This document shows, piece after piece, positions 1-32,411 of a stretch of DNA of 32,411 nucleotides. This DNA comes from a virus. Its lineage: Duplodnaviria; Caudoviricetes. The position numbers were made by a program, and so were the translations under genes. The DNA lies in the IMG/VR virus record IMGVR_UViG_3300024988_000224, positions 1-32,411 of that record; one strand, given 5' to 3'. Below the pieces are notes generated by a model. That model was given only the letters and a program-made list of their open reading frames with translations. It ran no database searches and was not told the DNA's origin. Within the stretch, counting starts at the first letter, position 1. Every line of letters starts with the position of its first letter.

Positions 1-1029
1 GTGCAGGACGGCAATATTCCCGATCTGCTGTCCACCACATCGGCGCAGTCTTCGGCGATCACCAGCCTGCAGAATGATCTGGCGGGCAAGGCCCCGGCCT
101 CGGCGCTGAATGCGCTGACGACGCGGGTGACAACGGCGGAGGGCAATATCACCGCCAATGCCGGTGCCGTGACGGCGCTCAGCGCCGATGTGGGGAAGTT
201 CGCGGCGGCAGGAAAGTTCCGGATCAGCGTCGAGGCCACGCCTTCCGGCGCCACTTCGCGCATCGGCCTTTCCGCCACGGCCTCGGGCGGGGCCAGCACC
301 CAGACGGCGGCGCTGTTTCTGGAGGCCACCAGCTCGGGCGTGGGGCGGGTGCTGATCGATGCCGACCGCTTTGCCATCCTCAACGGAACCACACGGGATG
401 TGCCCTTCGTGGTGGATGGTGGCGCCACCTATATCAGGAAGGCGATGATCAAGTCCGGCGATATCGATGCCGACAAGATCGACACCGCCAGCTTCAGCAC
501 CGCCGGCATGGCGCTGTTCGGCGGCACGCTGCAATCCGACAATTATGCGCCGGGCGCGGCGGGCTGGCGCATCCGCAGGAACGGTGTTGCCGAGTTCTGG
601 GGCCTGATCGTGCGCGGCTCGATCCAGGACGGTGCGGTCTCTGACCGGGCGGTCACCGCGCGGCCGGGCGACTGGACCAATGACACGACGGGGTCCTGGA
701 GTGTGGTGAACACCGTCACCCTGACCGGCCTGTCCCCCGATGCCATCTACTTTGCCAATATCAAGCTGGAGACCCGCAACCAGCTGACCGGCGACGGCAA
801 CACCCGCTACCGCGTCGAGCGGGATCTGCGCGATGGCGGCACCTGGCTTGGCTACGAGACGCTGGGCGGGACCGACCAGTCCACGACGGACTGGCTGGTG
901 CGCATCCACAGCGACTCGATCAACGGCGATTTTGACGGGGTGCGCTACCGGGTCAGCATTCTGACCGGCTCGGTCAGCAGCCCGATTTTGCGCAGGCTGC
1001 GCATGACCATCACAGGAGTGACACGATGA
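1..1029 (+). CDS. Phage tail tip/host-specificity (J-like) protein, C-terminal part (5' truncated by window)
   Basis: Coiled-coil 'SALNALTTRVTTAEG' segment, then 'LIDADRFAI..PFVVDGG..YI' and 'QSDNY..G..GWRI' motifs typical of J-like tail proteins; lies upstream of the tail fibre gene. Confidence 0.75.
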   Translation: MQDGNIPDLLSTTSAQSSAITSLQNDLAGKAPASALNALTTRVTTAEGNITANAGAVTALSADVGKFAAAGKFRISVEATPSGATSRIGLSATASGGASTQTAALFLEATSSGVGRVLIDADRFAILNGTTRDVPFVVDGGATYIRKAMIKSGDIDADKIDTASFSTAGMALFGGTLQSDNYAPGAAGWRIRRNGVAEFWGLIVRGSIQDGAVSDRAVTARPGDWTNDTTGSWSVVNTVTLTGLSPDAIYFANIKLETRNQLTGDGNTRYRVERDLRDGGTWLGYETLGGTDQSTTDWLVRIHSDSINGDFDGVRYRVSILTGSVSSPILRRLRMTITGVTR

Positions 1030-1199
1030 TTGTCTGGGCCGAGGCCGATGCGGCGGGTCTGCCCGCCGTGACCGGCAAATGCACCAATCCCGAAGATGTG
1101 CCGGAGGGCGCGGTGATCGTGCCGCCCGGTATCGATCCCGCCACATGCATTCTGCGCGGCGGGGAATGGCTGCCGCAACCGCAGGAGGAGACCCCATGA
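1026..1199 (+). CDS. Small hypothetical tail-region protein (57 aa, MIVWAEADAAG...QEETP), not in the ORF track
   Basis: ATGA overlaps with both neighbours (1026-1029 and 1196-1199); open frame with GC3-rich codons. Confidence 0.7.
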   Translation: MIVWAEADAAGLPAVTGKCTNPEDVPEGAVIVPPGIDPATCILRGGEWLPQPQEETP

Positions 1200-1363
1200 C
1201 CACTGTCGCCATCGATCCCGCCGTCGCCCTTGCCGAGGCCCATGCCCTGGTCGAGCATTACCGCAACCGCAGCCTGATCCAGGCGCAGGCCATCGCGGAT
1301 CTTCAGGCCCGCATCACCGAACTGGAAGCCGCCCTTCCGGCGGAGGAGGCCCCCGATGCCTGA
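1196..1363 (+). CDS. Small coiled-coil hypothetical protein (55 aa, MTTVAIDP...)
   Basis: AGGAGGAG RBS before ATG 1196; coupled to both neighbours; C-terminal part of ORF 1079..1363. Confidence 0.7.
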   Translation: MTTVAIDPAVALAEAHALVEHYRNRSLIQAQAIADLQARITELEAALPAEEAPDA

Positions 1364-2519
1364 TCTGCCCGTCAGCTATGCCACCGGCACGGTCACCCTC
1401 GGGGCAGGCTCCACCACCGTCACCGGCAGCGGCACCAGCTGGATCGCCGCCGGGCTGGAGGCGGGGGACATGTTCTGGGCGGCCGGGCTCAGCGTCAGGA
1501 TTGCCAGCGTCAACAGCGCGACCTCGCTCACGCTGGCCTTTCCCTGGCCGGGGGCGGCGCTGTCCGGCGCGAATTACGAGGTGCGGTTCACGCCGGATGC
1601 CACCCGCGTCCTCTCGGCCGCCCGCGAGGTCTTGTCGGCGCTGACCAATGGCAACCTGTCGTCGCTGGCGGGCCTCACGACCTCGGCCAACAAGCTCGCC
1701 TATTACACGGGGGCAGGCACGGCGGCGCTGACGACGCTCAGCGCCTTTGCCCGCACGCTGCTCGATGACGCGGATCAGGCCGCGATGCGTGCCACGCTGG
1801 GCCTCGTGCCGACAGGCTCCGCAACCGACACCACCGCCGGGCGGCTGGTCAGGACCGGGGATTACGGTCTGGGTACGGCGATCAGCCTCGGTGCCACCGA
1901 TAATCTGGATGCGCTTCTGGTCTCCGGGTTCTTCTATAACCCGACGGCGGGCAATACGGCGGGCAACAATTACCCGCCGGGGATCTCCGGTGCCGGGGCG
2001 CTGATCGTGGTGGCGCGCTCCTCGACCAACGTGATCCAGAAGTTCATCAGCTATGGCGGCACGTCCACCGCCTCCGGCCTGCGGGAGTTTACCCGGAGCT
2101 GGGGCACATCCGGCTGGGGACCGTGGGTGGAGCAGTTCCATCAGGGATCGCTGCTCGGGACCGTCTCCCAGTCCGGCGGCGTGCCGACCGGCAAGGTCAT
2201 CGAACGCGGCAGCAATGCCAATGGCGAATATGTCCGCTTTGCCGATGGCACCCAGATCTGCGTCAGTCCGACGCTCACCGTGGACGTAACAACGGCTGCC
2301 GGAGCGATTTACGGCACATCGGATGTACAGAACACCACGCTGCCTGCGGCTTTTGTCTCTACGGCAGGTGCGGTTGCTTCGGTCTGTGCCGCCAACACCG
2401 AAAACGCCTGGGGTGCTGCCCGTCCGCTCAGCACCTCCACTGTCAGCTGGCGCGCCTGGCGCACAAGCGCAGTCACCGGACAGCAATTCAGGCTGCTCAC
2501 CATCGGCCGCTGGTTCTGA
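1356..2519 (+). CDS. Phage tail fibre protein
   Basis: N-terminal 'YATGTVT..GSTTVTGSGTSW', 'ARTLLDDAD..AMRATLGL', 'ERGSNANGEYVRFADGTQIC' and C-terminal 'IGRWF' motifs typical of tail fibres; GGAGG RBS. Confidence 0.88.
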   Translation: MPDLPVSYATGTVTLGAGSTTVTGSGTSWIAAGLEAGDMFWAAGLSVRIASVNSATSLTLAFPWPGAALSGANYEVRFTPDATRVLSAAREVLSALTNGNLSSLAGLTTSANKLAYYTGAGTAALTTLSAFARTLLDDADQAAMRATLGLVPTGSATDTTAGRLVRTGDYGLGTAISLGATDNLDALLVSGFFYNPTAGNTAGNNYPPGISGAGALIVVARSSTNVIQKFISYGGTSTASGLREFTRSWGTSGWGPWVEQFHQGSLLGTVSQSGGVPTGKVIERGSNANGEYVRFADGTQICVSPTLTVDVTTAAGAIYGTSDVQNTTLPAAFVSTAGAVASVCAANTENAWGAARPLSTSTVSWRAWRTSAVTGQQFRLLTIGRWF

Positions 2520-2530
2520 GGAGACCCATC

Positions 2531-2863
2531 ATGCAGATCTCGTTCTCGCCCTTCCGCTCCGATTCCGCCCTCACCCTGTCCCGGCAGGGCGATGTCCTGA
2601 CCATCGACGGCGCGGATCTCGACTTCGGCCCCTTGCCCGAGGGCGCCGTCCTGCCGCGTGAAGCGGTGAATTGCGACTGGCTGGCCTCGGAGGTCACCCG
2701 GATCGACGGGGTGATCCATCTGACCCTGCTGCTGCCGCATGGCCCGATTCCGTGGCCCGCGCCGCCCGAGGCGCATGCCGTCACCCATCCCGAGCCGATC
2801 CTCGTCACCGCAGACGGGCCGATCCTGTTGCCGAGCTATAATCCCGGGGAGGTCGGCCAATGA
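2531..2863 (+). CDS. Tail-fibre-associated hypothetical protein (MQISFSPFRSD...)
   Basis: GAGGAG RBS before ATG 2531; resembles the family usually found right after phage tail fibres; ATGA coupling to the next gene. Confidence 0.75.
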   Translation: MQISFSPFRSDSALTLSRQGDVLTIDGADLDFGPLPEGAVLPREAVNCDWLASEVTRIDGVIHLTLLLPHGPIPWPAPPEAHAVTHPEPILVTADGPILLPSYNPGEVGQ

Positions 2864-3270
2864 TCGACTGGAGCAGGACGATCACCGCCGAGGCCCGCGC
2901 CGCAGCCGCGCTGGAGGCTGCCAAAGCCGAGGCCCGTGTCACGCTGGCAGCGGCCGTCACCGCCGCCCGCGCCGCGCTGATCACCGATCTGCCGGGGCAG
3001 AGCATGATCTACCTGGCGAAAGAGGCGGAGGCCCGCGCCTGGATGGCCGATCCGACACCGGACCCCGCCGCCTATCCGCTGCTCTCGGCCGAGCTGGGCA
3101 TCACCGCCCCCGATGGCGCCAGCCTCGCACAGATCTGGCTCAACCTCGCCACCCTCTGGCGCAGCACCGCCGCCGATCTGGAGGCCCTCCGCCTCACCAC
3201 CATCGCCGCAATCGACGCCGCGACGACACTTGAGGAGGTCGACGCGGCGATGGCAAGCGTGATGATTTGA
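2860..3270 (+). CDS. Putative tail fibre assembly/chaperone protein
   Basis: 'MIDWS..IT' start, Ala-rich helical protein, last gene of the tail operon. Confidence 0.7.
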   Translation: MIDWSRTITAEARAAAALEAAKAEARVTLAAAVTAARAALITDLPGQSMIYLAKEAEARAWMADPTPDPAAYPLLSAELGITAPDGASLAQIWLNLATLWRSTAADLEALRLTTIAAIDAATTLEEVDAAMASVMI

Positions 3271-3288
3271 GGGCTGGCGTTAACCGGG

Positions 3289-3377
3289 GCTTTACAGCAC
3301 CCTTTGCCGGTCGATGTGAAAATCGCTCTGCTGCAGGATTTGTTGTAAAACTCTGCAGCTTTTGCCGTCACGCTACA
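3289..3377. mobile_element. Putative right end of a Mu-like/TGT-ACA transposable phage
   Basis: Ends in ..CGCTACA just after the last tail gene; read inward it has three related sites (TGACGGCAAAGCTGCAG, TACAACAAATCCTGCAG, GACCGGCAAAGGGTGCTG), like R1-R3 transposase sites. Confidence 0.6.
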
Positions 3378-3382
3378 ACATC

Positions 3383-3458
3383 TGTGAGTTGACACAGAAA
3401 GCTGCACAAAGGTGGGAACAGTCGGGAAGGTGTGGGATGTTTTGGTAAATCATTGGTT
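3383..3458. mobile_element. Putative left end matching the 3377 right end
   Basis: TGTGAGTTGACACAGAAAGCTGCA vs inverted right end TGTAGCGTGACGGCAAAGCTGCA; IHF-like site (one mismatch) at 3446-3458. Confidence 0.45.
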
Positions 3459-3542
3459 AAATGTAGTTTTATGAAGTTCAGTTCTCGCTCGGGCTGCTTG
3501 CCTGTCGGAGAAACTATGAACGCAAGCGCGTAAGCCCCTTTA

Positions 3543-3785
3543 TGTTAGATCTCCGAACCGGGCGATTTGCCCGGCGGAGAAGGGACCGTTTAAGTGTCCG
3601 TTTTCACGACGAGAAATTGCGATCTTGAGCCTTTGGCGGCTGGAAATCGCGGCCGAATTGGCCATCCGAACATGCAAATCGGCCCGCAAGTTTCCGGAGC
3701 CAGTTGCATGTTCGGTTAAGTCATTGATTTTGCGCCGGGCTGGCCTGCCGGGCTGTGCGATGCCTCGCCCCGAACATGCAACTGA
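3543..3785. mobile_element. Second left-end-like region of a Mu-like prophage, with repeated binding sites
   Basis: Starts TGTTAGATCTCCGAACC; CCGAACATGCAA at 3666-3677, 3704-3715 (inverted) and 3770-3781; IHF consensus match (AATCAATGACTTA on - strand) at 3717-3729. Confidence 0.55.
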
Positions 3786-3923
3786 TTTTTCGCGATGGAG
3801 GCTGAGTGGGAGGTGCCTCAATGGATCAAGCAGCCGGTTGGCATCTTGGCGCGCGGAAACACTTGAAGGCATTCAGTGCCAGGCACTAGGACTTTCATCC
3901 AGGCGAAGGGGAGGTGAGACCGC

Positions 3924-4142
3924 ATGAACAGCTTTGCAGGCGGTATAATCGTGGTCCTGCTGCTGATCTTTAATGTTTGGCTCTACTTTTTCGTACCGGC
4001 GTCCATGGCGACCGAGCGCGGTCGGTCGCCCGTTGCCTGGGTCATTGTCGGTTTGTTGCTGACACCATTCGTTGCCATCATAGCGCTGGTGGTTCTTGGT
4101 GGAACTGCTGGAACGCCTCCCTCGGGTTTACGCAAGTCGTAG
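3924..4142 (+). CDS. Small two-TM membrane protein (possible superinfection exclusion factor)
   Basis: 72 aa, two hydrophobic helices around 'MATERGRS..W'; GGAGG RBS; function is inference. Confidence 0.6.
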   Translation: MNSFAGGIIVVLLLIFNVWLYFFVPASMATERGRSPVAWVIVGLLLTPFVAIIALVVLGGTAGTPPSGLRKS

Positions 4143-4372
4143 GAGAGAAGCCGATCTACGGATCCGTTGCTCGCGACAGTCTTTCAGACGCTTCCACACC
4201 TGGGGAGAGGCCGACGGTTGGTGGGTGTCAAGAAGCGCAGACGCGCAAACACCGGCATTCCCCGGGGCTTGCGATCAACCTGCTTTTTCGCCCATATGAT
4301 CGCTCGTAGAATCCGATCGACAGAAGCCTGTCGGTCCTGTAAACTGGGCATGTTGCTCAGGACGGAGTTCGG

Positions 4373-5698
4373 ATGCGCCCAATCGGAATCGACCTTTTTG
4401 CCGGTGCAGGCGGTCTGAGCCTTGGCTTCGAGCAGGCTGGTTTCGATGTCGTGGCCGCCGTCGAGATCGACCCGGTGCATTGTGCTGTGCACAAGTTCAA
4501 CTTTCCCGACTGCGCAGTGATTGCCCGCTCTGTCGAGGGGCTCTCGGGCAATGAGATCCGCATGGCGGCCGGGATCGGCAACAGGGCAGTCGATTGCGTC
4601 TTTGGTGGCGCGCCATGCCAGGGTTTCTCGTTGATCGGCCATCGGGTGCTGGACGATCCGCGCAACCGCCTAGTGCTGGACTTCGTGCGCATTGTCGCCG
4701 AGCTGGATGCGCGAACTTTCGTTTTCGAGAACGTTAAAGGCCTGACGGTTGGCCGCCACAAGCAGTTCCTCACAGAGCTTGTCGCGGCCTTCGAAGCAAA
4801 GGGCTATGCGGTCCAGCTGCCATGGAAAGTCCTGAATGCGGGTGAATTCGGAACGCCGCAATCGCGGGAGCGCCTGATCCTGATGGGGGCGAAGAAAGGC
4901 ACGCAGCTGCCCGTCTATCCCGCGCCGCAGATGCGGATCTCCGGCAAGAAGGGGCCTGCTGACCTGCCGCCGGGGCCGACGTGTGCTGACGCGTTGGATG
5001 ATCTTCCTGATGCGGAGAGCTTTGCAGCGCTGCACCTGTCGGATTCGGTGCGCACGAAGATTGGCAAAGCCCGTTCATCTTATGCGGCACGGCTGCGCTG
5101 TGAAGGGAATGATGCCTGGGCCTTTGGGTATCCGAGAGATTGGGACAAGGGTCTTCTGACCTCGAGCGCTCGGACCGAGCATACCGAGATTTCCCGCAGG
5201 CGCTTCCGTGCGACTGCGCCCGGGCAGGTCGAGCCGATCAGCCGCTTCTTCAAGCTATCGCCGGAAGGTGTCTCAAACACACTGCGGGCAGGGACAGATG
5301 GTGCGCGCGGGGCTTTCACCAGCCCCCGACCGATCCATTATCGCTATGATCGCTGCATCACCGTGCGGGAAATGGCCCGGTTGCATGGTTTTCCGGACTG
5401 GTTTCGCTTCAATGTGACCAAGTGGCATGGGGCTCGTCAAATCGGCAATGCGGTGCCGCCGCCGCTCGCAGAGGCCGTCGCAGGACAGATCATCAAGGCG
5501 CTTGGCATGACGCCAGAACGGCCGACCGCGCCGATATCCCTTGGTGATCCGGTGCTGCTGCAAATGGATGTGTCCAGCGCCTCTGCCCATTTTGGCGTCA
5601 AGGCCCCGAAGTCGGGCCGCGACCGCAAGAGTGGCGCGAAGAAGCGCAAGCAGGAAGAGATAGAGCAGGATGTCTACGCAAAGGTCGCCCGTGGCTAA
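4373..5698 (+). CDS. DNA (cytosine-5) methyltransferase of a type II R-M system
   Basis: Motifs I FAGAGG, IV GAPCQGFS, VI ENV, VIII QSRERL, IX TVREMARLHGFPD, X IGNAVPP. Confidence 0.96.
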   Translation: MRPIGIDLFAGAGGLSLGFEQAGFDVVAAVEIDPVHCAVHKFNFPDCAVIARSVEGLSGNEIRMAAGIGNRAVDCVFGGAPCQGFSLIGHRVLDDPRNRLVLDFVRIVAELDARTFVFENVKGLTVGRHKQFLTELVAAFEAKGYAVQLPWKVLNAGEFGTPQSRERLILMGAKKGTQLPVYPAPQMRISGKKGPADLPPGPTCADALDDLPDAESFAALHLSDSVRTKIGKARSSYAARLRCEGNDAWAFGYPRDWDKGLLTSSARTEHTEISRRRFRATAPGQVEPISRFFKLSPEGVSNTLRAGTDGARGAFTSPRPIHYRYDRCITVREMARLHGFPDWFRFNVTKWHGARQIGNAVPPPLAEAVAGQIIKALGMTPERPTAPISLGDPVLLQMDVSSASAHFGVKAPKSGRDRKSGAKKRKQEEIEQDVYAKVARG

Positions 5699-6476
5699 GG
5701 TGAACCGCTATCATGCGCTGATTTCCCGGATCTTCTTCGAAGGCTACTCTTCCGGCACGACGGCATTCGAATTTGACCGCGAAGACCTCCCACGCGCGGC
5801 AGCCGCGCTGGGTATCGTATTGCCAAAGAACCTGGGCGACGTGATCTATTCTGTGCGCTTTCGCAGCCCGTTGCCTGATGACATTCTGGCCACGCAACCG
5901 CCGGGTATGGAGTGGATCATCGAGGGTGCTGGCCGGGCGGCGTATCGCTTCAGGCTGGTGCGGATCAACCGGATCGTGCCCCGCGCTGATTTGCTTCGCA
6001 TCGCCATTCCGGATGCTACACCCGAGCTGATCCGGGCCTACGCGCTGGACGACGAACAGGCGCTGCTCGCTATCGTTCGCTATAACCGGCTTATCGACAC
6101 CTTTCTGGGCCTGACCACCTATAGCCTTCAGAACCACTTGCGCACCACGGTCAAAGGGATCGGGCAGATAGAGATCGACGAGCTCTATATTGGCCTCGAC
6201 AAGCGCGGCTGCCATTATGTGATCCCGGTACAGGCCAAGGGTGGGAAGGATCAGATCGGCATCGTGCAGACGACGCAGGATATCCGGTTCGTGGAGCAGA
6301 AGTTTCCGGGCTTGCGCTGTCGTGCCATCGCCGCTCAGTTCATGGAAGATCAGGTGATTGCACTGTTTGAGCTTGGTCTGGACGGCGATGAGATCCGCGT
6401 GGTGGAGGAGCGCCACTATCGCCTTGTTCCCGCGCGAGAGCTCGACCGGGATGCGATTCAAAAATACCGGGACTGA
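5691..6476 (+). CDS. Putative type II restriction endonuclease (PD-(D/E)xK fold)
   Basis: GTG start overlaps the MTase stop; 'EIDELY...PVQAK' catalytic-like motif; operonic with the C5-MTase. Confidence 0.78.
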   Translation: MAKVNRYHALISRIFFEGYSSGTTAFEFDREDLPRAAAALGIVLPKNLGDVIYSVRFRSPLPDDILATQPPGMEWIIEGAGRAAYRFRLVRINRIVPRADLLRIAIPDATPELIRAYALDDEQALLAIVRYNRLIDTFLGLTTYSLQNHLRTTVKGIGQIEIDELYIGLDKRGCHYVIPVQAKGGKDQIGIVQTTQDIRFVEQKFPGLRCRAIAAQFMEDQVIALFELGLDGDEIRVVEERHYRLVPARELDRDAIQKYRD

Positions 6477-6487
6477 GGGGCTGGTTG

Positions 6488-6563
6488 CGGCCCAAAGCGG
6501 ACCTTCACTGCCTTGCGGGGTCTGCAGTGCGGCTTCATCAAAGCTGACATATTGGATGAACGC
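6488..6563. repeat. Intergenic repeat, copy 1
   Basis: CGGCCC-N2-AGCGGACCTT...CTGCAGTGC-R-GCTTC-N-T-N-AAAGC...GAT-R-AACGC shared with 7626-7703. Confidence 0.7.
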
Positions 6564-6620
6564 GGCCTATCTGCTACATATAACGCTGATGAATAATACT
6601 GACCAAAGTTTTGGATTATT

Positions 6621-7442
6621 ATGGCTGAACTCGTAAGCACTGTTGAACATGTACTCGACAATATCGAAACGCTCTACCTTTATGGCGAGAGCGCCAACGA
6701 GGGCGAACGAAGATTTCACAACGCTCGGATCAAAAATGGCAAGCTCTTTGCTGTTATGCAGGTTCGCGACAGTTTTCGGTTCGCTCCCAGCAAATTCGCT
6801 GGATACTTAGATAATGACATTAGCCATGCTAACGATCTTGCTGAACGGGATGGTCGAAAGACAAACATTATGCTGTCCCGTCTATTCGGCGACGCACTGG
6901 AGCCTGGCGACCAGGCTTATGACGCCATTGACCAAGGTTTCTTAGCATACTGTGATCGAAAAGGTATCGTGCCATCCAAGCATCACCGCAAGCGTCGATA
7001 TTGGCTGTCGGGTCCAGATTTAGCGGAGAAGCCTACGGCGGATCCAAAGGAGCTATCCGAAAGCGTTGCACGCGCACTCAAACGGATTCGCTCAAGAAAA
7101 CAACCAGCCCCAGAAGGGCGGCATAAGGTCCCGAGAGGTTCCGCGATAGTTGAGAGGTATGTTCGAGATCCAGAGGTCATCGCTTGGGTACTCGTAGAAG
7201 CCGCTGGGCATTGTGAGAATTGCGGCAGCCCGGCCCCCTTCAAACGATCAAACGGGGAACCATTCTTGGAAGTACATCATGTGAGACCGCTGGGGGAAGG
7301 TGGCCCGGACACAACAGATAACGCGGTTGCGTGCTGCCCGAACTGCCATAGAAAGTTGCACTTCGACAGGGAGAAGGACGGCCTCCGCCTCAAATTGATT
7401 TCTACTGTCAAACGGTTGAAAGACTTCCCATCGAACGTGTAG
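6621..7442 (+). CDS. HNH endonuclease with McrA-like C-terminal domain
   Basis: 'YVRDPEVIAWVL..A.GHCENC...APF...GEPFLEVHHV.PL..GG.DTTDN.VACCPNCHR.LH' closely follows the EcoKMcrA HNH/Zn domain; N-terminal domain differs; lower GC. Confidence 0.88.
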   Translation: MAELVSTVEHVLDNIETLYLYGESANEGERRFHNARIKNGKLFAVMQVRDSFRFAPSKFAGYLDNDISHANDLAERDGRKTNIMLSRLFGDALEPGDQAYDAIDQGFLAYCDRKGIVPSKHHRKRRYWLSGPDLAEKPTADPKELSESVARALKRIRSRKQPAPEGRHKVPRGSAIVERYVRDPEVIAWVLVEAAGHCENCGSPAPFKRSNGEPFLEVHHVRPLGEGGPDTTDNAVACCPNCHRKLHFDREKDGLRLKLISTVKRLKDFPSNV

Positions 7443-7477
7443 AAGGGAAGGCCTCAGTCAGTTCATCGCTATCGGCC

Positions 7478-7626
7478 GAGGCTGTGTGAAAACTCAGATT
7501 TCCTGAAGTCGCGAAGGACAATTTCCTTGTCAGGCTGCCAGCATCGGAACAAAACTTCTCAGAATCGCTAGCGGACGAACACTATTCCGGATCTGGCCAT
7601 GTCCGATCGAGTTTTCACACAGCCTC
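7478..7626. mobile_element. 149-bp MITE with IS1182-like ends
   Basis: Perfect 18-bp TIRs GAGGCTGTGTGAAAACTC (7478-7495 and 7609-7626) flanked by GGCC duplication (7474-7477, 7627-7630); no transposase; family call is from recall of the end sequence. Confidence 0.8.
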
Positions 7627-7703
7627 GGCCCTCAGCGGACCTTGGGCCACGTATACGGCGCTGCAGTGCAGCTTCCTGAAAGCAGTCGTTCGTTGATAAA
7701 CGC
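7626..7703. repeat. Intergenic repeat, copy 2 (MITE inserted at its GGCC)
   Basis: Aligns with 6488-6563 in direct orientation. Confidence 0.7.
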
Positions 7704-7801
7704 CCTTTGACCGCCGCCAAGTCATCGAAAACTGGCGATTGCAAGCTCATCATCCATATTCACCTGACACGTGCGCTTGAGAACGGACTTCCATTCGGAT
7801 G

Positions 7802-10800
7802 TTAGTATCGCATGCGCCTACGGATCATTGCCTCATTGTCCTGCCACTCGGCCTCAGCGATATACTTGCGGACCATCTCACGCAGGATTCTCGCCATGCG
7901 TGGGTGCTCGAACTCGCAAGCTTTGGCCCAGCCCTCATATTGATCCGCCAGCTCTCGCTCTTGCGCTCCGCCTTCACCCCGCCAAGTCGCACCGCGGGCA
8001 TTGTAGCGCCCAATTGTGATGCCGCGCTCAATCTCGACGCTATACAAATCATTGACGGCCTCCCGTACAGGTTCACAAGGCCATGATCCATCTTCTCCCA
8101 AAGGGGCGTGTGCGAGGATTTCCCCGATCTGATAATCAAGCATGGCGCGATGACCCGTTGGCTCACTGATGCGCCTTGCCTCGATAATCCATTCCTTCAG
8201 TTTCTCTGCGTGGATGACACCGTGTTCATCAACCCCAGGCACTGAAGAAAGTGCGTCAATAAAGGTGTTGGCGTTTCTGGCGGCCGTCTTCTGCTCATCG
8301 GTAGGTTCCGCATCCTTGGGTTCGTTCTTTCCCCTGTAGGCCATGCGAATGGCCTCGCAGAATAGAGATGGGTTGTCGTTTACCTCGGCCTCAAGGTTAG
8401 GAATACGCCCTCTATCGAACCTAAAGGCCTCCAGATACAGGAACTCCAGACCAGCCATCCTCTCGCGGCCAATTGTGCCGCGCGAATTGAGGATCTTGAA
8501 CACCTCCTCAATGGAGTGTCGATCCATCGAGGATGCTCCCCGCTCAGCTTCGTCGCTTCGGGGAAGAGCCTGCAGGATTTCGTAGAGCTGCTCGGACTCG
8601 ATGTTTTTCAGGTCCAGATGGACGAATTGCAGCGCCGTTAGACCGCGTCGGGCTTCAATTAGTTTTGTTACAGCGTAGCGTAGCTCATCCTCTGTCTGCC
8701 TTGCCCAGTGTGCGGACACAGTCCTCCAGTACCCTTCGGACACTGCGCGGCTTGAAGCTTCCACAGCGTCCCAAACTGTCTGCCCAAACCGGCAAAGGCA
8801 GAACAGGCGCACCAGCTGATCATCGGTCAGTTCGCCGCGCAATCCATTGATAAAGCCAACCGCGTTCTTGTCACCCAACGAGAAAAAGAAGCCGCCCAGC
8901 AGGAACTGTAGCTTGGTCGAAGTCAGGAAGTCGGAATCGCCAACGATGCGCCGGATAAAGGCGAGCTGATCCGCCTCGGAGCTCATGATCTGCGCGAGGT
9001 TGTTACCCACTAAGTGCGAAGCATTCCCAGAAAGAGCAAGGCGTACGGCACCAGTAACACCTTCCTGCGCCAACACAGCTTCGACGCCCGCCTTTCGTTG
9101 GTTGGCGATGCGCACGTCTCGTGCCTCGAAGTCGTGCTCGTCTTCGTGGATATCTTCCCACGAGTTCTCTACCCATGAATTCTTGAACAGCCACGCGTGC
9201 TTCCAGACGATATCGCTAGGCTCCAACTCGTCATAGATATCGCGGGCCTTGTTTACCTTGGCTTGCGTGGCCGTCTTCGGCGCTCCCTTCTTGCTCAGGC
9301 GGCGGGCACTCCTACTAACACCCATGCGGATTTGCTCCCTCAACCAAGCCCGATCCTCGTCGGTGGCCGCTTTTGCCCAGTCCACCACGCGATCCCACAC
9401 GCGTGCGCGATACTCGTCTCCAAAACCCTCCAGGCTATCCACCAAATCTGCAAGTTTCTCTCTTGTCATTGGCGTCCAAGAAAGGGCTACTTCAAGGCAG
9501 TGTTTTTCAAATTTCCAGCGCTCTCCGTTGGTCACCACTTCGCCGCTACCAAAGGCATAGTCCCTCCATTTCGGCTTGACGCTGTAGTGGCCGGTCCGCG
9601 ACCGTGAGTCATACTGGTCCCTCGCAACCGCCCATCCGACTTCGGGAAAGTGCTTCACCAACTGATCCAGGGCTGCAATCCGCTGCTTTACGTTGGCGGA
9701 GGTTTGGGGCATCCAGCTACGGAAGATCGAAAGCAGGCTTTGCTTCGCACTGTTGCCGCTACGATCCTCAGGCTCTAGTTCGCAAAGCTTTGCAAGCACA
9801 TCCACGACACGCTGGAGGTATTCCGGCGACCATGCCAACAAATCCAGTGCCCACAGCAGGCCAACTCTAGGATTTCTGGAAAACAGGGGGTCACCGACCG
9901 GGCGCATCAAGACCTGTGTGCTCGGATCATTTCTGGCCAAGTCCCGCTCGATAATGCCCAGGAACTCTTCGGGCGCGGCCTCAGCATACCGCTGGAATTC
10001 ATCGGATTGAGACTCAATTGTCTCGCCGTCCATGCTAGCGAAGAGCTTTCTCACCAGTAGCGTTGCCTGAGATTGAGTATCCACCCCCAGCTTGCTCCTG
10101 AAGAGCCCGTTGCCGTGCATCGCCAGAATAACCAAGCTATCGGCGATGCCTTCTCGCAGCGCAGAAGAGATGTCGCGGGTCTTGCCATGGATACTCGCTG
10201 CCCAGCGTTCACCTTCTGGAAGGTCGAGTGAAGGATCGGGCTCCGAAAGCACAAGGTCAGCAGCCTGATAGAAGCGCTCAAGATCCTCCGGCGTCACCCA
10301 TTGATGGACCGCGTAGAGGGCGTCAATCTTGGACACGACCCCTCGGAAGGATCCTATCGACCAGACGGGCGAACTCTCGATTGGGAGAAGATCGCCGAAC
10401 TCCCTCTCGACCTCCGCATATCTGTCCTCACCCATCAAATGGCAAAGGACAATTCGGTCAGCTTCGTTGTCATTCTTCCATGCACCTGCCAGCATGAAAG
10501 GAAACACTGAGCGCGCAAGCGCCTTGTCAGCGCTCCATGCCGGTGACTTGATTGCCTGATCTCGCGCTAGGCGGCGGCGCAGCACCGTGAGAGACCGTCC
10601 CGACTCGTCCTTGAGGCGTTCTATCGCATCGCCACCCAGCCCCATCGTTTCGAGGCCTTTGCGGAATGCTTCGCCGCTGAGCGTATCAAGAACAATATCC
10701 GCCTCGCTCTGTACCATAGTGCGCGGCACGATTGATATTCCACCAAGACGAGTTCCCGTCTCGGCCAGTTCCACCTCGGTTTCGCGGTTCGTAACGATCG

Positions 10801-11878
10801 GTATGAAGCGGGATGACTTGTTGGCGAGTTCGGTTAGCGGCCCGGCTTCAGAGAAGACGACTACGCGGTCGCGTATCGCGGCAAGCTCAGGGTCATCTCC
10901 GCTCAACATCGCGTAAACAAACGCAAGACCTTCCAGCACGGAGTCTGACGCGATCCGAAGCGTTCGATCCGCCCCTCGCAAATGTGTAAGGAGCTTCTTG
11001 CCAGCAATAATAGACGCTTCATCAAATATGTTCGGCGTAAAGGCCGGGTCGCAATCCGCATTCCACTTCACCCAGCAACGCTCAAGTGACTTCGTGCCAC
11101 GAAAGTCTTTGCCGCATTCGTTGGCAAACCAAACCTGAGCTGGAATGGACTGCGCCATCCATTGTTCAAGGTCGTTGGAGTCCAAAACGACAACATCTTT
11201 CCATTGCCTCGTCGCCAGTTGTGCTGTTGTCCATGCATCCTTTCCTGGCCAGCGCCGGGGTGTAACAAAGACAAATGTTGTCTTGAGCCTCTCAGCTTTG
11301 GGGGTGGATTTCACGCTCTTGGAAAAGTCACCGTCGGCTTTCTCTTTGATATTTCTGTTTGTTCCGAACTCCCAGCCGGACGCGCCGGCAGGTATCCACG
11401 GATTTCCTGCCTGCGTCTCGATCTTCCCGTCCCAGCCGGGGCGTTGGGAATCATCATGAGCCGGGAAGTTCACTTTCCGTAGGCCGTCACAGGTTGAGTG
11501 AACTAGCATCCTCAACAATGCGGCTAGTTTGGCGCGCGAATCCACATTATTTGCCCACTGCTCGATGTCATTTGCCTTCGGGGCAGCAAACGGCGGCACG
11601 AAGCTCCTTACAGCGGCCATGTTTGTCGTCGCCGCGCTTACTCCGGCATCGAAAACACTCTGCATCGCAAGCAGTTCACTCGCGCTCACGCCAAATGCCT
11701 TCTCAAGCTTCATGGCCATTTCACTTGAAAGGCTTGCGTTACCGTTCAGAAGATTCGACAGGGCGGGCCGTCCGACACCAATCGCCTTGGCGGCTTGGGT
11801 TACATTCATTCCCTTTGGGATGACATTGCTCTTGATGTATGGACCGGGATGGGCCGCGTTGGTGATTTTGCTCGACAT
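7802..11878 (-). CDS. 1358-aa protein: HigA-type HTH + restriction-endonuclease-like domain + long alpha-helical region; putative anti-phage protein
   Basis: N-terminal 'HPG.YI...MNVTQAAKAIGVGRPALSNLLNG.ASLSSEMAMKLEKAFG' is HigA-like; 'RPGWDG...GWEFG...KAD.D' is nuclease-like; AGGAG RBS. Confidence 0.8.
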   Translation of the reverse strand: MSSKITNAAHPGPYIKSNVIPKGMNVTQAAKAIGVGRPALSNLLNGNASLSSEMAMKLEKAFGVSASELLAMQSVFDAGVSAATTNMAAVRSFVPPFAAPKANDIEQWANNVDSRAKLAALLRMLVHSTCDGLRKVNFPAHDDSQRPGWDGKIETQAGNPWIPAGASGWEFGTNRNIKEKADGDFSKSVKSTPKAERLKTTFVFVTPRRWPGKDAWTTAQLATRQWKDVVVLDSNDLEQWMAQSIPAQVWFANECGKDFRGTKSLERCWVKWNADCDPAFTPNIFDEASIIAGKKLLTHLRGADRTLRIASDSVLEGLAFVYAMLSGDDPELAAIRDRVVVFSEAGPLTELANKSSRFIPIVTNRETEVELAETGTRLGGISIVPRTMVQSEADIVLDTLSGEAFRKGLETMGLGGDAIERLKDESGRSLTVLRRRLARDQAIKSPAWSADKALARSVFPFMLAGAWKNDNEADRIVLCHLMGEDRYAEVEREFGDLLPIESSPVWSIGSFRGVVSKIDALYAVHQWVTPEDLERFYQAADLVLSEPDPSLDLPEGERWAASIHGKTRDISSALREGIADSLVILAMHGNGLFRSKLGVDTQSQATLLVRKLFASMDGETIESQSDEFQRYAEAAPEEFLGIIERDLARNDPSTQVLMRPVGDPLFSRNPRVGLLWALDLLAWSPEYLQRVVDVLAKLCELEPEDRSGNSAKQSLLSIFRSWMPQTSANVKQRIAALDQLVKHFPEVGWAVARDQYDSRSRTGHYSVKPKWRDYAFGSGEVVTNGERWKFEKHCLEVALSWTPMTREKLADLVDSLEGFGDEYRARVWDRVVDWAKAATDEDRAWLREQIRMGVSRSARRLSKKGAPKTATQAKVNKARDIYDELEPSDIVWKHAWLFKNSWVENSWEDIHEDEHDFEARDVRIANQRKAGVEAVLAQEGVTGAVRLALSGNASHLVGNNLAQIMSSEADQLAFIRRIVGDSDFLTSTKLQFLLGGFFFSLGDKNAVGFINGLRGELTDDQLVRLFCLCRFGQTVWDAVEASSRAVSEGYWRTVSAHWARQTEDELRYAVTKLIEARRGLTALQFVHLDLKNIESEQLYEILQALPRSDEAERGASSMDRHSIEEVFKILNSRGTIGRERMAGLEFLYLEAFRFDRGRIPNLEAEVNDNPSLFCEAIRMAYRGKNEPKDAEPTDEQKTAARNANTFIDALSSVPGVDEHGVIHAEKLKEWIIEARRISEPTGHRAMLDYQIGEILAHAPLGEDGSWPCEPVREAVNDLYSVEIERGITIGRYNARGATWRGEGGAQERELADQYEGWAKACEFEHPRMARILREMVRKYIAEAEWQDNEAMIRRRMRY

Positions 11879-11910
11879 AATCCACTCCTACAGCGAGTCC
11901 CCTTACGGCA

Positions 11911-11939
11911 ACTGTATTGTGTAGCGCTACACAATACAA
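11911..11939 (-). promoter_or_regulatory. Sigma70 promoter overlapped by a perfect 26-bp palindromic operator
   Basis: TTGTAT-N17-TACAGT on - strand; palindrome TGTATTGTGTAGC|GCTACACAATACA at 11913-11938. Confidence 0.8.
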
Positions 11940-12112
11940 CAAATTTGTGGATTGCATGTTTCATGCCTCGGCGCCTCCCGCCTTTGCTCGAGAATAGCGC
12001 TCAGTTGGAGGGCGGCTTTTACAGTTGGCAAGGAACGAGTTCGCACCTGCGGCGAACTTCGGCTTTCCGCCCCATGCTGACACCATTTGGGCAATGAATC
12101 ATCGGCTTCGCG

Positions 12113-12940
12113 TCATGTCGCGGCGGGAATCAGAAAATTCGACACCAGCAGCTCGGCCCGCGCCCCGGCCTGGTCGTTGCCTGTGCGGCTGATGGTGTAG
12201 CTGGTGGTCACGCCGGTCAGCTGGAAGCGGCCGAAGATCTCGCGGATATCGGGAACGTCGTTGATCGACAGGATGAACCGGCCTTTCAGCCTGGCCAGAA
12301 CATCCGCCATCCGGCCGAAATCCTCGCGGGTGAACAACGCCTTGCCGTAATCCCCCTCGCAGCCCCAGTAGGGCGGGTCGAGGTAGAACAGCGTTCCCTC
12401 GCGGTCGTAGCGGGGGATGAAATCGGCCCAGTCCAGGCATTCGATGATCACGCCGGACAGGCGGCTGTGCAGATCTTCCAGCATCGGTTCCAGCGTGGTC
12501 AGATTGAACCGTGCTGGCCGATCCGTCTGCACACCAAAATTCCGGCCGGAAATCTTGCCGCCGAAGGCCGTGCGCTGAAGGTAGAGGAACCGCGCTGCGC
12601 GCTCGAGGTCGGTCAGCGTTTCGGGGTTGGTATCGACCAGCCGGTTGAACTCGGCCCGCGTGGTCAGCTGGAACCGCAAGGTGTCGAGGAACTGCGGGTA
12701 ATGCCGCTGGAGGATGCGGAACAGGTTGGCGATGTCGCGGCCCTTGTCATTGATCACCTCGCAGCGCGGTCGCGTCGCGCGGCGCAGGAAGATCCCGCCC
12801 ATGCCAACGAAGGGCTCGGCATAGGTGGTGCAGGCGGTGCGGTCGATGACCCCGCAGATCCGCTTGGCCAGATTGCGTTTGCCGCCCAGCCAGGGGGCGG
12901 GCGGAGAGACGGGTTCAACGGGCGTTGAAGGGCTGTTCAT
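12113..12940 (-). CDS. Phage DNA adenine methyltransferase (Dam/D12 class)
   Basis: 'PWLGGKRNLA', 'YAEPFVGMGG', 'EVIND', 'FYLDPPY' motifs; start set at ATG 12940 after AAGGA. Confidence 0.93.
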   Translation of the reverse strand: MNSPSTPVEPVSPPAPWLGGKRNLAKRICGVIDRTACTTYAEPFVGMGGIFLRRATRPRCEVINDKGRDIANLFRILQRHYPQFLDTLRFQLTTRAEFNRLVDTNPETLTDLERAARFLYLQRTAFGGKISGRNFGVQTDRPARFNLTTLEPMLEDLHSRLSGVIIECLDWADFIPRYDREGTLFYLDPPYWGCEGDYGKALFTREDFGRMADVLARLKGRFILSINDVPDIREIFGRFQLTGVTTSYTISRTGNDQAGARAELLVSNFLIPAAT

Positions 12941-12967
12941 ACGGATGTTCCTTGTCAATATTGCGAG

Positions 12968-12982
12968 GAACATAAAGTGAAC
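12968..12982 (-). promoter_or_regulatory. Alphaproteobacterial LexA (SOS) box
   Basis: GTTC-ACTTTAT-GTTC on - strand is an exact GTTC-N7-GTTC, 28 bp upstream of the MTase ATG in an AT-rich gap. Confidence 0.78.
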
Positions 12983-13029
12983 AATCTGCAAGGTCAGATA
13001 TTGACTGTCAGCTTCGCGCTGAAACTGCA

Positions 13030-13743
13030 TCAATCTCTGTTCGTGTGACCCCACCAGACTACTTTGCCGATGATGTTGCTTTCGGCCCCCTCGGTTAGTT
13101 GCATAATTCGAGGTAGGTAGTCGGGATTGTCACTGACCAGTAGCAGTTGGTCTTCGGCAGGTCGAAGCAGCCGCTTAACCTGAGCACCATCTGTGCCGCG
13201 CAGCGCGAAAATCGGGGCACGATGCCGAACATCAATCGTATGGGCGGTGCGCAAAGGCGGAGTTCGTTTGCTGGTATCGATAAGCACCACATCGCCGGGG
13301 GCGATTGTTGGCATCATACTGTCGCCCTGCACACGGGCCAGCCGTGCAGCCGAGGTGTTGATGCCCTCACGCTTAAGCCAGTCACGCTTAAACGCCATGT
13401 GTTCAACGACGTGTTCAGTGCTGTTTTCCATGCCACCGCCAGCAGCCAGTGATGCGTCATGGAGCGGGATTTGCGCATAGTCCGAGCCATTGATCATGAC
13501 TTGTTGGACCGGTCCTGTTTCCCGTGGCGGGCCAAAGTAACATTCTAGCCCCAGAACATCTGCCAACTTTTGCAGCGCATGGAAGTTCGTCCGGCGATCT
13601 TCAGGGGATGTGGCTCGGGAAGAGCGTAGATTCTTGATCAGCGCATAGTTCCCAACTGCGAGTTTCGACGCAGCTGCATCAGACAGGCCCTTCCGGGCCA
13701 GCGCTGCATCAATCGTCGATAGGAGCTCGTCCATTGGGTCCAT
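13030..13743 (-). CDS. Prophage repressor, HTH + S24 peptidase (CI/LexA-like)
   Basis: Ala-Gly cleavage site 'LAAGGG', catalytic Ser 'GDSM.P', Lys 'VKRL', C-terminal 'IIGKVVW'; divergent from the early operon. Confidence 0.92.
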   Translation of the reverse strand: MDPMDELLSTIDAALARKGLSDAAASKLAVGNYALIKNLRSSRATSPEDRRTNFHALQKLADVLGLECYFGPPRETGPVQQVMINGSDYAQIPLHDASLAAGGGMENSTEHVVEHMAFKRDWLKREGINTSAARLARVQGDSMMPTIAPGDVVLIDTSKRTPPLRTAHTIDVRHRAPIFALRGTDGAQVKRLLRPAEDQLLLVSDNPDYLPRIMQLTEGAESNIIGKVVWWGHTNRD

Positions 13744-13754
13744 TCGACTTCTGT

Positions 13755-13827
13755 TAGCCGATTCGGGCTAAATCGACAATACATAGCCGATACGGGCTTG
13801 AATATATCGGCCCGTATCGGCTAATTT
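13755..13827. promoter_or_regulatory. Lysis/lysogeny switch: three operators and the early promoter
   Basis: TAGCCGATWCGGGC at 13755-13768, 13784-13797 and inverted at 13810-13823; TTGAAT-N18-TAATTT (13798-13827). Confidence 0.85.
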
Positions 13828-13833
13828 TGCTGT

Positions 13834-14079
13834 ATGGAACAGAAGCAAGCCCTCATCATTCTCGCGGACACGCTGGCCAAGCACCAAGGCGTGACGCACT
13901 TCGCGATCTCGATGCGCGCCCTCGGCAAGGGCGACTTCTTCAAAAAGCTGAAAGGCGGCGGGGATTGCCGCACTGCGACTGCCGCCCGTGTTCTTGCGTG
14001 GCTTGATCAGTATTGGCCGATCGATCTCGCATGGCCCTCTGACATCTCGCGCCCCTCGAAATCGAAGGATGCCGCGTGA
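13834..14079 (+). CDS. Ner/Cro-like small DNA-binding protein
   Basis: 81 aa, first gene divergent from the repressor, resembles the repressor's N-terminal domain. Confidence 0.75.
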   Translation: MEQKQALIILADTLAKHQGVTHFAISMRALGKGDFFKKLKGGGDCRTATAARVLAWLDQYWPIDLAWPSDISRPSKSKDAA

Positions 14080-14336
14080 TGTCGTTTCAACCCTTTTCGC
14101 CGGGGTCGGTTGGCCCCTGCCGCGGCGAGGGCCGCCCCGATCCGGCTGGTAAGGCAGTCCGGCTGGATCGGGGTGTGCCGCGCCCGTCGCTCTGGCGGCG
14201 CCTGCGCGCGCTGGATGACCGCATCAATGATTGCTGGATCGGTGACCTCCTCGGCATCGCCTCGCTGGTGGCGCTGGTGGTCTGCACGCCGGTCCTGCTG
14301 CCCATGTTCATCATCATTTTCGGAGGAAACCCGTGA
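14076..14336 (+). CDS. Hypothetical early protein with C-terminal TM helix
   Basis: GTGA overlaps on both sides; hydrophobic C-terminus. Confidence 0.6.
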   Translation: MMSFQPFSPGSVGPCRGEGRPDPAGKAVRLDRGVPRPSLWRRLRALDDRINDCWIGDLLGIASLVALVVCTPVLLPMFIIIFGGNP

Positions 14337-14584
14337 AGGATCACATCGAACCCCTGTCGAAGTGCCAGTTGTTTGAGGCCATCCGCCACCACGCGAAAAT
14401 CTATCGCGAGCAGGATCGCCTGCACGGTGATGCCGTGATTGCAGGCAATCTGGATTTGGCTGACTCGCACCTTGAGGCGTCCAGCGATGCCTTTGCCGAG
14501 TGCGTCTTTGCCATGGCCATGGCCGAGGAATGCGGGCTGATGGACGAGCTGGCCGGTTTCCTGACCGCCAGCTACGGGGGCTGA
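14333..14584 (+). CDS. Hypothetical early protein
   Basis: GGAGG RBS, coupled within the early operon. Confidence 0.65.
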   Translation: MKDHIEPLSKCQLFEAIRHHAKIYREQDRLHGDAVIAGNLDLADSHLEASSDAFAECVFAMAMAEECGLMDELAGFLTASYGG

Positions 14585-14588
14585 GGCG

Positions 14589-14912
14589 ATGCTTGGCACC
14601 TTCAGCGCCCCCGAACAGCGGTTCCACGTCGAGCGGATCGGCGGCCGGCTCCGGGTGATCAGCCCCGAAGGCAAGCTTGTCGGGCCGCCCTTCGAAAGCC
14701 GCCGGGCCGCCGTGGAGGCCGCGCAGGCGATGCAGGCAGAGGCAGACCGCCATGCCAAACGCGGGCCGCGCCCCTGCATGTGCTGCGGGCGAAACTTCGA
14801 CAGCGAGGGCATCCACAACCGGCTGTGCGCGCATTGCCGCAACCGGGGCGATGCCGCCTCGCTGAGCATTCCGACCAATTCGATAGCGAAGATCCGTCGC
14901 GCGGCGTCGTGA
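14589..14912 (+). CDS. Hypothetical early protein with Zn finger
   Basis: 'RPCMCCGRNFDSEGIHNRLCAHC' CxxC..CxxC motif. Confidence 0.7.
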   Translation: MLGTFSAPEQRFHVERIGGRLRVISPEGKLVGPPFESRRAAVEAAQAMQAEADRHAKRGPRPCMCCGRNFDSEGIHNRLCAHCRNRGDAASLSIPTNSIAKIRRAAS

Positions 14913-14936
14913 CGGCGAAGACCAAGGGGCCAAACC

Positions 14937-15842
14937 GTGAAACCACCGACCTTGATGCAGCAGAACCGGGTGCGGATCGCCGATATCGTGATCGGTTCCC
15001 GCCTGCGCCCGGTCAGCGCAGCGGGCGTTGAAAGCCTGATCACCTCGATCAGCGAAACCGGGGTGATGAAGGACGCCATTCATCTGCGCAAGAAGAAGGA
15101 TGGCAGCCTGCACCTGCTGGCAGGCGCCCATCGCACCGAAGCCGCCCGGCGTCTGGGCTGGGACGAGATCGAGGCGAAGATCTGGACGGACGTGACCGAC
15201 GACTGGGCGCGACTGATCGAGATTGACGACAACCTTGCCGGTGCCGAAATGAACGCCCTTGATACGGCGGTGTTTCTGGCCACCCGCAAGGCCATCTATG
15301 AGCGCCTGCACCCGGAAACGCGACGTGGCGTTGCCGGTGCCGCTGGGCGTTGGGATGCAACTGAACCAAGTTCAGTTGCATTCGTGAAATCCACTGCCGA
15401 CAAATTCGGCATGACCGAGCGGCAGGTTTTTAAGATCGTCGCCGCCGGTTCCAGACTTGGCCCCGACGAGGTTGCAAGCCTGCGCGCGGCGCCGCGTCAG
15501 GTCAGCCTGAAAGACCTGACCGAAATCGCGAAGATCAGCCAGCCGACGGATCGCTATGATGTGGTGCGCCTGCTGTCCGAAGGGGGCGCGAAATCCGCAG
15601 CCGAGGCCATGCGCAGCCTCAGATCCGGTCTTCAGCCTATCGTAAAAGACCCGGTTGACGAAGAATTCAAGGCGCTTCTGAACGCCTGGTCGCGCGCACG
15701 GCTCGCGGCGCGGCGCCGGTTTGTCGAGGATGTCTTTGCCGACCTTTCACCCCTCGTGACCGCGCAGACCAGCCCCGGCGACGGAGGCGAGGCGGCGGAG
15801 ATCGTGCCGTTCCGGTCGCGGGGTCGGGAGGGGCAGGCATGA
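14937..15842 (+). CDS. ParB N-terminal domain/HTH protein
   Basis: 'RLRPV...L..SI...G...I.L......LLAGAHR.EA.R.LGW..I' ParB box, 'EIDDNL', later HTH 'TADKFGMTERQV'. Confidence 0.85.
   Translation: MKPPTLMQQNRVRIADIVIGSRLRPVSAAGVESLITSISETGVMKDAIHLRKKKDGSLHLLAGAHRTEAARRLGWDEIEAKIWTDVTDDWARLIEIDDNLAGAEMNALDTAVFLATRKAIYERLHPETRRGVAGAAGRWDATEPSSVAFVKSTADKFGMTERQVFKIVAAGSRLGPDEVASLRAAPRQVSLKDLTEIAKISQPTDRYDVVRLLSEGGAKSAAEAMRSLRSGLQPIVKDPVDEEFKALLNAWSRARLAARRRFVEDVFADLSPLVTAQTSPGDGGEAAEIVPFRSRGREGQA
15355..15381. repeat. Perfect 12-bp inverted repeat inside the ParB-like gene
   Basis: ATGCAACTGAAC-CAA-GTTCAGTTGCAT. Confidence 0.8.
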
Positions 15843-17956
15843 CGCTGACCCCGAAACAGGAATGGTGGACCACCACGGAACTGGCAGCTAGCGGCCTGCC
15901 GGATGTTCCGGATACGCGGCAGGGTGTCGATGCCATGGCCGAGCGCCAGCACTGGCGCGCGCATCCGCATTACGCCCGCCGTCGCTCCGGTCGTGGCGGG
16001 GGCTGGGAATATTGCTGGCGGCTGCTGCCGGCGCGGGCGCAACGGCGCCTGCTGGCCGAGGTTGCGCCAGCGGGCGGGGCAGGGGCCGATCGCCCGGAGC
16101 GCGATACCGCATGGGCATGGTTCGAACGGCTGCCCGAGGCGGTGCAGGGCAAGGCGCGGGCGAAACTTCTGGTGATCCAGGCGGTCGAGGCACTGGAGCC
16201 CGTGCTTGGCCGGGATCAGGCGATCCGGCAGGTCGCGGCGGCCGAAGGCAAGGGCGTGCGCACGATCTGGGGCTGGCTGTCGCTGGTCGAAGGTGTGCGG
16301 CCCGATGACCGTCTGCCCTATCTCGCGGATCGCCACCGTGTCGAAACCGCGCCCCGGGGGGCAAGACCGGAGGTTGCGCCGGATTTCTTCGAACTGATCA
16401 AGAGCGATTTCCTGCGGTCCTCGGGGCCGAGCTTTTCGAGCTGCTACCGGCGCCAGTTGCGGGTGGCGAAGAAGCGGGGCTTCGAGGTGCTGCCGGAATG
16501 GCGGATGCGTCGTCATCTGAATGCCACGATCAGCAGGGTGACCCAGACGCTGTGCCGCGAGGGGCTGGATGCCGTGAAACGGATGTATCCGACGCAGGTC
16601 AGGGACAAGACCTGCCTGCAGGCGCTGGAGGCGGTGAACGGCGATTATCACAAGTTCGACGTCTTCGTGCGCTGGCCGGTCGAGCGCGGGCAGAGCGATC
16701 CGCCCTATGTCGGGCGGCCGCAGATGGTGGCGTTTCAGGACATCTATTCCGGCCGCATCCTGTCGTGGCGGGTGGATCAGACGGCCAACAGCAACACGGT
16801 GTTGCTGGCAGCGGGGGAGATGATCGAGGACTGGGGCATCCCGGAACATGTGCTTCTGGACAACGGCCGCGAATTTGCCGCCAAGGCGATCAGCGGCGGC
16901 ACCCCGAACCGGTATCGCTTCACCATGACGGACGAAGATGTCCCCGGGCTCTTCACCGCGCTTGGCTGCCAGATCCACTGGGCCACTCCTTATAGTGGGC
17001 AGTCCAAGCCGATCGAGCGGGCGTTCCGCGACATGTGCGACAATATCGCCAAAGATCCCCGCTTTGATGGTGCCTGGACGGGCAACCGTCCGGATGCAAA
17101 GCCCGAGGATTACGGCAGCCGCGCGATTGATCTGGAGGAGTTCCTGCGGGTTCTGGCCGAAGGCATCGAGGAGCATAACACCCGGATCGGGCGGCGTTCC
17201 GAAGTGGCCTATGGCCGATCCTTCGTCGATGTCTTCGACGAGAGCTATGCCCAGGCGCCGATCCGGCGCGCGACGGAGGCGCAGCGGCGGCTCTGGCTGA
17301 TGGGGGCAAAGGGCATCCGGGCCAACAGCCGCAATGGCCAGCTGAGCTTCATGGGCAACAAATACTGGGCTGACTGGATGCCGGAGATTGCGGGGCAGGC
17401 GGTGGTGATCCGCTTCGATTCCGCCGATCTCTGGTCGGGTCTGCACGTCTATACACATGACAATATCTATCTCGGCCATGCGCCGACCTTTGATCGGGCC
17501 GGTTTCTTCGACACCGAGGAAGCCAAGCTGCTGGCCCGGGCGAAGCGCGACTGGCTGAAGGCAGAGCGGGAGGCCGCGAAGGCGCACCGCCGGTTCACCG
17601 CGCGGGAACTGGGCCGGATGCTGGACGAGGTTAGCCCCGTCGAACCGCCGAAGCCGGAGGCAAAGGTGGTGCGGCTGGCCCCGGTCAAGGCAACCCGGCG
17701 CGGGCGGCCGGTGGATGCGCCTGCCGCCGAAACCACCCCGGCCTCGGTGACAACCCTGCCGCTGCGGCCCGTCCCCGAGGCGGCCGAGACGGCCCGCGAA
17801 CGGTTCCGCCGCGCGCTGGAGCTGGAGCGCGCGGCTGAAACCGGCGCCACGCTGACCAGTGATCAGCGCCGCTGGCTCGCCGGATATCAGACCACATCGG
17901 AATACCGCACCGAACGTCGTCTTCACGACAATCACGGCGACGAAATCTTCGGTTGA
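15839..17956 (+). CDS. Mu-like transposase A (DDE)
   Basis: Mu-type N-terminal HTH ('EWWT..ELA..GLP..P.T..GV..MA.R..W...R.GRGGG.EY'), DDE triad NGDYH / LDNGREF / KPIERAF. Confidence 0.95.
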   Translation: MTLTPKQEWWTTTELAASGLPDVPDTRQGVDAMAERQHWRAHPHYARRRSGRGGGWEYCWRLLPARAQRRLLAEVAPAGGAGADRPERDTAWAWFERLPEAVQGKARAKLLVIQAVEALEPVLGRDQAIRQVAAAEGKGVRTIWGWLSLVEGVRPDDRLPYLADRHRVETAPRGARPEVAPDFFELIKSDFLRSSGPSFSSCYRRQLRVAKKRGFEVLPEWRMRRHLNATISRVTQTLCREGLDAVKRMYPTQVRDKTCLQALEAVNGDYHKFDVFVRWPVERGQSDPPYVGRPQMVAFQDIYSGRILSWRVDQTANSNTVLLAAGEMIEDWGIPEHVLLDNGREFAAKAISGGTPNRYRFTMTDEDVPGLFTALGCQIHWATPYSGQSKPIERAFRDMCDNIAKDPRFDGAWTGNRPDAKPEDYGSRAIDLEEFLRVLAEGIEEHNTRIGRRSEVAYGRSFVDVFDESYAQAPIRRATEAQRRLWLMGAKGIRANSRNGQLSFMGNKYWADWMPEIAGQAVVIRFDSADLWSGLHVYTHDNIYLGHAPTFDRAGFFDTEEAKLLARAKRDWLKAEREAAKAHRRFTARELGRMLDEVSPVEPPKPEAKVVRLAPVKATRRGRPVDAPAAETTPASVTTLPLRPVPEAAETARERFRRALELERAAETGATLTSDQRRWLAGYQTTSEYRTERRLHDNHGDEIFG

Positions 17957-17965
17957 GAGGAGAAC

Positions 17966-18766
17966 ATGAGTAGCAACATCATCAACATGGACACCAGCGT
18001 CGCCCCGCTGCGCAATGTCTCGGCCCTGCTGGGGCTGGTGGACCGCGTGCTTACGCGCGACGATGGCCTGCCCGGCATGGCGACCTTCTATGGCCCGAGC
18101 GGCTGGGGCAAAAGCTCGGCCGCGATCTATACCCAGAATGAATTCGGCGCCCTGCATGTCGAGGTGCAGCCGCTCTGGCGGTCCAAGCAACTCCTGACCG
18201 GGGTGGCAAACCAGCTGGGCCTCATGCTGCGCAAGAGTGCGAGTGCCGCCGATATCTACGAACATGTTGCCGAGGGTCTGACCCGGACCCAGCGGCCGCT
18301 GCTGATCGACGAGGCCGACCGGCTGATCCGCGATGACATGGTCGAGGTGGTGCGCGGGCTCTACGAGGCTTCGAACGTGCCGATCATCCTGATCGGCGAA
18401 GAGGATCTGCCGACCAAGCTGCAACGGTGGGAGCGGGTCCACGGCCGGATGCTGACATGGGTGGCGGCCGAACCGGCCGAGCTGGCCGATGTCATGCAGC
18501 TGGCCCGGATCTATGCGCGGGGGATCGAGGTCGAGGAGCCGCTGGCGGTGGCGGTGCTCGCCGGATCCAAGCGGTCTCTGCGCCGCGTCAGTTCCAACCT
18601 TTCCGAAATCAAGCAGCTGGCGCTGACCAAGGGCCTGCAGCGGGTTGGTCTGAAGGAATGGGGAAACCGGCCTTTCCATAACGGGGATGCGCCGGTGCCC
18701 CGCCAGATCGAGGCGATGGAGCGGGCGCGGCAACAGCAGGCGGCCCTGCGGGCAATCAGGGGGTAA
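17966..18766 (+). CDS. MuB-like AAA+ transposition ATPase
   Basis: Walker A GPSGWGKS, Walker B LLIDEAD; directly after the transposase. Confidence 0.93.
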   Translation: MSSNIINMDTSVAPLRNVSALLGLVDRVLTRDDGLPGMATFYGPSGWGKSSAAIYTQNEFGALHVEVQPLWRSKQLLTGVANQLGLMLRKSASAADIYEHVAEGLTRTQRPLLIDEADRLIRDDMVEVVRGLYEASNVPIILIGEEDLPTKLQRWERVHGRMLTWVAAEPAELADVMQLARIYARGIEVEEPLAVAVLAGSKRSLRRVSSNLSEIKQLALTKGLQRVGLKEWGNRPFHNGDAPVPRQIEAMERARQQQAALRAIRG

Positions 18767-18768
18767 TC

Positions 18769-19347
18769 ATGGCGGTCAGGGTTCTCAAGATTGCTACGGC
18801 GAAACAGCTTCCGAAGATCGAAGCCCAGGCATGGCAGGTGGCACGGCGGCTGGAAATCTTCGGCTATTCGGAGATCGCCTCCGAAATGTCCGTCTCGCAC
18901 AAGGTGGCGACGGATCTGGTCTCCCGCTGGCAGGCGGAGGGGCGGGTGCAGCATCGTCAGGGCGGGCAGGGGCATAGCCGCAAGCTCTTCGAGGTTGCGC
19001 CTGAACATCGCGAACCGCAGGACCGGACGTCGCAGGTCTGTGCCCAGCTCTGGACCGGGGCGCGGGGGCTGAAGAAATTCTCGCCCACCGATCTGGCTGC
19101 CCATTGCCGGGCGGATCTGCGGGTCGATGACAGGGAAGCCAGCAGCTATTGTCAGGCCCTCTTGCGCGCGGGCTATCTGGTTGTGCTGCGCACCGCCATT
19201 CCGGGCCAGCGTGAGGCGACCTATCAGCTGGTGCGCAACAGCGGGCCGCGCGCGCCGCGCGAAAAGCGGGTGGCGGCGGTCTGGGATCCCAACGATGCGG
19301 CCTATGCCTATGTCGCGGGGATCGGCCAGATGGGGGGTGAGCAATGA
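18769..19347 (+). CDS. Mu-like early protein, probable tandem winged-helix
   Basis: 'Y..AL.RAGYL...Y.LVRNSGPRAP' pattern typical of the gene after B in B3/RcapMu-like phages. Confidence 0.7.
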   Translation: MAVRVLKIATAKQLPKIEAQAWQVARRLEIFGYSEIASEMSVSHKVATDLVSRWQAEGRVQHRQGGQGHSRKLFEVAPEHREPQDRTSQVCAQLWTGARGLKKFSPTDLAAHCRADLRVDDREASSYCQALLRAGYLVVLRTAIPGQREATYQLVRNSGPRAPREKRVAAVWDPNDAAYAYVAGIGQMGGEQ

Positions 19348-19733
19348 GCGGCCCCCTGCAAGCCGCCCGGGATGCCTGGGGTGACGCGCTTCCCGACTGG
19401 GTCGAGGTGCTGGCCGTGGCCTGCGCCAGATCCAGCCAGGCAAAGGTGGCACGCGCCCTCGGGCGCAGCGCGACCGTGGTCAGCCAGGTCCTGAACCGGA
19501 AATACCCGGCCGAATATGATGCGATCGAGGAACGGGTGCGTGGCGTGTTCCAGCACCAGACCATTCTTTGCCCCTCGCTCGGCGATATGGGGCTGCAGGT
19601 CTGTCAGGACTGGCGACAGAAGGCCCGGTCTTTCGTGATCGGCAATCCGCTGCGCGGCCGCATGTATCGCGCCTGTCATCGCTGCCCCCGCTACCTCCGC
19701 ACGCAAGGGGCGCCGGATGAGGAGGCCGAATGA
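19344..19733 (+). CDS. HTH DNA-binding protein with Cys cluster
   Basis: 'SQAKVARALGRSATVVSQVL..KY' HTH; CP..G, C, CxxC. Confidence 0.75.
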   Translation: MSGPLQAARDAWGDALPDWVEVLAVACARSSQAKVARALGRSATVVSQVLNRKYPAEYDAIEERVRGVFQHQTILCPSLGDMGLQVCQDWRQKARSFVIGNPLRGRMYRACHRCPRYLRTQGAPDEEAE

Positions 19734-19798
19734 TCCGCTGACACCGATCCCCCTGTTCTTCAGCCGGTTCTCCGGCCCCGATCCCGAAAGGAACTGAC

Positions 19799-20461
19799 AT
19801 GACCGCCCATCACTCCGCGTTTCAGCCTGCGCCCATGCCCACCGGCCTCGTCCGGCATGGGGATCAAAGCTACATGCAAAATGCCACCGGCGATCTGACC
19901 GCCGTCGAGAATATCCCCGCGCTGAAGAAGCTGCGGGACGAGATGGTGCGCCGCGAATTCGGCTATGCGATTGCCCTCTCCGAACAGATCACCCGGTTTC
20001 GCGCCCATACGATGGCCAATCTCGGGGCCTTCGATGCGCTGATGGCGCAGGAATATAATGTGACCGTCGGGGGCGAGAAGGGGAACCGGACCTATACGAG
20101 CTTTGACGGGCTCTGGAAGATCGAGGTGCGGGTGCAGGACCGGCTGGCCTTCGATGCCGGCATGCAGATTGCAAAGGCCCTGTTTGACGAATGTCTGCGG
20201 GAATGGGCCGAGGGCACCCGGGCCGAAATGCGCTCGATCGTCACCAATGCCTTCGACACCGACAAGGAAGGTCAGATCAACCGCACCAATATCTTTATCC
20301 TGCTGGGCACCGAAAGCGATGACAGCCGCTGGCAGGAAGGGCAGCGTGCCATCCGCGAGGCCATGTATGTGATCGGCTCGAAGGAATATCTGCGGTTCTC
20401 GTTCCGCGATTCCTGTCGGGATCGCTGGAAGGCGCTGACCATCGATCTGGCGAGCGCCTGA
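19799..20461 (+). CDS. DUF3164-family Mu-like phage protein
   Basis: 'GG.KGN.T..SFDG..KI....D...FD...Q.AK.L.DECL.EW' signature. Confidence 0.82.
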   Translation: MTAHHSAFQPAPMPTGLVRHGDQSYMQNATGDLTAVENIPALKKLRDEMVRREFGYAIALSEQITRFRAHTMANLGAFDALMAQEYNVTVGGEKGNRTYTSFDGLWKIEVRVQDRLAFDAGMQIAKALFDECLREWAEGTRAEMRSIVTNAFDTDKEGQINRTNIFILLGTESDDSRWQEGQRAIREAMYVIGSKEYLRFSFRDSCRDRWKALTIDLASA

Positions 20462-20462
20462 C

Positions 20463-20912
20463 ATGGCCGGAAACCTGACCCTCCAGCGGATGATCCATGC
20501 CGGTTGCAGACAGCTGCGACTGGATGAGGATGCGCGGCATGATCTGCAGCTGCTCGTGACCGGGAAATCCAGCATGTCGGCGATGACCGATGCGGATCTG
20601 AAGAAGGTGATCGAGGCCCTGAAACAGCGCGGCTTCAGGGCGGGCTTCCGGAAGGCGGCAAAAGGGCGGCGTGCCGCAGCCCCGCGTGCGGATCTCCGCT
20701 ATGTCCATGTGCTCTGGAAGCTGCTCGGGGATGCCGGGGCGCTGGAAAGCCCCGGCCGGGACGGGCTGAACGCCTTCGTGCGGCGGCGGTTTGGCGGAAA
20801 ATGGCAATCGGTGCCGATCGACATTGATGCCCTGCGCGACCAGCGCCAGATCAATGATGTCATCCAGGCGCTGAGGGACTGGTGCAAGCGGAAGGGGCTC
20901 CGGCTGCAATGA
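20463..20912 (+). CDS. gemA: GemA/gp16-like (DUF1018) regulatory protein
   Basis: 'IH....QL.LDED..H..L...TGK.S...M...L.KV...LK.RGF' signature. Confidence 0.82.
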   Translation: MAGNLTLQRMIHAGCRQLRLDEDARHDLQLLVTGKSSMSAMTDADLKKVIEALKQRGFRAGFRKAAKGRRAAAPRADLRYVHVLWKLLGDAGALESPGRDGLNAFVRRRFGGKWQSVPIDIDALRDQRQINDVIQALRDWCKRKGLRLQ

Positions 20913-21175
20913 ACCTGCGTGTCTCCGACCATGCGGTCCTGCGCTATCTTGAACGTGCAGGCGGGTTCCGGATCGAGGAACTTCGCGCGGCTATCGCCGG
21001 TCGGCTGGCGGAAGCCGTTGAGGCCGGTGAGCGGCAGATCCTCATGGATGGCGTCATCTTCGTGGTGCGGGGCAGTCTCTGTGAGGAAGGGGGTCTGAAC
21101 GTGACCACTGTTCTCCTTGCCCCGGAGCAATGCAAACGCCGCCCGCGCCGGAGACGTCGGGAGGCCGAACCATGA
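20909..21175 (+). CDS. Hypothetical phage protein (MNLRVSDHAVLRYLER)
   Basis: ATGA overlaps on both sides; 'VSDHAVLRYLER' motif. Confidence 0.7.
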   Translation: MNLRVSDHAVLRYLERAGGFRIEELRAAIAGRLAEAVEAGERQILMDGVIFVVRGSLCEEGGLNVTTVLLAPEQCKRRPRRRRREAEP

Positions 21176-21594
21176 CCGGGGATGCGGAATGGGAGGACGG
21201 GTTCCGCGCGCCCCGTGCCCCGGCGCATGTGCAGCCCTATGTCGATGTGCTGGGCGAGAAGGGGGCGATGGCCTTCCTGCTCGAGTTTGGCGGGGCGGAG
21301 GTCTATCTGCCCGCCAGCCCCAGAAGCCGCTCGCTGATCGTGCAGCGGCTCGGTCAGGACCGGACGCTGGCGCTTGCCCAGGCGCTGAGCCGGATGATGA
21401 GTTCGGGCCAGAAGCTGCGGGTGCCGACCGCGAAGCCCTGGCTTGCGGTCTGCATGCGGCACGAGGGCATGACCACGGCGGATATCGCGCGCCGCCTGCA
21501 TGTGACCGATGCCACCGTCCGGGGCTGGTTCCGGCGCAAGGGGCGGCGGCGCCCCCCGCCGAAATTCGACCCCCGGCAACTCAAACTGTTCTGA
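21172..21594 (+). CDS. Mor/C-like late transcription activator
   Basis: 'FL.EFGG.EVYLP' plus C-terminal HTH 'GMTTADIARRLHVTDATVRGW'; last gene before the lysis cassette. Confidence 0.78.
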   Translation: MTGDAEWEDGFRAPRAPAHVQPYVDVLGEKGAMAFLLEFGGAEVYLPASPRSRSLIVQRLGQDRTLALAQALSRMMSSGQKLRVPTAKPWLAVCMRHEGMTTADIARRLHVTDATVRGWFRRKGRRRPPPKFDPRQLKLF

Positions 21595-21601
21595 CCCAAT
21601 A

Positions 21602-21642
21602 ACCGAAGCGGATGTCTGGCGAGGCGTCCGATCCGCCATTCT
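21602..21642 (+). promoter_or_regulatory. Putative activator-dependent late promoter (Plys-like)
   Basis: ACCG-N2-GCGGATGT (21602-21615) shared with 32210-32223; CATTCT -10-like element. Confidence 0.5.
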
Positions 21643-21685
21643 GCCCCTGATAACGGGGCGCTGATGCCCCTCGGCGAGGGCATCC

Positions 21686-22582
21686 ATGAAGCTGAAGAAC
21701 CACCGGATTGACGGGATCGACTACCGCGCGGCCAAGCTGATCGGCGGCCTCATCACCCCGGAAATCATCATCCTTCACGACACGGCCGGGCGGCTCGAAA
21801 AGTTCAACAGCCGCGATTATCTGGCCAGTTCCCCGGCGGTCAGCGTGCAGTTCGTGGTAGAACGCGATGGCACCGTCAGCCAGCTGGTGCCGACCAACCG
21901 CCGCGCCGCCCATGCCGGGCAATCCTCCTATCACGGCCGCAGCGGCTGCAATGATTTCGCCATCGGCATCGAGATCGTGAACCCCGGCCGGATGCAGCGC
22001 GGCACGGGGGGCGCGGTGCTGGCCTGGTGGGGGCAGGATTTCGGGCCGGGCGGCCAGATCGGCGGCTACACCCTCGCGGATGTCGAAACGCCCGAACACG
22101 GCAAGGGCACCTGGATGGCCTATACACCCGAGCAGATCGCGGCGGTTGAAGAGCTGGCGCAGGCGCTTTTTGCAGGCATCCCGACCCTGCGTGACATCAC
22201 CACGCACTGGTATGTCAGCCCCGGCCGCAAGGTCGATACCAACCCGCTCTTTCCGCTGGAGGCGATCCGCGCCCGGGTTCTGGGGCGCGATGACCCTGCA
22301 GAAGCGGCGGCGGAAGCGGGCAGCGATGTGGTCGGCGGGGACGAATTCGTCCAGATCGAGACCCCCGGCACCACGCTGAACCTCAGGCGCTGGCCGAGCT
22401 TCAATCCCAACATCCTCGCCGCGATCCCCGATCAGGCCATCGTCCCCGTGAACCGCGAAGGGCTGTTTGGCGGTCGGCGCTGGCTGAACGTCACCTTCGG
22501 CGGCCTGACCGGCTGGATCGTCGCCACCTATGCCGCCCCTGTCCGTTTCGGGACCGGCGGTCACTCCCCCCGTATCGCCTGA
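21686..22582 (+). CDS. Endolysin: N-acetylmuramoyl-L-alanine amidase (Amidase_2) + SH3-like domain
   Basis: 'IILHDTAG', 'AHAG.S', 'IGIEIVN', 'TH..VSPGRK.D'; C-terminal 'LNLR..PS....IL...G...GWI'. Confidence 0.92.
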   Translation: MKLKNHRIDGIDYRAAKLIGGLITPEIIILHDTAGRLEKFNSRDYLASSPAVSVQFVVERDGTVSQLVPTNRRAAHAGQSSYHGRSGCNDFAIGIEIVNPGRMQRGTGGAVLAWWGQDFGPGGQIGGYTLADVETPEHGKGTWMAYTPEQIAAVEELAQALFAGIPTLRDITTHWYVSPGRKVDTNPLFPLEAIRARVLGRDDPAEAAAEAGSDVVGGDEFVQIETPGTTLNLRRWPSFNPNILAAIPDQAIVPVNREGLFGGRRWLNVTFGGLTGWIVATYAAPVRFGTGGHSPRIA

Positions 22583-22591
22583 GGAGGCCCC

Positions 22592-22909
22592 ATGTTCCGC
22601 CTGTCGAACAATACCGAATTGCCCGAAACCTCTGCCCTCGGCGTGAAGTCGTTCTGGCTTCTGCTGGTCACGGTGCTGGTCACCGCCTGCAATGCCATCG
22701 GCTTTGCCCTGCTGCCCAGCCTCTGCGAGGTGGGCCTCGGCTGCACGGCCGAAGAGGTGGCGGCGCGCGGCGAGCATGCCGTGTCGCTCATCCAGCAGCT
22801 GGTGCCGATCCTCACCGCAATCTGGCTCTGGTTCGAACGCCGCGCCCCGAAGTTCCGACTGGTGTTCTGGCGCAGGCCTGCCGCCGGCGGGGCAGGGGAG
22901 AACGCCTGA
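22592..22909 (+). CDS. Putative holin
   Basis: Small multi-TM protein with basic C-terminus right after the endolysin; GAGGAGG RBS. Confidence 0.62.
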   Translation: MFRLSNNTELPETSALGVKSFWLLLVTVLVTACNAIGFALLPSLCEVGLGCTAEEVAARGEHAVSLIQQLVPILTAIWLWFERRAPKFRLVFWRRPAAGGAGENA

Positions 22910-22910
22910 G

Positions 22911-23252
22911 ATGAATGCCGAAATGCTGAACATCTCGCCTGCCGTGGTCTGGGTGATCGCGCTGAGCCAGCTTCTGACCTTCGGGCTGACGGTCTGGAAC
23001 ATGATTTCCAGCGGCAGCCGGGCCAATGCGAAGCGGCTCGATGAACATGCCGGAATGCTGGCCCGTCACAGCGAACGGCTTCAGAGCATGGAGCAGGCCG
23101 TCCGCGACATGCCCTCGCGCGACGATTTCCACAAGCTTGACCGGGAAATGGTCGGGCTGCGTGGCACCATGGCGGTGCTGACTGAACGGCTGGAGCCGCT
23201 GAAGGCAATCACCGAACGCATGCAGGAACTGCTTCTGGAGCGTGGCAAATGA
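22911..23252 (+). CDS. DUF2730-like membrane-anchored coiled-coil protein
   Basis: N-terminal TM, 'MPSRDDFH.L' motif, position before the gp26/gp27 homologues. Confidence 0.72.
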   Translation: MNAEMLNISPAVVWVIALSQLLTFGLTVWNMISSGSRANAKRLDEHAGMLARHSERLQSMEQAVRDMPSRDDFHKLDREMVGLRGTMAVLTERLEPLKAITERMQELLLERGK

Positions 23253-23551
23253 AGGACATGGCGCAGCTGATGCGGGAGCAGTCCCGCCTGATCGTTCTGA
23301 AGACGCTGGCCCAGCAGACCGACGAGACGCTGAACAGCGATCTTATCCTGCCGGAACTGACGCGGTTCGGCATTCGCCGCGACCGTGCCTGGCTGCATCA
23401 GGAAATGCGCTGGCTGCAGACCATGGGGGCGCTGACGCTGATCGAGGCGGGGTCGGTTCTCGTTGCCACGCTGACCGAGACCGGCCGCCAGCATCTTGAT
23501 CGCGTGATCGCCATTGAAGGTATCCAGCGCCCGTCGCGGCCGGGCGGTTGA
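23249..23551 (+). CDS. Mu gp26-like protein
   Basis: 'RL.VLK.L', 'A.LT..G....I.GI.RP' motifs and synteny. Confidence 0.75.
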   Translation: MKDMAQLMREQSRLIVLKTLAQQTDETLNSDLILPELTRFGIRRDRAWLHQEMRWLQTMGALTLIEAGSVLVATLTETGRQHLDRVIAIEGIQRPSRPGG

Positions 23552-23552
23552 C

Positions 23553-24149
23553 ATGGCAGAGCAACCCAAAGGGCGGGGGCGGCTTTCCTCGATCGAGCTG
23601 ATGCCCTCGGAATGCGACGCCATCATCGCCTGGGCGGCGCAGGAGCTGTCAAAACGCGACCGGACCCAGGTCGATATCTATGCCGAATTCGTCGCCGAAT
23701 GCGAAAAGCTGATGGCGGACAGCCGGGGCGAGCTCGAATTCAGGATCCCGGCCTTCAGCAGCTTCAATCGCTACGCCTTCAAGATGGCGCGGCTGACGCG
23801 GCGTCTGGATCAGACGCGCGCCATCGTCTCGACGCTGGCCGAGAAATTCGACCCGTCGGATGCCGACAATCTGACGGTGATGGCCGCCGAAACGGTCAAG
23901 GCGCTGGTCCTCAACATGCTGGCGGAGGCCGATGAGGATTCGATCGATCCGAAGGGGGTGATGCAGCTTGCGGCCGCCCTGCGCCATGCCATGGCGGCCC
24001 AGAGCGTCAGTTCCGACCGGCGCCAAAAGGTTGAGGCGGCCTTTGCCGCCAAGGTCGAGACGGCCGTTTCCACCGTGGCGCGGGTCAAGGGCCTGACCGC
24101 CGAAACCGCCGAAGCGATCAAGGCGCAGATCCTCGGGGTCTCCGGATGA
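23553..24149 (+). CDS. Mu gp27-like (DUF3486) putative small terminase
   Basis: 'RGRLSSI.LMP', 'S.F.RY', C-terminal 'GL..ET...I...ILG'; precedes TerL. Confidence 0.82.
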   Translation: MAEQPKGRGRLSSIELMPSECDAIIAWAAQELSKRDRTQVDIYAEFVAECEKLMADSRGELEFRIPAFSSFNRYAFKMARLTRRLDQTRAIVSTLAEKFDPSDADNLTVMAAETVKALVLNMLAEADEDSIDPKGVMQLAAALRHAMAAQSVSSDRRQKVEAAFAAKVETAVSTVARVKGLTAETAEAIKAQILGVSG

Positions 24150-25819
24150 CCGCCCCGATCTCCCGCGAGGAATGGGCGGAACTTCGGCGTGCGGCGACGG
24201 AAGGGATGTCGGGGCTGATCGACGAGGTGGGCCTGCCGAAGGTGCTGCTGCCCTATCAGGCGCGGGCGGTCAGCCTGTTGGACAATACCGCGCTCTGCCG
24301 GGTGCTGTTTGTCGAGAAGTCGCGCCGGGTCGGGCTGACCTGGGGGCTTGCGGCCTATGCGGTGCTGCGGGCCGGGCGGGAACGTCCGGCGGGCGGGATG
24401 GATGTGATGTATATCTCCTATTCGCAGGAGATGACGCGGGAGTTCATCGACGCCTGCGCCATGTGGGCGCGGGCCTTCGCCACGGCGGCGGTGGCCTCGG
24501 ACGAACTGCTGTTCGAGGATACCAACCCGGCCGACCCGAGCGATACCAAACACATCAAGGCCTTCCGCATCCAGTTCGCCAGCGGCTTCGAGGTGCTGGC
24601 GCTGTCCTCGGCGCCGCGCGGGCTGCGCGGCAAGCAGGGGGTGGTGATCATCGACGAGGCGGCCTTCGTCGACAATCTGGCCGAACTTCTGAAGGCGGCG
24701 CTGGCTTTCCTGATGTGGGGCGGTCAGGTGGTGGTCTGTTCCACCCATAACGGGGTGGACAATGCCTTCAACGGGGTGGTCCAGGACATTCTGGCCGGGC
24801 GCAAACCCTATCGCCACCTGCATATCGACTTCGACGAGGCGCTGCGCGACGGGCTTTATCAACGGATCTGCCTGCGCACCGGCGATGCCTGGACGCCCGC
24901 GGCCGAGGCGGGCTGGCGGCAGGAGATCATCGACTTCTATGGCGAGGGCGCGGATGAGGAACTGTTCTGCATCCCGGCGCTCGGCTCCGGGGCCTGGCTG
25001 CCCGCGCCGCTGATCGAGGCGCGGATGACCGCGCCCGGCAGGGTGCTGCGGCTGGAGCTTCCGGCGGATTACCTGCACCGCCCGGCGCTGGATCAGGCGG
25101 CGCTGATGGCGCCGTTTCTGGAGGAGCTGGGCGAGGCGCTGGCCGGGATCGACCTCGGGCCGCTCTATGCCTTCGGCTTCGACTTCGGCCGGGTGGCCGA
25201 CCTGTCCACGGTCAGTTTGCTGGCCATTGAAGCCGGTCTCAAACGCCGCGAGGCGCTGGCGCTGGAGATGCGCAACGTGCCCGGCGACGAACAGAAGCGC
25301 GTCGTCGGCATGATCCTCGACCATGTCAGAGCGCGGCTGGTCGGCGCGGCCTTCGATGCCACTGGCATGGGCTGGACCGTGGCCGAGGATATGGGGCGCA
25401 GGTTCGGGCTGAAGGAAGACCCCGAAGGCCCCGGCCTCGTCTGGGCGATCAAGTTCAGCGAGGAATGGTACCGGCTGCAGATGCCGCCGCTGAAGGCGGC
25501 TTTCGAGGATGATCACATCGCGCTGATCGCCGACAGCGAGCATGTCTCCGACCTGCGCATGGTGAAGCTGATCCGGGGCATCCCCCGCGTGCCCCCCGTC
25601 CGCGAGGGCGAGAAGGGCAGGAAGCGCCACGGCGATTATGCCATCGCGCTGGCGCTGGCATATTTTGCCAGCCGCATGCGCTGGGTCGAATACGGCTATG
25701 TGCCGGTGCCGGTCCATGACCAGAGGGTCGGCCATAACGGCGGCCCCGCAATGTTCGGGAGCGAAGAGGAGGGCTGGTGGCGCGGGCCGCTCGGCGCCCG
25801 GCTTCGCGGGAGTATCTGA
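24146..25819 (+). CDS. Terminase large subunit (Mu gp28-like)
   Basis: 'LLPYQ', 'EKSRRVGLTW', Walker B 'VIIDEAAF', nuclease 'GFDFGR..D', 'DATGMG', 'RHGD'. Confidence 0.93.
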   Translation: MTAPISREEWAELRRAATEGMSGLIDEVGLPKVLLPYQARAVSLLDNTALCRVLFVEKSRRVGLTWGLAAYAVLRAGRERPAGGMDVMYISYSQEMTREFIDACAMWARAFATAAVASDELLFEDTNPADPSDTKHIKAFRIQFASGFEVLALSSAPRGLRGKQGVVIIDEAAFVDNLAELLKAALAFLMWGGQVVVCSTHNGVDNAFNGVVQDILAGRKPYRHLHIDFDEALRDGLYQRICLRTGDAWTPAAEAGWRQEIIDFYGEGADEELFCIPALGSGAWLPAPLIEARMTAPGRVLRLELPADYLHRPALDQAALMAPFLEELGEALAGIDLGPLYAFGFDFGRVADLSTVSLLAIEAGLKRREALALEMRNVPGDEQKRVVGMILDHVRARLVGAAFDATGMGWTVAEDMGRRFGLKEDPEGPGLVWAIKFSEEWYRLQMPPLKAAFEDDHIALIADSEHVSDLRMVKLIRGIPRVPPVREGEKGRKRHGDYAIALALAYFASRMRWVEYGYVPVPVHDQRVGHNGGPAMFGSEEEGWWRGPLGARLRGSI

Positions 25820-25821
25820 CC

Positions 25822-27492
25822 ATGGCCCGCAATCTGATCCTGACCGACCGCTGGGGCTATGAGGTGGATCGCGCCAGCCTGACCCGCGATGTCGGGGCGC
25901 CGAGCCTTTCGGGGGCGCGCTCGCCGCTGACCTCCTATCCGGGCGACGGGCTGAACCCGCTGCGGCTGGCGCAGATCCTGCGCGCGGCCGATCACGGCGA
26001 TCCGGTGCGCTATATGGAACTGGCCGAGGTGATCGAGGAACGCGACCCGCATTATCTGGGCGTGATCGGCACCCGGAAGCGGTCGGTCTCGCAGCTCGAC
26101 ATCACGGTCGAGGCCGCCTCGGACGATGCCCATGACGGGAAGCTGGCGGATATGGTCCGCGACTGGGTCAAGCGCGACGAGCTGCAGCAGGAGCTGTTCC
26201 ATATCCTCGACTGCCTGTCGAAGGGTTATTCCGCCACGGCGATCATCTGGGATCATTCCGAGGGGCAGTATCTGCCGAAGGAGCTGGCCTGGCGCGATCC
26301 CCGGATCATCCGGTTTGCCCGTCACGATCTGGCGCGGCCGCTGATGCTGGATGACAGCGGACGCGAGGTGCCGCTGCCTGCCTTCCGCTTCGTCTTTGCC
26401 GATATCCCGGCCAAATCCGGCATCCTGCTGCGCGCCGGACTGGCGCGGGTTGCGATGTGGGGCTGGATGTTCAAGGCCTTCACCGGGCGCGACTGGGCGA
26501 TCTTCACCCAGACCTATGGCCAGCCGCTGCGGGTCGGCAAATGGCAGCCCGGGGCCAGCGAGCAGGACAAGGCCACGCTGTTCCGGGCGGTGGCCAATAT
26601 CGCCGGGGATTGCGCCGCGCTGATCCCCGACACGATGTCGATCGACTTCATCGAGTCGAAATCCATCGGCCAGTCGGGCGATCTGTACGAGAAGCGGGTC
26701 AATCACCTCGACCAGCAGATCTCGAAGGCGGTGCTGGGGCAGACCGCGACCACCGATGCCATCGCCGGGGGCCATGCGGTCGGGCGCGAGCACCGGCTGG
26801 TGCAGGAGGATATCGAGGGCGCGGATGCCAGCGCGCTTTCGGCGATCATCAACCGCGATGTGATCCGGCCGTGGATCCAGCTCGAGTTCGGGCCGCAGAA
26901 ACGGTATCCAAGGATTCGGATCGGCCGCCCGAAGACCGAGGATCTGAGCGCGCTGGCCACGGCCGTCGACAAGATGGTCCGTCTGGGGATGGAGATCGAA
27001 GAGGGCGAGATCCGCGCCCGCTTCGGTTTCTCTGAACCCAAGCCCGGCGCCCGGCTTCTGCGGGCGGCAGCGCCCGTTTCCACCGCTGATCTGGCCGGAT
27101 CGGCACCCTTGGGGGAGGGAGAGGACCGGGCTTCAAAATCTAAACGGGTTTCCGCCGAAATTAAACGGGGTCAGGGCCTCCCGGGCACAGAGACCGCCCT
27201 GCAGGCCGAAGGCCCCTCAGCGGCGATTTCTGGCGGTCCCGGCGCGGCCACAGATCCGGCTGCCGATCTGGCCGATCAGCTGGCCCGCGCCGCCCCGCCG
27301 GTGATCGACGGGATGATCGGCCAGATCGAGCTGATGATGACGGCTGCCGGCAGCCTCGAGGAGTTCCGGCAGATGCTGCTCGCGGGCTTCCCAAACCTTG
27401 ATGCGCAGGCCATGGCGCAGCTGATGGCGGAGGCCTTCCTGACCGCCGATCTGGCCGGGCGTCTGGATGCGGACGGGCGTGGCGATGGCTGA
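25822..27492 (+). CDS. Portal protein (Mu gp29/DUF935)
   Basis: 'E.IEERD.H', 'W..F...YG.P.RVGK', 'ISKAVLGQT.T' signatures. Confidence 0.92.
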   Translation: MARNLILTDRWGYEVDRASLTRDVGAPSLSGARSPLTSYPGDGLNPLRLAQILRAADHGDPVRYMELAEVIEERDPHYLGVIGTRKRSVSQLDITVEAASDDAHDGKLADMVRDWVKRDELQQELFHILDCLSKGYSATAIIWDHSEGQYLPKELAWRDPRIIRFARHDLARPLMLDDSGREVPLPAFRFVFADIPAKSGILLRAGLARVAMWGWMFKAFTGRDWAIFTQTYGQPLRVGKWQPGASEQDKATLFRAVANIAGDCAALIPDTMSIDFIESKSIGQSGDLYEKRVNHLDQQISKAVLGQTATTDAIAGGHAVGREHRLVQEDIEGADASALSAIINRDVIRPWIQLEFGPQKRYPRIRIGRPKTEDLSALATAVDKMVRLGMEIEEGEIRARFGFSEPKPGARLLRAAAPVSTADLAGSAPLGEGEDRASKSKRVSAEIKRGQGLPGTETALQAEGPSAAISGGPGAATDPAADLADQLARAAPPVIDGMIGQIELMMTAAGSLEEFRQMLLAGFPNLDAQAMAQLMAEAFLTADLAGRLDADGRGDG

Positions 27493-28762
27493 GGTCGGCT
27501 TCGGCTTCAACCAGCTCTTTGCCGAACAGCAGGCGGCCTTCCGGCTGCGGCTCGGCAATCTGCTGCCCACCGGCGCCTGGGATGACCTGCGTCATAACCA
27601 GCATGATCGGGCCTTCGTCGTTGCCGGGGCGCTGAAGGCGGATCTGCTGGCCGATCTGGCGGCGGCGGTCGACAAGGCGATCTCGCAGGGCACCTCGCTC
27701 GAGGTCTTCCGCAAGGACTTCCGCCAGATCGTGGCCCGGCATGGCTGGACCGGCTGGACCGGCGAAGGCAGCGCGAAGGGCGAGGCCTGGCGCACGCGGG
27801 TGATCTACCAGACCAACCTGCTGACCAGCTATGCGGCGGGGCGGCGGGCGCAGTTGCTGGCCGGGAAGTACAAATACTGGGTCTACCGCCATTCCGGGGC
27901 CGAACATCCCCGGCTGCATCACCTGGCGCTGGACGGCATCGCGCTGCCGCCGGATCATCCGTTCTGGGCGAAGTTCTTCCCGCCGAACGGCTGGGGCTGC
28001 GGCTGCCGGGTGTTCGGCGCACACACCGAAGCCGGGATCCGCCGGGTCGGCGGCGATCCCGGCAAGCAACTGCCGCCGGACTGGGACCGGCCCGACCCGC
28101 GCACCGGGCTCCCGAAAGGGCTCCAGAAGGGCTGGGATTACGCGCCGGGCGCCAGCACGGCCGAGACCATCCTGACGCTGAAGGACAAGCTGCCGCGCCT
28201 CCCGGCCCCGATTGGCGCGCGGCTGTTCGAAAGCTGGCCTGCGGGCAAGACTGCGGATCTCGACCGCGCCTTCGGTGCCTTTGTCGATCAGGCGCTCGGG
28301 CAATTTGTCCAGGGCCGCCATATGGTGATCGGCGCGCTGAAGCCGGGCTGGGTCGATGCGGCGATCCGGCATGGCGTGACGCCGGAAACCGCCGAGATCG
28401 TGGTGACCGATCTCAATGTGCAGCACACGTTCCGGGGCACGGATCATGTGACCGTCGCCTCGACCCGCGCGGTGCCGCGCCAGCCCAAGGCCGCGCCACT
28501 GGATCTGGACTGGTACAAGGGTATGCCGGGGCGGCTGGCGCACCCGAGGGCGGTGCTGCTGGACAAGACCTCTGGCGAGCCGGTCTTCCTGCTCGTCTAT
28601 GACGTGCCGGGGCAGAATGTGAAAATGGTCATCGAGATCAACAGCTGGGTGAAGAAGGCCAGGGCCACGTTCAACACCATGCAAACCGGCCGCTTCGTGA
28701 CCCTGAACGATCTGGCTGCCACACTCGGCGCCGGGGTCACGCTGATCGAAGGGAGGATCTGA
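27485..28762 (+). CDS. MuF (gp30) minor head protein with C-terminal extension, probably a BECR-fold nuclease
   Basis: MuF core 'RAFVVAG', 'IYQTN..TSY.AGR', 'R..H..LDG..L..DHPFW...PPNGWGC.C', 'GWDY.PG', then about 200 additional aa. Confidence 0.88.
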   Translation: MAEVGFGFNQLFAEQQAAFRLRLGNLLPTGAWDDLRHNQHDRAFVVAGALKADLLADLAAAVDKAISQGTSLEVFRKDFRQIVARHGWTGWTGEGSAKGEAWRTRVIYQTNLLTSYAAGRRAQLLAGKYKYWVYRHSGAEHPRLHHLALDGIALPPDHPFWAKFFPPNGWGCGCRVFGAHTEAGIRRVGGDPGKQLPPDWDRPDPRTGLPKGLQKGWDYAPGASTAETILTLKDKLPRLPAPIGARLFESWPAGKTADLDRAFGAFVDQALGQFVQGRHMVIGALKPGWVDAAIRHGVTPETAEIVVTDLNVQHTFRGTDHVTVASTRAVPRQPKAAPLDLDWYKGMPGRLAHPRAVLLDKTSGEPVFLLVYDVPGQNVKMVIEINSWVKKARATFNTMQTGRFVTLNDLAATLGAGVTLIEGRI

Positions 28763-28840
28763 GGCCGGGTTGGACTCGAACCAACATCAATTCCCAGCAA
28801 GCTGGCGAACCCCCTTGCCCATCGGGGTACACGGCCTCAG
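28759..28840 (-). ncRNA. tRNA-like RNA lacking an anticodon loop
   Basis: 9-bp closing stem CTGAGGCCG/CGGCCTCAG; TA then D-arm CCCC-GATGGGCAA-GGGG; arm TTC(G)CCAG-CTTG-CTGGGAA; 5-nt variable loop; perfect T-arm GTTGG-TTCGAGT-CCAAC. Confidence 0.72.
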
Positions 28841-28855
28841 GAGGACAATATAGTC

Positions 28856-29386
28856 ATGTTCACGATTGAAATAAAGGATGCGGAGGTAGAGCAGGCGCTG
28901 ACCGGGCTTCAGGCGCTGCTGTCCGACCTCAGCCAGGTGATGCGCCAGATCGGCGATGCGCTGGTGCAATCCACGCAGGACCGTATGCTGATCGGCCAGA
29001 GCCCGGACGGATCGCCCTTCGCCCCGCGCGCCGCCTCGACCCTGAAAGCCTATGAGAAGAAGGGCGCGAAACCCGGCCCCTATCCGCTCTGGCTGGAGGG
29101 GGACATGCGACGGGGCATCAACTTCCGGTCCGGCCCCGACTTCGTCTCGGTCGGATCAAATGCCCTGCAGGCTGCGGTCATGCAGTTCGGCGCGAAGCAG
29201 GGCCAGTTCGGCGCCCGCATGGGCCGGACCAGGCAGAAAGACGGCGGCCCCGCCTCCCGCGACTATTTCCAACACCTCCCCTGGGGCGACATCCCGGCCC
29301 GGCCTTTCCTCGGCCTCTCCGACACCGACCGCTCCAACATCCTCGATATCGTCCGCGAGGCCTTCGAGGCGCAGGTGGGAGGGTGA
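28856..29386 (+). CDS. Virion morphogenesis protein (Mu gpG-like)
   Basis: 'M..IG..L..ST..R...Q.PDG..F', 'VGSN...AA..QFG', 'IPARPFLGLS..D'. Confidence 0.9.
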   Translation: MFTIEIKDAEVEQALTGLQALLSDLSQVMRQIGDALVQSTQDRMLIGQSPDGSPFAPRAASTLKAYEKKGAKPGPYPLWLEGDMRRGINFRSGPDFVSVGSNALQAAVMQFGAKQGQFGARMGRTRQKDGGPASRDYFQHLPWGDIPARPFLGLSDTDRSNILDIVREAFEAQVGG

Positions 29387-29652
29387 TTTAGACCTGAGCC
29401 GACCATTCAATCCAAGTGTAACAATGCGAAGCAAGTTCCCCGATCCGGCGATGCGCTTCTATCGTACCTGTCAATCAACTGAATGCCTTGCTTTTCTGTG
29501 ACATTTCCCACGTGCAGTGGAGTATGATGACAGTGTCCGACAGCCTCACTAGTGTTATTCTTCCCGAATTTCTACAATGCAACACTGAGGTGAGATGACT
29601 AACACGAATCCGAAAAATGATTTGCTGTGCATGAAGCTTGCACGCCTACAAC

Positions 29653-31734
29653 TCAAATCAGCCACTCTACCTGGGTTCCGGTGATAGTAACAACACTGTA
29701 GAAAACACCGCCCGACACCCGAACCAGATGGTGCCCAGAGCCGTACTCATCAAAGCTGTCATCATCCAGAATGTTCTTGATGGACTGGTCGTAATGTGAC
29801 AGCGACGTTGTGATGGTACGCTTGTCGGCGTCAGTATATCGAACCTGAACGCCATCCAGAAGAACGTATAGGCCGTCGGGTTGCTTGCGGTTTCCTGTAA
29901 AATTCAACGTCTTGTCTTCCAACACAGCTGCAAAGCCAAGGCTGGTTAAATCAATCTGATCCGCATCATTCCCGATAATGTTGATACTGGATCCGGCGGC
30001 GAAGGGCGCATCGAAAATGAAACGGTCACTCTCGCCCGAGATGCTGCCGTAAATGTAGTAATCTGTCGGACCTTTCGTCGTATTGATGATGGTGACGGTT
30101 TCGCTTTCATCTGTGCCAGTCAGTAGAAACGGGGCGGCCCCGTCGGCCGTGCGCTTGTCGAGCTGCTTGATAGAAATCTTGACAGACGTCACGCCTTCCG
30201 CCAGAGCGACCTCTTCCACATTCTTGAAGACATAGCTGCCATTCTCGATCAGGGCAGCCAAGTCGATGCCTCCTCCCTTACGTTCGACCACGGTGTCAAA
30301 CCGACCAACAAGATAAAGATCCCGACCGGAACCGCCGGTCATCGTATCCCAGCCTGCCCCGCCATTCAGCACGTCATTGCCGTCACCGCCAAATAGGCCG
30401 TCGCGTCCGGCGCCCCCCAACAGCAGATCACTGCCTGCCCCGCCGAACACGGCATCGTCGCCGCCGCCAGCGAACAGAATGTCATTGCCTTCCTCGCCGA
30501 GCAGACGGTCGTCAAATCCCTTGGTGTCCTTCCATCTGGGATCAACCGGCCCGCTGTAGAACTGGGCGTAGACAAAGGCAGTCTGCGTAGTAACCAGGGT
30601 CTCCGCATCGGGATAATACCAATTGGCGTAAAGCACCGGGTTTCCGTTATATCCGTTGGTTCCAATTAGACGCGTGGGCTCGGTCTGATAGTTGTAGATG
30701 TTTCCATCCCCCGACACCGTATCATTGCCTTTTCCCGCATTGATAAGGTCCTTGCCCTCCTTGCCGATAACGATATCGGTCGTCTTATTCATAGAGTAGA
30801 GCGTATCGTTGCCACCCGACAGATCCACATAAGTCAGGGCGCTGTTCTTCGCGGTCAGACGGAAGATGTCATTTTCGGATGAGCCCAGGTAAAAACTGTT
30901 CCTCTTGGGGTCATAATTCGAAGGCAGAATTCCTATACCGAAATTTCGCGGATCAAATTCGATTTTTTGACCTTCGGAGGTGCGGACAAATATGTTGTCG
31001 GTGAAATCGATTTTACGGCCATAGGTTCCGGTTTCAATTCGGTCAAGCGACTCGATCACCGCTTTTATGGCATGGCTGTCCAATCTGCCAGAGCCATTGT
31101 CGACCCAGATACGATCTGTACCGCGGCCCCGTGCAAGTGGAGAAAATAGCTTATAGACCGGGTCGTTCTGAAATCCGAAATTGAACACGCCGGGTTTCAG
31201 GATTGGCGATTCGAACCCGATATAATCCGCACTGCTCCAGATTTCGGAACGCCCCCCGAATGCCAGAACATCCGAATGGAGCTTGTTGACGATCCACGCT
31301 CCAAGACTGTGCCCTGTCACAGTCAACTGAACACCGGGCGTCACCACCTTTTCAATCGCCGCCAAAAGTCGGCTGAATTCCAGAATATAAAAACTGCTCG
31401 CGGCATCAGCCCATCCGACCACGTCGGATTTTTTGAAAGAACCAATCTCGCTAAAATCTGTCCCGCGAAACGACAGGATGTATTCGGCCTTGGCCCCGCG
31501 GCCCGAACGCAAGAGCACCGCCGCGCCACGGCCATCCTCTGTCAGAAAGGTCCGGCCATCGCTGGATATGTTGCGCGAGGGTATGGTGCCATCCGCCAGA
31601 TTCCGGAGGTTCACTGGGATCCATCCTGAACCCTGCAACGCAGGATACAGATCATATGCCGCCTGAGAGGCCAGTGCGGCATCGCTCAACTGATCCCAAG
31701 TGACCTCGACGGGGGACTTATCCAGAAAAGACAT
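29653..31734 (-). CDS. Lipase-like (alpha/beta hydrolase) protein with RTX Ca-binding repeats; antisense moron
   Basis: 'LSFRGTD', 'VTGHSLG', 'NDPV' lipase-3-like motifs; multiple GGxGxDxL nonamers; no obvious signal peptide; lower GC than flanks. Confidence 0.85.
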   Translation of the reverse strand: MSFLDKSPVEVTWDQLSDAALASQAAYDLYPALQGSGWIPVNLRNLADGTIPSRNISSDGRTFLTEDGRGAAVLLRSGRGAKAEYILSFRGTDFSEIGSFKKSDVVGWADAASSFYILEFSRLLAAIEKVVTPGVQLTVTGHSLGAWIVNKLHSDVLAFGGRSEIWSSADYIGFESPILKPGVFNFGFQNDPVYKLFSPLARGRGTDRIWVDNGSGRLDSHAIKAVIESLDRIETGTYGRKIDFTDNIFVRTSEGQKIEFDPRNFGIGILPSNYDPKRNSFYLGSSENDIFRLTAKNSALTYVDLSGGNDTLYSMNKTTDIVIGKEGKDLINAGKGNDTVSGDGNIYNYQTEPTRLIGTNGYNGNPVLYANWYYPDAETLVTTQTAFVYAQFYSGPVDPRWKDTKGFDDRLLGEEGNDILFAGGGDDAVFGGAGSDLLLGGAGRDGLFGGDGNDVLNGGAGWDTMTGGSGRDLYLVGRFDTVVERKGGGIDLAALIENGSYVFKNVEEVALAEGVTSVKISIKQLDKRTADGAAPFLLTGTDESETVTIINTTKGPTDYYIYGSISGESDRFIFDAPFAAGSSINIIGNDADQIDLTSLGFAAVLEDKTLNFTGNRKQPDGLYVLLDGVQVRYTDADKRTITTSLSHYDQSIKNILDDDSFDEYGSGHHLVRVSGGVFYSVVTITGTQVEWLI

Positions 31735-32199
31735 CTGACACTCTACCTGTAGCTGAAACCCAAATGGACGCGATTAGAAAGGCCGGCGCTACAAACACCA
31801 TTAACAAGAGGCCCCTCCGCGCATCGGTAATGCTTGCCTTGGCCAGCTATGTGATCAAGCTTTTTCTGCTCATTTGGCACTCGAGAGGCAAAGAAGTATG
31901 CACATCAGATCGGCAGGAAACACTTGATACTTGCTGTTGTCAAAATTGCTCGTTTTTTGAGCATTTTCGGGGAACTATTTCGCTACCTTTGCTACGTTTG
32001 AGCTCAAGCTTGGCAGTGCCCGAATCCGTTTTCCAGCGACCATACACGCCGCAATGGTTCTGTGCCGACCGTGAAGAACTATGAACTTCCGTAGCTCGGG
32101 CCTGCGCGCGGTAACCTCGCCGCGCACGACTGAAGTGATGGCTTCCCTGGCATCGTCACGCCTGAGATGTCTCCTTCCCTCCACCCCCCTGACCCCCAG

Positions 32200-32223
32200 A
32201 CATCCGCACACCGTTGCGGATGT
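32200..32223 (+). promoter_or_regulatory. Putative late promoter activator site (PI-like)
   Basis: ACATCCGCA-N6-TGCGGATGT inverted repeat 33 bp before the protease ATG; shares a motif with 21602-21615. Confidence 0.55.
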
Positions 32224-32255
32224 TTTGGTTTTGGCTGGCGGGGGATGTTGGGTTC

Positions 32256-32411
32256 ATGTCGAACCCGCAGATCATCTCGCTTCAATCCACGTCGCTGCCC
32301 GAGGGCGGTGCCCCTGACTGGATCCATCTGATCCCGGCCGGGGCGGAGATCCTGACCGCCGATGCGCGCGGTCCCTATCGGCTTGTCGATCCGCAGGCGG
32401 TGATTGCCGCC
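32256..32411 (+). CDS. Mu gpI-like prohead protease, N-terminus (3' truncated by window)
   Basis: My translation MSNPQIISLQSTSLPEGGAPDWIHLIPAGAEILTADARGPYRLVDPQAVIAA contains the 'P.WI.L.PAG...D.RGP' motif; synteny after G. Confidence 0.82.
   Translation, partial: MSNPQIISLQSTSLPEGGAPDWIHLIPAGAEILTADARGPYRLVDPQAVIAA

Follow-up and report, generated by a model that had tools for sequence, protein, structure and literature searches.

A predicted tRNA-shaped antisense RNA gene beside a predicted MuF-tail RNase: a candidate RNA immunity factor in transposable phages

Introduction

What stands in for an immunity gene behind a MuF protein whose C-terminal extension resembles a nuclease, and which is followed by a gap of only 93 bp? 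In the MuF polymorphic toxins treated by Jamet et al. 2017 (PMC5576092), a MuF anchor carries an exchangeable C-terminal domain within the head module of temperate phages, and in the passages on immunity an ORF for the cognate factor lies downstream of 89.4% of 191 toxins. The locus described here, in a window of 32,411 nucleotides (positions 1 to 32,411 of the caudoviricete IMG/VR record IMGVR_UViG_3300024988_000224), has the same anchor, domain and head-module arrangement and also has its candidate cognate factor directly downstream of MuF; whereas those passages of Jamet et al. (PMC5576092) describe a small same-strand protein ORF, the candidate here is a convergent structured RNA gene. The term 'non-coding' has no occurrence in the text of that paper (PMC5576092).

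An initial annotation of the window proposed that the MuF extension is a virion-delivered tRNase and that the RNA, with a stable CUUG tetraloop in the anticodon position, is an uncleavable decoy for it. Here we compare the locus with its relatives; the features discussed are collected in Table 1.

Table 1. Features of the MuF-G region, in window coordinates
Feature	Position	Strand	Description	Evidence
MuF (gpF) minor head protein gene	27485..28762	+	425 aa, with C-terminal extension	Pfam PF04233, PHROG 220
MuF-C/PBECR-type domain, predicted RNase	28322..28759	+	about residues 280-425 of MuF	
His314 codon	28424-28426	+	in MuF C-terminal domain	
Thr401 codon	28685-28687	+	in MuF C-terminal domain	
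Predicted tRNA-shaped non-coding RNA gene	28759..28840	-	about 82 nt	fold, covariation, model R1
Closing (acceptor-like) stem, 5' strand	28840-28832	-	9 bp; element part 28828..28840	
Conserved bulged U	28831	-		
Invariant G	28830	-	paired with C 28768; then U8-A9	
D arm	28811..28827	-	4 bp, 9-nt loop, conserved GG	
Third (anticodon-position) arm	28790..28810	-	length and loop hypervariable	
T arm	28769..28785	-	canonical UUCRA loop	
Predicted sigma-70-type promoter	28847..28875	-	-10 28852-28847, -35 28875-28870, 17-bp spacer	
gpG (neck / tail completion) gene	28856..29386	+		Pfam PF05069 E 8.6e-31; PHROG 26

Results

A structured element between MuF and G

The MuF protein matches Phage_Mu_F (PF04233) over residues 58-176 (E 1.1e-10) and PHROG 220 (E 8e-80), and the prophage encodes a Mu-type transposase. 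As originally noted, the gap between MuF and G has no room for a typical immunity ORF: it holds a single 27-codon plus-strand TTG frame, no small immunity ORF lies directly downstream of MuF, and its conservation is that of an RNA structure. The 3' strand of the element's stem overlaps the MuF stop codon, its 5' end overlaps the G Shine-Dalgarno sequence (28839-28844), and the opening codons of G hold, on the opposite strand, the -35 of its promoter.

The minus strand from 28840 to 28759 folds as a cloverleaf in both the minimum free energy (MFE) and centroid structures (-36.1 kcal/mol). The closing stem, D stem with GG loop, T arm, CUUG loop and lack of CCA were all recovered as first described; the variable loop, put at 5 nt in that description, is 4 nt in the MFE structure. 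An extra G-C pair lies beyond the closing stem, after the bulged U and before U8-A9; it is G-C in 28/28 homologues, and the bulged U is kept in 26/28 class I homologues. Taken alone, this single-sequence signal is modest (z -2.43, with 3/200 shuffles equally good), and the plus-strand mirror folds comparably (z -3.19). Model R1, whose training set includes this element, scores it at 110 bits and finds a single copy in the window. An Rfam scan of the window found no family at its cut-off; the tRNA families reach 24.9 bits (cut-off 47).

The -10 and -35 boxes proposed for the minus strand were both found at the 17-bp spacing, with 6 nt between the -10 box and the stem, and a strict promoter scan called no sites. 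Across related loci the -10 motif is kept at 77/96, and at 41/53 of those where the G start is not adjacent; control windows carry it at 9% and 18%, and 55 of the 77 motifs sit 5-7 nt from the stem. The element is thus likely transcribed from an antisense promoter of its own. Cover in Logan contigs from four runs is patchy, the two runs recorded as RNA lacking cover over 28749-28819; as contigs are blind to strand and ends, this weighs neither for nor against transcription. A terminator scan found no U-tract terminator behind the window RNA, so its 3' end would need processing.

The cloverleaf is conserved by compensatory change

Among 28 homologues, 96.6% of cells are paired and 14/18 pairs show changes on both sides, a level equalled by 0/500 shuffles. 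This excludes chance, and by comparative evidence the cloverleaf is real and under selection. The D arm is 90.2% paired with 3/4 pairs covarying and the T arm 99.3% paired with 4/5, while the D-loop GG and the UUCRA T loop are invariant or nearly so in the 28 class I sequences. The D and T arms are conserved, as the initial annotation had expected of a covariance model, and the third arm is variable, with no canonical anticodon loop. In class II RNAs the tRNA elbow is replaced by a covarying Watson-Crick pairing between D loop and T loop (a kissing contact); shape would thus count for more than loop sequence, the D/T contact being kept in another form.

Several loci overlooked by a screen for cloverleaves by MFE were later picked up by the covariance model. 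In two bacterial genomes, R1 gives scores of up to 37.6 bits at further sites; these are probably tRNA genes, and matches of 20-40 bits are therefore taken as 'tRNA-like' only. Tandem RNA pairs occur at two loci only (L144 and L299).

The MuF tail is a predicted PBECR-type nuclease

Pfam MuF_C (PF18819) matches the window domain below its cut-off (E 0.0039; 17.7 bits against 27.6), 24/81 family members match it at E<=0.01 (best 9.7e-15), and the family profile picks up the tail of Mu gp30 at E 2.3e-9. It is through these relatives that membership of the window tail in the MuF-C/PBECR family holds. The family comprises 1,279 clusters at 50% identity. The MuF tail is an exchangeable part: at 80 loci collected by MuF, the tails are short, MuF-C-type, PBECR3-type or HExxH-type.

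An AlphaFold model of the domain (pLDDT 93.5) shows a helix at 309-315 followed by four long strands, the BECR core, and a second model of the core reaches pLDDT 91.2. BFVD gave structural matches to MuF-C and polyvalent nucleases, ten of them at E<=0.001. The top VIA matches are the BECR proteins BrnT, colicin D (second, Z 4.3) and CdiA (NC101 and Kp342, Z 3.9), with Z at best 4.6 and none at 5 or above; the modelled likeness to solved BECR RNases is therefore weak. Foldseek against the PDB gave no matches at E<=0.001, and searching PDB sequences with a profile yielded no significant hit; such absences are uninformative there. ESM Atlas gave, as a lead only, PBECR2/MuF_C at 0.87 or below. DUF3800 motifs did not match, and no ToxN/CptN/TenpN or AbiF toxin family appears among the Pfam matches, the domain grouping with MuF_C.

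The window domain keeps both a first-helix histidine (His314) and a late-strand Ser/Thr (Thr401), the latter class of residue being present in 93/103 representatives that have the histidine. In the passages of Iyer et al. 2017 (PMC5512222) on PBECRs, where MuF fusions also occur, this pair marks the active configuration, and the tail of Mu gp30 is placed in the family but called inactive. Those passages (PMC5512222) predict activity only and name neither a partner RNA nor an immunity factor; they argue that tRNA may be spared by PBECRs, and favour mRNA or CRISPR RNA as the target. In favour of the proposal that the MuF extension is a tRNase stands the PBECR/MuF-C-type tail with intact His and Thr; against it stand the weak match to solved BECR RNases and the targets favoured in those passages.

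RNA and His motif are lost together

Among 118 representatives, scored by rules for His and RNA that were fixed after inspection of the data, 96 have both the histidine and the RNA, 14 have neither, six have the histidine without the RNA under the strict rule, one (L026) has the RNA without the histidine and one is too short. Four of the six (L029, L060, L061 and L275) have R1 matches, L289 has a variant T loop by eye, and the TJ1 locus (L160), which has the histidine, carries a different structure downstream. The group lacking both includes Mu, DMS3 and JBD18, while B3 keeps both. Two natural pairs illustrate the difference: B3, intact with a 123-nt gap, against JBD18, decayed with a gap of -4; and the intact Mu relatives L204-L231 against Mu itself.

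On a tree of the MuF N-terminal part, about six of seven independent pairs point in the same direction (sign test median p 0.031, up to p 0.22), and on the C-terminal tree there are only four supported pairs (p 0.25); the trees were made with FastTree and carry long-branch warnings. Over 93 rows, with class II labels taken partly from the training set, the domain tree needs 10 changes of RNA class, against 21 for the MuF N-terminal tree, 23 for the G tree and about 47 for shuffled data. RNA type thus appears to follow the nuclease rather than MuF or G, a co-inheritance that may be due to physical linkage.

The RNA had been expected only beside extended MuF genes. Within the MuF-first set, 8/8 short MuF genes indeed lack it, but an RNA-first search gave 7/22 matches without an adjacent domain, one beside a short MuF and six standing alone, so the RNA can be kept without a partner in cis. 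Five of the six stand-alone matches lie in compact Mu-derived records in which no MuF was seen, and 6/80 such records have an R1 match just upstream of a head gene.

What the RNA may do

Because the RNA is lost along with the likely catalytic histidine in relatives, it is likely an RNA antidote in the usual place of a protein antidote. On balance, we consider it probable, from these comparisons, that the tRNA-shaped RNA is the immunity factor of the predicted MuF-tail RNase, bound through its elbow and acceptor/T arm. The host sigma-70 enzyme would make the RNA in the lysogen and during lytic growth, independently of the late operon; MuF would be packaged at the portal and then injected; and its domain would cut host RNA, most likely tRNA, for which shape, not the anticodon, would be the recognition cue. 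The RNA would fill the active site without offering a cleavable or chargeable end, and would protect the producer and lysogens from incoming MuF. Once the active site had decayed, the RNA would be deleted and F and G would come to adjoin, the arrangement seen in Mu.

Any partnership of protein and RNA would fit the joint loss; together with co-inheritance it suits equally well a scheme with the RNA as effector and the MuF tail as its carrier or maturase, binding or trimming the RNA and loading it into the virion. After entry the RNA might work as a decoy, for instance of host defence nucleases that target tRNA or of another tRNA-binding factor. The stand-alone copies in compact Mu-derived elements suggest a value without a cis partner, and the 3' end that needs processing fits a maturase; RNA binding was also proposed for the inactive Mu domain in passages of Iyer et al. 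(PMC5512222). Such a carrier predicts intact domains with recent RNA loss, yet 0/14 representatives in which F abuts G keep the histidine. The sigma-70-type antisense promoter suits expression in the lysogen better than late packaging. Orphan copies are likewise expected of immunity genes. We regard this scheme as unlikely, though deserving of attention.

A lower probability attaches to antisense or transcriptional interference, in which a convergent promoter and a stable RNA, processed like a tRNA, would damp leaky expression of a toxic F gene without protein binding, in the manner of the cloverleaf C4/CI antisense RNAs of P1 and P4. The predicted promoter does point into F, the RNA could pair with the F stop codon, with the gap and with the G Shine-Dalgarno sequence, and loss together with the active site would be expected here too. 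However, the conserved elbow, bulge and D/T kissing contact are features that an antisense RNA does not need, and RNA type tracks protein type. Elsewhere in the window there is no second match of at least 12 nt (one 11-nt same-sense copy only) and no complement of at least 11 nt as a trans target, and the Rfam scan gave no C4 match. Interference is improbable.

The third arm bears on the original decoy proposal, of an anticodon nuclease and an RNA made uncleavable by its tetraloop. Tetraloops of any kind occur in 16/28 homologues, a canonical anticodon loop (7 nt, U33, purine 37) in 0/28, and colicin D ranks high among the structural matches. Conservation would be expected of an arm that occupies the active site, but this one is the least conserved of all: it spans 15-32 nt, its loops measure 3-7 nt, and CUUG, found in 1/28, is ruled out as the key feature; the acceptor-end-cutting CdiA toxins NC101 and Kp342 (PMC9086364) moreover score about as well as colicin D. 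The anticodon version is thus very improbable. The comparative data partly support the wider pairing of a putative virion-delivered tRNase with an RNA; the elbow and the acceptor/T arm are the likelier features for the protein to recognise.

By its hypervariable third arm the RNA is also, on sequence grounds, no working tRNA. ARAGORN, from which pseudo or undetermined calls were expected, finds no tRNA in the window but calls one at 15/53 related loci; seven are undetermined, as foreseen, and eight are given discordant identities (four Arg, and one each of Lys, Cys, Pro and Gly). In Rfam scans only L014 of 15 class I loci passes the tRNA cut-off, while 14 class II loci and 15 loci with mostly PBECR3-type tails gave no match over the element. 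Some elements are miscalled as tRNAs, or as small ORFs (B3 ORF34). An att remnant, a decayed tRNA or an mRNA structure on the plus strand that governs translation of G is hardly credible, and largely refuted: the tRNA calls and the equally good plus-strand fold are outweighed by the compensatory changes, the disagreeing ARAGORN identities, the minus-strand bias (G-U over A-C cells by 15 to 6; UUCRA on the minus strand only), the retention of the RNA where other genes separate it from G, its loss while G stays, and the Mu-type transposase, which is not known to use a tRNA att site.

Discussion

The nearest functional parallel is with type III systems (ToxIN/AbiQ/CptIN/TenpIN) and with AbiF-RCd22, a prophage-encoded pair that rescues in trans; in the passages of 10.1101/2025.04.15.648962 on these systems an RNA is proposed to bind an RNase toxin and so silence it, as here. 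Those RNAs (10.1101/2025.04.15.648962) are repeats of pseudoknot or hairpin units upstream of a ToxN-type or AbiF toxin, co-transcribed with it and placed before a terminator, whereas the present locus has a single tRNA-shaped RNA, downstream and on the other strand, with its own promoter motif and no terminator called, beside a toxin domain fused to a virion protein. It is the joint loss that suggests direct binding of RNA and toxin at this locus.

The BECR tRNases colicin D, CdiA-CT NC101/Kp342 and BrnT, the top structural neighbours of the model, are His-dependent, but they match the window domain at Z of only 3.9-4.6, have protein immunity and are not virion-borne; several BECR tRNases cut tRNA at the acceptor end, according to the relevant part of PMC9086364. 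The RNA shares with canonical tRNA and tRNA-Sec (RF00005, RF01852) the cloverleaf, U8, D-loop GG and UUCRA T loop, and differs in its bulged, extended acceptor stem, in lacking an anticodon loop and CCA, and in scoring far below the tRNA cut-off. Other tRNA-mimic or cloverleaf non-coding RNAs are YrlA (a bacterial Y RNA) and phage C4/CI, some of them in phages. Rfam gave no YrlA or C4/CI match in the window, the 15 class I or the 14 class II loci, and the conservation pattern of the RNA is, in contrast to C4/CI, unlike that of a base-pairing regulator.

A literature search of titles and abstract openings, with most subscription papers and supplements outside its reach, found no description of the RNA. 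Term searches of the accessible text of PMC5512222, 10.64898/2026.08.28.747851, 10.64898/2026.09.22.753630, PMC5576092, PMC4553209 and PMC6776037 gave no mention of it.

More broadly, and still more tentatively than for the single locus, each MuF-PBECR subfamily of transposable phages may be a virion-delivered RNase in a cassette with a cognate antisense structured RNA as immunity gene. The RNAs would be tRNA mimics where the nuclease is of MuF-C type, one class of them with a covarying kissing-loop elbow, and other folds where it is of PBECR3 type. Mu-derived mini-elements would have gathered orphan copies, and phage Mu itself would be the decayed end state. As cultured B3 has the intact pair and JBD18 lacks it, a direct test is possible. 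If immunity is indeed the role of the RNA, this would be a polymorphic toxin with an RNA in place of protein immunity and an antitoxin acting by tRNA mimicry, with, in the class II RNAs, a tRNA elbow rebuilt by nature. It would also give the PBECR domains, a prediction of 2017, a function, and would explain why the copy in Mu is inactive and without a partner.

A structured RNA that accompanies an intact PBECR-type active site

The RNA family encoded antisense to the gap between the MuF gene (F) and the gpG gene (G) is real and is linked to the intact, PBECR-type active site in the C-terminal domain ("tail") of F. The window, a virus record of 32,411 bases, carries genes for a CI-type repressor, Mu-type transposases A and B, a late activator, terminase, portal, F and G, and is, on this gene content, a transposable prophage. 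Between G and a likely protease gene lies a gene for a 693-aa protein with RTX calcium-binding repeats, oriented opposite to the late genes. Next to the DNA methyltransferase and repressor genes, a 1,358-aa protein is encoded that has an HTH at its N terminus (PHROG 18693, function unknown).

Coordinates of the features in the window and in related loci
Feature	Record	Position	Strand
F (MuF)	window	27485-28762	
G	window	28856-29386	
tRNA-shaped RNA	window	28840-28759	minus
RTX-repeat protein	window	29653-31734	minus
HTH protein	window	7802-11878	minus
ORF34 on class II RNA	L153 (phage B3)	2098-2196	
Tandem tRNA-like copies	L144	3225-3430	
PBECR3-associated RNA	L100, L101, L107, L116, L118, L122, L137-L151; also L075-L086, L091, L094		minus

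Fold, covariation and promoter

The minus-strand cloverleaf was both the MFE and the centroid structure (z -2.43; 3 of 200 shuffles as good). The plus strand folds comparably (z -3.19), so that folding alone decides neither the reality nor the strand of the element. Every cloverleaf and promoter feature listed in the initial annotation was found in the sequence. ARAGORN called no tRNA in the window; the Rfam match there was tRNA-Sec (24.9 bits, under the cut-off of 47). Related loci were gathered with the F tail as query (3, 27, 15 and 27 loci), and ARAGORN called a tRNA in 15 of 53 (five different amino acids, 7 undetermined). An alignment of the 28 sequences that resemble the window (class I) showed pairing in 96.6% of cells, against 30-58% for slid control structures, and 14 of 18 pairs were altered on both sides, which 0 of 500 shuffles equalled in a test of the kind that relatedness of sequences inflates. 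This comparative evidence indicates that the RNA element is real, and the excess of G-U over A-C cells (15 versus 6) favours the minus strand.

U8, one D-loop G, UUC and A in the T loop, the AU preceding the T stem and a G-C pair next to a bulged U were invariant. The third arm, in the anticodon position, was unconstrained (15-32 nt, loops of 3-7 nt), with a canonical anticodon loop in 0 of 28 sequences, and CCA was absent from the 3-4 bases covered 3' of the stem. The CUUG loop was present in a single class I sequence of 28.

A strict promoter scan of the window returned 0 sites. When the best site within 20 bases upstream of the stem was scored, a TAnnnT -10 motif was present in 77 of 96 loci (9% and 18% of control windows), 55 of them at 5-7 nt from the stem, and TTG lay 16-18 nt farther upstream in 51 loci. 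The motif was retained in 41 of 53 loci in which the G start was non-adjacent or not found, and is therefore not a by-product of the G ribosome site. In Pasteurellaceae-type prophages (L237-L308), 250-750 additional bases often lie between the RNA promoter and G, and the RNA remains with F.

The tail domain and its association with the RNA

The tail had 46 close homologues and 1,279 clusters by profile, the closest named relative being a fragment within a Gemmobacter genome (86% across 66 residues). Foldseek with the tail model gave no match in PDB; its BFVD matches were models of MuF-C and of polyvalent nucleases. In a VIA ranking, BrnT (4.6), colicin D (4.3), CdiA NC101 (3.9) and Kp342 (3.9) were all weak. 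Pfam MuF_C was matched by 24 of 81 family members, and the family profile also picks up Mu gp30. In the portions of Iyer et al. 2017 (PMC5512222) covered, active PBECRs are defined by a first-helix His and a late Ser/Thr, and the copy in Mu is termed inactive. The window tail has His314 and Thr401, and Ser/Thr was present in 93 of 103 His-bearing representatives. We infer the RNase activity of the tail, and likewise its substrate. JBD18, DMS3, phiSHP3 and Mu retain the complete domain with the His motif gone; as the whole tail outlasts the motif in these phages, there are hints that the decayed tail has a second, structural role.

The RNA had been expected only beside extended MuF genes. Among 80 loci picked by MuF anchor alone (79 with a stop), the class I model had no match beside 8 short MuFs or 3 HExxH-type tails, and a model of the kissing-loop variant (class II) was also negative at 7 of 8 and 3 of 3, respectively; the expectation failed at 7 of 22 loci found by RNA pattern, which lacked an adjacent domain. 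The window-type family (239 loci, 119 representatives, 118 without one duplicate) comprised 96 representatives with both His and RNA, 14 with neither, 6 with His only under the strict rule, one with RNA only (L026) and one too short, by rules fixed after the data had been seen. Four of the six do match RNA models; of the other two, L289 shows a variant T loop on inspection by eye, and a different structure is present in phage TJ1. F abuts G in 14 representatives and His was lost in all 14, including Mu, DMS3, JBD18 and phiSHP3; both features are kept in B3 and in Mu relatives such as L204-L231. The MuF-anchor tree gave 7 supported independent pairs, ~6 in the same direction (median p 0.031, range to 0.22), and the tail tree 4 (p 0.25). 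Across 93 rows, RNA class changes were fewest on the tail tree (10, versus 21 on the anchor tree, 23 on the G tree and ~47 when shuffled), and on these phylogenies tail and RNA therefore travel as a single cassette.

Variant RNAs and copies without the domain

In class II RNAs, which occur in distant homologues (tail identity 21-31%), the D stem is longer and the T loop (8-10 nt) lacks UUCRA; these RNAs matched no Rfam family. Their D loop is complementary to the T loop, with 91.8% pairing across the alignment. The 21 distinct loop pairs obtained from 25 of 30 parsed loci, the rows being related, had a mean longest Watson-Crick run of 4.05, versus 3.07 for non-cognate pairs (0 of 10,000 permutations). 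The variant reads, from its sequence, as a tRNA elbow rebuilt through kissing pairs. In phage B3, an annotated 32-codon ORF on top of the RNA is probably miscalled. Downstream of MuF, L144 and L299 carry a tandem pair of tRNA-like copies, like an immunity array; those of L144 belong to different subtypes.

PBECR3-type MuF tails are followed by a different antisense structured RNA, also with a -10 motif and with 13 of 18 predicted pairs covarying (14 sequences); Rfam gave no match. It lies directly past the MuF stop, with a conserved small hairpin and often a U tract. L080, of this type with a 3-nt gap, is without the His found in its relatives. Behind MuF in at least L121, L124 and L134, whose tails have a different motif, lies a conserved, structured antisense sequence of a third type.

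The 22 RNA-first loci comprised 15 tail-to-tail with the domain, one beside a short, tail-less MuF (L318, with RNA and -10 box intact) and six alone, two of these near-identical. Of the six, five occur in compact Mu-derived records, where they are flanked by a gemA-like gene and the major head gene and have the sense orientation, and one lies in a non-Mu prophage fragment; the domain was not found in the five standalone-RNA records searched, which are 11-21% complete. The RNA model matched the same position in 6 of 80 relatives of the compact records. In the compact records (L339-L355, L358, L379; 4-11 kb), a gemA-like gene is accompanied by head and protease genes and, in most, by G; some also have a transposase, and six the tRNA-like RNA (twice in L349); terminase, portal and MuF were not seen in them, and they are possibly satellites. 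The standalone RNAs could represent orphaned immunity genes or point to a separate function of the RNA.

Interpretation

The best reading, which we hold to be somewhat favoured overall, is that the RNA is the antitoxin of the tail domain, because it can stand alone while the intact domain almost never does, its predicted promoter is independent of the late operon, and its position is that of the immunity ORF in MuF toxins (PMC5576092, in the portions covered). The locus fits MuF polymorphic toxins save for their protein immunity gene. The element would act like a type III antitoxin or like AbiF-RCd22 (10.1101/2025.04.15.648962, as far as the part covered describes it), but without the defining layout of either.

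That the RNA is instead an effector, carried or matured by the tail domain, is unlikely though worth weighing, and antisense damping of F by the element is distinctly less probable. The initial proposal of an uncleavable anticodon decoy is doubtful in the extreme, since the third arm is not conserved whereas the elbow and acceptor/T arm are; that the element is a mere remnant is scarcely credible.

Given that conservation covers the elbow, the bulge and the acceptor/T arm but spares the third arm, recognition would likely be through shape, and cleavage near the acceptor end or on the T side would be likelier than at the anticodon. BECR toxins of this sort are known (PMC9086364, in the part covered). 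In the literature covered, including PMC5512222 and PMC5576092 and outside supplements and most subscription papers, no account of this RNA was found, and within that scope the family is undescribed. As class II appears to rebuild the elbow by kissing pairs, the L shape would be what selection maintains.
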